A stretch of 64,000 nt of DNA, taken from a phage. A program made the position numbers and the translations under genes. This document shows, one piece after another, positions 1 through 64,000 of this stretch; the stretch's first letter is position 1, and the number at the start of each line of letters is the position of its first letter. Location: sequence record PZ338877.1. The stretch is one strand, 5' to 3'. The notes under the pieces were generated by a model that did no database searches, had not been told where the DNA came from, and saw only the letters and a list, made by a program, of their open reading frames with translations.

Positions 1-156
1 ACAACAAGTAATAAAATTGTAAAAGACCACTTTATCCAAGAGCTTTACCACAATCTTGATGGTGTAGATGTTCAGGCTGTTTGGTTGGATGTTGATGGTC
101 ACAACTACACAAGTTTCGTTTTCAAAAATGATGACATCAAGTGTCTGTTCCCATAA
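1..156 (+). CDS. hypothetical protein, 3' fragment (start lies upstream of window)
   Basis: Reading frame open from window edge to TAA near 154-156; next gene starts 13 nt later. Confidence 0.3.
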   Translation, partial: TTSNKIVKDHFIQELYHNLDGVDVQAVWLDVDGHNYTSFVFKNDDIKCLFP

Positions 157-169
157 TAGGTGATTAGTT

Positions 170-685
170 ATGATTGATATCTTCTTACAAGATGCTCATG
201 CAGATTTCCTTAAAGAGATGCTTAAAAAGTTTATGGCTTCACAGTATGAGAATGAAGCATCTTTTAAAATAGTTACGTGTGGCGACGAAGCTGGTTTTGT
301 TGAGATTGAACATGAAGGTACTGGAAAGACTGTTTGCAAGTTACCTGATAGTATGTTCTCTAATACATTCTTAACAAAGACTAGTATCAATGTTAAGCTG
401 GTTCCACAGATTGAAACATACTCTGGTACAGATTATCCTAAAGGCTTTAAATCACTGATGAAGCACTTCTTAGATGATTTCGTAAGTAATCTTATTAGTG
501 AGGTAACAGAAAGCCGTACAATATTAACTGTAGAGAACATCGGAGGAACTATCAGGATTACTTCTGACCGCTACTCTATGAGCCTCTTCGACTTCGTTCC
601 TAAGAACTTTGATGGTATTCTGGATGAAGAAGATGACTGTGTAGACTTTATATTGGTTCTTGAGCCAGTTTTTGAGGTTAAATAA
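170..685 (+). CDS. hypothetical protein
   Basis: 171-aa ORF with AGGTGA-like RBS before ATG; abuts next gene. Confidence 0.6.
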   Translation: MIDIFLQDAHADFLKEMLKKFMASQYENEASFKIVTCGDEAGFVEIEHEGTGKTVCKLPDSMFSNTFLTKTSINVKLVPQIETYSGTDYPKGFKSLMKHFLDDFVSNLISEVTESRTILTVENIGGTIRITSDRYSMSLFDFVPKNFDGILDEEDDCVDFILVLEPVFEVK

Positions 686-946
686 ATGAAAATTGAACAC
701 TGCTATGAGTCTGATGGAACACCTATCCGTTGTCCACATTGTGGATGTACAGACTTGCAAGGTGAAGTTCATGTGATTGTTAATGGTCATATAGCTGAAG
801 AAAGTACTACATGTGTTGGTTGTGGTGAGCATCTATCATTCTGGGCTTATGGTTCATACCAACCTACACCACACTTAATCTACCATAGTAATAAAGCTGT
901 GAAGAATGTTATCAACTGGTTCATTAAGAAAGGATTTATAAAATGA
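686..946 (+). CDS. small zinc-ribbon-like protein
   Basis: 86 aa with CPHCGC and CVGCGE Cys pairs; start abuts previous stop, 4-nt overlap with frd. Confidence 0.5.
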   Translation: MKIEHCYESDGTPIRCPHCGCTDLQGEVHVIVNGHIAEESTTCVGCGEHLSFWAYGSYQPTPHLIYHSNKAVKNVINWFIKKGFIK

Positions 947-1488
947 TTAAACTAATTTTTGCAAGTGGTGAAAATGGGGAGTTTGGTACTCCAACTGGTA
1001 TGCCGTGGCCTCGACATAAACAGGACATGCAAGAGTTTAAGAGGCTCACTAAAAATAACTTAGTAGTGATGGGTAATGAGACTTTTAAGACTCTGGGGAG
1101 TAAACCTTTACCAGAACGTGCAAACCTCATCTTAACAAACTCTGTACCATACTTAGGCATAGACTTTGGCAAAGATGAAGTAATGTATGCTAAAGCCAGC
1201 AAAGAATCCTTTGGAGCATTTTTGAAGTATCTTGATAGCTCTATTGATGAAGATGTCTTTGTAATTGGTGGTGCAGGTGTCCTTGTCGATGCTTTACCGT
1301 ATGCTGATGTAGTGTTCCATACAGTTTTCCATAAAGTTACTGAAGAGGCCACTGTACATTTACCTTTTGAAAACTTCTTTGAGAAGTTGTATGATAACCG
1401 TGTATTTACAAAGGTACAGTCAAAACCATCAGAGGATGGTAAAGCAACTTTTGAAATTTATGTTCCACAAGTAAAAGGACAATTTTGA
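943..1488 (+). CDS. frd: dihydrofolate reductase
   Basis: 181 aa; DHFR-like N-terminus (LIxA...G.PW), VIGG motif; immediately upstream of thymidylate synthase as in T4-type frd-td. Confidence 0.85.
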   Translation: MIKLIFASGENGEFGTPTGMPWPRHKQDMQEFKRLTKNNLVVMGNETFKTLGSKPLPERANLILTNSVPYLGIDFGKDEVMYAKASKESFGAFLKYLDSSIDEDVFVIGGAGVLVDALPYADVVFHTVFHKVTEEATVHLPFENFFEKLYDNRVFTKVQSKPSEDGKATFEIYVPQVKGQF

Positions 1489-1489
1489 T

Positions 1490-2389
1490 ATGTCACAAGC
1501 AGATTCGAGTTACAAAAATATCCTGAACCATGTTTTGTCAGTTGGTGAACTGCGTACTACACGAACTGGAGATGTTATCTCTGCATTTGCTCCACCTCAG
1601 TTTCGTTTTGATATGCGAACTGGTTTCCCGCTCTTAACATCTAAACAGGTGTTTACACGGCAAGTTATTGGGGAAGCTTTATGGTTCCTGAATGGTGAGA
1701 ATAAGCTGGGTGAACTCCGTTACCGCACTTGGGGTGAAAATGATGGAGAACGTTGGACTATCTGGTCAGATGATTTTAAACGCTGGTTAAGCTCTAATTA
1801 TTCTTCTGAACAGGATTGGTTAGAGGATGCAGGTGGAAGAATCTACGGAGTTCAGTGGAGAAACTTTGAAGGTCATAATGGTTGTGTTGTAGACCAGTTA
1901 GAAACCTTAGTAACAAAGATGAAGGGTGATATCACAGACCGTTACATGCTAGTTAATGCTTGGAATGCAGCAGATATTGCAGCAAACTCAATGGCTTTAG
2001 CACCTTGTCATGTTCTGTTTCAGATTTATATCACTAATGAAGGTGAAGTTGACTTACAATGGTATCAGCGTTCAGTAGACACCTTTTTAGGACTTCCGTT
2101 TAATATTGCATCTTATGGTTTTATTCTGGAAGTTCTTTGTAAGATGACTGGATACACTCCACGGTACTTGATAGGTGTCTTTGGAGATACTCAGATTTAT
2201 CAGAACCATATGAAGCAGGTTTATGAACTGATGAGCAATGAAGAGTTCCATGCACCTACTTTTGAGATTGGTCTACAACTTAATACTTTAAGTGACCTGA
2301 AACATCTCACTGCAAGTGACTTTATTGGTGGCATTATCAACTACCAACATGCAGGGAAGATTGAAGCACCTTTGTCAGTAGGTAAATAA
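1490..2389 (+). CDS. td: thymidylate synthase
   Basis: 299 aa; conserved ThyA blocks including catalytic Cys region LAPCHVLFQIY and QRSVDTFLGLPFNIASY. Confidence 0.9.
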   Translation: MSQADSSYKNILNHVLSVGELRTTRTGDVISAFAPPQFRFDMRTGFPLLTSKQVFTRQVIGEALWFLNGENKLGELRYRTWGENDGERWTIWSDDFKRWLSSNYSSEQDWLEDAGGRIYGVQWRNFEGHNGCVVDQLETLVTKMKGDITDRYMLVNAWNAADIAANSMALAPCHVLFQIYITNEGEVDLQWYQRSVDTFLGLPFNIASYGFILEVLCKMTGYTPRYLIGVFGDTQIYQNHMKQVYELMSNEEFHAPTFEIGLQLNTLSDLKHLTASDFIGGIINYQHAGKIEAPLSVGK

Positions 2390-2395
2390 AACAAA

Positions 2396-2421
2396 AAAGG
2401 CTCCCGTAAGAAGGAGCCTTA
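2396..2421. terminator. hairpin terminator between convergent genes
   Basis: AAGGCTCC-loop-GGAGCCTT stem flanked by A-run on plus (T-run on minus); lies between td (+) and minus-strand gene. Confidence 0.55.
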
Positions 2422-2425
2422 AACT

Positions 2426-2797
2426 TTACTTTTCAGTATTCTTTGTGTTCTTCTCAGTAATAGCTTGGAGGGCTGATACTGATTGAGCCAGATTGTTAAC
2501 ACTATCAGAGAATTTATCAAGAGTCTTAGTAAGTTTTGCGTTCTCACCCTTAACATTCTCTAACTGGACTTTCTGGTTCTCCATCCCTAGCTGAAGCAGC
2601 CTCATATCAGACTGTAAATCACGAATAGCTGAATAATTACTTTTGGAATAATTATCTAACTGCTGTAACTTTGTTGTGATAGACACTTCTTGCTTACCAT
2701 CCGAGACTTGCATGGTGGTATACATCCCAATAACACTAAAAATACCAACTACAATTGCACCAATATTATTTTTAAAAGCTTCCTCTAGCCACTTCAT
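2426..2797 (-). CDS. membrane-anchored coiled-coil protein (spanin-like or tail-fiber-associated)
   Basis: 123 aa; N-terminal hydrophobic helix then heptad-like coiled-coil; 4-nt overlap with upstream ORF. Confidence 0.45.
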   Translation of the reverse strand: MKWLEEAFKNNIGAIVVGIFSVIGMYTTMQVSDGKQEVSITTKLQQLDNYSKSNYSAIRDLQSDMRLLQLGMENQKVQLENVKGENAKLTKTLDKFSDSVNNLAQSVSALQAITEKNTKNTEK

Positions 2798-2991
2798 TTA
2801 TTCTCCCCCTTAAAAGCTTTTTCTAAGTTATCTACGAACTCATCATCAATAGGTGTGTCTGTCTTACTCGCAAGGTATCTTGCAAGCCTAAAGAACACTT
2901 TCTCAATCATGTATTCACTTAGAAGGGATAAAATGAGTTTCCAGAAGAAGCTACCTAGATTTTTTAGAAGAATTGCTAGGATTGTAGGCAT
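2794..2991 (-). CDS. small membrane protein (holin-like?)
   Basis: 65 aa; hydrophobic N-terminus, charged C-terminus; GAGGTGA RBS. Confidence 0.4.
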   Translation of the reverse strand: MPTILAILLKNLGSFFWKLILSLLSEYMIEKVFFRLARYLASKTDTPIDDEFVDNLEKAFKGENK

Positions 2992-3070
2992 TTAATCACC
3001 TCATCAGCCAAGATGGTGAGAATACCCATAAAGAATATTAACACCATCTTAACAATCAGTCAATAAGGGA

Positions 3071-5416
3071 TTAAGCAGTTCTTACCCAAGCCATTAACTT
3101 GTAGAACTGGTTAGTAACACTAAATGCTGAACCAGAACCTGTACCCCCAGTGTTACCACTTACTGTGTGACTGTGAGCACCAATACCAACTGAGTGAGCG
3201 TGGTTACCAGCAGACGCAGCAGTACCACTTACAGAGTGGGTGTGAGCACCGTTAGCATCAGTGTAACCCGGCCCTGAACCAACGTATGCACCACCACCAC
3301 CAGAATAGTGCTGTGAGTTCTGACCAATCCACGAAATAGAGTGGTTGTGGTTACCAGCAGATGAAGTAGAGCCACTTACAGAGTGACTGTGAGCACCAGT
3401 TGTGTTAGTGTTTTTTGTTCCGTAGTCAAAAGATGAAGTGGTAGCAGAAAAACTGTGAGTGTGTGAAGGCAAGTTCCCAACAGCTAACGTCACAGAGTCT
3501 GAACCACCAGTTGTAGCAACATCTGAACCGTTTGCTGCTGCAATTCTGATAGTTCTACCAACACCATTGTTGAGGTACGTCCAAGTTAGACCAGGCAGTG
3601 CTGTATTAGGGTCAACATTACTGTTAAACCATGTCACAATACCCACTGGATAGATTTTATTAAGGTCTGTAGAATCACTTACTGCCTGTGCAATCTTCTG
3701 GTCAGTTTCAGTTTTAGTGTATGCACCAAGCTCTGAAGGGGTTGGTTTAAATGCCGTTGAATACAACTGTGCAGTTCCAACATATTCTCCATCTGACCCA
3801 TAAGCATATGTGAAGACATCAAGACCTTTAGACCCATATGTAAAAGAAATACCTCTAGCATGAGCAATACCAGCAGAATGTGCTACATGGATGGCTAAAT
3901 CTTTCATACCCTGCTCAATATCGTTGTTTCTTACAAACCCTGAATAGTCTTTATTGAATGATGCTGTGTCATCCAACCTATTAGTTGTCCTTACCATTAA
4001 AGATTGGTTTAACAGTTTTGTTTTTAAGAAATATCTAGCATCAATGTTAGTCCAATCTGAAGGCTGAACTTGACCAATGATTTTCACATTTTTATTCAAC
4101 AAGAAAACATCTTGCATATAAATCGTAGTTGCAGTGCTGCTGTTATGGATAATAAGTCTTTCTGGGTTGGATGATTCCCCATTCCCAATGTACCACCTTC
4201 TAACACCATCAGCATTATGACCAGCAAAGTATAGCTCTCCGTCTTGTGTAGTATTCTTTAGCTGTAACAATGAGCCATTCTGATTAATAATCTGTGCAGA
4301 CCTGAAAGTGTTCACATCACTTAACTTAGCAAGATTACTCAAAGTTCCTGCTGGGATGTATCTAGCGTCAATGTTAGTCCAATCTGAAGGCTGAACTTGA
4401 CCAGTGATTTTCACAGTCTTAGTAGTGGTAATCACATTTGACAAAGAGATAGTTGTACTCGTGGTGTAGTTATGTAGGTTGACTACAGAATCAGAGTTAT
4501 CAGTCCCTAAGTAGAACTTGTTTGTCCCATCAGCTTTCTGACCAAGCAGGTATAGCCCAGTTGCATCAGAGGCATTTTTAATAACTAGCACAGCATTATC
4601 TCTAGTGATATTGAACTCTCCTACAAAATTATTAATACCCCTGAAGGTGTTATTACCAACTAGCTGTGCAAATCTCTGATTAGCTGCCGTCTGTGTGAAG
4701 TATCTAGCATCTAAGTTAGACCAATCAGAAGGTTGAACTTGACCAGTAATCTGGAGAGACTTGTTCACAGTGATTAAGCTATCCAAAATAGCTACATATG
4801 CACCAGATTTAACATTTTTTAAAACAAGATTGTCTGTACCTTTGTTATCATTACCTAGATACCACCTGTTAGTACCATCTGCATCTTGACCGCGAATATA
4901 CAGCGGCATTCCTTGTGTAATATTCTTAACAATAATAGTTTCATTATCAGATAGAATATTTTGAGTACCTCTAAAGGTGTTACTTGCAGCCAATCTTGAG
5001 TATCTTGCATCATTCTCTTCATTAGTTCTCATCCCAAGCTCATTAGGGCTTGGCTTATTCAGAGTATGATAAACAGTTGCCGACCTTGAAGCATCTGCAA
5101 TAGTTAGTTTAAGGCCATTTGCGTTAATTTTAAAAGTCTTTAAAACATCCCCGATATTAATCTCAGAAGAGCCTGTTGGGTCAAAGACTGCCTTACCACC
5201 ATAAAGTAACTTAACAATCCCTAAGTCACCCGTCATAGTACTACCAGCAATCTGGACAAATCTCTCAAGCTTAAAAGACGCTAAGAAGTCTTGATAGGTC
5301 ATTCGACGGTCTTCATCACCTAGCATTTCAGGTCTCTTTTTAACCCTGACATGGAGAAGGTCGTCTGAACGAATTGTATCAATTGAGTTTAATTCACTCA
5401 ACTTGTAATCTGCCAT
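3071..5416 (-). CDS. tail fiber protein (long, distal; lambda Stf / T4 gp37-like tip)
   Basis: Track ORF 3071-5566 trimmed to internal Met51 (AAGAGGA RBS; avoids 104-nt overlap with upstream gene); three internal repeats containing QPSDW(T/S)N(I/L)DARY; C-terminal His-x-His motifs and SFDYGTK repeat. Confidence 0.8.
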
Positions 5417-5429
5417 TATAAATTTTCCT

Positions 5430-5451
5430 CTTAAAAGGGGCTTTATAGCCC
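5430..5451 (-). promoter_or_regulatory. intergenic stem-loop between the two tail fiber genes
   Basis: GGGGCT-loop-AGCCCC hairpin in the 46-nt spacer; same hairpin family recurs elsewhere in window. Confidence 0.4.
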
Positions 5452-5462
5452 CTGTAAAGAAA

Positions 5463-6611
5463 TTAAGCTGTTCTCTGCCATACATACAATACGAAGGATG
5501 GCTGTTCAACACTAAATGCTTGACCAGAACCAGTTGTACCAGTTGTACCAGAGTGTGAATGCTCACCTGCTCCGGTTACTGTTACTGTTGCTGAGTGGTT
5601 GTGGGAACCAATTGCAACAGTATGGCTGTGAGCACCAATACCAACCGTGTGATTATGCGCACCAATTGCTACAGAGTGAGTGTGGTTGTTAGCTGTTGTC
5701 AATGTAGCTCTTGGGTCATAGCTTGCCCCCTCAACCGATAAACCTCTCCAGCCACCATCAGCATAGCCACGGTTAATGAATGTTGTTTGTGTTAAACCAG
5801 CAGAACTTGTTGTTCTGTTGCCATAGTCATAAGTAGATACGGTCTTGGTTCCGTAGTCAAACGTGGTAGTTCCTTTAGTACCATAATCAAAAGCACTGAT
5901 AGAGGCCGTTGCACCATGAGTGTGACCACCACCAGTGACGTACACTGAGTGGGTATGTGCAGGGATGTTATTAACCGTCAGTGCAGTAGTCTGTGAACCA
6001 AACGTTGAACCAACTGGCCTAGAATCACTATCATAACCTACAAGTGCTCTCCCTTTTGAGACTAACTCCCAAGTACCTCCACAAATTAAATATGTAGAGG
6101 GGTTTGCAGGATTCATAGAGAGATGGATAGTACCTACTGGATAAGAAGCCTGAACAGCCTTGTACAAGTTATTTACTGCTCTTGCTGTAGCATACTTATC
6201 TGCATCTTCATTATAAAGGTTAGATGTTGTCCAGTTCTGGACATTACTTAAACCAACCTGTGCCTTAGTTGTATTGTGTGGGTTGCTCTTGTCATTAATA
6301 TGCTCTTGAATAAGGCTATTAACCTCTTCTGAAGACATAATCTGGAGATTTTTTCTTGCCTCAGCTACATTAACAATATCTGATAAGTTATTTGCAGCGA
6401 CTAACTGAAGAGCATTAATAACATTATCTAAACCAATTTGTGTCTTAGTAACACCATGAGGGTTATTTCTTAGGCTTGAGTGTGGAGCAAGTAATTGCTC
6501 AAGAGTACATCTCTTATCCTCAATACCCTGCTTAAGATGGAAGATATCACTAAGGTCAATTGGTAAGGCTGCTTGAGGCAAGGCACTAATTTGAATTTCA
6601 CCTACTGCCAT
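5463..6611 (-). CDS. tail fiber protein (paralog with His-rich C-terminal tip)
   Basis: 382 aa; NPH..TK.Q.GL.NV fibre repeats at N-terminus; C-terminus with FDYGTK x3 and HxH array ending ...W(Q/V)RTA like the neighbouring fiber. Confidence 0.75.
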
Positions 6612-6613
6612 TA

Positions 6614-14632
<8,019 letters not shown>

Positions 14633-14633
<1 letters not shown>

Positions 14634-14872
14634 TACATTTTTCCTGCTCTTCTAAGTTCGTTGTAAGCAATTTCCTCTTTATACGACCTCTGAATTTCAA
14701 GAAATTGTCTCAATGATAATAAATCAGAGAATGTCATAGCAAAGAGTTGGTCAAGTGTTTCTTTACACCCTTCCATACCATAAATAGCAAGCACAAATTT
14801 CATCTCGTCTGCTTCTTCATAGGTTGCCTCTACAGCAGCATCAGTCAGTGGTGTCTGTAGAGTGTTACCCAT
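14633..14872 (-). CDS. tail assembly chaperone (distal ORF of pair)
   Basis: 79 aa directly upstream of tape measure. Confidence 0.45.
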
Positions 14873-14874
14873 GT

Positions 14875-15273
14875 TTACTGAGAAGTTAGGCTTTTGAAAA
14901 TGCTTGCTTCGAAAAAACTTCCGAAGTTTGCCTCCAGCGCAAATGCTAAGTAATCAATAAATTCACCATAGTTTGCTTGGAAGTATGTATCAATATTGAG
15001 TGGGAAGTCATCAACAGTTGCCCCTTGAAATAGCAGGGTAGCCATTTCTTCTAGGTTAATTTCCTCAATTCTGTCAAAACAAGCTTCAACAAGTTCTTTA
15101 AATGGAACCATTGGAGCTTCTTTCTTATCTTTATCCGTCAGACTTGATAGCATCTGTGCAAATGTTGGAACAACAATTTTACCCAACTTCATAGACATCT
15201 TAATACCGTCTCTTGCCCCAAGCAGAATGATATTTACTTTCTTACCATTAATTACTCTAGATTCTGTTTTCAT
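14875..15273 (-). CDS. tail assembly chaperone
   Basis: 132 aa; between tube and tape measure. Confidence 0.45.
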   Translation of the reverse strand: MKTESRVINGKKVNIILLGARDGIKMSMKLGKIVVPTFAQMLSSLTDKDKKEAPMVPFKELVEACFDRIEEINLEEMATLLFQGATVDDFPLNIDTYFQANYGEFIDYLAFALEANFGSFFEASIFKSLTSQ

Positions 15274-15346
15274 TGTGATTCCTTAATACTTTTAAAAGAA
15301 ACAAAAAAGGGGAAGACCTTTTAAAGTCTCCCCCTTATAGGATTTA

Positions 15347-15793
15347 TTAAACACTTGACGCTGGAATTGTAGAAGTGTAGTCTAGCTTCTCACAACCAAA
15401 AATCCAAGTTTTAGAGTTCTGGTCACGACCAAGTTCAATCTGTGGCAATTCCTGCAACCAAGCATTAATACCAGTTGCCAGAACAGAGCCTGATGGGTCG
15501 TAGATTACGAAGTTAGAAGAGATATCTTCTTCAAGTTCCATATTGTCTTGTTTAGCTTGAATTGCAGAAAGCATCTGGTTAGAGAGAGAAGTCTGCATTA
15601 GCTCAATCTCAATAGTACCTGTCTTGTCTGCATTTCTTGTCAGAGCAACTTGACCACCTGCACCTACAACTGGTGTAATAAGTGGTGATGTTCTCTGTAG
15701 ACGTAAGAATGAGTCTGGGGCAAAGCCTTCAATAGCAATGCCGTTCCAGCTACATACAACGTCTTTAGGGGAATATTGCTGATACATAGCCAT
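15347..15793 (-). CDS. tail tube protein
   Basis: 148 aa immediately downstream of sheath gene. Confidence 0.55.
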   Translation of the reverse strand: MAMYQQYSPKDVVCSWNGIAIEGFAPDSFLRLQRTSPLITPVVGAGGQVALTRNADKTGTIEIELMQTSLSNQMLSAIQAKQDNMELEEDISSNFVIYDPSGSVLATGINAWLQELPQIELGRDQNSKTWIFGCEKLDYTSTIPASSV

Positions 15794-15808
15794 TCCAATT
15801 TACCTCTA

Positions 15809-17161
15809 TTATTCGTAAGCCACTGTACCTTTCAAGTCAACATCCAAGATAGCACCTGCTAAGATACCTGCGAAGGTAACGTCTTTCAGGATACGAGCTT
15901 TCTTGTCTGCCAAAGCAACTTGAGAGGCTTTAGGAACATTAACTGTGTAAGATGACAGGAAGTTTCTGTTAACTGCTCTTTGTAGAGAGGTTTCAATGAC
16001 TTGACGAATACGGGTAATACCAGTATCATCATAAGTAATCTTACCACCCTTCTGATTAATTAGCAAGTCTCTCAGAGAAGTTTTCAGGTCTGATTCTAAC
16101 CAGTCAACACCACGGATGATGTCAATCCATTCCCCACCAGAAGTAATCCCTCTACGAACCACTGGAACACCACCATCAAGGTCAATAAAGTTACAGTGAC
16201 GTGCATCTAAAGCAGACTTCTGAATACTTGTCAGAGGTCTCTGATTAGATGGCTGTAGAGAAGCAGTTACACCAGTTAACTGCGCATTACCCCAAGCAAT
16301 TGAACCTGCATCATATGGAGCACCATAAGCAATGTATGCCATCTCTGGATAATCTTCTGCCGCTGTGTGATGCCACAAACAAACTGTACGAGTGTACATA
16401 TTCTTAGCAAGCTGTGCTGGGACATCATTTGCACTAGCCAATTCTGTACCTTGTAGTGCTGCTACATCAGAGTTAGCCGTGAAGAAGACTTTCTTACGAG
16501 CCTGAATCTCGGAAGCCATTGCTAAGACAAACTGTTGAGTTCTATCTTCTGCTGCAATGAAATACCAGTCGGTAGAGTAAGTTTCGATGGCTGCCAGAGC
16601 AGTTGATGCTGTATCAGCAGTTGTACTTGCAACATATACAGTCTGTGCTGTAGTTGTTACTTTCACAAAGTCATTATCACCAGCTTTGGTAATAATCATT
16701 GTGGCAGAACCATTGCTACCAGTTACGTTCACAGAAACCTTATCTTTGATTGTTGGGTCAGCTTCAATCTGTGTTTTAAACTGTTGCAACACGTTTTCAG
16801 CAGTGTCTTCAGATTGTGCTGTATACTGATATGGTTGAGAAATTCCACCGCCAGCAGCTACAGTAATTGAGTAGTCTGTACTTTCAGTAACGGCATTAGG
16901 AATTGATACAGTGTACTGCATAGCACGTCTACCAATATAAAGCTGAGTTACTTTAGGAGTCTGACTCCAAAGTTGTTTAGCAGCCTTATATGCAGCAGTA
17001 TTCTCATCGAAATCTTCAGCAACTTCAGTTAAGGAAGTGTAACCACGAACTCTTTCTTCAAAATTATCTGTTGAAGCTAAGAATAGTGGCAAACCAAAAC
17101 CTTCTCTTGTAGTTCCTGCGGTGTTCAATGTAATATCTACATTAACAATTGGATTCCACAT
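15809..17161 (-). CDS. tail sheath protein
   Basis: 450 aa; size and position (sheath-tube-chaperones-TMP order). Confidence 0.6.
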   Translation of the reverse strand: MWNPIVNVDITLNTAGTTREGFGLPLFLASTDNFEERVRGYTSLTEVAEDFDENTAAYKAAKQLWSQTPKVTQLYIGRRAMQYTVSIPNAVTESTDYSITVAAGGGISQPYQYTAQSEDTAENVLQQFKTQIEADPTIKDKVSVNVTGSNGSATMIITKAGDNDFVKVTTTAQTVYVASTTADTASTALAAIETYSTDWYFIAAEDRTQQFVLAMASEIQARKKVFFTANSDVAALQGTELASANDVPAQLAKNMYTRTVCLWHHTAAEDYPEMAYIAYGAPYDAGSIAWGNAQLTGVTASLQPSNQRPLTSIQKSALDARHCNFIDLDGGVPVVRRGITSGGEWIDIIRGVDWLESDLKTSLRDLLINQKGGKITYDDTGITRIRQVIETSLQRAVNRNFLSSYTVNVPKASQVALADKKARILKDVTFAGILAGAILDVDLKGTVAYE

Positions 17162-17761
17162 TTATTTTACCCCTTTGGAGTCTACATCTAGATGGATAGT
17201 ATATTCTGGTGGCTCTTGTCCTTCTTCATAAACCAACTCACCATCAACAATGACACGCTCAATAATACTTCCACGTTCATCTTTCAGGACTGAGTTTTTT
17301 ACAAGTGTTACAACAAGAGGTGCAGAATTTTCGAAATCTGTATTGAGATAAGTATAATCATTTGGGATTGCTCCAGTGTCTAGCACTGTAGCTCCTGTTT
17401 CTTCAAGGATTAAATCTCTGACTGAACTCATCTCTAATCGTTGTTTAAGCTCAAGCATAATACTGTGAGCACCTTTACCATTTACCGTAATCAATACAGG
17501 AATCTGAAAAGCAATTCTGTAACAAACTACATCATCCTCAACAAACTTATCAAGAACCCAACCATAAGGTGTTGCAGCATCTTGACAGTATACGGTGATA
17601 AATGGTTGGTCAGGTTTTAAACCTTTGTCATTTGAGTTATCAGAAGGGTAAGCTCTAATTACGTTTGGCCTATTATTTTTATCACGAGCTAGTCTGTGAC
17701 CAATAACATCCACTAAGGTTCTAACTAGACCTTTTTCAAGTTCTGCTGTTTCTAACTGCAT
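17162..17761 (-). CDS. neck/tail completion protein
   Basis: 199 aa; between head and tail modules. Confidence 0.4.
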   Translation of the reverse strand: MQLETAELEKGLVRTLVDVIGHRLARDKNNRPNVIRAYPSDNSNDKGLKPDQPFITVYCQDAATPYGWVLDKFVEDDVVCYRIAFQIPVLITVNGKGAHSIMLELKQRLEMSSVRDLILEETGATVLDTGAIPNDYTYLNTDFENSAPLVVTLVKNSVLKDERGSIIERVIVDGELVYEEGQEPPEYTIHLDVDSKGVK

Positions 17762-18137
17762 TCATTTTATCCCTTCTAATAATGATATATTCGTAATGGG
17801 ACGTATGGGCTAATTGTTGTGACCAATCCATAGTCATAAATACTTCATACTCATGACCATCAATCATAACAATGTCAGACTCATTCCACTCTACATCATC
17901 TGAAGTTCTAAGTTTATATGTAGTATACAGGATTCTTGTATCGGTGAGTCTAATACCTTCCGGTAAAGCAATCTGTGTACCGTTCTTTACAGAACCTTTG
18001 ATGTATGGCTGAATATTACCTTTGCAGTTAACCTCAACAATATCTTGTGAAGATACCCAATCACCATCATCATTATAATAACCGTCTTCAGAGACTTTAC
18101 GCTTTACTACAAAGCTGTGTCTGTTTAAGAGTCTCAT
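17736..18137 (-). CDS. head-tail joining protein
   Basis: 133 aa; connector region. Confidence 0.4.
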   Translation of the reverse strand: MRLLNRHSFVVKRKVSEDGYYNDDGDWVSSQDIVEVNCKGNIQPYIKGSVKNGTQIALPEGIRLTDTRILYTTYKLRTSDDVEWNESDIVMIDGHEYEVFMTMDWSQQLAHTSHYEYIIIRRDKMNAVRNSRT

Positions 18138-18616
18138 TTTTTAATACCCTTCTTAGTAGAAATTTTATAAGCAAGGTTCTCCCTTAAGTCACCTGTCTCA
18201 ACAAGAGGTGCGTTAAAACCTTTTTTCTTGACTGTGGAAGGTGCGTTAGGAGGGAGGATAGCAGAATTACCAAAACCTCTTTTAATTGCCTTTTGAGCAT
18301 TCTTTGCAAATGCTTCTAAGGTATCTGAAGGGTCTGTGTTGAGACTGCTAAGTTGCTTATATAGATTCTTCTTAGTCTGCTCTAACAAGGTCTGTCTGTT
18401 TAGCATCATAGTGATTTCAAACAACCTACGATATACTTTACCAGAAGCTGAGGGAACCCCAATAACTTCTTGTAAATACATTAAAGCAGGATAAGAAAAA
18501 CCAGAGCTATGTTGACCTTGTTCTTGAAAATACCCAACTTGAGCATTAGCCGTTTGCAAGTTCTTCATAGCCCCGACTAATTTTGCTCTAGCGGGGTGAA
18601 TAACCCTTTTAACCAT
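18134..18616 (-). CDS. head-tail connector/completion protein
   Basis: 160 aa; overlapping start/stop with neighbours. Confidence 0.4.
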   Translation of the reverse strand: MVKRVIHPARAKLVGAMKNLQTANAQVGYFQEQGQHSSGFSYPALMYLQEVIGVPSASGKVYRRLFEITMMLNRQTLLEQTKKNLYKQLSSLNTDPSDTLEAFAKNAQKAIKRGFGNSAILPPNAPSTVKKKGFNAPLVETGDLRENLAYKISTKKGIKK

Positions 18617-19065
18617 TATTCATCTCGCTCGATAATAAATACGCCATTAACACGGTTGCAGTAATCTCTGCCTTCGTATCTGGCAGCATCACCATATTCT
18701 GTGTATTTCTTGACAGAGCAAGGATTCTGACGACGCATGTCAATGTCACACTGATTAATACCACCTGCATATGGCAGTCCTGAAACAGAGCTTTTAACAA
18801 GGTCGTCATAAACAGCTTTCAGAGATTTGAATCTGGAAGAGTTACGTAAATAAACACCACCAACCTTCTCATCTCCCATCTTGGCTACTTGAAAGAGTAA
18901 ATATTTAAGAGCTTTGATGGCTGCTTTCTTTTCATCCTTTCCAGATTCTAGATAGAACCACTCTAGCACAGACTGCTCAATAAGAATCTCATCATTATTG
19001 GTGTCTGTGCAGAGGATTCTTACTCTATCAAGAGGGTTATTGGCTGGGTCGCCTGTATAACACAT
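18616..19065 (-). CDS. head completion protein
   Basis: 149 aa immediately downstream of capsid gene. Confidence 0.4.
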   Translation of the reverse strand: MCYTGDPANNPLDRVRILCTDTNNDEILIEQSVLEWFYLESGKDEKKAAIKALKYLLFQVAKMGDEKVGGVYLRNSSRFKSLKAVYDDLVKSSVSGLPYAGGINQCDIDMRRQNPCSVKKYTEYGDAARYEGRDYCNRVNGVFIIERDE

Positions 19066-19085
19066 TCATAACCCTCCTAAATTTA

Positions 19086-20192
19086 TCAGCCACCTTTAGC
19101 GTCAGCACGAACATCTACCAGCAACTGAGGACGAGTACAGTATGGCAGCATGTAAGAGTGAGCTTCGAAGTCAATACCTTCGTCACGGTCTTTTTCGTAT
19201 TCGAATACGTACAGTTCCTGACCAAGTGTATTTGCATAACCCATCTTAGGACATGGGCCATATGCCACTTCGAAGATGTTGTTTGCTTCACCCAGCATAG
19301 AAACGTTAGGGAAAGCATGGCCTACACCAACAGTTGCTGCTACGCTATCAATGCTCACCAGAGTGTGAACCTTACCACGCTTGTCTTTGAACTTACCGTT
19401 GTACTGGACAAACTTAACACCACCGTAGTAGAAAGTGTTCATATGAGCCTGAACGCCGTCAGTACCACCAGTTCTCAGAGAACCAGTAATCTGTTGCCAA
19501 GCCAGTGGAGTCTGCTGTGCAAGATAAGCGTCACGAATCTTAGGATGCTTAACCAGTTTGCTGAAGAATACACGGTCAACAACTACGTGAATTTCTTCAC
19601 CGTTGATTACAGTGCCAGTCTTCGCTTCGTCTTCCATGTGCATACGCAGTTCTTCAATAGATGCGTCGATGTCAGCATTAGGGTTGTCAAGGTCGAAGTA
19701 AACAGTCTTCTTCTCAACGTCGAACTGCTTGTACAGGTCAGCATACAGCGTACCACGAGCATCAACAACTTTACCCTTCAGAGCTTGCATAAATAGGAAC
19801 TCACGAGTAATATCGAACTTGGTACGAATCTTCATCAGCTTCTTAGCACGTACTACAGCTTCAGTAGTCAGTTCGTTTGCAGTGCCTGGCTGACGTACAC
19901 CCTGAATTTCATCAGGAGTGATGCTTTCAACTTCTTTGAAGTACATCATTGGGAAGCTGATTTGACGAACACGCTCAGGTGCGCTAGTCTCTGCTTTACG
20001 GCTATCACGGTCTACCGCATCAAGCAAGCTAACATCCCAATCAGTCAAGTCCATAAGGAAAGTAGTTTGGGTGATTGGTGCTGAACGGAACAGACCTAAG
20101 TTGGAAATATACCCATAAGTATTTGGGATAGACTGGACTTCACCAGTCAGGTCAGCAAGGAAAAATCTGCTTTTTTCAGAATTAGTCAACAT
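19086..20192 (-). CDS. major capsid protein (lambda gpE-like)
   Basis: 368 aa; size/position after protease and decoration genes; GGAGA RBS. Confidence 0.75.
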   Translation of the reverse strand: MLTNSEKSRFFLADLTGEVQSIPNTYGYISNLGLFRSAPITQTTFLMDLTDWDVSLLDAVDRDSRKAETSAPERVRQISFPMMYFKEVESITPDEIQGVRQPGTANELTTEAVVRAKKLMKIRTKFDITREFLFMQALKGKVVDARGTLYADLYKQFDVEKKTVYFDLDNPNADIDASIEELRMHMEDEAKTGTVINGEEIHVVVDRVFFSKLVKHPKIRDAYLAQQTPLAWQQITGSLRTGGTDGVQAHMNTFYYGGVKFVQYNGKFKDKRGKVHTLVSIDSVAATVGVGHAFPNVSMLGEANNIFEVAYGPCPKMGYANTLGQELYVFEYEKDRDEGIDFEAHSYMLPYCTRPQLLVDVRADAKGG

Positions 20193-20225
20193 TGTAAAAT
20201 TCTCCAGAATGTCTTATTATTGTTA

Positions 20226-20603
20226 TTACAGGCCAGTTGGTACGAAATCAATACCTTTAGCAGCCAGAGCTTTCTTGACTTCAGTAGCGTCAACGCTTGA
20301 TTCAAGAGTCAGCATGTCTTTCAGTTCTGCGTCACGGTAAATACCAACAACTTTCAACTGACCATGATAAGACAGTTGCAGGTCTGCGTAGAAATTAACG
20401 ATACATACAGAGTCTGCTTGGGCTTCTTCTCCAGCTTGTACCTTAGTACCATCTGCTTTCAGAACTTCGCCTACACGGTATTCTGTAGATGCCTGTGGGG
20501 TGTACTCTTTACGAGAGTGGCCTGTTGGGGTAACCTGTTCCCAAAGAATGATATCATTCAGAGGTTCTCTTTTACCTAACTTAGTAAAACCTTGATATGC
20601 CAT
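20226..20603 (-). CDS. head decoration protein (gpD-like position)
   Basis: 125 aa between protease/scaffold and capsid genes. Confidence 0.5.
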   Translation of the reverse strand: MAYQGFTKLGKREPLNDIILWEQVTPTGHSRKEYTPQASTEYRVGEVLKADGTKVQAGEEAQADSVCIVNFYADLQLSYHGQLKVVGIYRDAELKDMLTLESSVDATEVKKALAAKGIDFVPTGL

Positions 20604-20614
20604 TATTGTGTTCC

Positions 20615-21961
20615 TTATTTGATAAGAGATTTTAGAGCATTCTGGAGAGCCAGTTTGCGTTGTTCAGCGGTGTCTTCGGAAGCATTCTTAGCTGGTTCTT
20701 TTTCTTCTTCAACCAAATCAGCTTCGCCGTCATTACCCACTTCTTCCATAGCGTTGGAATGTTCAAGAACAGCACCAGCAGTTTCTTTCAGCTTGGTAAT
20801 TTCTGATTCTTTTTCTTCCATTGCAGAAGCATGGGATGCGATAGTTTCATTAAGTTTCTGGTTAGCACCTTCCATAGCATTCATAAACAGAACACTCAGA
20901 GGGTTATCAAGACCAGCACCTAAAATAGTCGTTGCAGCTTCTTTTGCATCAAATCCAAAAGCTTCAGCAGAAGCAGAAATCTTATTAGTCAAATCTGACA
21001 AAGCAGCTTCCTGTTCTTTAGCTTTCATTTGAGCAACCTGAAGACGCAAAGCTTCTAGTTCTTGCTTTTCTTGTTCAGTCATTTCTTCACCTGAATTGTT
21101 AACGTTTAAACTTACAGGAGCCTCTTCAGAACCTTGTAAGTAATTTAAGAAATCATCTTGAGACATGATTGAGTTAATTAAACCAAGTTCAAGAGCTTCC
21201 TGAGCAGAATAAACATTCGCCTCAGTATTCTTTACAGCTTCTTCAGAGAGATTACGAGATTCAGCTACAAAACCTGTGAAGGTTGCGTAGGTATCATTAA
21301 TTCTCTTTTGAAGTCTTTCTTTGCTTTCTTCTGAAAGTGCTTGGAATGGTGAACCCATACCTTTAAACTCACCAGCTTTGATGACGTTAATTGTTACGCC
21401 ATTCTTTTCAAATGCCTTAGTCAATTCCTGATGAACCATGATTACACCAATAGAACCAACATCTGCATCTGGTGATGCAATAATTTCTTCAGCAGAAGAT
21501 GCAAGAGCATATGCAGCGGAACAAGCGAACTCATCTACATAAGCAATAATTTTCTTTTGGCCTCTTGAAGCCATAATGTGACGTGCTAATTCAAAGCAAC
21601 CTGAAGCTTCACCACCACCAGAATCAATATGCAGAACAATAGTCTTAATTGACTCATCTGCTAAAGCTTCGTCAAAGCCTCTACGTAAACCTTCATAAGA
21701 GCTTAAACCACCTGTACACATTGCATCAATGAATGTCATACGATGAGTTAAACCACCCATAATAGGAATAATAGCAATGTCATCTTTTACTTTTAAAAGA
21801 CTTCTTGCTTCACCTTTGGGTTTATCAAAGTTTACTGCTGCTTGGACATCACCCAGCAATCTGTTATTCACATAAGTTGCTGCTGAGTGAGCTAATGATT
21901 CAGTGGCTAGTAAAGGTTGGTTGAATAATCTATCAGCAAGTCTGAAGATATTCGAACTCAT
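20615..21961 (-). CDS. prohead protease fused to scaffold (S49/SppA-like)
   Basis: 448 aa; S49 peptidase-like core (IAIIPIMGG...HIDSGGG...) then Glu/Lys-rich coiled-coil C-terminus. Confidence 0.7.
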   Translation of the reverse strand: MSSNIFRLADRLFNQPLLATESLAHSAATYVNNRLLGDVQAAVNFDKPKGEARSLLKVKDDIAIIPIMGGLTHRMTFIDAMCTGGLSSYEGLRRGFDEALADESIKTIVLHIDSGGGEASGCFELARHIMASRGQKKIIAYVDEFACSAAYALASSAEEIIASPDADVGSIGVIMVHQELTKAFEKNGVTINVIKAGEFKGMGSPFQALSEESKERLQKRINDTYATFTGFVAESRNLSEEAVKNTEANVYSAQEALELGLINSIMSQDDFLNYLQGSEEAPVSLNVNNSGEEMTEQEKQELEALRLQVAQMKAKEQEAALSDLTNKISASAEAFGFDAKEAATTILGAGLDNPLSVLFMNAMEGANQKLNETIASHASAMEEKESEITKLKETAGAVLEHSNAMEEVGNDGEADLVEEEKEPAKNASEDTAEQRKLALQNALKSLIK

Positions 21962-21972
21962 TTTTACTCACC

Positions 21973-22305
21973 CTATTTGTTTAAATCTACAGAGACTGAA
22001 GAGATAACATAGATACCTTCTTCAGCAAAGAATTGAGGTTTGCTAAGAGCACCAGTTGCCACGCATTTATTGTTAGCATCCCACAAGCTATAGTGTGAGA
22101 CCGTTGCAGAAGCTGGGACAGTAATATTAACTGTGTCTTCTGAGGCAATTAAGCCATTATCCGGTTCAGAAAAATAAATAGCCACTGGCTGAGTAACCTT
22201 ATTTGCTGTAGGGTCTGCCGTTGGGTCTACATTGTGTAAAATAATAGTCGTTGGGGTTAGCGTGGCGAGGATTTTATTCTTACCATCAATAGTTAATGTT
22301 CCCAT
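21973..22305 (-). CDS. hypothetical head-module protein
   Basis: 110 aa; beta-rich. Confidence 0.4.
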   Translation of the reverse strand: MGTLTIDGKNKILATLTPTTIILHNVDPTADPTANKVTQPVAIYFSEPDNGLIASEDTVNITVPASATVSHYSLWDANNKCVATGALSKPQFFAEEGIYVISSVSVDLNK

Positions 22306-22805
22306 TAATTAAACCTTACTTTTTGTTTAAGGACTGTTGAATGGTTACCAGATTCATCTACCACATTTACAATCATATCATATACTTTACCTTTGACAAG
22401 TACTTTGTAATCATTTTGTGAAAAAATGTATTCAAGTCTGTTTGTTTCTTTATTAACTGTCATTGGAGATTGAAATGCAGTGTCGAGGGTAATGAAAGCG
22501 GCTTCAATGCTATTAACATTGATACGTTTATTCTCGCAGTTATATAACTTTACACCCAAAAGGCATGAACTGTCAAATGGAATTTTAACAATTTCACTAC
22601 AATTTCCTGAAATAAACGGTTTTCCACTCATTGGTGCATCAAGTAACCTACAAATAGTGAAAACGTCAGAGATTCCACCATCACTAACATAACCTGAAAG
22701 GCTGACCCTTGAGCCAGCCTCTACAGATAGCTTATCAGTAATGATAAGGACACCTCTATACGAATGCACTCGTGTAGCATTTGAAATAGAGATAACTTCA
22801 GCCAT
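22305..22805 (-). CDS. hypothetical head-module protein
   Basis: 166 aa; abuts portal stop. Confidence 0.4.
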   Translation of the reverse strand: MAEVISISNATRVHSYRGVLIITDKLSVEAGSRVSLSGYVSDGGISDVFTICRLLDAPMSGKPFISGNCSEIVKIPFDSSCLLGVKLYNCENKRINVNSIEAAFITLDTAFQSPMTVNKETNRLEYIFSQNDYKVLVKGKVYDMIVNVVDESGNHSTVLKQKVRFN

Positions 22806-24271
22806 TATTTATTTGCCTTATTTGCTGTGCTTGGGTCTTTTGCTGAAGGTGTCTTTGCAGTACCTTCTCCAGCGGTCTTATAACCATCTCCTGAACGGCT
22901 TTGGCTATTCGGAGAAAGCTTTTCAGATACTGGCTGAGACTCATCAGCAGGAGGAAGACCAATATGCTCTCTAAGTTTGTTAGATAGCTCTTTGTCAACT
23001 TCCAAAGCACCTACTGCAACAGTCTTCTGAATATAAGAACCAATTGCTTCAAGGTCTGGAGTTTCGATATCATCATATGTGATTTGTACATGTTCTTCAT
23101 CATCCCACATATTAAGAGCATAAGTCTGCGCAACTAAATCACGGTTAATTACGTTCTTAATTTGCTTCAGCAGAATATCTACTGACATTGCTAATAAGCT
23201 TGTCTTAGAATCTGCAAGAGAGAATGAACCATATTTTGACTGACCCATAGCAAGAACATCTGACATAAATGCCATCATAATCTGCTTAGAATACCTGTCA
23301 ATAATAGAACCTGTGTCATATGCTTTAGCACCCTGTCTAGAAACTAATGAGAACTCAAAAATATCCTCTTTAGTATCTGGGTCGATATATCTAGGCCAGA
23401 TTAAACCTGCTCTGTCGTTAGCAATCATATCATTAACAACAGTTTTGCAGTATTGTACGAAAGCTTTCTTTTCAGGTTCTGCATTTTCATCCAGATAATC
23501 TGGTGGTAAACCAATCTTTGGCATACCCACTAAGTCTCTTGAAACACCAACAGCTTCATACTCTTCAATCTGTACTTTATACTTCCACGGTACATAAGCA
23601 TTAAGTAATGGTGAACGACCTTCTGGGTTACCATACTCATCATCATACTTAAACAGCATGAATTTAGCTCGTGGGAGTTTTCTTGTTAGTGGTCTTTCTC
23701 CAAGATTAATTGCTCCAGCAATATGTGAAACATTTCTCAGATTTTGTCTTACACCAGTAACTTTTCTAAAGTCTTCGTCAAAATACCACTTATCAAGTGT
23801 TGACTGGTTTCTGATTGGTAATTTAGCCCACCCAATTAGACCATCATCAAATTTTGACTGATACTTTCCTTTCTTACCCTGACGTTTCTTATAAACCTTT
23901 TCGTTAACACAGAACCCATAAGTGCAGAATGACATTACAGAGTTAATAAAATCTGCCCAATCATGCTCCATGTCATCCATTAAAGAATTAAAGAAGTCTG
24001 CTCTTTCAAGCATTTTAGGGTCTTGCTCTTTTCCCTTTGGAGGTACGAATCTCCAGTTGACTTTTCTGACAAACATCTTAATAATATTTACAGATGCTGC
24101 TACAGCAGGGTCACGCATCATTAATTGGAAAGTTTTAATACTTTCAGGGAACCTTAGTGCCTGACGAGGTTCTTCATAGATTCTACCATTCTTAACCTTC
24201 AGACCCAAAGAACCTACTTCACCCATTCTAAATGGTGGTAAGCTTTCTTGTGTTTCTGTAATTTCTGCCAT
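22805..24271 (-). CDS. portal protein
   Basis: Track ORF trimmed to Met4 (first codon appears non-ATG; AGGTGAG RBS); ~488 aa directly downstream of terminase. Confidence 0.7.
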   Translation of the reverse strand: MAEITETQESLPPFRMGEVGSLGLKVKNGRIYEEPRQALRFPESIKTFQLMMRDPAVAASVNIIKMFVRKVNWRFVPPKGKEQDPKMLERADFFNSLMDDMEHDWADFINSVMSFCTYGFCVNEKVYKKRQGKKGKYQSKFDDGLIGWAKLPIRNQSTLDKWYFDEDFRKVTGVRQNLRNVSHIAGAINLGERPLTRKLPRAKFMLFKYDDEYGNPEGRSPLLNAYVPWKYKVQIEEYEAVGVSRDLVGMPKIGLPPDYLDENAEPEKKAFVQYCKTVVNDMIANDRAGLIWPRYIDPDTKEDIFEFSLVSRQGAKAYDTGSIIDRYSKQIMMAFMSDVLAMGQSKYGSFSLADSKTSLLAMSVDILLKQIKNVINRDLVAQTYALNMWDDEEHVQITYDDIETPDLEAIGSYIQKTVAVGALEVDKELSNKLREHIGLPPADESQPVSEKLSPNSQSRSGDGYKTAGEGTAKTPSAKDPSTANKANK

Positions 24272-24287
24272 TCTTCTCACCTAGCTA

Positions 24288-25889
24288 TCAACGTCTAAGC
24301 CCCTCATATGGGTTTCCTCTCACTAAGTCTGTGTGAGCACCCATTGATGGTGGCTTGAATAATTTAACTTCGTTAAGACTGTTGAAAGCATCACTGGTAG
24401 CATCCACTTGGTCATCTTTAGTTTTACCGTCACCACAAAAACCTTCAAGTTCTTGAAAGTAAGCTTCGTTCCAACTGCCTCTCAAGACTTTTACAAGTCC
24501 AGCTTCAGAAGCAGCAGAAAATCCCGCAAAGCGGGTAACTTTATCTTTATTTGTTGGTTTAGCTCTTGCGCGATAACCTTTCTCGGCAAGTTTCCTGATG
24601 AGGGATGTTGCATAGGATTTACCAGCAGCGCCTGGGTCTTGAGGGATAAAAATACCAGTTCGCTTACCGTCACTTTCAGCAGTCAAATTAATTTGTGTTT
24701 CGACTCCAGAGGGTCTATCTCTAAATCTTACTACATCAATGATATAATAGCAACCGTCTTTTTTAGATTTACCCATCTTAACACCCGCTGTCCAGTCTGG
24801 GTTAGGGTTAATTTCAGATGGTAAAGTTGCTGCTAAGTCCCATGCTCTGACATCAAACACATCTTCTGGGAGTGAATCAACAATCTCACACCATTGTCTT
24901 TGCCAATAGTTTGAACCTTCTGCACGAGCCTTCCAGTTACCGAAACGAAGTCTTGCAACGTTTACAGGTGTGTTGTTTTCCAACTTACCACGATACTTAG
25001 GCTCTAAGAAGTCAAGAATTGGGTTATCATCAATCGTACCAGAGATGAAGGTGTATGTCTGAGGAATCTCAAGAGGGAACATTTCAAGAATCTTGTCTCT
25101 CTCCCAATCAGAAACCATCACACCATCATTCATAACATACCAACGAATACGACCACATTTCTCAGGGTCTGGGTAACCTTCTTCATCTAAGAATGGCTCT
25201 ACCCAATCATAAATGAAGTGGTCTCTATCTGGGTTCATAGAAATCTTCATGTATGAATCGCCTTCAGCACCAGAACGTAGACGGGTCTGTAGGTATGAAA
25301 TCTGTGAAGCAGAAAAGTGCGTACCTTCGTCAAAGTAGATAGCTGAGTACTCAATACCCTGATGACCTTCAGCGTGCTTTTCAAGTTCTAGGTAGGTAAA
25401 CTTAATAGTTGCCCCAGAAGGGAACGTGATAGTCATCTTCTGCTCGTGAGGAACCCCACCAAACTTACCAAATAGTTTCTTTGCAGCAGGCCATAAACCA
25501 CCTTGTAACTGTGTTGTATTTCGACGGAAATATACAGCGTTATAGTTAGGGTCTTCAATAAACCTTAAAGAGTCCATTAACAATGCAGCAGTCTTACCAG
25601 CACCAGCAGCACCACCATATAGAACCAAGTCAGCATTAGTATTTAAAAAGACCTCTTGAGAACCCGGCTGAGGGGCTACATAGTTCTTATCAGTCATCAA
25701 TTTGAAGATAAGTCTAACTTGGTCTGGTGTGTATCTTAATAAAGTCAGAATTTGAGTTGGAAGGAATTTAGAGGGGTCTTTACCGAATGATTTGATAATT
25801 TCTTTTACTTCATCAGAAAGCCCCAACTCTCCAGCTAGGACTTTCCTAACATCTTCCACTCGCTTCTGCTTAACAGCATTTAAGTCCAT
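24288..25889 (-). CDS. terminase large subunit
   Basis: Trimmed to Met6 with GGAGGTG RBS; Walker A GGAAGAGKT; ~533 aa. Confidence 0.85.
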   Translation of the reverse strand: MDLNAVKQKRVEDVRKVLAGELGLSDEVKEIIKSFGKDPSKFLPTQILTLLRYTPDQVRLIFKLMTDKNYVAPQPGSQEVFLNTNADLVLYGGAAGAGKTAALLMDSLRFIEDPNYNAVYFRRNTTQLQGGLWPAAKKLFGKFGGVPHEQKMTITFPSGATIKFTYLELEKHAEGHQGIEYSAIYFDEGTHFSASQISYLQTRLRSGAEGDSYMKISMNPDRDHFIYDWVEPFLDEEGYPDPEKCGRIRWYVMNDGVMVSDWERDKILEMFPLEIPQTYTFISGTIDDNPILDFLEPKYRGKLENNTPVNVARLRFGNWKARAEGSNYWQRQWCEIVDSLPEDVFDVRAWDLAATLPSEINPNPDWTAGVKMGKSKKDGCYYIIDVVRFRDRPSGVETQINLTAESDGKRTGIFIPQDPGAAGKSYATSLIRKLAEKGYRARAKPTNKDKVTRFAGFSAASEAGLVKVLRGSWNEAYFQELEGFCGDGKTKDDQVDATSDAFNSLNEVKLFKPPSMGAHTDLVRGNPYEGLRR

Positions 25890-25910
25890 TAAGCACCTCC
25901 GCAAATAGAA

Positions 25911-26111
25911 TTATTCAGAGTCTGTAGCAGTCTCTTCTTTCTTAACTTCGAACTTTGCATCAACAGCATCAAGAAGTGCATCCATAGATGCTTCTTTGAT
26001 ATCAATACCTGTTGCTACAGACAATCTGTCTGCAATTGCCATGATAGTATTCTGCATAAATTCTAGCTTCTTATTAGCTTCATAAAGTTCTTTATAAACG
26101 GTCTCGCTCAT
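25911..26111 (-). CDS. hypothetical small protein upstream of terminase
   Basis: 66 aa, acidic; could be a small terminase-associated factor. Confidence 0.4.
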   Translation of the reverse strand: MSETVYKELYEANKKLEFMQNTIMAIADRLSVATGIDIKEASMDALLDAVDAKFEVKKEETATDSE

Positions 26112-26145
26112 TATGTTTTCTCCAAATAATTAACCATGTTTCCCC

Positions 26146-26171
26146 TTAAAAAAGACGGTACAGAGACCGTC
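26146..26171 (-). terminator. intrinsic terminator downstream of tRNA cluster
   Basis: GACGGT-loop-ACCGTC hairpin followed on minus strand by T-run. Confidence 0.5.
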
Positions 26172-26333
26172 AAGGAGAAACCACAATGTACGTCAGAGAC
26201 ATACTGTATAAGGCTTCTTATAAAGTATAACTCTGTAAAAAAGCCCTGTCTAAAAATACTCTTCGGTAGCGAAAGGAAGAATACTTATAGCAGGGCATTA
26301 TTATTATTTTAATTGAGAGAGAGTAAAATAACT

Positions 26334-26409
26334 TGGAGAATCCGAAGGGACTCGAACCCTTATAAACCTGTTTTGCAGACAGGCACATATCCATTTCTGT
26401 CACGGATTC
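26334..26409 (-). tRNA. tRNA-Cys (GCA)
   Basis: 7-bp acceptor pairing, T-loop TTCGAGT, anticodon loop CT-GCA-AA on reverse complement. Confidence 0.6.
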
Positions 26410-26413
26410 AAAT

Positions 26414-26506
26414 TGGAGGAAGATACCAGACTTGAACTGGTACACCGATTTCTCAGCTACTGGCAGTTTAGCAAACTGCTCCCTTACCTTTTAGGGTTAA
26501 TCTTCC
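26414..26506 (-). tRNA. tRNA-Ser (GCT), long variable arm
   Basis: 93 nt; acceptor pairing ATCTTCC/GGAAGAT, T-loop TTCAAGT, anticodon loop TT-GCT-AA. Confidence 0.6.
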
Positions 26507-26507
26507 A

Positions 26508-27242
26508 TTATTTCTGTAATGCGTTCTTCATTTCTGGTGTTGCAATAGTGTCAATCACACCAGTTTTACAAGCATCATCAAACCAGTCTGGTAAGATACC
26601 TGCTAAGAACCCATTGATATTCGTTTTAAGGTACTCTGCAATAAGGGCAGCTTCTTCTTCAATCATCTGCACAACTTCATCTGCATAAGCTGTAATCTTC
26701 GAGATACCTTCATTAATCTTACTAACAGCTTGATTAGCTAAATCAGAAATAGTATCAAGACCTTTATCAATAGCATCCTGTAAGTCGCTTAATACACCAT
26801 TAACGCCATCTAGTGTGCTGTTAATTGTATCCATAGCTTTTTGACCATACTCTGTAGCAACACCCATAATACCACTAAATGGTGTACAACCAACTTGCTC
26901 TCCTGCTGCACCCATAACATTGGAGTAGCCTTTTGCTACCTGCATACGTGAGGAAAACTCATCAATAGATTTTTGACCATAATCTGTCAATGTTTTAGTA
27001 GTTGCTGTAGTGCTTGTCAGACTCGTTGTAAAGCTATTAAGCAGAACTGTTGTAAGTCCAGCAGCAATGAGCTTATCCTTCATTGTAGGGTCTGTTACAG
27101 AGCTAATAGAGCTTACAAGTGATGTAGAGGCAGCTACGGTTCCACCTAGAACTGCTGCACCAGTAATAAGGGGATTAGAAAACCCTCTACCGGTTTTTAA
27201 GAGATTAAAAATCTCCTTACCTTGTTCTGTCATCTCTTTCAT
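26508..27242 (-). CDS. hypothetical protein embedded in tRNA cluster
   Basis: Track ORF trimmed to Met22 (AGGTG RBS) because upstream part overlaps a tRNA; 244 aa. Confidence 0.5.
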   Translation of the reverse strand: MKEMTEQGKEIFNLLKTGRGFSNPLITGAAVLGGTVAASTSLVSSISSVTDPTMKDKLIAAGLTTVLLNSFTTSLTSTTATTKTLTDYGQKSIDEFSSRMQVAKGYSNVMGAAGEQVGCTPFSGIMGVATEYGQKAMDTINSTLDGVNGVLSDLQDAIDKGLDTISDLANQAVSKINEGISKITAYADEVVQMIEEEAALIAEYLKTNINGFLAGILPDWFDDACKTGVIDTIATPEMKNALQK

Positions 27243-27260
27243 TAAGCACCTTTGAAATTG

Positions 27261-27335
27261 GTAGTCCAGTGGGATTTGAACCCTCTTCTCATGTTTTTCA
27301 GACACGCGCTTTAACCATATAAGCTACTTGGACTA
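27261..27335 (-). tRNA. tRNA-Phe (GAA)
   Basis: 7-bp acceptor TAGTCCA/TGGACTA, T-loop TTCAAAT, anticodon loop CT-GAA-AA. Confidence 0.55.
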
Positions 27336-27340
27336 TAAAT

Positions 27341-27416
27341 TGGGGTGACCTACGGGATTTGAACCCGTATAGACCATGTTCACAGCATGGGTCATTACCA
27401 TTTATGATAAGGCCAC
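27341..27416 (-). tRNA. tRNA-His (GTG)
   Basis: Acceptor pairing with one G-U, T-loop TTCAAAT, anticodon loop CT-GTG-AA. Confidence 0.6.
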
Positions 27417-27447
27417 ATTTAAGGACTCTCGTAAGAATCCTTAGAAG

Positions 27448-27523
27448 TGGCAGCGGCATAAGGATTTGAACCTTAATAAGACAGCTTCAGAGACTGCTGC
27501 ATTGCCAGTTATGCTATACCGCT
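27448..27523 (-). tRNA. tRNA-Gln (CTG), tentative
   Basis: Acceptor pairing, T-loop TTCAAAT; anticodon loop read as CT-CTG-AA with wobble-rich stem. Confidence 0.45.
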
Positions 27524-27528
27524 AAATT

Positions 27529-27599
27529 TGGTACTCCATATCGGATTCGAACCGATACATAACACAGATTTTAAGTCTGGCCTCTCTGCCAATTGGAGT
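27529..27599 (-). tRNA. tRNA, isotype undetermined (possible TAA anticodon)
   Basis: T-arm ATCGG-TTCGAAT-CCGAT and acceptor pairing clear; anticodon arm ambiguous, short body. Confidence 0.4.
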
Positions 27600-27609
27600 A
27601 ATGGAGCAT

Positions 27610-27685
27610 TGGCGGGGGATGTTGGAATTGAACCAACTTCTTCGATTTCAAAGACCGAGGTTTTAACCTTGTAAACTAATCCCCT
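27610..27685 (-). tRNA. tRNA-Gln (TTG)
   Basis: T-loop TTCAATT, anticodon stem TCGGT/ATCGA, loop CT-TTG-AA. Confidence 0.5.
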
Positions 27686-27693
27686 TTAAATCT

Positions 27694-28251
27694 TTACTTT
27701 CTTAGTGGATGAATAAAGAATGCCAACATAACTCTTTCCCTTGAGAATGCTCTTTCTTCTGGGACAACACTTTTAAGTTTCCATCCAACATAAATTCTCC
27801 AGTAGAATTGTTTACCAAAGACTTTAATTGATGGGATAAAGGCGAATAATCCCCAAGCATTACTGTTCCACATTAGGAGATAACCTGTCTGATTATCTTC
27901 AGGGTCAGAACTTACGTTGATATTACCTTTCCACTTAGTAACATCTTTTACATCTCTTCCTAACACATGGTAAGAGAAGTTATAAGCTTTGTTTCTCCAG
28001 AGCCATCCAACTCTCTGCAAATAGACACCCAGCTTACCAATCTTTCTAATCTTAGCCCATCTTTTAATGTGACCTTCATCACCATCAATTGGGTTGTCAT
28101 ATGTCTCCATCCATCTGAATCCGAAAGGTAGATGTCCTTTCTTCTCACTATAGAATGGAACTACAAAAGGTGCTAAGATAACTGCTAAGGTTGCTGCCAA
28201 TGGGTCTAACAAAGCTAGGAAAATCCATGAAGCATACTTCAAATATCTCAT
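27694..28251 (-). CDS. membrane protein embedded in tRNA cluster
   Basis: 185 aa; hydrophobic N-terminal segments, Trp/Lys-rich. Confidence 0.5.
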   Translation of the reverse strand: MRYLKYASWIFLALLDPLAATLAVILAPFVVPFYSEKKGHLPFGFRWMETYDNPIDGDEGHIKRWAKIRKIGKLGVYLQRVGWLWRNKAYNFSYHVLGRDVKDVTKWKGNINVSSDPEDNQTGYLLMWNSNAWGLFAFIPSIKVFGKQFYWRIYVGWKLKSVVPEERAFSRERVMLAFFIHPLRK

Positions 28252-28270
28252 CTAAATAGCCTCTTTAAAT

Positions 28271-28346
28271 TGGTGCAGGATAAGGGATTCGAACCCCTAT
28301 TAACAGCTTCGTAGACTGCTGCTCTATCCATTTGAACTAATCCTGC
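28271..28346 (-). tRNA. tRNA-Arg (ACG)
   Basis: Exact 7-bp acceptor GCAGGAT/ATCCTGC, T-loop TTCGAAT, anticodon loop CT-ACG-AA. Confidence 0.5.
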
Positions 28347-28460
28347 TTACCTACAAGAACACCATACAGTTTTTCACAATCTTTGTTTTTACGTCTGTTT
28401 AGGTATGACGCTCTAAACTTTTTTGCTATTGACTTATCACTCATAGTGCTCTCCCAAAAT

Positions 28461-28538
28461 TGGTGTTCCAAGACGGATTCGAACCGTCACTAGTACAAGG
28501 TTTGAGCTTGCATCCTCTGCCAATTGGGATATTGGAAC
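28461..28538 (-). tRNA. tRNA with CAA anticodon (Leu-type anticodon but short type-I body)
   Basis: Perfect 7-bp acceptor GTTCCAA/TTGGAAC, T-arm GACGG-TTCGAAT-CCGTC, anticodon stem GCAAG/CTTGT, loop CT-CAA-AC. Confidence 0.45.
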
Positions 28539-28539
28539 A

Positions 28540-28612
28540 TGGTGCTCACTAAAGGACTTGAACCTTTTTCTTCATCTTGTAAGGGTGATGTTTTACCATA
28601 TAAACTAAGCGA
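28540..28612 (-). tRNA. tRNA-like sequence (possible pseudo-tRNA)
   Basis: Good T-arm AAAGG-TTCAAGT-CCTTT and CCA end, but acceptor and anticodon stems pair poorly. Confidence 0.3.
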
Positions 28613-28705
28613 GTATGAAAGAGGTCTGAAGTTGTGCCGCTCACTCAACTCCGTGGAATTTGTTACGGTCTTCAGTTGACACCAGCGGTCTTTCACTTGA
28701 CCTCT
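28612..28705 (-). ncRNA. structured RNA candidate bounded by 7-bp terminal inverted repeat
   Basis: AGAGGTC...GACCTCT ends; internal CTGAAGACCGT motif similar to the repeated elements further right. Confidence 0.25.
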
Positions 28706-28709
28706 GAAT

Positions 28710-36588: not shown

Positions 36589-36987
36589 ATGAAGCTTTGG
36601 GCTAGTGACTTTGGGACTTTTAAGTACACTCGTAATGGTTCACTTGTACGCATCATTGGGAGTAACGTTGTTACAGTTGGTGATAGGGTACATACAATGT
36701 TCACCGTTGAATTGGTTGAACTCTCACCTATTGAGGCTGCTAATAACGGTTTATTCAAATTTGAGACTTACCATGTAAATGAGCATGGACAATTTAATAC
36801 TCTAGGTGAAAGTGGCCTTGATATTATTTCAGAGAACCCATTGACAAGAGAGCAGCTTGCAGGTTACTATAAAACCATTCTTGAGAGAACTTTGGCAACA
36901 CATGAGAATGAAGCCAGATATCACATTGAACGGTGTGAAGTTCTAAAAGCAAAAATCGAACAAGCAGAGAGAGGTTTTTATGAATAA
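36589..36987 (+). CDS. hypothetical protein
   Basis: 132 aa; AAGGAGA RBS. Confidence 0.5.
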   Translation: MKLWASDFGTFKYTRNGSLVRIIGSNVVTVGDRVHTMFTVELVELSPIEAANNGLFKFETYHVNEHGQFNTLGESGLDIISENPLTREQLAGYYKTILERTLATHENEARYHIERCEVLKAKIEQAERGFYE

Positions 36988-37387
36988 AGATGTTAGAGAT
37001 ATTAAAGTAAAGGTTGACACATTTGGTCATGATGGTCGAGAAGACATTGGTTTTGCCGACGCAGTAATATTCAAGTGCAATGGAGATTTATGCCTTTGTT
37101 TTACAGGGTCTGGAAGCACCCTTCATCGAGTGCGAGATGATGAAGATGGTTGCCCTGTATTTGGTTGGTTTGACAGGGAGTTCCCTCTTTACGCAATCCA
37201 CTACCCAGATGGTAGTGAAGACTGGACGACTCAATCAATCTTTGATGAGCTTAACGGTGTTCCAGTTGAGCAAGAAGAAGAAGAAGAGCAAGAACCTGTT
37301 GAACTCACCTTCACTTTTATCAAAGAAGAGACTGTTGGGGACTTATCAGTAACTGAAGCAATCCAAGTTACACAGGTTATTCGTTAA
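36980..37387 (+). CDS. hypothetical acidic protein
   Basis: 135 aa; Glu-rich stretch EQEEEEEQE. Confidence 0.5.
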   Translation: MNKDVRDIKVKVDTFGHDGREDIGFADAVIFKCNGDLCLCFTGSGSTLHRVRDDEDGCPVFGWFDREFPLYAIHYPDGSEDWTTQSIFDELNGVPVEQEEEEEQEPVELTFTFIKEETVGDLSVTEAIQVTQVIR

Positions 37388-37680
37388 TGAGTAAAGTACA
37401 GGTTATTTTCCCTATTTGTGACTTCTCACTAGAGCGTGAACTTGACCTGTACGAAGAAATTACTGACGAAATCATCTGGTCTGTTGTAGAAGAGGCTATC
37501 AAGAAACTGTATGGTGGCCTCTTAAATCCATCAAGTAAAAAGCTCAACACTAAACAAGTAGCTGATACGTACACTTCATACGATGCCTACAACAAACCTT
37601 TTGAGAATACCTGCTTTGACCTTATGGTAGGTAATAATAAAGTCAACTATTTCTTCGTCAGAGAGTTTAACGATGAGTAA
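37387..37680 (+). CDS. hypothetical protein
   Basis: 97 aa; start abuts previous stop. Confidence 0.5.
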   Translation: MSKVQVIFPICDFSLERELDLYEEITDEIIWSVVEEAIKKLYGGLLNPSSKKLNTKQVADTYTSYDAYNKPFENTCFDLMVGNNKVNYFFVREFNDE

Positions 37681-38017
37681 GCTCCACGTAACGGTCTATA
37701 AAAACTTCTCAGATATCAAAGAGTCTTTAACCAATAAGCTTGACATGCAACGGAAAAGACTCTTTTTGATGTATGACATTGACAACTACAACCATCCTAA
37801 AGAGTTTAACTACAAAGATGGTACAAAGGTTGTTGAATTTGAAGATTCTGTAACGGTGTATGTCAAACACGACTTACCAGCAAAGTATATAGGGATGTTA
37901 GAGTACTACATATTCAAACATACAGGTATGCGTGGTGAATCTGTCAAGATATCTTCTATAGAAGTTTTTGAGAAACCTAACACACAACTTAAAAAGTATT
38001 TAATGAGGAAACTGTAA
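37673..38017 (+). CDS. hypothetical protein
   Basis: 114 aa; 8-nt overlap with previous gene. Confidence 0.5.
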   Translation: MSKLHVTVYKNFSDIKESLTNKLDMQRKRLFLMYDIDNYNHPKEFNYKDGTKVVEFEDSVTVYVKHDLPAKYIGMLEYYIFKHTGMRGESVKISSIEVFEKPNTQLKKYLMRKL

Positions 38018-38598
38018 TGTCCGAAGAGCAACAGGATATTATCCCACAAGTAACATTAGTCCAACATTTTGGAAACATTGAAGGGTGTGTTGCACTTTTT
38101 CAACCAAGTATCAATTCCCCTGCAAAAGTTTGCAAGTTGACTATGAATGTTAATAACATTAGTGTCTGCCTTGTTGATGAAGTCCAGTACTTCAAGTTTA
38201 ATGACAGAGAAGTTGATGCTGCACTTTTGAAGTATCGAGCTAGTCTCGAAAAAGATATTGACCATAAAGAACTTGTAACACTGTTTGGTGACCTTCACAA
38301 GCTTCTTGAAAAGGTTATGAAGCGTACATACTACATGAATAATGGTTCAATTATCACCACCCTAATTTCACCGTGTATCTCAGAGCCAATTCTGACCGAT
38401 GATGGCGGGTACTATGTTGTAGCATCAGCAGATTCTGACTGGTGGATGAAAAATACAGCACTGAAGACAGTGATTGAAGCCATTCGTGAGCATATCCCTT
38501 CATTCAGCCCGTGGAAAGGGAAAGGTGATGAATTTATCGCACTATTGAGTGAAGAGAGCAACAAGCGCAGCGCATTACTGCCTAAAAAATACTCTTGA
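38017..38598 (+). CDS. hypothetical protein
   Basis: 193 aa; start abuts previous stop. Confidence 0.5.
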   Translation: MSEEQQDIIPQVTLVQHFGNIEGCVALFQPSINSPAKVCKLTMNVNNISVCLVDEVQYFKFNDREVDAALLKYRASLEKDIDHKELVTLFGDLHKLLEKVMKRTYYMNNGSIITTLISPCISEPILTDDGGYYVVASADSDWWMKNTALKTVIEAIREHIPSFSPWKGKGDEFIALLSEESNKRSALLPKKYS

Positions 38599-38670
38599 CC
38601 AAGTATACAATATTAACTATGATGGGAGCTATCGAGAGGTAGTTCCCTTTTTAGTTTCTGGAGAATAGAT

Positions 38671-39216
38671 ATGCCTAAAGTGAAAGAACACGATAAAATT
38701 ATTTTGTATGTTAAACAGAACCCTTCAAAGAGTGTGGAGGCTGTTGTAACACATATCTCGCATACTGGCACAGTTTATTTTCGACCACTGAAGAACTTAG
38801 ACTTTGACATAACACCAAACCACACATTTAGTACCTCCGCAAGACTGTGTGCAGGAACTGTATACTCAACTGCTGAGATTGAGTCTTTAGCTTTCACAGG
38901 TGCTTACAAGAACTTTATAGGGATTGCTTTAAAGGACTCTGAGGAATCTTTTAAATTTTTCATGGATGCTGCCAATGGTGGTCGTAGATATACCATGCCA
39001 GTCTTTAAGAAAGTTGATACAGAGATTGTCAACAAGTGCGAAGAAATTAGCAGTGACCTGAAGGAACTTAAGGCATCTGTGCAGAATGCAATTTACATTA
39101 TTGAAAAGAATCACTTAGAAGTTCTTTTCAGAGATATGCTGAAAGCAGGGTTTACTCCAGACGAAATTACAAGAGAAACTCAACGTCAGTTCAGAAATGC
39201 TATGGTGAAAGAATGA
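38671..39216 (+). CDS. hypothetical protein
   Basis: 181 aa. Confidence 0.5.
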   Translation: MPKVKEHDKIILYVKQNPSKSVEAVVTHISHTGTVYFRPLKNLDFDITPNHTFSTSARLCAGTVYSTAEIESLAFTGAYKNFIGIALKDSEESFKFFMDAANGGRRYTMPVFKKVDTEIVNKCEEISSDLKELKASVQNAIYIIEKNHLEVLFRDMLKAGFTPDEITRETQRQFRNAMVKE

Positions 39217-39431
39217 AAAAGCTAACTACAGTTGAAGATTACTACAGGCTGTCTCTATTAGAACAATACCGTAGAAGTCAGAATATCAGAAAATGCTATG
39301 GTAAACACGCTGAAGGTGACTTTTACCGTTGCTACGATGCAGATTTAAAAGGTGTAACACCTAGAGGGAAAGTCCTGCAAAGACTTGTTGACCTTGAGTG
39401 GAACAAACGATTGAGAGAGGTTGGAAAATGA
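39213..39431 (+). CDS. hypothetical protein
   Basis: 72 aa; ATGA overlap with neighbours. Confidence 0.45.
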   Translation: MKKLTTVEDYYRLSLLEQYRRSQNIRKCYGKHAEGDFYRCYDADLKGVTPRGKVLQRLVDLEWNKRLREVGK

Positions 39432-39931
39432 TTTACGAAGAAAGATACAAGATAGATTATCAGGATACTCGTCATCATACTTCTTTGAGAGTAACCAAAC
39501 CAAATGGAGATACCGGTATCATAGCACATTTTGGTGGTGATTATTGGTACGGTACAGGTTGCTTTGAAGGCTACAATAAAGAATACTTGAAAGCTTTCTA
39601 CAGAGACTTTACAAATGACTACAACAGGGTTGTTGATGAAAAGAATAAGTGCATTAAGCATGAACACCATGCCAGAGGTTGTTTAAGTACGGTAATGGTA
39701 CTGGCATTTTTCCTAGCAACATTACTGGCAGTGTTAGCAATCAGTTCCATAGCTCAAGACTTAACCATTGCACAGATTACTGCAAAGGTATATGATGTTT
39801 GGTACTTGTATGCTGTCCCTTTAGTTGGTATCATCATCGCACTAATGAGATTCAGAGTTCATAAGAAACGTCTTAAGGATTCTGAGGTTAAACTTGAAGA
39901 GGTAAGTAAAGAATGCAACCTACAATTATAG
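39428..39931 (+). CDS. membrane protein
   Basis: Track ORF trimmed to Met11 (ATGA overlap with previous stop); two C-terminal hydrophobic helices. Confidence 0.5.
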   Translation: MIYEERYKIDYQDTRHHTSLRVTKPNGDTGIIAHFGGDYWYGTGCFEGYNKEYLKAFYRDFTNDYNRVVDEKNKCIKHEHHARGCLSTVMVLAFFLATLLAVLAISSIAQDLTIAQITAKVYDVWYLYAVPLVGIIIALMRFRVHKKRLKDSEVKLEEVSKECNLQL

Positions 39932-40007
39932 CTGTATGTGTTCGTTTTGCAATCGCTGAAATGATTAACAAGGCAATCTTAAAAGATGCCTATGGAGAAA
40001 CTAAGTA

Positions 40008-40232
40008 ATGATTAAGACACCTGTACCAATTTTTGGATTTCCTTCTATTGAAGAGTTCAAAGTTTATCTTGACAAAAACTTTTACAATGAGCAGCCTGTT
40101 ACTCTACTGAAGAGTGACTTATCAGAGCTTCTTGATATGGTTATCAAGGCAACTTCTGAGAAGGAACCTGAACAGAAAGCTGAGAAGAAGACTAGTAAGA
40201 AATCTGAAAAGAAGACTGAAAAGTCTGAGTAG
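40008..40232 (+). CDS. hypothetical protein with Lys/Glu-rich tail
   Basis: 74 aa. Confidence 0.45.
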   Translation: MIKTPVPIFGFPSIEEFKVYLDKNFYNEQPVTLLKSDLSELLDMVIKATSEKEPEQKAEKKTSKKSEKKTEKSE

Positions 40233-40285
40233 TAGCTTGAGGGGTTACTTGATAGCCCCTTTGTAGAAACTTAGAAGGTAGCGAA

Positions 40286-40750
40286 ATGAAGATTAAAGAA
40301 GTTGTTCAAAAAGCAATGCTTGACAACTCAACTAAAGATGAAATGTACAAAGAGATTTGTGACAAGTTGAATTGTTCAAGACATGCTGCTAAGGCTCTTG
40401 TACATTGCTTTATCTGGGAATGCTCAGAAGCTTATATGCAATATGTAGCTTTTGAAAGTTCTCACTTACTAGGTGATGTAGAAGTTGGTGAGAAACTAAA
40501 AGAACCTGAGATGAAAACAGTCCCTAAAGTTGGTAACGTATACCCTCTTAAAGACTTCAAGACTGGAAAGATTGTTGCAAAAGGTGTAGTAGAGCATGTT
40601 TATGATGATGGCGAATACTTACTTAAAGTATTTGAGTGTGGTAGCCACTATACACACTTATGTGGGCTTACATTCTTTGTAACAAAAGAAGACCTCATTA
40701 AAAACAAAGACAACAAGTTTGCAGCCCCAGATTACCAAGTTTTACGATAA
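40286..40750 (+). CDS. hypothetical protein
   Basis: 154 aa. Confidence 0.5.
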   Translation: MKIKEVVQKAMLDNSTKDEMYKEICDKLNCSRHAAKALVHCFIWECSEAYMQYVAFESSHLLGDVEVGEKLKEPEMKTVPKVGNVYPLKDFKTGKIVAKGVVEHVYDDGEYLLKVFECGSHYTHLCGLTFFVTKEDLIKNKDNKFAAPDYQVLR

Positions 40751-40763
40751 TGGTGTGATAGCT

Positions 40764-41312
40764 ATGAAAAAAGATAACTTAAAAGAAGTTGAAGGCAACT
40801 ACCTAGTCCTTGACTGGAATGATATTCGGGAAGCACTCTCCGAAGAAAACCTTGACATACTAAAGCAACTTATCTTCTCAGTACGTCATACCAGAGGTAT
40901 TGTAAACGGTAAAGAGCCATTAGAAGGAATCTTTGTAGAGAAGTCTTATCCGTTCTATGAAGACACTTTGCAGAAAGTTAAAATGTACTTTAGACAGAAG
41001 AACCGTAAAGTGGTCACTATGGTATCTCTGGGTGGTCAGAGTATGTCTGTGATGGAAGATATTAACCCTAAGAGACCAAGTAAAGGTGTTTGTATAAAAA
41101 TCACAGGTCATGAAGAGTACATTTCAGTGGATGACTTTAGTGCATTCTGTAATGGTTCTGCTGTCTTTAATGGGTTTCACTATGATATCCGAGTGTACCC
41201 AATCAAGGGAGATGATATCATGATGCAGGTATTTGATAACAACAATGGATTTACTCATTTTTATCAGACAACCAAGTCATCACTGAAGACAGTTCTGGAA
41301 ACACTGATTTAA
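40764..41312 (+). CDS. hypothetical protein
   Basis: Track ORF trimmed to Met16, which starts after the upstream gene's stop; 182 aa. Confidence 0.45.
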   Translation: MKKDNLKEVEGNYLVLDWNDIREALSEENLDILKQLIFSVRHTRGIVNGKEPLEGIFVEKSYPFYEDTLQKVKMYFRQKNRKVVTMVSLGGQSMSVMEDINPKRPSKGVCIKITGHEEYISVDDFSAFCNGSAVFNGFHYDIRVYPIKGDDIMMQVFDNNNGFTHFYQTTKSSLKTVLETLI

Positions 41313-41323
41313 AATATCTTAAG

Positions 41324-41348
41324 AGCCTCCTTAATTGGGGGCTTTTTA
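41324..41348 (+). terminator. intrinsic terminator ending plus-strand block
   Basis: AGCCTCC-TTAATT-GGGGGCT hairpin followed by TTTTT. Confidence 0.6.
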
Positions 41349-41352
41349 ATTT

Positions 41353-42947
41353 TTATAAAATTTCATCGGTTGTCCCAACCTCTGGGTCACCATCATATGT
41401 GAATAAAATATCTACCCTTCTTAACAACCTTCTTAAGCTTACTCTCTATATATAGTTATATAGTACTATATAGTATCTTAGTATCTATCTAGTGGTCTTA
41501 ATAGCCCCTCTGTATAGCCCTTCTAAACACTCTTCTAACAAGCCTTCTTAACAACCTATACAATCACCTTAACCATCTCTCTACACACTCTTAGAAGCCC
41601 CTATACACCTCTTAATCTCTATGTCAGCTATGTTACTCTCTATAGGTGTTCACTAGGTATTACTAAGCCTCTATATAGACTGTTTTAACAAACTTAACAG
41701 GAATATCTTTACAGACCTTATCTCACAAGGTCTAACACGGTACTAACAAGGTATCTTATAAGCCTGTTTATGCCTGTATTTTTAGAAGACTGTCTAGGTA
41801 ATTATTCAGAATTTTAAAATTTTTATAAAATAGGGCTATCAAGTCATTTTTTAGGGTCTTTGAAGGAACTCAAAAATATCTGTCTGGGATGTATATCTGC
41901 TTGGTAGCCCTTAACATCCCTGTAACATCCCCTTTGCAGAATTTTAAAATATCATTAACAATCTCTTAACAGTTATCACATCTTCTTAACATCTCTTCAG
42001 AGGTCTTAACAGTTTCTTAACAGTTTTAACAAGGGTTTAACAGTTTTCTAACAAGTGCTGAATAGTCTTTACAGATGCTTAACAGATGACTAACAAGAGC
42101 TAACAAGTTAATTTTTAAGAGTTATTTTGTTAAGATAATTAACAAGTTTCTAACAAGTGTTTAATCTTTTTAACAAGCTATTAACATGGTCACTATCTCT
42201 TTCTTATCGTTCCCTTTCCCTCTTAGTGATTCTTTAAATAGCCCTCTTAAAAGCTCTCTATAGCTCCTTGTAAGCTCTTTTAAGTCTCTTCCTAGTAATT
42301 ACACCCCAACTATGTAGAAAGCTCTTTATAGGGCTTTACAGGGGCTTTAAAGGCTATGTCAAAGACTCTTACAAGGATTTTACATGGTTTTAACAGAGAT
42401 TTAACAAGGGGCTAACAAGTTGCTAACAAGTGCCTTAAAAGCATAACTATGTAGGATTTGTTAAGAAATTGTTAAGAAAATGTTAAGGGGGCTAGCATTT
42501 ACGTAACTTTTAAGCAACTTTGAAGTAACTTTATAGCCCCTATAACATACTTTTAAGACACTAACAAGCCCTTTTTAGTAGTTCACAAGATAGCTAACGA
42601 GATGATAAAGCTTACACCCTTATAAGATTCTTTTAAGGCTCTGGGAAGCTTTATAAAGGGCTTTTAAGGGTGAGGTAATGCAATCCCTTAAGTTAGGTTG
42701 ATAAGGCTGTTATAGGGCTTTATAGAGCGTTTAAATGGTTGCCCTTCCCTTTCGGGTTATGGGCTTATATTTAAGTTGATTTGATAAAAGGCTATAGAGT
42801 AAGCTATAGAGTTATTGCTTTTTAAGGTCTGATAAGATTCTGGAAAGGGAAAGGGAAAGGATTGTATAAGGATTGTATAAGACGTAAAAAAGCCCCATAT
42901 AAAGGGGCTGTAAAGGTATCTGGGGCTAAATAGCCCCGTTGCGGCGT
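41353..42947. repeat. 1.6-kb ORF-free region dense in short direct repeats (candidate origin or regulatory hub)
   Basis: No ORF of 60 aa or more on either strand; about 25 copies of TTAACA(A/G)(G/T)-type octamers, tandem GAAAGGG x3, AGGATTGTATA x2, several GGGGCT/AGCCCC hairpins; lies between convergent transcription units. Confidence 0.5.
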
Positions 42948-43196
42948 TTAGTTAGTACCTTCTTTGTCGTAGTACAGAGAGACAATTTTTTCACCCCAAT
43001 GGTGATATGAATAGCCCTCTTTGAGAACTTCCTGTTTTGTTTCTTTCCAGAACTCATCTGAAGGATTATAGTCGCTGATGGTCTGACTGATAAGACCTTT
43101 CACCATTTCAAAGGCGTTGTCAGTGCCTACAAGGTCAAATTTAACATCCAGAGAGTAGAAGCCAAATTCGTTAACAGTAGCGCGGATAGTTGCCAT
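42948..43196 (-). CDS. hypothetical small protein
   Basis: Track ORF trimmed by 15 codons: its N-terminal MTSLLNKVLKLGDSK is in-frame translation of the conserved upstream cassette; Met16 follows the CTAGGAGA RBS. Confidence 0.5.
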   Translation of the reverse strand: MATIRATVNEFGFYSLDVKFDLVGTDNAFEMVKGLISQTISDYNPSDEFWKETKQEVLKEGYSYHHWGEKIVSLYYDKEGTN

Positions 43197-43264
43197 TTTA
43201 GAGTCTCCTAGTTTAAGGACTTTATTTAGTAGGGAGGTCATCCCTCCCGTTGATTAGTAATTTA
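43197..43264 (-). promoter_or_regulatory. type-A intergenic cassette (stop codon, GGGAGG hairpin, RBS)
   Basis: On minus strand: TAA-ATTACTAATCAAC-GGGAGGGATAACCTCCC-...CTAGGAGA-spacer-ATG. Confidence 0.5.
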
Positions 43265-43525
43265 CTGCATGTTGGCGTATGTTGCAAGCCTTTTTTCGTT
43301 GTATTTTGTAAGAATCTCACAAGATAAAACATCGTAATTTGTAACCGCGTTGCCTTTGTCGAGGTCAAAGAATCCAAATGTTTTACCATCTTTGAATCCG
43401 ACAACTTCGTAAGACTCTTTGATGATTTCACCATTGAACAAATCACTTTCAATGCGGTGAATTAATGCTACGTTTTCTTTGTTGGTTGCAATTTGTAAAA
43501 GTGTGGTTAATTCTACGTTTTCCAT
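43262..43525 (-). CDS. hypothetical small protein
   Basis: 87 aa; starts at cassette ATG, stops in next cassette TAA. Confidence 0.5.
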   Translation of the reverse strand: MENVELTTLLQIATNKENVALIHRIESDLFNGEIIKESYEVVGFKDGKTFGFFDLDKGNAVTNYDVLSCEILTKYNEKRLATYANMQ

Positions 43526-43593
43526 CTTGATAACTCCTAGTTTAAGGACTTTACTTAGTGGGGAGGTTATCCCTCCCGTTGATTAGTAATTTA
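43526..43593 (-). promoter_or_regulatory. type-A intergenic cassette
   Basis: Near-identical copy with GGGAGG-GATAA-CCTCCC hairpin. Confidence 0.5.
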
Positions 43594-44121
43594 CAGATTT
43601 TTGATTGTCTCGTCAATATCTTTTTCAATATCTTTTAAAGTTTTTTCTAAGTTCTTGATGTTAAACGTTAAACCTTCACCGAGAGTTTTAGCGTAACCAT
43701 CGGGGCGATGGTCATAAAGCTCGATTTCTTCCACTTCGAAGAGACTCACCGCCTCACCCTTTACAGCGTAGGCCATTGATACAGTATTTTCAGGTGCTTT
43801 GTAAAACTTGTTTAAGGACTTGATAGAACGCTCATAAGCCATTTTATAACCGTTTAAAAGGCTTTTAACATGGTTATGAATGTGCTTACACTCATCTAAG
43901 TAAAGCCCTAAAAACATCGGGAGAAGTTCCGCAACGGCTTGCATAAAGTGAGAGACTACAACGGTTGCAACATTACGACGATGAATGTAATAAGCCCCGT
44001 TTTCTGATTTAGTGATGGTTGCAAAGTGTACACCATTGCAACGAAATTCATAGGTGTCTTTAACAGGCTTTGACATTACATGGATTGAGCGAATGTAGTT
44101 GATAGCTTGAAATTTGTTCAT
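43591..44121 (-). CDS. hypothetical protein
   Basis: 176 aa; cassette-borne RBS and ATG. Confidence 0.55.
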   Translation of the reverse strand: MNKFQAINYIRSIHVMSKPVKDTYEFRCNGVHFATITKSENGAYYIHRRNVATVVVSHFMQAVAELLPMFLGLYLDECKHIHNHVKSLLNGYKMAYERSIKSLNKFYKAPENTVSMAYAVKGEAVSLFEVEEIELYDHRPDGYAKTLGEGLTFNIKNLEKTLKDIEKDIDETIKNL

Positions 44122-44190
44122 TTTTGAATCTCCTAGTTTAAGGACTTTACTTAGTGGGGAGGTTATCCCTCCCGTTGATTAGTAATTTAC
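44122..44190 (-). promoter_or_regulatory. type-A intergenic cassette
   Basis: Same 65-70-bp conserved leader. Confidence 0.5.
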
Positions 44191-44342
44191 TTGTTTTGAT
44201 AGCTGATTGCAAGCAATTTTTTTAAGTTTATCTATAAAGAATCTTTTAAGTTAATCCCTTTTAGATAAACCCCCTCGAACAAAGTTACCAATGTCAAGAG
44301 GGATTGTCAACACTTTTTTAAAAGTTTTTTGTAAGTTCTTGA

Positions 44343-44684
44343 TTAACTGATGAATATTTTTTCAGGTTTTACATAGCTGATACGCTGATTTTTTAGCAAG
44401 TCATCCCAGATTAGTGCGGCAATATGAGAGTAACCGGATTCACGTAAGAGCCTCATTGCTTTACTTCTCGTTTCGAATCTGGTTGCATAGTACTCACTAT
44501 TCAAAACAGTTTTATTCCCTTCGTTGTCTGTATGAATAACCTGCATTACTTGAAAGGGGCTTGTTTCCTCACCTTTGTTCCATTGCTCAAAGTATTTTAG
44601 GCACTGCATAGGTGACATCTTGTCACTTACTTGAGTTGACCAAGATGAATCTCCTTTATTGGTAATTACGGTTACATAAGCCAT
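44343..44684 (-). CDS. hypothetical protein
   Basis: Track ORF trimmed to Met16 for the same reason as 42948-43196. Confidence 0.5.
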   Translation of the reverse strand: MAYVTVITNKGDSSWSTQVSDKMSPMQCLKYFEQWNKGEETSPFQVMQVIHTDNEGNKTVLNSEYYATRFETRSKAMRLLRESGYSHIAALIWDDLLKNQRISYVKPEKIFIS

Positions 44685-44757
44685 TTTTGAATCTCCTAGT
44701 TTAAGGACTTTGTTTAGTTGGGAGGTCATCCCTCCCGTTGATTGACAATTTACAGAC
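44685..44757 (-). promoter_or_regulatory. type-A intergenic cassette (variant)
   Basis: Variant with GATTGACAATTTAC end and GGGAGG hairpin. Confidence 0.45.
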
Positions 44758-44772
44758 TTTTATCAGGCTTGT

Positions 44773-45006
44773 CTAGTCTTTTTCAATGATAATTTCATAT
44801 TGACCATCAACGCTGTCAAAATAAACGCCGTCGCTGTCTTCTGTCTTAAAATAACACTGAATGTCATCACTGGCGGGGTAGTCTTGTCTTGCTATCTGAC
44901 AGACCTGAACGGCATTTTCTTTACTTCCTGTAAACTCCTCAAGCCCTTTAAAATCACATGAATGACCGTTACAAATAGAAAGGATGAGATAAACAGTTGT
45001 AAGCAT
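44773..45006 (-). CDS. small secreted protein or lipoprotein candidate
   Basis: 77 aa; hydrophobic N-terminus ending ...LSIC (lipobox-like); preceded by GC hairpin and AAGAGG RBS rather than a cassette. Confidence 0.4.
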   Translation of the reverse strand: MLTTVYLILSICNGHSCDFKGLEEFTGSKENAVQVCQIARQDYPASDDIQCYFKTEDSDGVYFDSVDGQYEIIIEKD

Positions 45007-45072
45007 GATTTAAGCCTCTTAAAAGCCCCTTACAGGGGCTGAATAGTGTTTATAAGGTGATTGTATAGGTTT

Positions 45073-45615
45073 TCAGAAAAAGCTCTTTAAATCTCTTTCT
45101 ATGATGTTTCCCGTCAGTGTGTCCATGATGTCACAAAAAACTTGAATACTGTCGGACTGTTGAACGCTTTTAGCGAGAAGTTCCAGAGACTCGTCAATAT
45201 AGCTTAAATTCGGGTTATCCAGTGAAGGCAGACAAAATGGTGAAAACATAGCATTAAATTCAGTGGTGTAAACCTTTTTAATCCAGTTTAAATCGAAATA
45301 TTCTGTAAAACTTGCCACGCCAGACATATTATCACAAGAATAATCATCGTTTAACTCATCTTCTGGAATATCAAGTTCTAAGATAACAATATTTTGGGTT
45401 TTCATCTGGAAAGCTGCGGTGATAGCGGCATTGCCCAGAGCTTGCTGGATACCTTCAGAGATTATCTCTTCCTCATCGTCGCCATAGATTTTATTTTCTG
45501 GATAAACGTAAAAATTCCCATCCATATCCGAACAATTCCATGCACCTGATGGCTTATCACCGTTATTAATCAGGTTGATAAAATTTTCTTGAGTAGTACC
45601 GTGAAAGCATTTCAT
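45073..45615 (-). CDS. hypothetical acidic protein
   Basis: 180 aa; type-B cassette upstream. Confidence 0.5.
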   Translation of the reverse strand: MKCFHGTTQENFINLINNGDKPSGAWNCSDMDGNFYVYPENKIYGDDEEEIISEGIQQALGNAAITAAFQMKTQNIVILELDIPEDELNDDYSCDNMSGVASFTEYFDLNWIKKVYTTEFNAMFSPFCLPSLDNPNLSYIDESLELLAKSVQQSDSIQVFCDIMDTLTGNIIERDLKSFF

Positions 45616-45705
45616 TTTTGAATCTCCTAGTTTAAGGATTTAGCGGTAAAGCTCTTTATCTGGGGCTTACTTTATCGAACTATAAGCCCCTTGTAAAGTA
45701 CTTTA
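45616..45705 (-). promoter_or_regulatory. type-B intergenic cassette (GGGGCTTA...TAAGCCCC hairpin, RBS)
   Basis: Minus strand: TTTACAA-GGGGCTTA-13nt-TAAGCCCC-AGATAAAGAGCTTTACCGCTAAATCCTTAAACTAGGAGATTCAAAA-ATG. Confidence 0.5.
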
Positions 45706-45906
45706 TCCGTTATTTTTTACAACTTTTAAAACTGCACGATAGCCCAAGCAATAAGAATCACCGAAGAGAGACCGACCCATGAAAGAATCCTCTTTGATAT
45801 CTTTCGCCGTGACGGTTTTTTCTACGCCGTGAAAAAGGACTATATCGCCAACTTTAATGTCTTTGATGTGAGTAGTTTCAATGTTTAAGCCGTTAATAAT
45901 AGCCAT
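45703..45906 (-). CDS. hypothetical small protein
   Basis: 67 aa; type-A-like cassette upstream. Confidence 0.45.
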   Translation of the reverse strand: MAIINGLNIETTHIKDIKVGDIVLFHGVEKTVTAKDIKEDSFMGRSLFGDSYCLGYRAVLKVVKNNG

Positions 45907-45975
45907 TTTTTGAATCTCCTAGTTTAAGGACTTTATTTAGTGGGGAAGGTCATTCCCGCCCCGTTGATGTGTAAT
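45907..45975 (-). promoter_or_regulatory. type-A intergenic cassette (degenerate hairpin)
   Basis: Conserved flanks but altered GGGGAAGG...CCCGCCCC stem. Confidence 0.4.
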
Positions 45976-46010
45976 TTAATCTATCTGAAAACCAGTGTCA
46001 ACAAAAATTT

Positions 46011-46415
46011 TTATAGTTCTGCATAAATTGCATCGCAGATACCACGAAAATCATGATTTGTCAAATTACGTTGTAACCAAGTGGCGAAAAAGTCAGCGAT
46101 TGCAAAGTTAGCGTCATACTCGACAGATAGCCACACTTTAACAGCAAACCGAAACATTTTCAAATCAAGCTCTTTATTCATTACCTTAGATTTGCCTAAC
46201 ATGTCGGTCATTTCATATTGTGCACCGTCTAGCGTGATACCTGCTGCAACGTCAGCCAATGAGTTTTTTACGTTTTCAACGTCTAAGATAACGCTTTGAA
46301 TCTTCCCAATAATGTTGTGCAATGTTTCGTCCGGTGCTGATGACGTAATAACATTAATCCGGTTAACGGTCAAACGTGCTTTTAAGATTGATAACTCGCG
46401 ATTATTAATAGCCAT
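46011..46415 (-). CDS. hypothetical protein
   Basis: Track ORF trimmed to Met6; the MENLK prefix is in-frame translation of the type-B cassette. Confidence 0.5.
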   Translation of the reverse strand: MAINNRELSILKARLTVNRINVITSSAPDETLHNIIGKIQSVILDVENVKNSLADVAAGITLDGAQYEMTDMLGKSKVMNKELDLKMFRFAVKVWLSVEYDANFAIADFFATWLQRNLTNHDFRGICDAIYAEL

Positions 46416-46501
46416 TTTTAAGTTCTCCAATTTAGGATTTAGCGGTAAAGCTCTTTATCTGGGGCTTACTTTATCGAACTATAAGCCCCTTGTAAAGTAC
46501 T
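46416..46501 (-). promoter_or_regulatory. type-B intergenic cassette
   Basis: Near-identical to copy at 48443-48531. Confidence 0.5.
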
Positions 46502-54553: not shown

Positions 54554-55663
54554 TTAGATTTCACGTTTACGTTGGGAGATGAGTTCACCAGCAGTGCCAA
54601 CGATGACATGCAAAGCTTCAGTCTTACCGTCCCATGCTTTCAGCACTTTACGTTGATTATCAACGATTGCTGCAACTTCATAACGGGATGAACGCATCTT
54701 CATATCGTTGTAATCAGTCGGAACAGATACAACATCTCGTGGATGGACACGAACCTTCAGGATGGTATCACCTGAGAAGCAACGAACATAATCCCAAGCA
54801 CCAACATGAAGACCCTGAGAGCAAGTTACGTTACGGTTATTATCCACCATCCAACGTGGCATTTCTACAATGTTACCCAAATCATTAGGTACTTTGTAGG
54901 TGTGGGAGTCAACCAGCTTGCCTTCACGAGTAGAAACTTTCTTCCAACCGATGATGTAACCTTCTTCATCAATTTCAACATCAAGGTGAGATACAAATCC
55001 CCAAAGTTGCTCTACAGAGTCTTTAGATGGGTTTTCCATCAGTTTTTCGAAGAACATTACAAGTCGTTCAAAACCTTTATCACCAGTCTTCATCATGTGA
55101 AGGATACGGTCAACCAGAGTAGAACGCATCTCAACAGCACCGTAGAATAACTTGTCACCTTTGATTGTGATAGCACCCTGAGTGAAGTTTTCGATAGACT
55201 TACGAATGTTCATCAGTTCAAATGCTTTCTTGAACTCACCTTTCACAACATGAACTACAATTTCTTGATAGTTCGGATGAGTGGACTCAACAATTTCAGA
55301 TTCTGAACCATAAGTCATAATTACAGAGTCACCAGTAATCATATACTCAATCTTGTCATCTTTCTGCATAGCTTCGTGCAGTTTATTTACCGGAGCTTTC
55401 TGTACAGGCTCTTTAACAACCTTTTCAACTGGTTTGCCAGCTTTCTTTTTAACTGACTTAGCAACTTGCTTCAAAGTCTTCGTAGCTGGTTTAGAAGCTG
55501 CCTTTTTCTTCCCTTTTAAGGTTGCTTCATGACGCTCTACAGCACGACCAACTGAACGGGTTGAAGTATTGAACTTCTGTGCAATAGCTGTTTTAGTCAG
55601 CTTGCCTTCTTTAACCAGTTTGTAAATTTCTGCGTCAATCTGTGCTTTAGTTTTAGTAGTCAT
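54554..55663 (-). CDS. rIIB: rIIB-like protein
   Basis: 369 aa immediately downstream of rIIA-like gene; basic N-terminus with HTH-like segment. Confidence 0.55.
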   Translation of the reverse strand: MTTKTKAQIDAEIYKLVKEGKLTKTAIAQKFNTSTRSVGRAVERHEATLKGKKKAASKPATKTLKQVAKSVKKKAGKPVEKVVKEPVQKAPVNKLHEAMQKDDKIEYMITGDSVIMTYGSESEIVESTHPNYQEIVVHVVKGEFKKAFELMNIRKSIENFTQGAITIKGDKLFYGAVEMRSTLVDRILHMMKTGDKGFERLVMFFEKLMENPSKDSVEQLWGFVSHLDVEIDEEGYIIGWKKVSTREGKLVDSHTYKVPNDLGNIVEMPRWMVDNNRNVTCSQGLHVGAWDYVRCFSGDTILKVRVHPRDVVSVPTDYNDMKMRSSRYEVAAIVDNQRKVLKAWDGKTEALHVIVGTAGELISQRKREI

Positions 55664-55707
55664 CTTGTTACTCTCTCTTGTTAGTTAATAAATCATTTTG
55701 TGAGGTT

Positions 55708-55737
55708 ATTCTAAGGGGCTTCAAAGCCCCTTGTCAA
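55708..55737 (-). promoter_or_regulatory. sigma70-like promoter with hairpin in spacer (upstream of rIIB)
   Basis: Minus strand: TTGACA-AGGGGCTTTGAAGCCCC-TTAGAAT; consensus -35 and near-consensus -10 separated by a GC hairpin. Confidence 0.45.
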
Positions 55738-55742
55738 ACACT

Positions 55743-58109
55743 TTAATCGTAAATTGTAGTTCCTTCTGGAACACACTTCACATCAAAGCCTAAGAACTTA
55801 CTCACTTCAATAGGTGACACTTTATTCCAATCTAAATGAGAAAGCAAGAAGTTTTCTTGTTTTCTTTTTGAAAGATAGTTTGTCACCTTGATGACCATAC
55901 GGTCACCAGCTTTCTTAATTTTCTTGTACAGCTTTGTATCATTGTCAAGGCACTCTTTCAAAGTTTGCAACCGACTAATAGTGTAAGTGTATGCAAACGG
56001 TGCAGCAACGTATTGGATTTTACCAAACATTGCCTCAACAGCATCTTCATTACCTTCTAAGAAGATAGTTTTGTTTGTGTCTCGTGAATAGCAATAACCG
56101 CGAGAAATCTTCCTGTTGTTGAACGTAAAGTTTCTGGCAATAATCCAACTGCTTGTAAGGTCTAGGACACCATTCATATAGATACGTGTCATATACCTGT
56201 TATGATTAATCCAGTGAACATCAGTTAAGCTGTCGTTCAAGAGCTTCTCATCTACTTCAATCCAGTCTTCTGGTATCTTTTTCCAATTTGCTTTTCGGAA
56301 AACATAGACTGTCTTTTCAATGACATTGGCAACTGACTTAGCTACATCATCTGGAGATGAGCAAAAACATTTGCCATCAACAGTATCACCAACTGCCTTA
56401 ATATAAAGTTGAGGCTCTTCAATTGTGTCTAAGTCTTCTGACACCTCTGTGTATGAGGCTACACCTTCTGCTGGAACAGCTTTCCAGAGTTTTACAACAC
56501 CTCTTACAGCTTCTTTACGCTGATAATGATGTTCCTTATCAGACATCTTTACAATCTTTAACAAGCTTTTATCAAGTTTGTGTAGATTGATTAGGTCGTC
56601 TAACTCTTTCTCAGTAGAGAATACGAAGACAATACCATTGTATCTGTGAAACAGGTTTGACTCACTGGCATAGTCTCGACATGCACCACGCAGAATCTGA
56701 TTGCGGCCTACAGTCTTCTCAGTACCGTTTTTATTGCGACGGTCATTTATAACAAACAAAAACTGTTCAATTTGGCTTTTACGCATTGCGCCAAAGATAT
56801 TGAACATACTTGCCTCTTGAGTGTAGGAAAGCGATGTTGCACGAATCTTACTCTCTAAAGAGTTGAACTTGACATAAGCAACTGGATTATAAAGATAATC
56901 TACTTTAGGGATGTTGTTTCCGTTCCTATCAACCTTAATATTACCTTTACCGTCACGTTCATAAATGACTGAGCCGTCTTCTGCGTAGATAATCCCACGA
57001 CGAATGTTTAGTAATTCTTCTTCCAGAGAATCAAGCTTAACACCTCCCCACTCTAGCTTTGGACACACAGCATTAAACATCTCTCGTGAGTTCAAACGTA
57101 ACTCAGCATAAGCCTGTGCAGCATCCATGAGTGTAGGTTGGCTATTAACTTTCTTGATAACATCCTTTGTAATTGCTTCAGTTATCTTTTTAGTAGCCTC
57201 AATGATAACATTTTTTGTCGTGTCATTCATCTGCAATGCTTCACGAGAAGCTGCAATAGCAACTGAGCCAATAGGCATGTAGATGTTTACAAGGTCTACG
57301 CTCCTACGGAAAAATTCTGGCAAGACTTTGAAAAAATCATCACCAAGTAATGCTTCCATATTCACTGGATAGGCAATATTACCCATCACCACATTAAACT
57401 CTGTCCTGTTAGCACCAGAACGCCAGCTTTGCTTATGAATCATGGCATCATAAACACCTTCTTCACGGGCAATGACATTCATATCTGCTAATACATCATC
57501 ATACTCGATATTACTTTCTGGTTTTACAGCAAAGTATGAGTATACGTGACCAGCCTCTTCAAAGAACTTTGAGATACGATGGTCAGCAACTGCTACACGT
57601 ACAGCTAAACCATTAGGCTCTTTTGTTGGGTTGGTGGTCAGCTTAGTTACTTGAGGGATACCATTCTCAAGATAAACAGAGTACTTATTAACAACACCAT
57701 CAACATAACTGGACACTGTGAATGACTGAGCAATTGCAAATGGGGATTTTGAGCCGATACCCATTGCACCAATGTAGTCATTAGAGTCATTCTTCGTAGA
57801 AGCCCCGTAGTTTAGATACAAACTCATAACTTTATCATGAGTCAATCCAGTTCCGAAATCACGAACTTCAAAGTAAGGCTCAAAACGAGTAGGTAAATGC
57901 ACATGGAACGGGATGTTCTCTTTTCCAGCTTCTTTCTGAGCATCTACTGCGTTACATGACAGTTCACGAATTACTGCTTGCTCTTTAAAGGTATATACAC
58001 CAGAACTCAGAAGGCTGAACATTTCAGGTGTCATTGTAATCTGTGCTTGAGATGTCTCTAAAGAAGTTGAACTCTTAATCACTTCTGCGTGGTCGTTTAC
58101 CATGCGCAT
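55743..58109 (-). CDS. rIIA: rIIA-like protein (GHKL ATPase-like N-terminus)
   Basis: 788 aa; N-terminal ELSCNAVDA ... VRDFGTGL ... GAMGIGSKS blocks matching GHKL/HATPase motifs; followed by rIIB-like gene. Confidence 0.65.
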   Translation of the reverse strand: MRMVNDHAEVIKSSTSLETSQAQITMTPEMFSLLSSGVYTFKEQAVIRELSCNAVDAQKEAGKENIPFHVHLPTRFEPYFEVRDFGTGLTHDKVMSLYLNYGASTKNDSNDYIGAMGIGSKSPFAIAQSFTVSSYVDGVVNKYSVYLENGIPQVTKLTTNPTKEPNGLAVRVAVADHRISKFFEEAGHVYSYFAVKPESNIEYDDVLADMNVIAREEGVYDAMIHKQSWRSGANRTEFNVVMGNIAYPVNMEALLGDDFFKVLPEFFRRSVDLVNIYMPIGSVAIAASREALQMNDTTKNVIIEATKKITEAITKDVIKKVNSQPTLMDAAQAYAELRLNSREMFNAVCPKLEWGGVKLDSLEEELLNIRRGIIYAEDGSVIYERDGKGNIKVDRNGNNIPKVDYLYNPVAYVKFNSLESKIRATSLSYTQEASMFNIFGAMRKSQIEQFLFVINDRRNKNGTEKTVGRNQILRGACRDYASESNLFHRYNGIVFVFSTEKELDDLINLHKLDKSLLKIVKMSDKEHHYQRKEAVRGVVKLWKAVPAEGVASYTEVSEDLDTIEEPQLYIKAVGDTVDGKCFCSSPDDVAKSVANVIEKTVYVFRKANWKKIPEDWIEVDEKLLNDSLTDVHWINHNRYMTRIYMNGVLDLTSSWIIARNFTFNNRKISRGYCYSRDTNKTIFLEGNEDAVEAMFGKIQYVAAPFAYTYTISRLQTLKECLDNDTKLYKKIKKAGDRMVIKVTNYLSKRKQENFLLSHLDWNKVSPIEVSKFLGFDVKCVPEGTTIYD

Positions 58110-58137
58110 AATACTTTCCTCTTAGTTTACTGTTAAA

Positions 58138-58314
58138 TTACTTATTAAACATTTTACCAGAACCGCCACACATAGGGCAACAACCTGCTCTTGTATAGCC
58201 TTCTCCATTACAGAAGTCACATTTTTTGTGTTCTGCATAGTACTTACAAAGAAGGTAAACAAATACTGCTATACTGCCAAGTGACAGTAAAATTTCTATC
58301 CAATATGCTTGCAT
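58138..58314 (-). CDS. small TM plus zinc-ribbon protein (not in ORF track, under 60 aa)
   Basis: About 58 aa: hydrophobic helix then CDFCNG...CCPMCGG; GAGAGG RBS; overlaps neighbours slightly. Confidence 0.3.
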   Translation of the reverse strand: MQAYWIEILLSLGSIAVFVYLLCKYYAEHKKCDFCNGEGYTRAGCCPMCGGSGKMFNK

Positions 58315-58631
58315 GACTCACCTCTCATATTCTTGTAAAGGATAAAGCTTCTGTCATGAACGATGCTTGTAGATACTGCAAAGTTACTTTCAAGCATCTG
58401 TTTGTTTGGATTGTAGAAGCTTTCTTTAAACTCGTCAAGTGCAAATTGGTGATTGTCTGGAAGACCTTTTACACAGACCTTTATTGTGATTGCCGATGCA
58501 ACCTTGCCAGTCAGTTCTTCTTTAGCTGCTACTAAGATTTTGTTGAGGAACTTATGACCATTTTCAGGCTTCTTGATGTTCTCCCAGCGTTCTTCTAAGA
58601 CAATATTGATGTTCATTTCTTTGATTTTCAT
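58296..58631 (-). CDS. hypothetical protein
   Basis: 111 aa; downstream of terminator after Nampt-like gene. Confidence 0.5.
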   Translation of the reverse strand: MKIKEMNINIVLEERWENIKKPENGHKFLNKILVAAKEELTGKVASAITIKVCVKGLPDNHQFALDEFKESFYNPNKQMLESNFAVSTSIVHDRSFILYKNMRGESCKHIG

Positions 58632-58647
58632 AATCTTCTCCAGAAAT

Positions 58648-58670
58648 TAAAAAGGCTCCCGTAGGAGCCT
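58648..58670 (-). terminator. intrinsic terminator after Nampt-like gene
   Basis: AGGCTCC-CGTA-GGAGCCT hairpin followed by T-run on minus strand. Confidence 0.55.
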
Positions 58671-58684
58671 CTTATCATATACTT

Positions 58685-60466
58685 TTAAAGTTGCTTGTCA
58701 ATATTATTTCGAATATCACCAAGAGATGTGTAACCGAACTGCTCAGAGTCACTAAAGACTAAACGTAAAGCACAAGCTGGGTGTTCAAGCACATCTGCAA
58801 AGCTCTGGAATCCATAGCCATCTACAGCTTTCAGCTTATCACCATCCCACATAGGTGCTACACCACCAAAAGCAGACTTCTTAACACCACTATCTGTTTT
58901 AGGGTCTTTTGCAAGCATAATCTCTTTGCCACCAATGCTTGCAAGAGTTGCTTTGACAGCAAATGCAAAGGTGTCACGAGTCATGTACTGGTAAGTGTAA
59001 GAGCCTACACCAAACACTACGTTAGAGCTTGCAAAACCCATTTCATACAAACGCTTCAGGATTTCGTTTGCACGTTCCAGCGTGATAGAGTCACCATAAA
59101 TAAGCCCGATGTGCTCATCCAGTACTTTAAAACCTTTAGAGTTGATAGTTCCTCCAAAGATGTTATACAGTGTCTTGATAGCTCCATCAATCTCTGCTAC
59201 AGGACGTGTTACAACATTTGCAGAACCAACCATATAAGCATTTTTCAACATAACTGTATCAGCAACTTCAAAGTCTTCTCTGTCAACAACCATCTCGTAG
59301 CCTTCTGACAGTAGCCATCCAGCAATACCATAACTGATGTTTTCAAGCTTCATGTTCAGAACAGCATTCAACATTGTGTCGCTTGCTTCCAGCTTGCTTA
59401 GGTGTTCGTAATAAGCTTTTTTAGCGCACTCTAAATGGATTGCTTTATAACCTGTGACAATATGTACAGGGTCACCAGAGTCAGGACGAATTACCAGTTT
59501 GCCGTCACGTTCCATAATCTCTTTACGAAGTGCTGGTAAGATTTCTGATACAGTTCTCCAGAAGTTATAAGTGTCTGAAACAACACTTGCAATACCAGTT
59601 GGGTAAGTTTCTGTTAAGAAACGACGGAAGGTTTGTAACTCACCTTTAAAGCGTCTTTCTTCTTCAACCAACTCATTCCCACCTTCCCAAGCAATGTTTG
59701 CACACATGACAGAGTGTTCAGTGGCTGGTACAGAACCACCAATATCGGAAATTGGATAGGACTGTCCATAGATGCGTTTAGCTGTATATACAGCAGGGAA
59801 GCTATCAGTTCCTTTAAAGCTGGTTAAGTGACCTACAGCATTAAATGCGTCATCAGTAAAGCCAGACATACCACGCATAGCAAAGTCATGGCACTGATAA
59901 GGTAAATGCAAGTCATTGTCGCAAGTAAGGTCAGACCACTTCTTACAGATACGTTTGTAGTGCAATGCAATAGTTGCAATGGTACAAGCCTTCCAAATCT
60001 CAGCAGAGAAAGCATCTTCCAGATACCCAGCTACCCAATGGAAACCTGAAACAGTGTTCTGGAAGACAATCATTGGTACACGCATAGGAACAACTGTGCC
60101 TTCTTCTACAGCGTATACTTCAACTGGTAGATAGCCTAAGTCGTGAAGTGCTTCCCAATGTTCTCGACCAATAGCATCTTTACCCAGAACACCGTTCATG
60201 ACTTCTAAGATTTCGTCAATTGCTTCTTTTTTGTCACGTTCAAAGAAGGTGGTGTTCCAGTGGTCTATCAAGTAATCTTTAACAAAACGTTGAATACCAA
60301 AAGCAACTACACCGTCAATTGCTAAAGGGCTGTTAAACCATTTATCACTACGTGGTGTCAGGTTGAACATTAGGTACTCTGTTGCACTAGGATACTGATA
60401 AATATGGCCAGACTTGTAAGCATCCGCGTTTAAACCTGCTGGTACTGCATAAAGTGATTTAGTCAT
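58685..60466 (-). CDS. nicotinamide phosphoribosyltransferase family protein (Nampt/NadV-like; possibly Namat of an NAD+ reconstitution pathway)
   Basis: Trimmed to Met7 (ATG); N-terminal ...DAYKSGHIYQYP matches Nampt DSYK.tHy.QYP motif; ~593 aa; adjacent to Prs-like gene. Confidence 0.8.
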   Translation of the reverse strand: MTKSLYAVPAGLNADAYKSGHIYQYPSATEYLMFNLTPRSDKWFNSPLAIDGVVAFGIQRFVKDYLIDHWNTTFFERDKKEAIDEILEVMNGVLGKDAIGREHWEALHDLGYLPVEVYAVEEGTVVPMRVPMIVFQNTVSGFHWVAGYLEDAFSAEIWKACTIATIALHYKRICKKWSDLTCDNDLHLPYQCHDFAMRGMSGFTDDAFNAVGHLTSFKGTDSFPAVYTAKRIYGQSYPISDIGGSVPATEHSVMCANIAWEGGNELVEEERRFKGELQTFRRFLTETYPTGIASVVSDTYNFWRTVSEILPALRKEIMERDGKLVIRPDSGDPVHIVTGYKAIHLECAKKAYYEHLSKLEASDTMLNAVLNMKLENISYGIAGWLLSEGYEMVVDREDFEVADTVMLKNAYMVGSANVVTRPVAEIDGAIKTLYNIFGGTINSKGFKVLDEHIGLIYGDSITLERANEILKRLYEMGFASSNVVFGVGSYTYQYMTRDTFAFAVKATLASIGGKEIMLAKDPKTDSGVKKSAFGGVAPMWDGDKLKAVDGYGFQSFADVLEHPACALRLVFSDSEQFGYTSLGDIRNNIDKQL

Positions 60467-60488
60467 CTTTTTAATCTCTCTCAAAATG

Positions 60489-60504
60489 GGGCTTTGAAGC
60501 CCCT
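60489..60504 (-). promoter_or_regulatory. GGGGCTT-CAAA-GCCCC stem-loop between Prs-like and Nampt-like genes
   Basis: Same hairpin as in the rIIB promoter spacer; followed by TTGAGAGAGA leader. Confidence 0.4.
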
Positions 60505-60512
60505 ATAAAGTT

Positions 60513-61394
60513 TCAATCAATGGTAATTACAGTAACTTGGGCATAATGTGTTAAGCCACGGTCTTTAGCTTCCCCTAAAGAGTTTGTAGTGTAGATATGG
60601 TCAATACCATTGTCAAGTAAGTTTTCAACACCTTTAGAGAAAATGCCATGAGTTACATAGAGTTCCACACGTTTTGCACCTGCTTCACGAAGATGTTTAG
60701 CTGCTTCTATGAAGGTTCGACCACCATCACAGATATCATCGAGAATCATGACAGTTTTATCTGTCAAATCAACAGCATCAAGGATTCGCATACCAGTAAT
60801 TTCACCAGTCTTAAGGTTGCGTACTTTAGACATTGTGATGTATGGTTTATCCACCTCTTTAGCAGCCTCTTCAGTCTTCTTAGCTGCACCTGCATCTGGA
60901 GCTACCAATAAATCAATGCGTGGGTCACTTGCAAAGTGTACTGCCACATCTTTTTGCTTCATGCTCTGGAAGCACTTAAATAAGTTTTCTGCAACATTGC
61001 TGTGAGGGTCAAGAGCACATACTGCATCAAAACCCATTGCATTAACGAGGTTGGCAAAAGCTTTCAGTGCTGCTGAATCGCCTTTGAACATATGGCGGTC
61101 ATATCGAGCATTCGGTAAGAACCCGAAAACAACGGTTTTCATCGCTGATTTATATGGAACAAGACTGTCAATGGCATCCTTAGCCAAAGCTAATGCAAAC
61201 AGTGTATCTTTATCATATCCCTGCACAGTAAGTATAACATTGTCAATCTTACCAGCATTACGCTCAGTAAACTTAACAAAATCTTCAGAGAAGTTTCCAC
61301 CAATTTCTCCAGATGGGAATTGGATGATATTAAATTTTTCTGTGTGGAAGAATTTCTCTTGTGCGGTGACAACGGCTTCAATAATAGTTTTCAT
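60513..61394 (-). CDS. ribose-phosphate pyrophosphokinase family protein (Prs-like; possibly ADPR-PP synthetase Adps)
   Basis: Trimmed to Met6 (first ATG; track start appears to be TTG); motifs PNARYDR, ALDPHS and PRPP-binding loop ILDDICDGGRT match Prs. Confidence 0.8.
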   Translation of the reverse strand: MKTIIEAVVTAQEKFFHTEKFNIIQFPSGEIGGNFSEDFVKFTERNAGKIDNVILTVQGYDKDTLFALALAKDAIDSLVPYKSAMKTVVFGFLPNARYDRHMFKGDSAALKAFANLVNAMGFDAVCALDPHSNVAENLFKCFQSMKQKDVAVHFASDPRIDLLVAPDAGAAKKTEEAAKEVDKPYITMSKVRNLKTGEITGMRILDAVDLTDKTVMILDDICDGGRTFIEAAKHLREAGAKRVELYVTHGIFSKGVENLLDNGIDHIYTTNSLGEAKDRGLTHYAQVTVITID

Positions 61395-61409
61395 AGTTTT
61401 CTCTCTCAA

Positions 61410-61943
61410 TCAAAAGTTACGTTTGTTACTGCCATTGTAAGTTGCCCTATAAACTGTCTCGAACTTCAACAGGAGAGATATTGCCAAATCTGTATAGTTG
61501 TTGTCAAGCACATCTGGCATATTATTTTTGATATATTTCTCTTGCTCTTCATAGGTCATCTTAGGAGTACTTAGGAGGTTATCTCCTTGCTTCTGATTAT
61601 CAGCTTTAGTTTGGATAAACCAGTTTGCACAGTGATGCTCACCGCCTTTTGTAACAGGCTTGTGGTGACCCAGTGTGAAGGCTTGACTACCTGTATATCT
61701 GCAAAGTTTATTGAGCACTGTGATAGTGTTCTTTACAACAAAACATTCATACAGGTTATCTATGGTATAATGTGGGTAATAGCGGAATAGTGCTCTTTCA
61801 CGAGTACTATCACGATTCCAGAGAATCATGTGATTTGAGTTAGAAGGGTCGTATTGGTGGGAGTCAATGAACTCTTGACGTTCTTCAAAGCTTAGTCTTA
61901 GAACTGACATTGCAGCCGAACGTTTTAGATTTGACAGATACAT
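61410..61943 (-). mobile_element. HNH homing endonuclease gene
   Basis: 177 aa; HNH motif HHKPVTKGGEHHCANW....N; free-standing between nrdG-side genes and Prs-like gene. Confidence 0.55.
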
Positions 61944-61994
61944 TTTATCTCCAAAATAAAAAGGGAACCTTTACAGTCCCCTTATAGTATCTGT

Positions 61995-62315
61995 TTACTG
62001 AGCTACTTTCAAGATGCTTGTGAACGGGATTTCACTCTCATCCATAAACTCTTTCGCTTCTCCAGTAACTTTTACAAAGTTATCTAGGCAGATAATCTTC
62101 TTATCTTTCTTGCTGTAGGTTAGCTTAACCTTTTCAATATCTTTCTTAGAGCTTTCCTCTTCATTGAAGAGTTTTACAGCCTCTTTGAATGGTAGATATG
62201 AGCCGTCATCATCGCTAATGAACCCTGTACCGCAGTAGTAGTAGTTATACTCTTTAGCCATAAATTGGCACAGTACGAAAATCTGTAATTTACGAGTGTT
62301 ATAAACTTTGCTCAT
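61995..62315 (-). CDS. hypothetical protein
   Basis: 106 aa. Confidence 0.5.
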   Translation of the reverse strand: MSKVYNTRKLQIFVLCQFMAKEYNYYYCGTGFISDDDGSYLPFKEAVKLFNEEESSKKDIEKVKLTYSKKDKKIICLDNFVKVTGEAKEFMDESEIPFTSILKVAQ

Positions 62316-62317
62316 GA

Positions 62318-62575
62318 TTATTTAGCCTTCTTGTTACGTTTACGGTTACGAGCTTTCTTAGCTGCACGTTTAATAGCTGCTGCACCAGTTGGTCGATGTG
62401 CTTGTTTTTTACCACCTTTACCACGACCTACATAGATACTTTTCATAATCTCATTAGCTAGTTTCTCATCCATCTTGAAGTTCTGCATGAGATGAGTAAC
62501 GTCAACACCAGTGAGCATACCTAGTGATGCCAGTGCTGCTTTTACTTTTGATTTAAAACTGTTCCAGATTCCCAT
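62318..62575 (-). CDS. hypothetical protein with basic C-terminal tail
   Basis: 85 aa; GAGAGG RBS; C-terminal KKARNRKRNKKAK. Confidence 0.45.
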   Translation of the reverse strand: MGIWNSFKSKVKAALASLGMLTGVDVTHLMQNFKMDEKLANEIMKSIYVGRGKGGKKQAHRPTGAAAIKRAAKKARNRKRNKKAK

Positions 62576-62844
62576 TTCGTACCTCTCTCAATCTTTTCAC
62601 AAAATGTTTTAAGTTCTTCTTCAGTGACACCAACAATACTGTCACCAACGTTTAAATTTGTTTTGTAGAACATTGTAAAGTGGCCTTTACCAATAACTTC
62701 GAATGTTCCCACCTTCTCAATCTCTGCTAAGGCTTCCATTCCAACATTACCAAACAGTGAGTTTGTATACTTTTTCCACTCATCAAGGAGTTCGGTCTTG
62801 ACCTTATAAGTGCCTAATAAAGCACTATTAAAAGAGATAATCAT
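62542..62844 (-). CDS. hypothetical protein
   Basis: Track ORF trimmed to Met53 (AGGTGAG RBS) to remove overlap with nrdG. Confidence 0.4.
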   Translation of the reverse strand: MIISFNSALLGTYKVKTELLDEWKKYTNSLFGNVGMEALAEIEKVGTFEVIGKGHFTMFYKTNLNVGDSIVGVTEEELKTFCEKIERGTKWESGTVLNQK

Positions 62845-62881
62845 TATCTCACCTTTCCCGTAGCCAATTTTACGACGAGAT

Positions 62882-63367
62882 TTACTCTGCTCGCCATTGA
62901 CAATCACCTTGCCACCCATACTCTTTTCTCCAGAGGTTTTGGTTATCAGAACCACGATATGGTTTAACTGTTGGTTTAGAAGAATCATACTTACCATCAA
63001 TCACCACGTCAACATATTTCATCACATCTAGGTGAATTTTTTCGTGTAACTGAAAACCTGTCCAAAGCCATATAGACTTTTCTGGATAAACAGTTTTAAT
63101 ACGTTTACATATGTTGGTGACCTCTTGAATGTTCCTATCATCAAGAGGCTCTCCACCAAGTATTGACAACCCACTGATGGCCTTATCATCCATTAACTTA
63201 ATGATGCCGTAGAGGTTTGCATAAGTAAACTCTTTACCAGCATTAAACTTCCAAGACTCCCTGTTAAAGCAGCCTTCACAGTGATGCTTACAACCAGCTA
63301 CGAAGAGGCTTACACGAACCCCTTCACCATTAGCTGTGTCAAATGGTCGAATCTCCATGTAATTCAT
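62882..63367 (-). CDS. nrdG: anaerobic ribonucleotide reductase activating protein
   Basis: 161 aa; radical-SAM cluster GCKHHCEGCFN (Cx3Cx2C) near N-terminus as in NrdG. Confidence 0.75.
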   Translation of the reverse strand: MNYMEIRPFDTANGEGVRVSLFVAGCKHHCEGCFNRESWKFNAGKEFTYANLYGIIKLMDDKAISGLSILGGEPLDDRNIQEVTNICKRIKTVYPEKSIWLWTGFQLHEKIHLDVMKYVDVVIDGKYDSSKPTVKPYRGSDNQNLWRKEYGWQGDCQWRAE

Positions 63368-63416
63368 CTAGTTGCCTCACCAATATTATTCAAACCTTTT
63401 CTTCGAATTGTTTTAC

Positions 63417-63812
63417 TCATTCAAACACTACCTGACAAGGAACCTGTTTAGTAATAAACTCTTCACAGTGCTCTTTAATGAAGTCTTGTAAGAGCACGCA
63501 GTCTTGTGCACAAGTCATGAGTGCAATATACTCTGGGTTCATAATGTTTTCAATGGTGTAGAAGACAACATTGTCAGATAATTCATGACCGTCTTCTTCA
63601 GACCAAGTTCCAGTGACTACAGCTAGTTTATCAAGTAACTCATTAGGCAACGCTACACCATCTTCTACGGAATCACTTAGAACGTTGTCGCCTATGTACA
63701 ATGTGAAGACCGTATGGAATGTTGAGTATCTTGCGTGATTCTTTTCGCAAGAGCCACACTCTGAGGCGTAATCTTTAATCCACTCTAACTGTTTTTGATT
63801 CAACTTAATCAT
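63417..63812 (-). CDS. hypothetical Cys-rich protein
   Basis: 131 aa. Confidence 0.5.
   Translation of the reverse strand: MIKLNQKQLEWIKDYASECGSCEKNHARYSTFHTVFTLYIGDNVLSDSVEDGVALPNELLDKLAVVTGTWSEEDGHELSDNVVFYTIENIMNPEYIALMTCAQDCVLLQDFIKEHCEEFITKQVPCQVVFE

Positions 63813-64000: not shown

Follow-up and report, generated by a model that had tools for sequence, protein, structure and literature searches.

H-x-H motifs in the needle of the T4 long tail fibre protein gp37 coordinate Fe2+ octahedrally on the threefold axis, and the folding of gp37 needs both gp38 and gp57A. In T4, lambda, Mu and P2, a chaperone gene of the gp38/Tfa type typically lies downstream; it is not part of the tip fold itself. 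Among related phages, VpaE1 carries two proteins, gp74 and gp75, that share C-terminal homology with the T4 gp37 adhesin; mass spectrometry (MS) located both in the virion, and the receptor is the LPS core (PMC4690856). Sf14, a Mooglevirus, has two tail fibre sets, both proteins of which were detected in particles by MS and cryo-EM (PMC11821841). In Bas63 (JohannRWettstein), cryo-EM revealed a short tail fibre (STF) of 430 Å and a long tail fibre (LTF) of 630 Å, both in the virion and containing seven and six HxH motifs, respectively, and the combination of cryo-EM and AlphaFold 3 placed a collar, an HxH needle and a head at the tip of each (PMC12609058). The Bas63 LTF has five beta-helix repeat domains, and its rod combines the beta-helix with a 'triple alpha-helix and turn', as in the T4 gp34 rod (PMC12609058). 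Infection by Bas63 is fully dependent on an intact LPS core (PMC8594841), and the main text of the PhageMaP report gives Bas63 positions 0 to ~21,000 as uniformly essential (PMC11482910).

The window analysed here, 64,000 nt of the phage record PZ338877.1, is a Felixounavirus genome with ~95-97% identity to the phages CL1, C600M2 and Bas63, and CL1 is collinear with the whole window at 90-97%. A megablast search with the fibre locus recovered 13 Felixounavirus genomes at 92-96% identity, with at least 80% of the locus covered. The gene order is that of Bas63, namely platform, STF, LTF, a 65-aa ORF, a 123-aa ORF and a convergent thymidylate synthase, and from the baseplate genes to thymidylate synthase the window is fully syntenic with both Bas63 and CL1. 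The two fibre ORFs proposed in the initial annotation are real and lie on the minus strand, as do all features given below as start..end.

The STF gene (5463..6611) encodes a protein of 382 aa, the orthologue of Bas63 gp26, Sf14 gp52 and VpaE1 gp74, which shares 99.5% identity with Bas63 gp26 and 98.7% with the CL1 STF and is matched by PHROG 2097 'tail fiber protein' (E 2.7e-128). Directly upstream lies a 100-aa gene (6614..6916; PHROG 4141, E 3e-62), syntenic with bas63_0025 and orthologous to the gene for Bas63 gp25, the LTF-platform protein that forms a T4 gp9-like attachment point (PMC12609058). By analogy with Bas63, the product of 6614..6916 may likewise serve as the LTF platform (PMC12609058). 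The LTF gene (3071..5416) encodes 781 aa and is orthologous to Bas63 gp27, Sf14 gp53 and VpaE1 gp75. Its mechanically called ORF spanned 3071-5566, with a GTG start and an overlap with the STF gene; the true start is the ATG at 5416 (MADYKL...), with the RBS AAGAGGA 8 nt upstream, in agreement with the annotated orthologues of Bas63 and CL1. PHROG 4277 'tail fiber protein' matches the LTF over its full length (1204 bits), and its identity is 86% with the LTF of CL1 and 73% with Bas63 gp27. NCBIfam gave no match for either fibre. The 46-nt spacer that separates the STF stop codon from the LTF start codon contains a stem-loop (5432..5453), AGGGGCT-N4-AGCCCCT followed by TTTT, with a folding energy of -16.4 kcal/mol in a 66-nt context (z -2.3). 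Bas63, CL1, nataliec and the Mooglevirus Sf14 keep the stem unchanged and differ in the loop, and the element might function as an attenuator or as a 3' end stabiliser.

Three internal LTF repeats of ~100 aa carrying a QPSDW motif had been described in the initial annotation, and they were recovered here as tandem units of ~110 aa (aa 129-241, 242-355 and 356-464; 4025..5032) with pairwise identities of 42-50% and alignment z values of 26-45 vs shuffles. Each unit ends in GQVQPSDW[ST]N[IL]DARY, with QPSDW[ST]N[IL]DARY at aa 228, 342 and 451. The Pfam family gp37_trimer (PF20744) matches the LTF in three stretches (E 1.6e-49; 166.3 bits vs a cutoff of 21.7), and the units, predicted beta-helix rod domains, correspond to three of the five beta-helix domains of the Bas63 LTF. 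Between the repeats and the tip lies a variable cassette (aa ~455-560; 3737..4054) that is swapped relative to the closest genomes: its identity to Bas63 and CL1 is only 20-28% between flanks at 92-100%, and the megablast alignment with CL1 leaves a gap at 3748-4032. The nearest allele, at 94.8% identity, is that of phage skuden, and gp37 of T-even phages shares 35-40% identity with the cassette. This pattern of identities indicates that the LTF shaft underwent mosaic exchange. The shaft of the STF contains two copies of the motif NPHxxTKxQxGLxNV (aa 50-64 and 110-124; 6240..6464), and its aa ~100-130 are matched by many PHROG fibre families.

Both fibres had been assigned His-rich receptor-binding tips of the T4 gp37/lambda Stf type, and the homology searches bear this assignment out. 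In the STF the tip occupies aa ~146-382 (5466..6176) and in the LTF aa 575-781 (3074..3694), each with a predicted collar (YPVG... in the LTF), HxH needle, head and return strand, the latter ending in WQRTA and WVRTA, respectively. With phmmer, both proteins matched the T4 gp37 tip structure 2XGF, which comprises the gp37 C-terminal region (residues 785-1026), at E 8e-14 for the LTF and 1e-14 for the STF, residues 146-352 of the STF aligning with 18-229 of the chain. Lambda Stf orf-314 was matched at E 3e-15 by the LTF and 1e-12 by the STF, and full-length T4 gp37 at E 3e-18 and 2e-15 (LTF and STF, in the order of the tip matches). The Pfam domain Gp10_C (PF21939) was found in the STF with 65.1 bits vs a cutoff of 27; profile positions 3-139 cover aa 154-381 and are interrupted by an insertion of ~90 aa, the needle, and the T4 gp10 chains 2FKK and 5HX2 also match the STF (E 1e-6). 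In the LTF, Gp10_C remains below the Pfam cutoff (20.5 vs 27 bits); the collar of the LTF does align with those of the STF and T4, and Phage_fiber (PF03335) is recognised in the LTF tip with 22.4 bits vs a cutoff of 20.

Gly, Ser, Thr and His are abundant in the tips, whose HMMER bias score is high, as might fit a purely compositional, low-complexity origin of the His-rich runs that would leave them structurally meaningless. We give this explanation practically no credence. Seven H-x-H motifs are present in the STF (aa 219, 230, 310, 319, 328, 337 and 351) and six in the LTF (aa 652, 676, 690, 725, 739 and 748), whereas 2000 composition-preserving shuffles gave mean counts of 1.0 (maximum 5) and 0.53 (maximum 4), respectively, so the runs noted in both tips lie far above chance, several-fold over expectation. 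The low-complexity origin is refuted by the alignments to T4 gp37, in which the motifs correspond position for position to the T4 metal-binding motifs and one block is nearly identical. All six LTF motifs are in register with T4 H883, H915, H929, H966, H980 and H989 (six of the seven T4 needle motifs), and STF 219, 310, 319 and 328 align with T4 883, 966, 980 and 989; STF 337 (GSHNH) resembles T4 998 (GSHGH) by motif, MAFFT having placed this block offset. The homology also takes in the collar (YP[VI]G...), which is not repetitive. The description of FDYGTK repeats in both fibres was overstated, because the LTF tip has a single copy (aa 663); it stands for the STF, where three tandem units follow one another every 10 aa (FDYGTK at 241 and 251, YDYGNR at 261).

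An AlphaFold2 single-sequence monomer model of the STF tip (aa 140-382) had a mean pLDDT of 33.6 and a pTM of 0.14 and was unusable. A trimeric six-stranded needle architecture may be carried over to the STF from the Bas63 STF, which is 99.5% identical, an analogy that covers the architecture and not the metal (PMC12609058); metal would presumably be bound by both needles of this phage. Because the two genes are orthologous to Bas63 gp26/gp27, the tips are homologous to those of T4 and lambda, the H-x-H motifs are in register, and collar, rod repeats and the published work all agree, we are highly confident that the region encodes the homotrimeric STF and LTF side fibres of a Felix O1-like E. 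coli myophage with gp37/Stf-type tips; no observation speaks against this identification.

The shared tip type with divergent shafts had been ascribed to duplication and domain swapping. The shared tip type itself and the mosaic shaft of the LTF are borne out, while a recent duplication of the tip within the genome, followed by shaft swapping, is very unlikely. The two genes are adjacent, and both tips have the ending AFSV-N9-W[QV]RTA reported for them, where T4 and lambda end in ...NIAFNYIVRLA instead. However, the STF and LTF tips share only 34.6% identity and 98 bits, a score no better than those obtained with T4 gp37 (98 bits for the STF, 106 bits for the LTF) or between the LTF and lambda Stf (also 106 bits), so that any duplication of the tip must be ancient. 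The tips are far nearer their orthologues in Mooglevirus Sf14, where the pair is kept (290 and 218 bits), which places the origin of the STF/LTF pair before the Felixounavirus-Mooglevirus split. These bit scores disfavour a recent event, and the pair is better read as an old paralogy or as the result of independent module acquisition.

Downstream of the LTF, the two small ORFs described in the initial annotation are present (2794..2991, 65 aa; 2426..2797, 123 aa) and overlap by ATGA. The statement that no Tfa/gp38-type chaperone follows the fibre genes also stands: Pfam, PHROGs and NCBIfam yielded no chaperone family for either ORF, and phmmer (E<=10) found no homologue of T4 gp38, T4 gp57A or lambda Tfa among the ORFs in all six frames of the window and the complete CL1 genome, a search by single sequences that may miss remote homologues. 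Since homologues of gp38 and gp57A were not found, the route of fibre assembly may differ from that of T4. The 65-aa protein, a small membrane protein of widespread occurrence, has an N-terminal hydrophobic segment (Kyte-Doolittle maximum 1.56) and an acidic C-terminus, belongs to PHROG 402 (unknown function), has no Pfam or NCBIfam match and is probably not part of a fibre. The 123-aa protein, likewise not a likely fibre component, has one hydrophobic segment, a predicted TM segment (aa 11-30, Kyte-Doolittle maximum 1.62), followed by a coiled coil; it shows only weak coiled-coil matches in Pfam and weak, sub-threshold ones in NCBIfam. It is annotated as 'holin' in many Ounavirinae records, and a class-III holin was assigned for the genus by lysis specialists (PMC4392139). 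Its single hydrophobic segment with a coiled coil behind it is compatible with that T4 T-like class, which has one N-terminal TMD, an N-in/C-out topology and a large periplasmic domain. On this annotation and literature we regard it as a putative class-III holin, to which phmmer found no sequence similarity in T4 T or ECD7 T; homologues of these two T holins were likewise not found among the six-frame ORFs of the window or CL1 (phmmer, E<=10). The transcription unit for late fibre and holin genes would be closed by a hairpin resembling an intrinsic terminator (2397..2420), with a 9-bp stem containing 5 GC pairs followed by TTTTTGTTTTA, situated between the convergent stops of the 123-aa ORF (2426) and thymidylate synthase (2389).

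That one or both of these ORFs supply the missing fibre chaperone in the position of T4 gp38 or lambda Tfa is very improbable. Their location directly after the LTF, in one transcription unit and with translational coupling, would suit such a role, as would the lack of gp38, Tfa and gp57A homologues elsewhere in the window and CL1. Homologues of the 65-aa protein also have fibre or tail genes as neighbours in Krischvirus, where that of ECD7 is flanked by gp37 and holin t, in Kolesnikvirus, where it precedes a putative holin, and in 7-11-like podophages, where it is part of the tail module. However, both proteins have hydrophobic N-termini as in membrane proteins, whereas known fibre chaperones are soluble; no chaperone family was recognised in them; and in a Vibrio phage the neighbour of the 65-aa homologue is an endolysin-type peptidase, away from any fibre gene. 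The 123-aa protein has its class-III holin assignment, and T4 also places holin t after the fibre genes (PMC4392139). In Krischvirus, the 65-aa homologue is not a replacement for gp38, because gp38 is kept ~55 kb away (bioRxiv 10.64898/2026.04.02.716166). Neither ORF is related to the 21.8-kDa DUF4376 chaperone of Alteromonas V22 (PMC7289586). A spanin pair made of the 123-aa protein as i-spanin and an embedded 30-aa ORF (2656-2748; MVFLVLLGC..., lipobox-like) as o-spanin was also rejected: in CL1, the annotated spanins, among them an i-/o-spanin pair, and the lysin lie at other places in the genome, and the mini-ORF has a TTG start, no charged n-region and a mature product that would be just 22 aa long. 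A broader proposal, still improbable though marginally less so than the chaperone role, is that gp37-type needles are made here without a chaperone of the gp38, Tfa or gp57A type, through self-folding, host factors or an unrecognised factor, for which the 65-aa protein (PHROG 402) would be the best candidate. The Sf14 orthologue of the 123-aa protein was found by MS in particles, and an unassigned, helix-rich trimeric cap sits on the tail needle in the Bas63 and Sf14 maps; the 'holin' could be this cap, an idea weaker than that of chaperone-free needles.

With the location in the virion, the trimeric architecture and the dependence on LPS taken from the work on relatives, the following model may be proposed. 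The LTF would attach through the small platform protein encoded at 6614-6916, and its shaft would consist of beta-helix repeats of ~110 aa of the T4 gp34/gp37 rod type together with the exchangeable pre-tip cassette. Each tip would combine a T4 gp10_C-like collar with a six-stranded beta needle, in which the chain ascends, makes a small head and descends to the collar; because it turns back down the needle, the C-terminal W[QV]RTA would lie at the collar. The H-x-H motifs of the three chains would stack on the needle axis and coordinate metal ions, and the head with its adjacent loops would contact the receptor, the LPS core for the genus. The order of events is presumably T4-like, the long fibre binding first and reversibly and the short fibre second, and the LPS moieties may be divided between the two fibres.

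The dual receptor specificity suggested in the initial annotation, an idea also raised for Sf14 (PMC11821841), stays a hypothesis. In its strongest form, the STF and LTF would be alternative, independently sufficient receptor-binding proteins for different hosts or LPS core types, and would not act in sequence, a scheme that we consider unlikely but to be taken seriously. Each fibre bears a complete gp37-type tip with a divergent head region, and within the genus the sequences of both tips are hypervariable (PMC12609058). Different receptors for the two fibres were suggested for Sf14 by its authors (PMC11821841), and near-identical phages set apart by single substitutions in either fibre differ in whether they require WaaY (PMC12548472). 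However, the STF is near-constant (99.5% and 98.7% identity to Bas63 and CL1) and it is the LTF shaft that varies, which looks like a conserved, common function of the STF and less like tuning to particular hosts; in Bas63, STF occupancy is stable and that of the LTF variable, which its authors read as a T4-like division of labour (PMC12609058). The fibre pair sets the LPS core types, and thus the E. coli, Salmonella and Shigella strains, open to a Felix O1-like phage, which gives the locus its relevance to phage typing and therapy.

Compared with the T4 gp37 tip, the tips described here share the homologous collar and needle, FDYGTK and a C-terminal strand leading back to the collar, but identity is only ~32-37% and the C-terminal signature differs. 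Unlike the T4 needle, that of the STF has extra FDYGTK units in place of two ascending H-x-H motifs and adds two others. The tip is carried by a single-protein fibre, whereas the T4 long fibre consists of four proteins; phmmer recovered no homologue of gp38 or gp57A from the window or CL1; and in the literature the felixounavirus receptor is the LPS core only, not OmpC. The LTF repeats resemble the T4 gp34/gp37 rod (PF20744, E 1.6e-49; PDB 5NXH, cited in PMC12609058), although Ounavirinae have their own number and sequence of repeats, which vary to an unusual degree from one species to another (PMC12609058). With lambda Stf (orf-401/orf-314), the LTF shares the HxH C-terminus of orf-314 at 48.5% identity over 136 aa, but the lambda tip is much nearer that of T4 (57.6% identity) than those of the STF and LTF, and lambda encodes the Tfa chaperone directly downstream, of which no homologue was found here. 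Sf14 gp52/gp53, its 'two long tail fibres', form an orthologous pair with the same synteny, the intergenic hairpin and both downstream ORFs, yet the tips are only 52-59% identical and contain 9 and 4 H-x-H motifs vs 7 and 6 here. With Bas63 gp26/gp27, H-x-H counts are equal (7 and 6), STF identity is 99.5%, and the N-terminus and the tip of the LTF agree at 82-100% identity, whereas the LTF repeat domains are 28-80% and the pre-tip cassette 20-28% identical, and the head-proximal LTF motif is HHxH in Bas63 and NHNH here. The initial finding is thus correct but ordinary, having been published since VpaE1 in 2015 and again with Sf14 and the Bas63 cryo-EM in 2025. Because fibre identity, tip architecture and virion presence are already in print, the window adds only another allele combination to these known systems, a Bas63-type STF joined to CL1-like LTF repeats and tip with a skuden-type pre-tip cassette.

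A megablast search with the fibre region (2400-7000) as query matched 241 phage records, nearly all of them felixounaviruses of Escherichia, Salmonella and Shigella, and the genome hosting the fibre locus is a Felixounavirus (Ounavirinae, a Felix O1-like myophage). ARAGORN located a cluster of 26 tRNA genes at 26334-31530 on the minus strand, 24 of which score above the Rfam gathering score; such a cluster is typical of Felix O1-like phages, and apart from the tRNAs nothing in the window reaches Rfam thresholds. The closest matches to the fibre region were CL1 and C600M2 (96.3% identity, 94% coverage), and Bas63 (JohannRWettstein) matched with 96.1% identity over 83% coverage. CL1 is collinear with the entire 64-kb window at 90-97% identity. 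The window, Bas63, CL1, nataliec and the Mooglevirus Sf14 have a common gene order around the fibre genes, consisting of baseplate genes, a 100-aa protein, a 382-aa short tail fibre (STF), a ~781-aa long tail fibre (LTF), a 65-aa ORF and a 123-aa ORF, after which thymidylate synthase and DHFR follow in convergent orientation. A 113-aa ORF at 11264-11605 (minus strand) is the positional equivalent of bas63_0019, whose product was named baseplate spacer gp19 (PMC12609058). The CL1 record lacks a counterpart because the two ends of that linear record flank this position, which most likely reflects how CL1 was assembled or where its record was cut.

Both fibre ORFs proposed in the initial annotation were found on the minus strand, STF (382 aa) at 5463-6611 and LTF (781 aa) at 3071-5416. 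The mechanical LTF ORF begins at GTG 5566 and so overlaps the STF gene; the true start is the ATG at 5416 (MADYKL...), which follows AAGAGGA and agrees with annotated orthologues. The runs of H-x-H motifs ascribed to both proteins are borne out, with six in LTF (aa 652, 676, 690, 725, 739 and 748) and seven in STF (aa 219, 230, 310, 319, 328, 337 and 351), compared to means of 0.5 and 1.0 in shuffles of the same proteins, which never gave more than 4 and 5, respectively. Both proteins also finish, as described, with AFSV-N9-W[QV]RTA. FDYGTK repeats had been claimed for both fibres, which was overstated: STF contains three 10-aa units in tandem (aa 241, 251 and, as YDYGNR, 261), but the LTF tip, the C-terminal receptor-binding part, has a single copy at aa 663. 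The three internal repeats of about 100 aa assigned to the larger fibre are consecutive units of ~110 aa (aa 129-241, 242-355 and 356-464), each closed by GQVQPSDW[ST]N[IL]DARY and pairwise 42-50% identical with z-scores of 26-45.

Family searches placed LTF over its full length in the tail-fibre family PHROG 4277 (1204 bits) and STF in the tail-fibre family PHROG 2097 (E 3e-128). In Pfam, LTF gave three gp37_trimer units (E 1.6e-49) and, within the tip, the 14-residue Phage_fiber repeat, and STF matched the C-terminal domain of T4 gp10 at 65 bits. In this STF match, aa 154-381 correspond to just 137 positions of the profile, indicating a collar domain carrying an insertion of ~90 residues. 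The top PDB match by sequence was 2XGF, the crystal structure of the T4 gp37 tip (E 8e-14 for LTF and 1e-14 for STF), with the STF match taking in nearly the entire crystallised fragment; T4 gp10 chains came next, at the collar. In local phmmer searches, both fibres matched full-length T4 gp37 (E 2e-15 to 3e-18) and lambda Stf orf-314 (E 1e-12 to 3e-15). A three-way alignment placed the six H-x-H motifs of LTF in register with T4 H883, H915, H929, H966, H980 and H989, revealed one 16-residue block nearly identical between T4 and STF, and identified FDYGTK as a T4 motif too. The proposed lambda Stf/T4 gp37-type assignment is thus upheld by direct homology, with the H-x-H register shared with T4. 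Single-sequence AlphaFold2 modelling of the STF tip gave a mean pLDDT of 33.6, an unusable model.

STF and LTF resemble each other only over their last 190-230 residues (34% identity, E 1e-16). With composition correction off, the two tips score 98 bits against each other, the same as the STF tip against T4 gp37, and the LTF tip scores 106 bits against both T4 gp37 and lambda Stf; against their own Sf14 orthologues, the tips reach 290 and 218 bits. A recent duplication as the origin of the shared tip, one form of the duplication proposed initially, is made very unlikely by these scores against T4 gp37, lambda Stf and Sf14. Judged by sequence, the tips are either old paralogues, the one sense in which duplication would stand, or members of one widespread family that were acquired as separate modules, and the pair was fixed before the Felixounavirus/Mooglevirus split. 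The shared C-terminal signature is the sole hint at a closer common ancestry of the two tips.

STF shares 99.5% identity with Bas63 gp26 and 98.7% with CL1 STF. LTF is mosaic: compared with Bas63, its first ~80 aa are 100% identical and its tip is 82-100% identical, with identity down to 28-80% in the repeat domains. A pre-tip cassette (3737-4054, minus strand; aa ~455-560) shares only 20-28% identity with the closest genomes, CL1 and Bas63; phage skuden carries a version that is 94.8% identical, the alleles of VpaE1, NBEco005 and KhF2 are ~65-69% identical, and a T-even gp37 segment is 35-40% identical. These identities clearly show recombination within the LTF shaft and mark the cassette as exchangeable; the variability of the shaft was already noted for Bas63 (PMC12609058).

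Consistent with the initial annotation, no Tfa/gp38-type gene follows the fibres: Pfam, PHROGs and NCBIfam assigned no chaperone family to either the 65-aa ORF (2794-2991) or the 123-aa ORF (2426-2797), both on the minus strand, and phmmer searches of the window and the complete CL1 genome gave no homologues of T4 gp38, T4 gp57A or lambda Tfa, even at E 10. In the 123-aa ORF, a single hydrophobic segment at aa 11-30 precedes a coiled coil. Many relatives carry this ORF under the annotation 'holin', and it was described by lysis specialists as a class-III, T4-like holin (PMC4392139); in T4, holin t closes the fibre operon. The CL1 spanins and lysin are annotated at other sites. The 65-aa ORF belongs to PHROG 402, a widespread small-protein family in the function-unknown category, with members in comparison loci L004 (5989-6228), L005 (5001-5210), L006 (4001-4210), L010 (4001-4201) and L011 (3995-4186). 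Its homologues separate gp37 from holin t in Krischvirus ECD7 and precede a putative holin in Kolesnikvirus. In a Vibrio phage the homologue neighbours an endolysin-type peptidase, and in 7-11-like podophages it sits inside the tail module. The Krischvirus homologue is ruled out as a gp38 substitute, since gp38 is retained there ~55 kb away (bioRxiv 10.64898/2026.04.02.716166). Given the empty chaperone searches, the holin evidence and the settings of the 65-aa homologues, the two small ORFs, described initially as membrane/coiled-coil proteins, probably form a membrane or lysis module, and a chaperone role for the pair is unlikely. Neither the fibre genes nor those downstream are broken down gene by gene in the main text of PhageMaP.

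The Sf14 orthologue of the 123-aa ORF (FDI99_gp102, or gp55; 5001-5375 of the Sf14 locus, L007; 92.7% identical) is among the proteins that MS detected in Sf14 particles (PMC11821841, Table 1), where membrane contamination is likely because the sample was a pelleted lysate (PMC11821841). A helix-rich trimeric cap with no protein assigned sits on the tail needle in the Sf14 and Bas63 maps (PMC11821841, PMC12609058), and linking it to the 123-aa 'holin' is speculative. A 30-aa ORF with a lipobox-like LLGC (MVFLVLLGC...) is embedded in the 123-aa gene in the +1 frame (2656-2748, minus strand); it is probably due to chance, given its TTG start, the lack of a charged n-region and the annotation of the CL1 spanins elsewhere. 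The late fibre/holin transcription unit ends at a strong terminator-like hairpin (2397-2420; 9-bp stem, then TTTTTGTTTTA), located between the 123-aa ORF and thymidylate synthase, which converge on it. Another stem-loop, AGGGGCT-N4-AGCCCCT followed by TTTT, occupies the gap that separates the STF stop codon from the start of LTF (5432-5453, minus strand), with an invariant stem and a variable loop in Bas63, CL1, nataliec and Sf14, the Sf14 version being without the T-run. Its role could be to attenuate transcription of LTF or to stabilise the STF mRNA at its 3' end, and this would agree with the sub-stoichiometric occupancy of LTF in Bas63 (PMC12609058).

By homology with 2XGF and the published Bas63 maps, with fibre architecture and virion location taken from the literature on relatives, each fibre is likely to be a homotrimer docked on the baseplate by its N-terminus, STF on a wedge protein and LTF on the trimeric platform protein encoded at 6614-6916. 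Distally, each chain would pass from the collar through an ascending needle strand to a small head and descend again, so that three chains provide six needle strands and the C-terminus goes back into the collar. Stacked H-x-H pairs of the three chains would face the axis, and we infer that they bind metal ions in both fibres, Fe2+ in the T4 needle, and stiffen the needle. The receptor, which for the genus is the LPS core (PMC4690856, PMC8594841, PMC12548472), would be bound by the head and nearby loops. Until they are deployed for binding, the fibres lie stowed along the sheath (PMC12609058, PMC11821841); each fibre may recognise a particular LPS moiety, and the long fibre may bind before the short one.

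The fibre pair is correctly described and already known, as the VpaE1, Sf14 and Bas63 papers cover it; the window adds only a new allele combination. In VpaE1 (2015), the C-termini of both fibres were reported to share homology with the T4 gp37 adhesin, the two proteins were present in CsCl-purified virions, and the receptor was the LPS core (PMC4690856). The Sf14 paper (2025) described a tail with two sets of fibres, put forward a two-receptor hypothesis and noted the absence of Mu-type chaperones (PMC11821841). In Bas63 (2025), STF and LTF measure 430 Å and 630 Å, both bear a collar, an HxH needle and a head, and LTF has five beta-helix rod domains (PMC12609058); the Bas63 tallies of 7 and 6 H-x-H motifs (PMC12609058) agree exactly with those of STF and LTF in the window.

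Follow-up and report, generated by a model that had tools for sequence, protein, structure and literature searches.

The 64,000 nucleotides analyzed here (the window, 64 kb) are the genome of a Felixounavirus (Felix O1-like phage), and the central part (positions 41903–42492) of a gene-free region of 1.6 kb is, judged by its homologs, very probably the direct terminal repeat (DTR) of the linear phage DNA. The repeat contains arrays of short cores in phase with the DNA helix and is bordered by two conserved blocks that share an inverted element. According to the reading considered likely here, unit-length DNA is packaged by this Felix O1-like myovirus with a short, exact, non-permuted DTR of the T7 type, and the region represents its terminus; the arrays may be bound by a protein of packaging or end processing. 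DTRs have been mapped before in close relatives, and the identity of the region as such is already known.

The gene-free gap and the predicted genome ends

A preliminary description of the sequence had reported a 1.6-kb stretch without ORFs, located at 41353–42947 between convergent gene blocks, and both the coordinates and the lack of ORFs were confirmed. The longest ORF wholly inside this stretch has a length of 28 amino acids (20-aa cut-off), and with a cut-off of 30 aa nothing was detected between the end of the last plus-strand gene at 41312 and the starts of minus-strand ORFs at 42926 and 42948. The gap separates the two convergent gene blocks and has a terminator-like hairpin at each edge. 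The GGGGCT/AGCCCC hairpins noticed earlier are present at 42891–42909 (terminator-like, minus strand) and 42921–42936. Terminators are also annotated at both gap edges in the records of AYO145A and Moogle (rho-independent at the position homologous to 41321–41346). The features of the region are as follows.

41321–41346, plus strand: terminator-like hairpin at the end of the rightward gene block (last gene 40719–41312); stem of 10 pairs and subsequent T run
41353–41902, plus strand: unique non-coding flank adjoining the predicted virion right end; pyrimidine-rich on the plus strand
41809–41833, no strand assigned: AT-rich near-palindrome GAATTTTAAAATTTTTATAAAATAG, approximately 70 bp outside the left repeat boundary
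41890–41925, plus strand: left terminus block, TGTATATCTGCTT before and GGTAGCCCTTAACAT after the cut; predicted virion left end at 41903 (41901 by UAB_Phi87 run-off)
41903–42492, plus strand: predicted direct terminal repeat of 590 bp, a single copy in the window; placed by the record ends of relatives and the UAB_Phi87 mapping
41912–42186, plus strand: array of 17 forward-oriented TAACA cores with the consensus kTyyTAACArGtt; gaps of 9–11 nt or multiples thereof
42190–42330, plus strand: pyrimidine-rich repeat centre; switch of the G/C strand bias and of the orientation of GCCC-type and CTATAG-type units
42369–42428, plus strand: second forward array of six T[AT]ACA cores with exact 11-nt spacing
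42456–42490, minus strand: three inverted units (TTGTTAAGAAA x3) adjoining the right boundary; period 11 and 94% matches in Tandem Repeats Finder
42470–42510, minus strand: right terminus block, ending in ATGTTAAGGGGGC before and starting with TAGCATTTACGTAA after the cut (minus-strand reading TGCTA before and GCCCCCTTAACAT after it); predicted virion right end at 42492 (42484 by UAB_Phi87 run-off)
42493–42947, plus strand: unique non-coding flank adjoining the predicted virion left end; purine/G-rich on the plus strand
42891–42936, minus strand: terminator-like hairpin (42891–42909) and second GGGGCT..AGCCCC hairpin (42921–42936) at the end of the leftward gene block

Compared to Felixounavirus genomes the region 41353–42947 showed 92–95% identity, and at least 80% of it was covered in 205 of the 257 matching records. 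More than 200 phage records contain the region, likewise gene-free. A protein conserved among the homologs, which would have pointed to a decayed gene, was not found: the small ORFs annotated in some records are not shared, and the window is without any. Several GenBank records fill the 1.6 kb with small hypothetical ORFs, a practice that annotation should avoid.

Among the roles suggested earlier, that of a packaging or genome-end region proved correct, the central 590 bp being homologous to the repeat that relatives carry at both ends and to the mapped DTR of UAB_Phi87. The record of ECP2307 has an exact repeat of 592 bp at both ends, and that of Citrobacter phage HP1 an annotated repeat_region of 570 bp at both ends; in each phage the two copies are 100% identical and map to 41903–42492. 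The pEP20 record starts at the equivalent of position 41903, the segment is located at a record end in at least eight further records, and the boundaries 41903 and 42492 recur as fixed ends in all of these independent isolates. In total, the segment was matched at 293 places in 259 records, which indicates approximately 34 records with two copies. For the Salmonella phage UAB_Phi87, also a Felixounavirus, a DTR of 608 bp has been mapped experimentally, using Bal31 digestion together with run-off sequencing (Bardina et al., 2016; PMC4837284). In the window, this published DTR corresponds to 41901–42484 by alignment, and the repeat projected onto the UAB_Phi87 record has a size of 614 bp. By PhageTerm, DTRs have also been identified in other Felix O1-like phages, with a length of 613 bp in Ro111lw. 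Since relatives carry 41903–42492 at both record ends and the UAB_Phi87 DTR aligns to it, the window with its one copy shows the concatemer-junction form, in which assembly has collapsed the two terminal copies. Records of this phage group should open at approximately 41903, with a copy of the 590-bp repeat at each end.

The termini of the phage studied here were placed by homology only, from the assembled window. UAB_Phi87 belongs to the same genus, and its homologous DTR occupies the corresponding non-coding gap where the gene blocks converge, but its run-off boundaries deviate from those of the records with two terminal copies (left boundary 2 nt, right boundary 8 nt), and the boundaries of Erwinia phage M7 lie within 2–3 nt of the record-derived ones. 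Owing to these discrepancies the exact cut positions are uncertain by 2–8 nt, and so is a model of symmetric nicks. A headful pac site was rejected as explanation because the repeats of the relatives are exact and their boundaries are fixed at both ends; the degradation of two specific fragments of UAB_Phi87 DNA by Bal31 also counts against it (PMC4837284).

Boundary blocks, phased cores and flanks

In an alignment of 10 phages the left terminus block was invariant and the right terminus block nearly so. The records of ECP2307 and pEP20 begin at the left block, and those of ECP2307 and HP1 end or start at the right one. The motif GCCC{0,3}TTAACAT has just two sites in the 64 kb, at 41907 (plus strand) and 42492 (minus strand, 5′ base), i.e., it marks both boundaries and faces inward at each. 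The cuts are not equidistant from this shared element: one precedes TTAACA by 8 nt, the other by 6 nt. The three inverted units at 42456–42490 are 91–95% complementary to 42004–42026 (inverted repeats I6/I13). Hairpins were considered at both boundaries and rejected as a main element. The right boundary lies within the loop formed by an imperfect inverted repeat of 35 nt (I1; fold z = −2.3), but the arms of this potential hairpin or cruciform vary by 11-nt units among relatives, and at the left boundary the stem was not significant (z = −0.47) and the arm not conserved. Mini-palindrome insertions as known from relatives were not found in the whole 64-kb window.

The dense short motifs that had been noted at the outset are real. 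TAACA[AG] occurs 28 times in 41353–42947 (24 copies on the plus and 4 on the minus strand), with 20 copies within the repeat and 8 in the flanks. This corresponds to 17.6 copies per kb, compared to 1.7 per kb in the remaining window, and every top-ranking 1.6-kb stretch overlaps the region (29 copies versus a median of 3). A tandem structure, also claimed before, was recovered by Tandem Repeats Finder as many arrays with a period of 10–11 between 41725 and 42881, and the units GGAAAG (x3.2, 42842–42860) and AAGGATTGTAT (x2.3, 42857–42881) were found in tandem as well; these threefold and twofold repeats (42842–42881) vary among relatives.

Within the repeat there are 26 T[AT]ACA cores, whose positions are phased at 10.4 bp over approximately 500 bp (R = 0.74; reached in 0 of 2,000 random placements), and the 17-core forward array has a phase coherence of R = 0.82 at 10.3 bp (matched by 0 of 2,000 random placements). 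The cores sit on one face of the helix. The 10.4-bp period was also detected in six relatives with repeats of 570–659 bp, which are akin to each other and do not represent independent tests, and five relatives are without one 11-nt unit of the second forward array. Most cores share one orientation across the repeat, and the dyad symmetry thus is partial. In the 10-phage alignment 78% of the TAACA core positions were invariant compared to 57.5% elsewhere (Fisher p = 4e-8), and the spacers diverge. The cores are good candidates for protein-binding sites. Terminal repeats are mentioned in the genome papers of Felix O1 and UAB_Phi87, the PhageMaP preprint on Bas63, and several genome announcements, but the arrays are not, and the literature on the DTRs of UAB_Phi87 and Felix O1-like phages gives repeat length and sequence only, with no motif arrays, helical phasing, or inverted boundary element. 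Invariant cores with drifting spacers, the 10.4-bp phasing, and the inverted boundary element thus appear to be undescribed in that literature.

Erwinia phage M7, a member of another genus, has an exact DTR of 444 bp with 100% identical copies at both record ends. It keeps both boundary blocks (the cut in the left block is shifted by 2 nt), the three inverted TGTTAAG units at the right boundary, and TTAACA/TGTTAAG arrays, and its interior is unalignable. A scan of IMG/VR for TTAACA-N5-TTAACA-N5-TTAACA returned mostly chance matches in AT-rich DNA. The few unrelated contigs with real TTAACA arrays, which were picked by the search pattern itself, have a mixed context (a sigma-factor-like gene, a methyltransferase, TerL at a distance of 4.5 kb), and no common protein emerged among them. 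In the unrelated viral contigs L063/L086, L070, and L036, dense TTAACA arrays are located near contig ends.

The two flanks of the repeat differ in composition and in the orientation of their units. The flank at 41353–41902 carries forward-oriented CTTAACA, CTTCTAA, CTCTATAG, and TAGCCCC units, 63% of its positions are invariant over 10 phages from three genera, and its GC skew goes down to −0.71. In the flank at 42493–42947 most units have the orientation opposite to that of the left flank (CTATAGAG, AGGGCTTT, CTTTTAAG), 56% of the positions are invariant, and the GC skew is +0.24 to +0.47. The strand asymmetry mentioned in the preliminary description is thus present, with skews per 100 nt of −0.33 to −0.71 at 41400–41699 and +0.24 to +0.47 at 42600–42899; the change is not smooth (−0.59 at 41900–41999 and −0.44 at 42200–42299). 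In the repeat centre, which contains the inverted repeats I2 and I4, the purine fraction is 0.30 at 42200–42299 and then 0.52–0.60. The blastn match of Citrobacter phage HP1 spans window positions 41383–42492 and ends short of the neighboring gene. The block TAAAATTTTTATAAAATAG of the AT-rich near-palindrome is invariant in the 10-phage alignment, and a second copy of TTTTTATAAAAT is found at 41351–41362.

Candidate functions of the arrays

By homology to the mapped termini, the repeat is present at both ends of the virion DNA and occurs once in replicating concatemers, as in this assembly, between the last genes of two outward-transcribed terminal blocks. In the proposed mechanism, a terminase complex would recognize the two invariant boundary blocks, which bear GCCC(CC)TTAACAT in inverted orientation relative to each other. 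As this inverted element is shared, one enzyme could make both cuts, on opposite strands and approximately 590 bp apart, after which strand-displacement synthesis would duplicate the repeat as in the classical T7 model. The 26 T[AT]ACA cores and the related oriented units of the flanks would bind an oligomeric protein, either small-terminase-like or an end-processing factor, that may coat the junction or wrap it and determine where the cuts are made.

The terminal repeat of T7 is likewise short, exact, non-permuted, and non-coding, and many copies of a core of approximately 7 nt occur both within it and in its immediate vicinity. T7 ends are considered to arise from sequence-specific cuts combined with duplication of the repeat, and the SRL and SRR arrays of CCTAAAG heptamers were reportedly described by Dunn and Studier in 1983. 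Within T7 positions 1–420, CCTAAAG arrays were found inside and next to the 160-bp terminal repeat, and the 28 TAACA[AG] copies of the region studied here are also distributed within and adjacent to the repeat; this T7-like layout is an architectural analogy and not homology. The motifs differ (CCTAAAG versus yTTAACAr here), as do the sizes of the repeats (160 bp versus approximately 590 bp) and the array spacing (mostly 12–14 nt in T7, read by eye, versus 11-nt units). Moreover, strong early promoters are located just inside the left end of T7, in contrast to the present genome, where transcription of both terminal gene blocks runs toward the ends, and T7 itself is a podovirus that is not related to this phage and uses another terminase. 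Outside T7, little is understood of the way in which short terminal repeats are cut and duplicated. The Felix O1 group offers an unusually clear cis-acting layout, consisting of invariant boundary blocks, an inverted element, and 26 phased cores resembling binding sites, which is directly testable in Bas63, a genetically tractable relative. Edits or payloads near the genome ends should spare the boundary blocks and arrays.

Repeated boxes bound by small terminases are represented by the P1 pac hexamers, the SPP1 pacL and pacR boxes, and the R sites of lambda cosB. Such pac and cos regions are similar in that short repeated boxes flank the terminase cleavage site and in that helical phasing or bending builds a nucleoprotein complex, but the respective phages have cohesive or headful permuted ends, whereas direct repeats are fixed here and no small terminase is recognizable. 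The large terminase gene (TerL) was identified at 24288–25904 on the minus strand (phrog_979, E = 1e-233), and a published tree (PMC4837284) suggests a place for it in a Felix O1-like cluster of DTR terminases. The portal gene was identified as well. Neither a small terminase nor another DNA-binding protein could be named, since the 66-aa ORF upstream of TerL has matches in families of unknown function only, like all the flanking ORFs. Thus nothing ties the arrays to packaging over replication, transcription, or end protection, and the assignment of the array-binding protein to packaging or end formation is a tentative one. A bolder reading, which is doubtful, regards the arrays and the inward boundary elements as a subfamily-wide "terminus code" that would be read by a phage protein coating one face of approximately 500 bp and setting the distance between the cuts, a recognition system shared beyond the Felix O1 group. 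The Ounavirinae are without a recognizable small terminase. If this reading is true, the arrays of contigs L063/L086, L070, and L036 would extend the recognition system past the Felix O1 group.

Replication offers a different interpretation of the same arrays, which may be the iterons of an origin in or beside a real terminal repeat, where a phage initiator would bind and melt the AT-rich palindrome. Iteron origins such as lambda ori, the P1 and P4 origins, and plasmid oriV also have multiple direct repeats on one helical face beside AT-rich DNA; in addition, invariant AT-rich near-palindromes are present at 41809–41833 and 41351–41362, the G/C strand bias shifts within the region, and T7 has secondary origins near its ends. 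However, the units measure 11 bp and the core 6–7 bp, compared to 17–22 bp in typical iterons, the arrays coincide with mapped genome ends, and comparable arrays in T7 are not known to act as its primary origin. A strict DnaA box is missing from the region (there is one relaxed TTWTNCACA match), an IHF site is likewise absent, and no initiator-like gene adjoins the region; the eight flanking or tested ORFs were all assigned either to packaging or to families without known function. GC skew was discarded as origin marker because it follows gene orientation: the cumulative skew over the window tracks the direction of the genes, and the region is at a local maximum where they converge. The earlier proposal of a replication origin with iterons therefore received no positive support, and an origin function is considered rather unlikely.

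The arrays could also bind a protein unrelated to packaging and replication, be it a host nucleoid or response-regulator-type protein or an early protein of the phage, with possible roles in end protection after injection, control of DNA entry, silencing of transcription across the ends, or titration of a host factor. The suggestion of a DNA-binding-protein sink was half right in this sense: conserved and helically phased cores do resemble protein-binding sites, and titration is a candidate role. Direct repeats at 10–11 bp spacing are typical of winged-helix regulators, TTAACA agrees with the −35 hexamer TTGACA at five of six bases, and dense TTAACA arrays exist in the unrelated viral contigs L070 (upstream of the sigma-factor-like gene) and L036, although the search pattern itself had picked these contigs. 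The arrays do not fit the consensus of any known host factor, and IHF, DnaA, and Chi sites are absent from the region apart from the relaxed DnaA match. A promoter cluster was rejected since the sigma-70 scan gave 12 promoter-like sites versus 6.5 ± 2.7 in shuffled sequences (approximately 2 sd), none of them strong inside the region (none above 9 of 12). In two mutually unalignable genera the arrays map precisely to the repeat and its boundaries, which ties them to the termini. A protein of unrelated function is considered improbable.

A non-coding RNA locus, another of the earlier suggestions, was unsupported, and the possibility that the region encodes one or more such RNAs or is a decayed protein-coding gene is extremely remote. 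The long conserved non-coding stretch and a few imperfect hairpins, including the fold at the right boundary, are compatible with it, but terminator-like hairpins face inward from both edges and insulate the region, the left-boundary hairpin lacks significance and a conserved arm, and no ORF inside exceeds 28 aa. In Rfam 15, scanned with permissive thresholds over 41000–43300, no family came near its threshold, and the two matches are sub-threshold chance matches (mir-708 as the best, with 26.6 bits versus a gathering score of 71, and Phe_leader with 26 versus 55 bits). A literature search for transcriptome data gave nothing relevant. The pattern of conservation argues against both possibilities as well, since it falls on cores of 5–7 nt, with drifting spacers and indels of 11 or 22 nt, and not on stems or codons.

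Gene-free region and its genomic setting

The ORF-free region (41353-42947) is 92–95% identical to genomes of Felixounavirus, with JohannRWettstein (Bas63) as top match, and at least 80% of it is covered in 205 of the 257 phage records with a match. It is bounded by the end of a plus-strand gene at 41312 and by minus-strand ORF starts at 42926/42948, between which no ORF was found at a cut-off of 30 aa, and the longest ORF fully within it (cut-off 20 aa) has 28 aa, in agreement with the preliminary description. Careful annotations of relatives also show the region without genes and with terminators on either side. The records of UAB_Phi87 (a Salmonella phage), SME50, Meda, and E9 each annotate 2–5 small hypothetical proteins (25–49 aa) here, but since these are not common to different GenBank records and the window lacks an ORF >28 aa in this place, they are probably over-calls.

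Genes and terminators in the window
22805-24280: portal gene
24288-25904: TerL gene
26334-31530, minus strand: cluster of the 26 tRNA genes of the window, adjoining a 471-aa ORF at 31696-33111
41321-41346, plus strand: inward-facing terminator-like hairpin, left edge of the region
42891-42909, minus strand: inward-facing terminator-like hairpin, right edge of the region

The 471-aa ORF beside the tRNA cluster has a match to a PHROG with the annotation 'RNA-binding protein'; in Bas63, the Ro60-like gp130 is encoded directly upstream of the tRNA genes (Bas63 PhageMaP preprint). The window (1-64000) also shows an extreme avoidance of restriction sites and of the Dam site, which low G+C does not explain: GATC is absent (~212–225 copies expected), as are 29 of the 64 six-base palindromes, including the AT-rich GAATTC, AGATCT, ATCGAT, ATGCAT, and TGATCA (each expected ~21 times).

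Genome ends and terminal repeat

Several GenBank records of relatives opened inside the region, and both record ends were compared for three. ECP2307 carries an exact repeat of 592 bp at both ends and Citrobacter phage HP1 (Mooglevirus) one of 570 bp, annotated as repeat_region; both map to window 41903-42492, and the pEP20 record starts at the same left boundary. A search with this 590-bp segment identified 293 places in 259 records, and in at least eight further records (ZX4221, SPJ41, CRP22, E9, NBEco005, GE_vB_7A, KMM2, and PC79-13) it lies exactly at the record end. Bardina et al. (2016; PMC4837284) combined run-off sequencing with a time-limited digestion by Bal31 and demonstrated direct terminal repeats (DTRs) of 608 bp in UAB_Phi87, the sequence of which (Figure S1 of that paper) aligns to window 42484-41901. 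PhageTerm analyses yielded a 613-bp DTR in the Felix O1-like phage Ro111lw and short DTRs in Philippine Felix O1-like isolates including E9 and in the Kolesnikvirus phages Fifi106 and Fifi318; short terminal repeats had already been inferred in the Felix O1 paper.

The region is thus very probably the terminal-repeat region in which the genome ends lie, its position in the window being assigned by homology. Since the segment is present only once, the window shows the junction form, with the repeat preceded by the right unique flank and followed by the left one. Transcription of both adjacent gene blocks runs outward to the physical ends. From the list of roles considered in the preliminary description, the genome-end option is the part that stood. 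What the feature is was known before, because the UAB_Phi87 DTR is homologous and, with the PhageTerm-derived DTRs of the genus, the closest known item: for this phage genus it is an ordinary element that had been mapped previously. The published accounts found by literature search, beside which others may exist, give length and sequence of the repeats, with no mention of arrays, phasing, or a boundary element. What remains of interest is how the cis-acting elements of the terminus are laid out, which can be tested and appears undescribed in this literature, although descriptions elsewhere are possible.

Phased motif arrays and their conservation

TAACA[AG] occurs 28 times in 41353-42947 (24 plus, 4 minus strand), a density of 17.6 per kb vs. 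1.7 per kb over the remainder of the window; per 1.6-kb stretch the maximum is 29 and the median 3, with no other stretch coming near. Tandem Repeats Finder detected a chain of arrays with a period of 10–11 (41725-42881) plus GGAAAG x3 and AAGGATTGTAT x2. The iterated TTAACA-type motifs and tandem short units described previously were thereby recovered, as were the hairpins and the strand asymmetry. On the helix, the cores occupy a single face: their nearest-neighbor gap is 11 nt, rarer gaps of 9, 10, 20, 31, and 39 nt hold the long-range register, and phase coherence at 10.4 bp was found for the repeat's 26 forward T[AT]ACA cores (Rayleigh R = 0.74, a value reached in 0 of 2000 random placements). 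The same period was found in six relatives, which are not independent of each other (R 0.70–0.80, repeats of 570–659 bp), and indels in their repeats leave the core phase intact.

The G/C strand bias changes from strongly negative at the left of the region to positive at the right, with local reversals between. In the right flank, most GCCC-type and CTATAG-type units are reversed relative to the single orientation that they have in the left flank, which accounts for the asymmetry. An origin of replication with iterons could be indicated by an invariant AT-rich palindrome at 41809-41833, but is unlikely, as the GC skew tracks transcription and neither a strict DnaA box, an IHF site, nor an initiator gene was found in the region or adjoining genes. 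Two copies of TTTTTATAAAAT, invariant across three genera, are located after the left terminator (41351-41362) and ~70 bp beyond the left boundary of the repeat (41821-41832), and CAGAATTTTAAAAT likewise occurs twice (41807 and 41938).

Across ten aligned phages of three genera (Felixounavirus, Suspvirus, and Mooglevirus), invariant positions account for ~60% of the non-coding sequence; blastn similarity to HP1 spans window 41383-42492, ending short of the gene on the left. Invariant positions make up 78% of the TAACA cores vs. 57.5% of the rest (Fisher p = 4e-8), and the spacers separating the cores drift, as would be expected if the cores were the phylogenetic footprint left by binding sites. 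The cores and boundary blocks are shown to be under selection. A non-coding RNA or a decayed gene is highly improbable, since the conservation pattern is wrong for both, an Rfam match is absent, and the region has no ORF >28 aa.

Among the indels that separate the ten sequences are several of 11 nt as well as palindromic inserts of 22–32 nt. The latter (e.g., GGGATTGGTAACAATACCAATT, TTGATTCGGTAGAATCTACCTCAT, AGTGGTTGTTTACAAACACAAC, and TAGGTTATCTGTATTACTTAACAGTAACCCAT) are present or absent at differing spots over 41600-42900 among five relatives (L010, L012, L013, L014, and L015) and look like small mobile hairpin elements; none occurs within the window.

Repeat boundaries and a candidate packaging mechanism

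Boundary blocks (slash, repeat boundary)
Left: TGTATATCTGCTT/GGTAGCCCTTAACAT, invariant in the ten phages
Right: ATGTTAAGGGGGC/TAGCATTTACGTAA, nearly invariant; minus-strand reading TGCTA/GCCCCCTTAACAT

GCCC{0,3}TTAACAT has only two copies in the 64 kb, at 41907 on the plus strand and, counted from the 5' base, at 42492 on the minus strand, so that the element faces inward at both boundaries. Three inverted TTGTTAAGAAA units abut the right boundary and are 91–95% complementary to units at 42004-42026. Erwinia phage vB_EamM-M7 (Kolesnikvirus) has an exact 444-bp repeat at both record ends, the interior of which does not align with the window. Conservation reaches the level of the subfamily: in window orientation, M7 keeps the left block as TGTATATCTAC/TTAGTGGCC and, at the right boundary, three TGTTAA(G/A/C) units and GGCTAA, with cuts offset by 2–3 nt. 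Its repeat contains 20 TAACA/TGTTA cores in two opposed sets, flanked by CTTCTAAG-type arrays on one side and TGTTAAGA-type arrays on the other. The sole GCTAGC of the window (42491-42496) straddles the right boundary (GGGGGC/TAGC); it is not kept in Sf13 or M7 (GGCTAAC) and may be a coincidence.

The boundary blocks may be recognized by the terminase complex, and with the shared element in inverted orientation, a single nuclease could suffice to cut one boundary on one strand and the other boundary on the opposite strand; synthesis with strand displacement over 590 bp would then provide each daughter end with a full repeat. Staggered nicking with strand displacement is the classical model proposed for T7 ends. 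The phased arrays would be the binding sites of an oligomeric protein wrapping or coating the junction, in the way proposed for small terminase rings at pac and cos sites. This scheme has three weak points. The two cuts lie at unequal distances from the shared element, and sources differ by 2–8 nt on their position. No small terminase or other DNA-binding protein was recognizable among the window ORFs examined. Orientation is the same for most cores, which leaves the symmetry partial. That the arrays bind a non-packaging protein (for end protection, entry control, silencing, or as a sink) is unlikely; promoter-like sites exceed shuffled sequences by only ~2 sd.

In architecture, the nearest analog is the terminal repeat of T7, which contains and adjoins arrays of CCTAAAG heptamers, although T7 is an unrelated phage that differs in motif, repeat length, spacing, and gene orientation. 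Scanning IMG/VR for three TTAACA at 11-nt spacing yielded mostly chance matches, plus Ounavirinae contigs and a few unrelated contigs without detectable similarity to the window that have 10–13 copies per 600 bp. Their dense, ~11-nt-spaced TTAACA/TGTTAAG arrays (L070, 7179-7560; L063, 536-760; L086, 4179-4560; L036, 6269-6420) are a lead rather than evidence, since these loci were selected by the search pattern itself. The L063/L086 array lies 400–600 bp from a contig end and 4.5 kb from a TerL gene, and that of L070 precedes a sigma-factor-like gene; L070 also carries TTGTTAAGTTTATGTTAAGTTTATGTTAAGGGCTGCCC, which resembles the right boundary in the window.

Follow-up and report, generated by a model that had tools for sequence, protein, structure and literature searches.

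The gap between the rIIA and rIIB genes of a Felix O1-like phage (Felixounavirus) raises the question of what a GC-rich hairpin does within the spacer of a promoter, and in which molecule this hairpin is maintained by selection. The window analysed here is the whole stretch of 64,000 nucleotides of sequence record PZ338877.1; its rIIA-rIIB region is 97% identical to that of Salmonella phage SapYZU01, and there are 277 related phage records. The gene names rIIB, Prs, Nampt and tail fibre that had been proposed in a preliminary description of this DNA agree with PHROGs and with the annotations of relatives. The gap between rIIA and rIIB measures 79 nt and contains a promoter together with a hairpin (minus strand, 55737-55708) that reads TTGACA-A-GGGGCTTTGAAGCCCC-T-TAGAAT. 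In its full context, the minus strand is composed of TAA (rIIA stop)-AGTGT-TTGACA-A-GGGGCT-TTGA-AGCCCC-T-TAGAAT-AACCTCAC...AAGAGAGAGTAACAAG-ATG (rIIB). The genes and the parts of the site are located as follows, with positions referring to the window.

55743-58109, minus strand: RIIA (PHROGs and annotations of relatives)
54554-55663, minus strand: RIIB (PHROGs and annotations of relatives)
58685-60484, minus strand: Nampt (PHROGs and annotations of relatives)
60513-61409, minus strand: Prs (PHROGs and annotations of relatives)
3071-5566 and 5463-6611, minus strand: two tail-fibre genes (PHROGs and annotations of relatives)
55745-55743, minus strand: rIIA stop codon (sequence)
55737-55732, minus strand: -35 hexamer TTGACA of the rIIB promoter (sequence; part of the 11/12 consensus match)
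55731-55714, minus strand: spacer of 18 nt (sequence)
55713-55708, minus strand: -10 hexamer TAGAAT (sequence; part of the 11/12 consensus match)
55713-55732, minus strand: hairpin AAGGGGCT-TTGA-AGCCCCTT filling the spacer, with the core GGGGCT/AGCCCC at 55715-55730 (sequence and RNA fold)
55664-55701, minus strand: predicted rIIB 5' untranslated region, from the putative start at about 55701 to the ATG (deduced from the -10 position)
55671-55679, minus strand: SD-like AAGAGAGAG inside the predicted 5' untranslated region (sequence)
55663-55661, minus strand: rIIB ATG (sequence)

A consensus scan confirmed the previously noted sigma70-like promoter, which matches the consensus at 11 of 12 positions, as well as the GC hairpin in its spacer. 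The spacer, with its 18 nt and its high GC content, is suboptimal for sigma70. The stem can be extended from its core to 8 bp (AAGGGGCT/AGCCCCTT, 55732-55713) if the final A of the -35 hexamer and the first T of the -10 hexamer are included, and the RNA fold yields -12.5 to -14.2 kcal/mol with a z-score of -2.65. Accordingly, a GC-rich stem-loop is present downstream of the rIIA stop codon, the 8-bp stem beginning 10 nt past it. The predicted start at about 55701 is an A located 7 nt after the -10 box.

The frequency of such elements was compared with simulated and expected values. Five sites scoring 11/12 or as high were detected in 64 kb, compared with 1.8 +/- 1.3 in simulated sequences, and a single promoter scoring 10/12 or better encloses a GC hairpin of 6 bp or longer in its spacer, whereas Markov simulations led to an expectation of 0.01 such sites per 64 kb. 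Moreover, the word GGGGCT occurs 20 times on the plus strand and 25 times on the minus strand of the window, against about 5-6 expected per strand, and the exact pattern GGGGCT-N3-14-AGCCCC has four matches (5437-5452, 42922-42937, 55715-55730 and 60488-60503) against 0.01 expected, which substantiates the earlier suggestion of a genome-wide hairpin family. The rIIB site is a near-consensus sigma70-type promoter with a GC hairpin as its spacer, and this observation is real and not due to chance.

The regions upstream of rIIB were then compared among 30 relatives from IMG/VR, the Mooglevirus phage HP1 and Felix O1. The hairpin is conserved in related phages: the TTGAC of the -35 box, both arms (GGGGCT and AGCCCC) and the T-TA(G/A)AAT segment are kept in 29 of the 30 related loci and in Felix O1, and the -10 box reads TAGAAT or TAAAAT in every alignable relative. 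The loop is free to vary (TTGA, TCAA, GAAA or GCAA), as are the bases 5' of the -35 box and the discriminator and 5' untranslated region. In relatives with 77-85% rIIB identity the extra A is missing, resulting in a spacer of the optimal length of 17 nt. Two loci, L008 and L030, carry AACCCC and therewith a C.A mismatch in the sense RNA and a weaker stem; compensatory arm changes at the rIIB site itself were absent among the relatives examined, so that the covariation evidence derives from the paralogous cassettes and from other genera. At 55% identity, locus L031 has a TTGACA-N17-TCTAAT promoter with an unlike hairpin (AAGTGG.../...CCACTT) around the -10 box, and Pectobacterium phage Wc4-1, which falls with L031 into the range of 55-60% identity, carries a third, again unlike hairpin between the two genes. 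The arm sequences have thus been replaced at this distance while hairpin and promoter were kept, which indicates that the architecture outlives the sequence.

With respect to transcription, end-point RT-PCR in Felix O1 yielded maxima at 10 min for rIIB and at 25 min for rIIA, a coarse measure (PMC3185647, Table 3), and none of the five promoters named in that paper lies in the rIIA-rIIB interval (PMC3185647). The searchable literature yielded no map of transcription starts or of RNA 3' ends for Felix O1-like phages, and the wV8 paper makes no mention of promoters.

All intergenic regions, taken in the direction of transcription, and all GGGGC/GCCCC hairpins in the window were sorted by context, which yielded three classes: the spacer of the rIIB promoter, a set of long cassettes designated A-type, and short or swapped-arm copies that lack a usable -10 box. 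The last class comprises the following elements.

60488-60503, minus strand: short hairpin GGGGCT-TCAA-AGCCCC in the Prs/Nampt gap, followed by ATTTTGAGAGAG; no -10 box (sequence)
5436-5453, minus strand: short hairpin AGGGGCT-ATAA-AGCCCCT in the tail-fibre gap, followed by TTTTAAGAGG; no -10 box (sequence)
42922-42937, minus strand: short hairpin GGGGCT-ATTT-AGCCCC, followed by AGATACCTTTAC; truncated cassette tail (sequence)
42891-42909, minus strand: swapped-arm hairpin AGCCCC-TTTATAT-GGGGCT, followed by TTTTTT; canonical terminator ending the early block (matches Felix O1 t23)
45024-45040, minus strand: swapped-arm hairpin AGCCCC-TGT-AAGGGGCT, followed by TTTAAGAGG (sequence)

The copies in the Prs/Nampt gap and between the tail-fibre genes were both pointed out in the preliminary description and are indeed present, with coordinates that have to be corrected to 60488-60503 (from 60489-60504) and to 5436-5453 (from 5430-5451), respectively. 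The Prs/Nampt hairpin is kept in Mooglevirus HP1 with a GAGA loop, and the short hairpins of Mooglevirus carry GNRA loops (GAAA, GAGA, GCAA). A GGGGGCT-type hairpin after gene 76 of Felix O1 was listed as terminator t76 (PMC3185647); it is probably the equivalent of the hairpin in the tail-fibre gap.

At all five places (Prs/Nampt gap, tail-fibre gap, 42937, 42909 and 45040) a -35-like word is found nearby and a -10 box is absent. The words TTTACA and TTTATA beside the Prs/Nampt and tail-fibre hairpins were considered as promoters and dismissed, as no TAnnnT is located 16-18 nt away. The ORF-free region (about 41.34-42.89 kb), in which several further hairpins had been suspected, contains unpaired GGGGCT/AGCCCC half-sites only, and the two real hairpins of this neighbourhood (42891-42909 and 42922-42937) are located at its right edge. 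The promoter idea consequently has to be given up for the Prs/Nampt, tail-fibre and ORF-free-region copies, owing to the missing -10 box.

The A-type class is represented by six long cassettes of the form TTTACA-GGGGCT...AGCCCC-AGATAAAG in the early small-gene region (45.6-49.0 kb), in which the -10 box is located inside the hairpin loop.

48913-49000, minus strand: A-type cassette TTTACA-A-GGGGCTTAA..(-10 TATCTT in loop)..TTAAGCCCC-AGATAAAGAGCTTTA..SD (fold -20.2 kcal/mol, z -3.9)
48458-48531, minus strand: A-type cassette with -10 TAAAGT in the loop (hairpin listing; z -5.2)
48090-48184, minus strand: A-type cassette with -10 TATCTT in the loop (hairpin listing)
47485-47576, minus strand: A-type variant with arms GGGGCTA/TAGCCCC, -10 TAGGAT and the outer helix AAAT:ATTT (z -5.3)
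46431-46501, minus strand: A-type cassette with -10 TAAAGT (hairpin listing)
45616-45702, minus strand: A-type cassette with -10 TAAAGT (hairpin listing)

The existence of copies next to TTTACA had been recognized before, although their arms, which are 16-17 nt apart, escape the N3-14 search pattern put forward for the family. The common layout consists of a stop codon, AAAGTAC, TTTACA, an A, GGGGCTTA, the loop, TAAGCCCC, AGATAAAGAGCTTTACC, a conserved leader, an SD sequence and the ATG. The loop holds TAAAGT, TATCTT or TAGGAT exactly 17 nt past TTTACA, and the predicted start falls at the CCCC-A junction. The RNA of these cassettes folds into three nested helices of 5, 5 and 9 bp, together about 19 bp and interspersed with internal loops; the folding energies range from -20 to -23 kcal/mol and the z-scores from -3.9 to -5.3. 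A scan of the whole window against Rfam detected only tRNAs, and the cassettes match no known RNA family.

In order to follow the variation of these elements, 86 unique A-type cassettes were gathered from the window, from HP1 and from 16 further loci. The pattern TAnnnT is kept in 85 of the 86 variants at 17 nt after TTTACN (18 nt in four variants with a 1-nt insertion), and the hexamer itself occurs in at least 11 different versions. A constant TAnnnT within an otherwise varied hexamer is what selection on a -10 box should produce, and on these alignments the loop sequence is best regarded as a putative promoter element. Two A-type cassettes of Felix O1 are followed directly by ORFs 16 and 20, and ORF17 is also located downstream of one. 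The RT-PCR peaks were reported at 5 min for ORFs 16 and 20 and at 25 min for ORF17 (PMC3185647), a timing that is supportive but coarse. The authors of the Felix O1 paper recorded the cassette itself as no more than a '57 bp direct repeat' (PMC3185647).

The six A-type cassettes and the B-type cassettes are all located within 43-49 kb, and the gene-order strings of 11 genomes differ only in this cassette region. Locus L043 is devoid of the window segment 48910-48183, and the junction consists of exactly one cassette, with a 90-nt overlap of the flanking alignments. The position of cassettes at indel boundaries, with one junction being exactly one cassette long, is what would be expected if the hairpin were a passenger, i.e. 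a leftover of a terminator or mobile cassette which has no function of its own and persists by repeat homogenisation or as recombination homology, and the tolerance of the stem mismatch at the rIIB site of L008 and L030 is in line with this idea. We nevertheless regard it as improbable, because the arms of the single-copy rIIB site are kept across genera (77-99% protein identity) while the neighbouring loop and flanks change, because another hairpin takes this position in relatives at 55-60% identity, and because the direction of the wobble changes described below indicates selection on RNA pairing.

The pairing of the arms was evaluated in the 86 cassettes. At pair 5 of the arms, C-G was counted 57 times, U.G 27 times, U-A once, a mismatch once and C.A not at all, these counts overstating the number of independent events since the cassettes are kin by descent and recombination. 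The C-to-T change in the 5' arm maintains pairing in the sense-strand RNA only. Its mirror image, the G-to-A change in the 3' arm that would maintain pairing in the antisense strand only, was absent among the cassettes (27 GGGGTT/AGCCCC versus 0 GGGGCT/AACCCC). In the alignment of the 86 cassettes, 97.1% of the cells pair, a value above that of all 500 shuffles, and slid controls reached 30-62% pairing; the covariation score is 0.103 versus 0.061 in shuffles, none of the 500 shuffles attaining 0.103. Compensatory changes were detected in the innermost stem pair and in an outer helix (G-C 65, U-A 13 in the latter), and the GGGG/CCCC core shows no variation within Felixounavirus and Mooglevirus. 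In Erwinia phages (Kolesnikvirus), the framework TTTACA...(A/T)GATAAAG is combined with arms GGTGTT/AGCACC, representing one compensated pair and a wobble, or with the compensated arms GGGGTT/AACCCC. Stem pairing is thus kept across the 86 cassette variants and three further genera by means of wobble and compensatory changes. Since the wobbles pair solely in the sense-strand RNA, the selected object is the sense-strand RNA hairpin and neither the GGGGCT word nor a double-stranded operator; the compensated arms of Kolesnikvirus settle the point of selection on RNA pairing.

These observations also bear on the view that GGGGCT/AGCCCC is a palindromic site in double-stranded DNA, at which a dimeric regulator of phage or host switches the promoters. 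The invariance of the GGGG(C/T)T...AGCCCC core in more than 100 copies from Felixounavirus and Mooglevirus, its location inside promoters and the enrichment of unpaired half-sites in the ORF-free terminal region are features that a protein-binding site might show. However, the gap between the half-sites is 3-7 nt in the short copies and 16-18 nt in the long ones and is therefore not fixed, the wobble asymmetry runs one way, and the Erwinia and Pectobacterium phages have swapped the arm sequences and retained the pairing. Furthermore, the pairing beyond the hexamer differs from site to site, the loop orientation flips freely, and the same hairpin occurs at places without a promoter, with swapped arms even as a plain terminator. 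The palindromic operator was rejected on the basis of spacing, asymmetry and arm replacement, and we consider it very unlikely indeed. The same three features, with half-site spacings ranging from 4 to 17 nt, stand against the earlier proposal that the structured spacer couples transcription initiation to a DNA- or RNA-binding factor.

A function of the palindrome as DNA structure was considered as well, with a cruciform or a stiffened spacer rendering the promoter dependent on supercoiling and the -10 box of the long cassettes lying in a pre-melted loop. The placement of the -10 box within the loop of these cassettes, the GC-rich spacer of 18 nt at rIIB and the recurrent exact inversion of the loop (TTGA<->TCAA), which was found in three haplotype backgrounds, would agree with such a structure. 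On the other hand, GGGGTT/AGCCCC introduces a T.G mismatch in one DNA strand and a C.A mismatch in the other, yet it is common and is fixed in Mooglevirus; cruciform extrusion is costly with loops of 11-14 nt; and the same hairpins are present at non-promoter sites. A cruciform or stiffened spacer is accordingly judged highly improbable. The recurrent loop flip nevertheless shows that the palindrome acts at the DNA level at least as a mutational hotspot in replication or recombination.

The preferred reading, to which we assign a probability of roughly 0.62, is that the rIIB site would combine a host-type promoter with a hairpin that ends the rIIA message in read-through RNA. A polymerase binding at the rIIB site would start about 7 nt past TAGAAT (about 55701) and produce a transcript without the hairpin; since the predicted start is located downstream of the 3' arm, promoter geometry suggests that only read-through RNA from upstream can fold it. 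A polymerase coming from rIIA would read through the site, and its RNA would fold into GGGGCU-UUGA-AGCCCC about 12 nt past the rIIA stop codon, thereby marking the end of the upstream message. Most likely the hairpin would attenuate read-through or shield the 3' end by blocking 3'-exonucleases after cleavage. The genes rIIA and rIIB would in this way be expressed as separate units, with the promoter restarting transcription for rIIB. The sequence, its conservation, the selection on sense-strand pairing, the missing U-tract and the gain and loss of genes at cassette boundaries are observed, whereas promoter activity, the start site and the effect of the hairpin on the RNA are predicted throughout. 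The earlier suggestion that the element acts in read-through transcripts fits well with a predicted start downstream of the hairpin and with the sense-strand wobbles, the compensatory pairs and the GNRA loops.

The mode of action at the RNA level was approached through the sequence following the stem. At rIIB, one of the 8 nt that follow the 8-bp stem is a T (three when counted from the 6-bp core); the corresponding counts are 0-1 for promoter-embedded copies in general, 3-5 for non-promoter GGGGCT hairpins, and 6-7 for the canonical terminators of the genome, such as AGGCTCC-UUCG-GGAGCCU and similar stems. For lack of a U-tract, the promoter-embedded copies were rejected as classical intrinsic terminators, and efficient intrinsic termination at the rIIB hairpin is unlikely. 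Possible roles are a weak attenuation, a barrier to 3'-exonucleases once the RNA has been cleaved and, in the long cassettes, RNase III-type processing.

The last of these could be extended to the whole family, RNase III or a similar enzyme cutting the hairpin so that a polycistronic early RNA is converted into monocistronic messages with a protective end stem, as in the early region of T7. The missing U-tract fits processing better than termination, the long cassettes have the nested folds and low z-scores given above, and their outer helices show compensatory G-C to U-A changes and are retained in Erwinia phages. A typical RNase III substrate has about two turns (about 20 bp) of mostly paired RNA, often interrupted by an internal loop; the long cassettes have 19 bp in three helices, the rIIB hairpin has 8 bp only, and a stem of 6-8 bp falls well below the length that RNase III requires. 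The middle helix is invariant and for this reason provides no covariation evidence. Processing as the general explanation is unlikely, and it amounts to one form of the RNA-level explanation instead of a genuine rival.

The combination of promoter and hairpin appears not to be restricted to the GGGGCT family. Ten of the 20 intergenic hairpins in the window overlap a promoter that scores 9/12 or better and is predicted to start within or beyond the hairpin, compared with 5.3% at random positions; as the six A-type cassettes are not independent, the count by locus is 5 of 15. Ordinary terminators with an overlapping promoter were detected at 58673-58650 (TTGACA-N16-TATGAT, 11/12), at 61983-61961 (TTGAAA-N17-TACTAT) and, on the plus strand, at 36547-36564 (TTGACA-N17-TATCTT), and for several ordinary terminators the start is predicted within the stem. 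In Pectobacterium phage Wc4-1, TTGACA promoters are associated with unrelated hairpins, whose loop or 3' arm contains the -10 box. The same logic appears to run through this genome and the Ounavirinae: the spacer may hold the hairpin, the loop of the hairpin may hold the -10 box, or the start may fall inside the 5' arm of a terminator.

A far-reaching extension of this view, which we put forward tentatively and consider possible rather than probable, is that the Ounavirinae independently evolved the solution known from the promoter-early stem-loop (PeSL) cassettes of T4-like phages as a genome-wide rule. Nearly every transcript boundary would then be a promoter in the DNA and a hairpin in the incoming RNA, and the hairpin of the long cassettes would be an RNase III-like stem that ends or processes the upstream message and is never part of the new one. 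Were this true, it would account for the way in which transcription in these phages proceeds 'around' their many terminators, the cassettes would be portable 'stop-and-restart' modules that also drive gene shuffling, and such modules would have arisen by convergent evolution in two unrelated groups of virulent myoviruses. In the Felix O1 genome paper, it was stated that the passage of transcription beyond the many terminators and its timing were not known (PMC3185647); at the level of a hypothesis, the promoter-plus-hairpin composites answer this question. They moreover provide a concrete and testable transcription map for a phage group that is widely used in Salmonella and E. coli typing and in biocontrol, and, as compact 'insulate-and-restart' parts of which nature offers many variants, they could serve phage engineering.

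Among the known systems, the REP elements of E. coli and the early RNase III sites of T7 are intercistronic mRNA-stabilising hairpins. The Ounavirinae elements share with them a stable stem between cistrons that lacks a U-tract and would act on read-through RNA only, and the long cassettes are similar to RNase III substrates in length and in their internal loops; unlike the Ounavirinae elements, the REP and T7 sites are not known to be superimposed on promoters. With intrinsic terminators the elements have in common a GC-rich stem of 6-9 bp just past a stop codon, whereas in the promoter-embedded copies the -10 box sits where the U-tract would be. The terminators listed for Felix O1 include t23, t38 and t76, and GGGGCT-type stems followed by a T-run belong to this list (PMC3185647, Table 2).

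The closest parallel is provided by the PeSL cassettes, which were described in the T4-like phages RB49/phi1, PST and nt-1 (Arbiol et al. 2010, PMC2839356; Comeau et al. 2014, PMC4122927). The preliminary description of the rIIB site had missed this existing work. The defining features of a PeSL are an upstream stop codon in AT-rich sequence, sigma70 -35 and -10 boxes, and an SD sequence with a start codon on the 3' side; in reporter assays PeSLs attenuate read-through, and they also mediate the shuffling of genes (PMC2839356). Every sequence-level feature of a PeSL is found in the Ounavirinae cassettes. A stop codon, an AT-rich stretch, sigma70 -35 and -10 boxes, and an SD sequence with start codon are united in one intergenic cassette at the rIIB site and in all six A-type copies. 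The stem-loop is located in the spacer at rIIB and encloses the -10 box in the A-type, with G.T pairs in 27 of the 86 variants. Copies are repeated between small ORFan early genes, and gene gain and loss is bounded by cassettes.

The differences concern the phage group, which is the Ounavirinae and not the T4-like phages, the rIIB copy, which is single, deeply conserved and part of a core region, not of a hyperplastic one, and the long cassettes, which have two extra outer helices. In addition, the promoter, terminator and mini-circle activities of PeSLs were shown experimentally, whereas in the Ounavirinae cassettes such activities are putative. A blastn search with a 98-nt cassette resulted in hits to 288 records at 1,432 places, about five per genome, under names of enterobacterial phages; no T4-like match was identifiable, and those listed matches that could be placed all belong to the Ounavirinae, one Staphylococcus and one Campylobacter record not having been inspected. 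Sequence kinship to the T4-like PeSLs was rejected on this basis, and the likeness would therefore be one of architecture and not of descent.

No paper in the searchable literature reports PeSLs in Felix O1-like phages. The presence of such elements in the Ounavirinae, their strand-specific covariation and their extension to ordinary terminators seem not to have been described before. The kind of element is already known, and no new principle is involved; the PeSL concept is extended beyond the T4-like phages. In this comparison, the rIIB site is best described as a real and conserved putative promoter that carries an RNA hairpin within it, one member of a PeSL-like architecture that extends through the subfamily.

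The four-nucleotide loop of the hairpin in the rIIA-rIIB gap, which lies in the spacer of the predicted minus-strand rIIB promoter, was compared among loci from related phages (L003/L014, L008/L011/L009 and L017-L019/L018/L025). Two forms of the loop, TTGA and TCAA, were detected; they are exact reverse complements without intermediates, and both occur on three different flanking haplotypes. The copy of the hairpin between the Prs and Nampt genes carries the opposite form in the same genome (60494-60497 versus 55721-55724 in the window). These data suggest either a recurrent hairpin-mediated inversion of the loop or a conversion between the rIIA-rIIB and Prs-Nampt copies.

A second type of cassette in the window, designated B, has the organization TTGACA/TTGCAA-N17-TAAATT-ACTAATCAAC-GGGAGGG-ATAA-CCTCCC-CACTAAGTAAAGTCCTTAAACTAGGAG and is found at the following positions:

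43232-43248, minus strand, B cassette
43561-43577, minus strand, B cassette
44157-44173, minus strand, B cassette
44720-44736, minus strand, B cassette
46810-46826, minus strand, B cassette
gap 45907-46010, also a B cassette

The hairpin of the B cassettes is located in the 5' UTR and is accordingly part of the transcript. Two copies contain an ATG (starts 43241 and 44729) within the loop, right behind GGGAGG, and folding might thus be coupled to the start of translation. In the RNA fold of the minus-strand hairpin between the two tail-fibre genes (5425-5465), the Shine-Dalgarno sequence AAGAGG of the downstream tail-fibre gene is base-paired within an outer helix (UUCUU/AAGAG), and translation of the second fibre gene might be tied to unfolding of the hairpin.

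Ordinary terminators with good predicted promoters directly upstream were observed at three sites of the window:

58701-58650, minus strand, predicted promoter TTGACA-N16-TATGAT and terminator
62012-61961, minus strand, predicted promoter TTGAAA-N17-TACTAT and terminator
36510-36564, plus strand, predicted promoter TTGACA-N17-TATCTT and terminator

Since the predicted start of all three promoters falls within the 5' arm of the terminator, new transcripts would escape the terminator that halts incoming ones. The minus strand of the gap 44122-44342 contains a CCCTC...GAGGG hairpin enclosing two overlapping TTGACA boxes (TTGACA-ATCCCTCTTGACATTGG-TAACTT), whereas the arms read ACCCC/GGGGT in the Mooglevirus phage HP1 and in Felix O1. 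Judged by its sequence, this gap is another predicted promoter-in-hairpin with unrelated arms.

On the minus strand, 26 tRNA genes are clustered at 26334-31530, 24 of which were confirmed by Rfam at the gathering score. A gap of 505 nt (49208-49712), which lies upstream of the first of the cassette genes, contains three to four copies of a direct repeat of approximately 30-34 nt, with the minus-strand sequence ...TTTTCATTTT(C/A)(A/G)AA-N-GTGCAG(G)TA..., that could represent iterons or an array of binding sites. One related copy precedes the predicted TGCTGTATAAT promoter after rIIB (54454-54553), and a similar array is present in an Erwinia phage (L053, 5491-5949).

Convergent gene blocks flank 1.5 kb devoid of ORFs (approximately 41340-42890), which is dense in the short words TAACAAG, CTTCTTAACA and TATAGGGCTTTA and in unpaired GGGGCT/AGCCCC half-sites in both orientations. 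This region probably represents the physical genome end or a terminal repeat. Similar words of the TTCTAA type occur in the Erwinia phage tail, and in HP1 the last annotated gene of the corresponding block is followed approximately 470 nt downstream by an annotated terminal repeat_region.

Follow-up and report, generated by a model that had tools for sequence, protein, structure and literature searches.

Two adjacent phage genes, one of the nicotinamide phosphoribosyltransferase (Nampt) family and the other of the PRPP-synthetase (Prs) family, raise the question of whether they encode canonical enzymes of NAD salvage or the two enzymes, Adps and Namat, of the NAD+ reconstitution pathway NARP1. 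We analysed them within a stretch of 64,000 nucleotides (hereafter the window), which represents ~64 of ~87 kb. The locus is very probably the NARP1 operon of a Felixounavirus (Felix O1-like phage), orthologous to the archetype described in phage Bas63. The system is already known, and nothing new is added here to NARP1 biology.

Both genes were confirmed to lie back to back on the minus strand, as the preliminary description had reported. The gene adps (61394..60513; 293 aa, Prs family, predicted ADP-ribose pyrophosphokinase and first enzyme of NARP1) runs from an ATG at 61394 to a stop codon at 60515-60513, and namat (60466..58685; 593 aa, Nampt family, predicted nicotinamide ADP-ribose transferase and second enzyme) from an ATG at 60466 to a stop codon at 58687-58685, according to the reading of the ORFs. 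The range 58685-61394 thus extends exactly from the namat stop to the adps start. As in NARP1 operons, adps is located 5' of the co-oriented namat, with a 46-nt spacer. Alternative TTG starts at 61409 (adps) and 60484 (namat) were rejected, the TTG of the leader being merely in frame; the ATGs were preferred because the Bas63 orthologues are annotated from ATGs and because these codons show proper spacing from a ribosome-binding site (RBS). Upstream of adps, an ORF of 177 aa (61410..61943, minus strand) belongs to phrog_3500 (function unknown), has a weak HNH-like match and is 98 % identical to bas63_0077 over 171 aa; it falls outside the known NARP1 components. Further neighbours are NrdG upstream and rIIA and rIIB downstream. 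The same locus was found in ~224-259 Felixounavirus-type phage records.

The Adps protein matches the Pfam domains Pribosyltran and Pribosyl_synth as well as phrog_619 (E 3.6e-98 in PHROG). Its closest relationship is with phage proteins: 278 of 293 residues are identical to bas63_0079 (95 %, gapless), and identity to the Adps of three further NARP1 loci amounts to 82 %, 37 % and 31 %. Across these five phage Adps, the Prs catalytic motifs NARYDR, DPHS, K190 and DDICDGGRT are kept; the catalytic Lys, K190, corresponds to K197 of B. subtilis Prs and to K162 of SPβL1 Adps. The ribose-phosphate loop is also conserved. Cellular Prs structures in the PDB are distant (best E 1.3e-16, 50-64 bits), and the protein scores far under every NCBIfam Prs equivalog cutoff (e.g. 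111 bits vs 296), the match to TIGR01251 being at subfamily level only. We therefore assign the window protein to the phage Adps clade, not to housekeeping Prs, a placement made by pairwise identity to a clade member.

The Namat protein matches Pfam NAPRTase (E 5.7e-35) and NAMPT_N, together with phrog_448 (E 3e-202 in PHROG), and is identical to bas63_0080 at 582 of 593 positions (98 %, gapless). In a PDB sequence search, the top solved structure was the Namat of phage SPβL1 (9W5W/9W5X, E 7.5e-127; 48 % identity across 449 aligned residues), the human Nampt structure being matched at E ~1e-40. A Namat-specific motif, GSxΦxΦxΦTRD, and the residues of a selectivity clamp have been published (PMC12774641). 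In the window protein, the motif of the selectivity-clamp helix (SCH) reads GSYTYQYMTRD (residues 488-498, including Y490 and Y494), and the selectivity-clamp loop (SCL) carries K42 followed by W43, an arrangement described for Bas63 (PMC12774641). The KVP40-like Nampt, 31 % identical to window Namat, has GGGLLQQLDRD at the SCH position.

Every residue that contacts a ligand in the crystallised SPβL1 Namat has an identical or conservatively substituted counterpart in the window protein. The matching positions are D15, Y17, F195, R198, D221, H251, R327 and D329, to which are added G458-D459, G488-S489, Y490, Y494 and T496-R497-D498. In the alignment, D15, Y17, F195, R198, D221 and A248 correspond to SPβL1 D13, Y15, F189, R192, D215 and A242, and H251, R327, D329, G458 and D459 to H245, R306, D308, G360 and D361. 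The catalytic core of Nampt type is conserved in Namat, with the catalytic His and the contacts to nicotinamide and ribose-phosphate. Neither Adps (15 substitutions relative to Bas63) nor Namat (11 substitutions) differs at any position mapped as catalytic or as part of the clamp. The Namat insertion (residues 338-430) had no significant domain match in Pfam or among PDB sequences; this insertion of ~85 aa, found in the Felixounavirus clade, might add a further property to the enzyme.

A further element is the search for an NMN adenylyltransferase (Nmnat). No PF01467-type or other adenylyltransferase match was obtained with Pfam among the 61 window ORFs scanned, and the preliminary description, which had seen no such gene in the window, holds for these ORFs. 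The ORFs of at least 150 aa outside the Pfam scan all fall within 3071-25904, a structural block that, judged from gene order and size, seems equivalent to bas63_0002-0027. The part of the genome beyond the window appears, from gene order and the ORF map, to be the counterpart of the replication and nucleotide-metabolism block of Bas63, and the full Bas63 annotation contains no Nmnat, NadR or NadD. NARP2 is defined by a phage-encoded Nmnat and a KVP40-clade Nampt; the window enzyme carries the clamp residues of Namat, not of Nampt.

Taken together, the 95 % and 98 % identities to bas63_0079 and bas63_0080, the clamp motif, the SPβL1 Namat as top structure match and the lack of an Nmnat match bear out the earlier proposal that this pairing is NARP1. 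That proposal came with the caveat that sequence alone cannot tell Adps and Namat from Prs and Nampt; comparison sequences do separate them.

What the operon would do is taken from published work on its orthologues. NARP1 was discovered in the Bas63 operon (Osterman et al., bioRxiv 10.1101/2024.02.11.579819). Deletion of genes 79-80 in Bas63 led to ~20-fold fewer plaques on cells carrying SIR2-HerA and to deeper NAD+ depletion, and ADPR-PP appeared during Bas63 infection only when the operon and the SIR2-HerA defence were both present; loss of host pncC and nadR (ΔpncC ΔnadR) did not abolish protection (10.1101/2024.02.11.579819). The in vitro reactions, from ADPR and ATP to ADPR-PP and from ADPR-PP and nicotinamide to NAD+, were obtained with the SPβL1 homologues, so that the purified-enzyme data concern SPβL1 proteins (Namat 48 % identical), not those of Felixounavirus (10.1101/2024.02.11.579819). 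According to this scheme, a NAD-depleting defence (SIR2-HerA/Nezha, DSR, type I Thoeris, SEFIR or similar) would cleave NAD+ into ADP-ribose and nicotinamide. Adps would then pyrophosphorylate ADP-ribose with ATP to yield ADPR-PP, and Namat would join nicotinamide to ADPR-PP directly into NAD+ with release of pyrophosphate. NAD+ would in this way be rebuilt with neither an NMN intermediate nor host salvage enzymes. We infer these activities for the window proteins from their 95-98 % identity to the Bas63 genes.

Regarding expression, the two genes were said to share a TTGAGAGAGA leader and to have GGGGCT/AGCCCC hairpins; the leader was confirmed, the hairpins only in part. Corrections to the earlier proposal are confined to these two features and are minor. 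The sequence TTGAGAGAGA occurs exactly three times in the window, vs 0.19 expected. One copy (60475..60484, minus strand) lies 8 nt 5' of the namat ATG as a Shine-Dalgarno-like RBS region and is conserved in four phages; another (61400..61409, minus strand), of the same RBS type, lies 5 nt 5' of the adps ATG and shares nucleotides with the stop codon of the ORF upstream, its GAGAGA core being kept in four phages. The leader is thus real at both genes, but it belongs to a common GAGAGA-type RBS region: ~ten genes in the window, including rIIB and a distal Macro-domain gene, have GAGAGA 5-13 nt upstream of their start codons. This recurrence indicates a general Shine-Dalgarno-like element, and a NARP1-specific regulatory role for TTGAGAGAGA was ruled out. 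Both cistrons are predicted to be translated from these ribosome-binding regions.

As for the hairpins, the operon contains a single GGGGCT-N4-AGCCCC structure, located past the adps stop codon and ahead of the RBS of namat (60488..60503, minus strand; GC-rich, GGGGCUUCAAAGCCCC, followed by AUUUUG). Its stem is invariant and its loop variable in Bas63, AYO145A and Henu12, and the surrounding 54 nt of intergenic sequence fold at -13.8 kcal/mol (z -2.6). The AYO145A annotation lists this hairpin as a rho-independent terminator; it was missed by our terminator scan because of its weak T-run. The other three GGGGCT/AGCCCC copies of the window are located outside the operon (5437, 42922 and 55715), which rules out one such hairpin per gene. 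The hairpin following namat differs: it is an intrinsic terminator (58650..58673, minus strand; AAGAGGCUCC/GGAGCCUUUU) with a 10-bp stem, a GNRA-like loop UACG and a U-run (-16.6 kcal/mol, z -3.1). Another terminator-like hairpin was found at 61983-61961, upstream of the 177-aa ORF. From this layout, adps and namat are predicted to form one transcription unit, probably together with the 177-aa ORF, as there is no terminator on the way from that ORF to adps, and the unit would be bounded by the hairpins at 61983-61961 and 58673-58650. The weak conserved hairpin of the intergenic spacer may act as an attenuator or as a stabiliser of the transcript, and could lower namat expression.

The sole remaining lead concerns a gene outside the operon whose product possibly widens the range of the pathway. 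A Macro-domain protein of 261 aa (50498..49713, minus strand; Pfam Macro E 6.6e-8) is encoded ~8 kb downstream; it is the equivalent of bas63_0095 and matches phrog_335, annotated 'phosphatase' (E 4e-113). In a split version of NARP1-AP acting in trans, this protein would dephosphorylate ADPR-1''-phosphate and feed ADP-ribose to Adps, the ADPR-1''-phosphate coming from RES NADases of the aRES type. Its N-terminal ~160 aa are indeed related to Macro proteins encoded next to NARP1, i.e. the 'phosphatase' that Vibrio phage K470 encodes between its adps and namat genes (28 %, E 1e-12) and the Poa1p-like protein of Pseudomonas phage M5.1, whose gene lies two positions past namat (34 %, E 6e-21). 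The gene is on the strand of the operon, has the same GAGAGA-type RBS and is conserved in ~258 Felixounavirus-type records; moreover, the published survey covered only two genes on either side of NARP1, so that a Macro gene 8 kb away would escape it. Against this, NARP1-AP as defined has its Macro phosphatase within two genes of the operon, and the only Macro gene seen here is ~8 kb off; in Pfam searches, no Macro or RyR gene was found directly beside the operon, the flanking ORFs (61410-61943 and 58296-58631) having no such match. The same Macro family is present in ~2800 phage records, including those of T4-like phages, which are not known to carry NARP1. Scores against the DarG and TARG1/OARD1 macro domains are comparable to or better than that against Poa1p (E 0.015), the NCBIfam DarG macro domain being matched at E 9.5e-13, below cutoff. 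The protein also has an extra C-terminal region of ~100 aa, whose 105 residues gave no significant match in Pfam and PDB sequence searches. Homology fits a role as DarG/TARG1-like ADP-ribosyl hydrolase equally well, and we regard the split NARP1-AP as unlikely; the Macro protein is a possible accessory, either an Adpp-like ADPR-1''-phosphate phosphatase or an ADP-ribosyl hydrolase of the DarG/TARG1 type. Were the split arrangement true, Felixounavirus NARP1 would also defeat RES NADases of the aRES type.

Canonical salvage, in which the Prs-like enzyme would supply PRPP, the Nampt-like enzyme would form NMN and host NadR or PncC would complete NAD+, making the pair a general auxiliary metabolic module and not a route of direct NAD+ reconstitution, agrees with the names given by Pfam, NCBIfam and most GenBank records (ribose-phosphate pyrophosphokinase and nicotinamide/nicotinate phosphoribosyltransferase) and with the PRPP-to-NMN activity that Namat keeps in vitro (PMC12774641), by which some canonical chemistry may occur, but it is highly improbable in view of the Bas63 genes, 95-98 % identical, whose protection is independent of host pncC/nadR and accompanied by ADPR-PP in infected cells, of the preference of SPβL1 Namat for ADPR-PP when given both substrates, of the intact adenine-binding clamp, absent from Nampt, and of the Adps scores far under all Prs equivalog cutoffs.

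With the locus read as NARP1, the window phage is predicted to resist NAD+ depletion of the SIR2, TIR, DSR and SEFIR types, a property that matters when Felix O1-like phages are selected for use in therapy or in biocontrol. A practical sequence test to distinguish Namat from Nampt also emerges, i.e. GSxΦxΦxΦTRD combined with a Prs homologue next to the gene and the lack of an Nmnat. Finally, a recently described counter-defence pathway proved recognisable by tool-free reading of the sequence. Searching the literature for Felixounavirus and NARP1 in combination yielded no paper, the connection being made through the name Bas63/JohannRWettstein.

Among known systems, the NARP1 of Bas63 (Escherichia phage JohannRWettstein, MZ501086; bas63_0079/bas63_0080) is the nearest: the phage belongs to the same genus, Felixounavirus, gene order, strand and protein lengths (293 and 593 aa) are the same, DNA identity reaches 94.1 % over 2809 nt, and both loci have the intergenic hairpin and the RBS leaders and are flanked by NrdG and by rIIA/rIIB, whereas the window is devoid of the small bas63_0078 (directly upstream of adps) and bas63_0081 (directly downstream of namat). 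With the NARP1 of Bacillus phage SPβL1, whose biochemistry and structure are known, it shares the two-enzyme logic, the Namat core and the selectivity clamp; however, window Namat has an extra ~85 aa (~343-427) and ~15 aa (~260-278) absent from SPβL1, and its SCL is 4 residues longer, with K42/W43 in place of R40. The Adps and Namat core is also common to NARP1-AP (Adps-Adpp-Namat, Vibrio phage Gary type, found in Vibrio phage K470, whose Namat is 41 % identical to that of the window), but unlike NARP1-AP and NARP1 with RyDEP (phage DyoEdafos), the window operon has no Macro- or RyR-domain gene within or beside it. NARP2 (Nampt and Nmnat, Vibrio phage KVP40 type) shares a Nampt-family enzyme and the role against NAD+ depletion, but it consumes PRPP, requires the Nmnat that was not found in the window and has no adjacent Prs homologue, and the KVP40-like Nampt, so distant from window Namat (only 31 % identical), lacks the aromatic SCH motif that the latter carries.

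The operon formed by the Prs-family and Nampt-family genes of the window, adps and namat, is the already published NAD+ reconstitution pathway NARP1, found here in a phage of the genus that supplied its type example. As the preliminary description proposed, two ORFs lie back to back on one strand, the minus strand: adps upstream (ATG at 61394, stop codon at 60515-60513, 293 aa) and namat downstream (ATG at 60466, stop codon at 58687-58685, 593 aa), separated by 46 nt, so that the range originally given (58685-61394) runs exactly from the Namat stop to the Adps start. Family matches agree, namely Pfam Pribosyltran and Pribosyl_synth with PHROG 619 ("ribose-phosphate pyrophosphokinase") for Adps, and Pfam NAPRTase and NAMPT_N with PHROG 448 ("nicotinamide phosphoribosyl transferase") for Namat. 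TTG starts from a mechanical ORF list were rejected, these being in-frame TTG codons of the leader, and orthologues are annotated from the ATGs.

Megablast of the locus matched 259 phage records at 90-98% identity, nearly all of them Felix O1-like phages of Escherichia, Salmonella, Shigella and Citrobacter. A 25-kb query from the window was 92-93% identical to many Felixounavirus genomes, Escherichia phage JohannRWettstein (Bas63, MZ501086) being among the best twelve. In Bas63, bas63_0079 ("ribose-phosphate pyrophosphokinase") and bas63_0080 ("nicotinamide phosphoribosyltransferase") have the same lengths as the window Adps and Namat and align to them without gaps (278/293 residues identical, 95%, and 582/593, 98%, respectively), with 94.1% DNA identity over 2809 nt. 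NARP1 was discovered in these two Bas63 genes; their deletion (Δ79-80) gave ~20-fold fewer plaques and a deeper NAD+ drop on SIR2-HerA cells, ADPR-PP (m/z 720.010) appeared only with operon and defence together, and protection was independent of host pncC or nadR (bioRxiv 10.1101/2024.02.11.579819). For the SPβL1 enzymes, conversion of ADPR and ATP to ADPR-PP by Adps, and of ADPR-PP and nicotinamide to NAD+ by Namat, was demonstrated in the same study. The NARP1 reading is thus supported by identity to the Bas63 genes, by the Namat clamp residues and by the lack of Nmnat.

The alternative pathway NARP2 pairs Nampt with an NMN adenylyltransferase (Nmnat). No cytidylyl-/adenylyltransferase domain was found by Pfam in 61 window ORFs, in line with the preliminary description, and Nmnat, NadR and NadD are missing from the complete annotation of Bas63; NARP2 was excluded on these grounds. 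ORFs of at least 150 aa outside the Pfam scan all fall within 3071-25904, a structural block that, judging from order and size rather than from alignment, seems to correspond to bas63_0002-0027.

The selectivity clamp of Namat binds the adenine of ADPR-PP and has two parts, a helix (SCH) and a loop (SCL), the latter being the variable β1-β2 loop, with Arg, Lys or Tyr in third position; if this is Lys or Tyr, stacking is provided by the next residue, as in Bas63 (PMC12774641). In the window Namat, the SCH motif reads GSYTYQYMTRD (residues 488-498) and the SCL carries K42-W43. Ligand contacts were mapped through a HMMER alignment to the SPβL1 Namat structure 9W5X (PMC12774641), and all those listed are identical or conservatively replaced (window/SPβL1: D15/D13, Y17/Y15, F195/F189, A196/S190, R198/R192, D221/D215, A248/A242, H251/H245, R327/R306, D329/D308, G458/G360, D459/D361, S460/A362, G488/G390, S489/S391, Y490/F392, Y494/Y396, T496/T398, R497/R399 and D498/D400). 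The two proteins are 48% identical over 449 aligned positions, and in a PDB search the window Namat scored 427 bits to SPβL1 Namat versus ~140 bits to human Nampt. In contrast, the Nampt of the KVP40-like Schizotequatrovirus R11Z is 31% identical to the window Namat, reads GGGLLQQLDRD at the SCH position and, unlike namat, has no Prs gene alongside.

Relative to SPβL1 Namat and Nampt, Felixounavirus Namat contains insertions of ~85 aa (residues ~343-427; window 59186-59440, minus strand) and ~15 aa (~260-278). The larger one is common to Henu12 and partly to the M5.1 and K470 Namats; it gave no match in Pfam and PDB sequence searches and is absent from the discussion in the text of the structural paper (PMC12774641).

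Adps was aligned at full length across five NARP1 loci (window, Bas63, Henu12, Pseudomonas phage M5.1 and Vibrio phage K470). The Prs catalytic elements fall among the residues that do not vary: NARYDR, DPHS, K190 and R192 of the flexible loop, and the ribose-phosphate loop DDICDGGRT. K190 occupies the position of B. subtilis Prs K197 and of SPβL1 Adps K162, the latter a target of mutagenesis in the first NARP1 study (bioRxiv 10.1101/2024.02.11.579819). Cellular Prs structures in the PDB match the window Adps weakly (best E 1.3e-16), and it scores far under every NCBIfam Prs equivalog cutoff, which fits a diverged phage subfamily.

The leader said to be common to both genes was recovered: the window has exactly three occurrences of TTGAGAGAGA (0.19 expected), of which one stops 5 nt short of the adps ATG and another 8 nt short of the namat ATG. 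Its GAGAGA core is conserved ahead of adps and namat alike in Bas63, in AYO145A and in Henu12, a more distant phage, and lies 5-13 nt ahead of the start codons of ~10 window genes, including rIIB and a Macro-domain gene; from its placement it is best read as a Shine-Dalgarno-like element of this phage. As for the GGGGCT/AGCCCC hairpins attributed to the pair, one does lie between the genes (60488-60503), while the other three perfect GGGGCT-N4-AGCCCC copies in the window are elsewhere (5437-5452, 42922-42937 and 55715-55730; none expected). At least two of the four are intergenic and directly 3' of genes (rIIA, adps), and the family probably represents a type of terminator or RNA-stability hairpin that recurs in this phage. 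The operon copy has an invariant stem and a variable loop across four phages, and the 54-nt intergenic stretch containing it folds at -13.8 kcal/mol (z -2.6). It was annotated as a rho-independent terminator by the authors of AYO145A; given its short U-run (AUUUUG), it would be an attenuator or stabiliser at most.

The terminator after namat (58673-58650) is of a different type and stronger (-16.6 kcal/mol, z -3.1). Another terminator-like hairpin (61983-61961) lies upstream of a 177-aa ORF (61410-61943, minus strand) abutting adps; from these two hairpins, the likely transcription unit is ORF177-adps-namat, the 177-aa ORF probably being co-transcribed with NARP1. This ORF belongs to phrog_3500 and weakly resembles HNH endonucleases (phrog_2214, E 1e-4), with a DUF7167 match below threshold; we know of no link between it and the pathway. 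A sigma-70 promoter (TTGACA-16-TATGAT, 11/12 consensus match), also annotated in AYO145A, is predicted at 58674-58701 on the minus strand, within the last codons of namat and abutting the 5' arm of the terminator. Its transcripts would miss the full terminator hairpin, making this predicted terminator/promoter junction a compact one feeding the downstream 111-aa ORF and rIIA.

Some NARP1 operons carry further genes, namely a Macro-domain ADPR-1''-P phosphatase (Adpp) in NARP1-AP (bioRxiv 10.64898/2026.01.28.702374) and the RyR-domain glycosidase RyDEP in some mycobacteriophages (bioRxiv 10.64898/2026.05.28.727677). Neither an Adpp Macro nor a RyDEP RyR gene was found by Pfam in the flanking ORFs, and the window operon is therefore a plain two-gene NARP1. 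A 261-aa Macro-domain protein, equivalent to bas63_0095 ("putative phosphatase"), is encoded ~8 kb downstream (50498..49713, minus strand); the published survey spanned only two genes either side of NARP1 (bioRxiv 10.64898/2026.01.28.702374), too few to reach a distal Adpp. Its Macro domain is N-terminal (Pfam E 6.6e-8; phrog_335 E 4e-113), followed by a further ~100 aa that match no family. The protein shares 28% identity (E 1e-12) with the Macro "phosphatase" encoded between adps and namat in K470, and 34% (E 6e-21) with the "Poa1p-like" Macro protein encoded two genes downstream of namat in M5.1. Matches were also obtained to the DarG macro domain (E 9.5e-13, well short of the cutoff), to TARG1/OARD1 (E 2e-5) and, at E 0.015 only, to Poa1p. 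The family extends to ~2800 phage records, including T4-like phages, which are not known to carry NARP1. Because of this wide distribution and of the DarG and TARG1/OARD1 matches, we do not commit to Adpp status: the protein may act as an Adpp encoded at a distance, or as an anti-DarT hydrolase. This lead and the Namat insertion are the sole items beyond the literature consulted.

Compared with Bas63, the window cleanly lacks two small genes, bas63_0078, which encodes 92 aa directly upstream of adps, and bas63_0081, which encodes ~114 aa directly downstream of namat, the sites being 61410-61437 and 58629-58632 in the window and 2962-3203 and 6012-6357 in the compared Bas63 stretch (L004). The last ~30 nt of bas63_0078, with the adps ribosome-binding site, survive in the window, where they close the 177-aa ORF at its 3' end. 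The two sequences also differ around 62437-62884 and 63385. AYO145A has bas63_0078 and lacks bas63_0081, and this presence-absence pattern is ordinary small-gene flux. Window neighbours of NARP1 include rIIA, rIIB, NrdG and polynucleotide kinase. As in the window, NARP1 lies near rIIA/rIIB in K470 (OZ196312, L006:1-6122) and near polynucleotide kinase and RNA ligase in M5.1 (L007:1094-5471); its position beside other host-takeover and repair genes is a recurring neighbourhood across unrelated phages.
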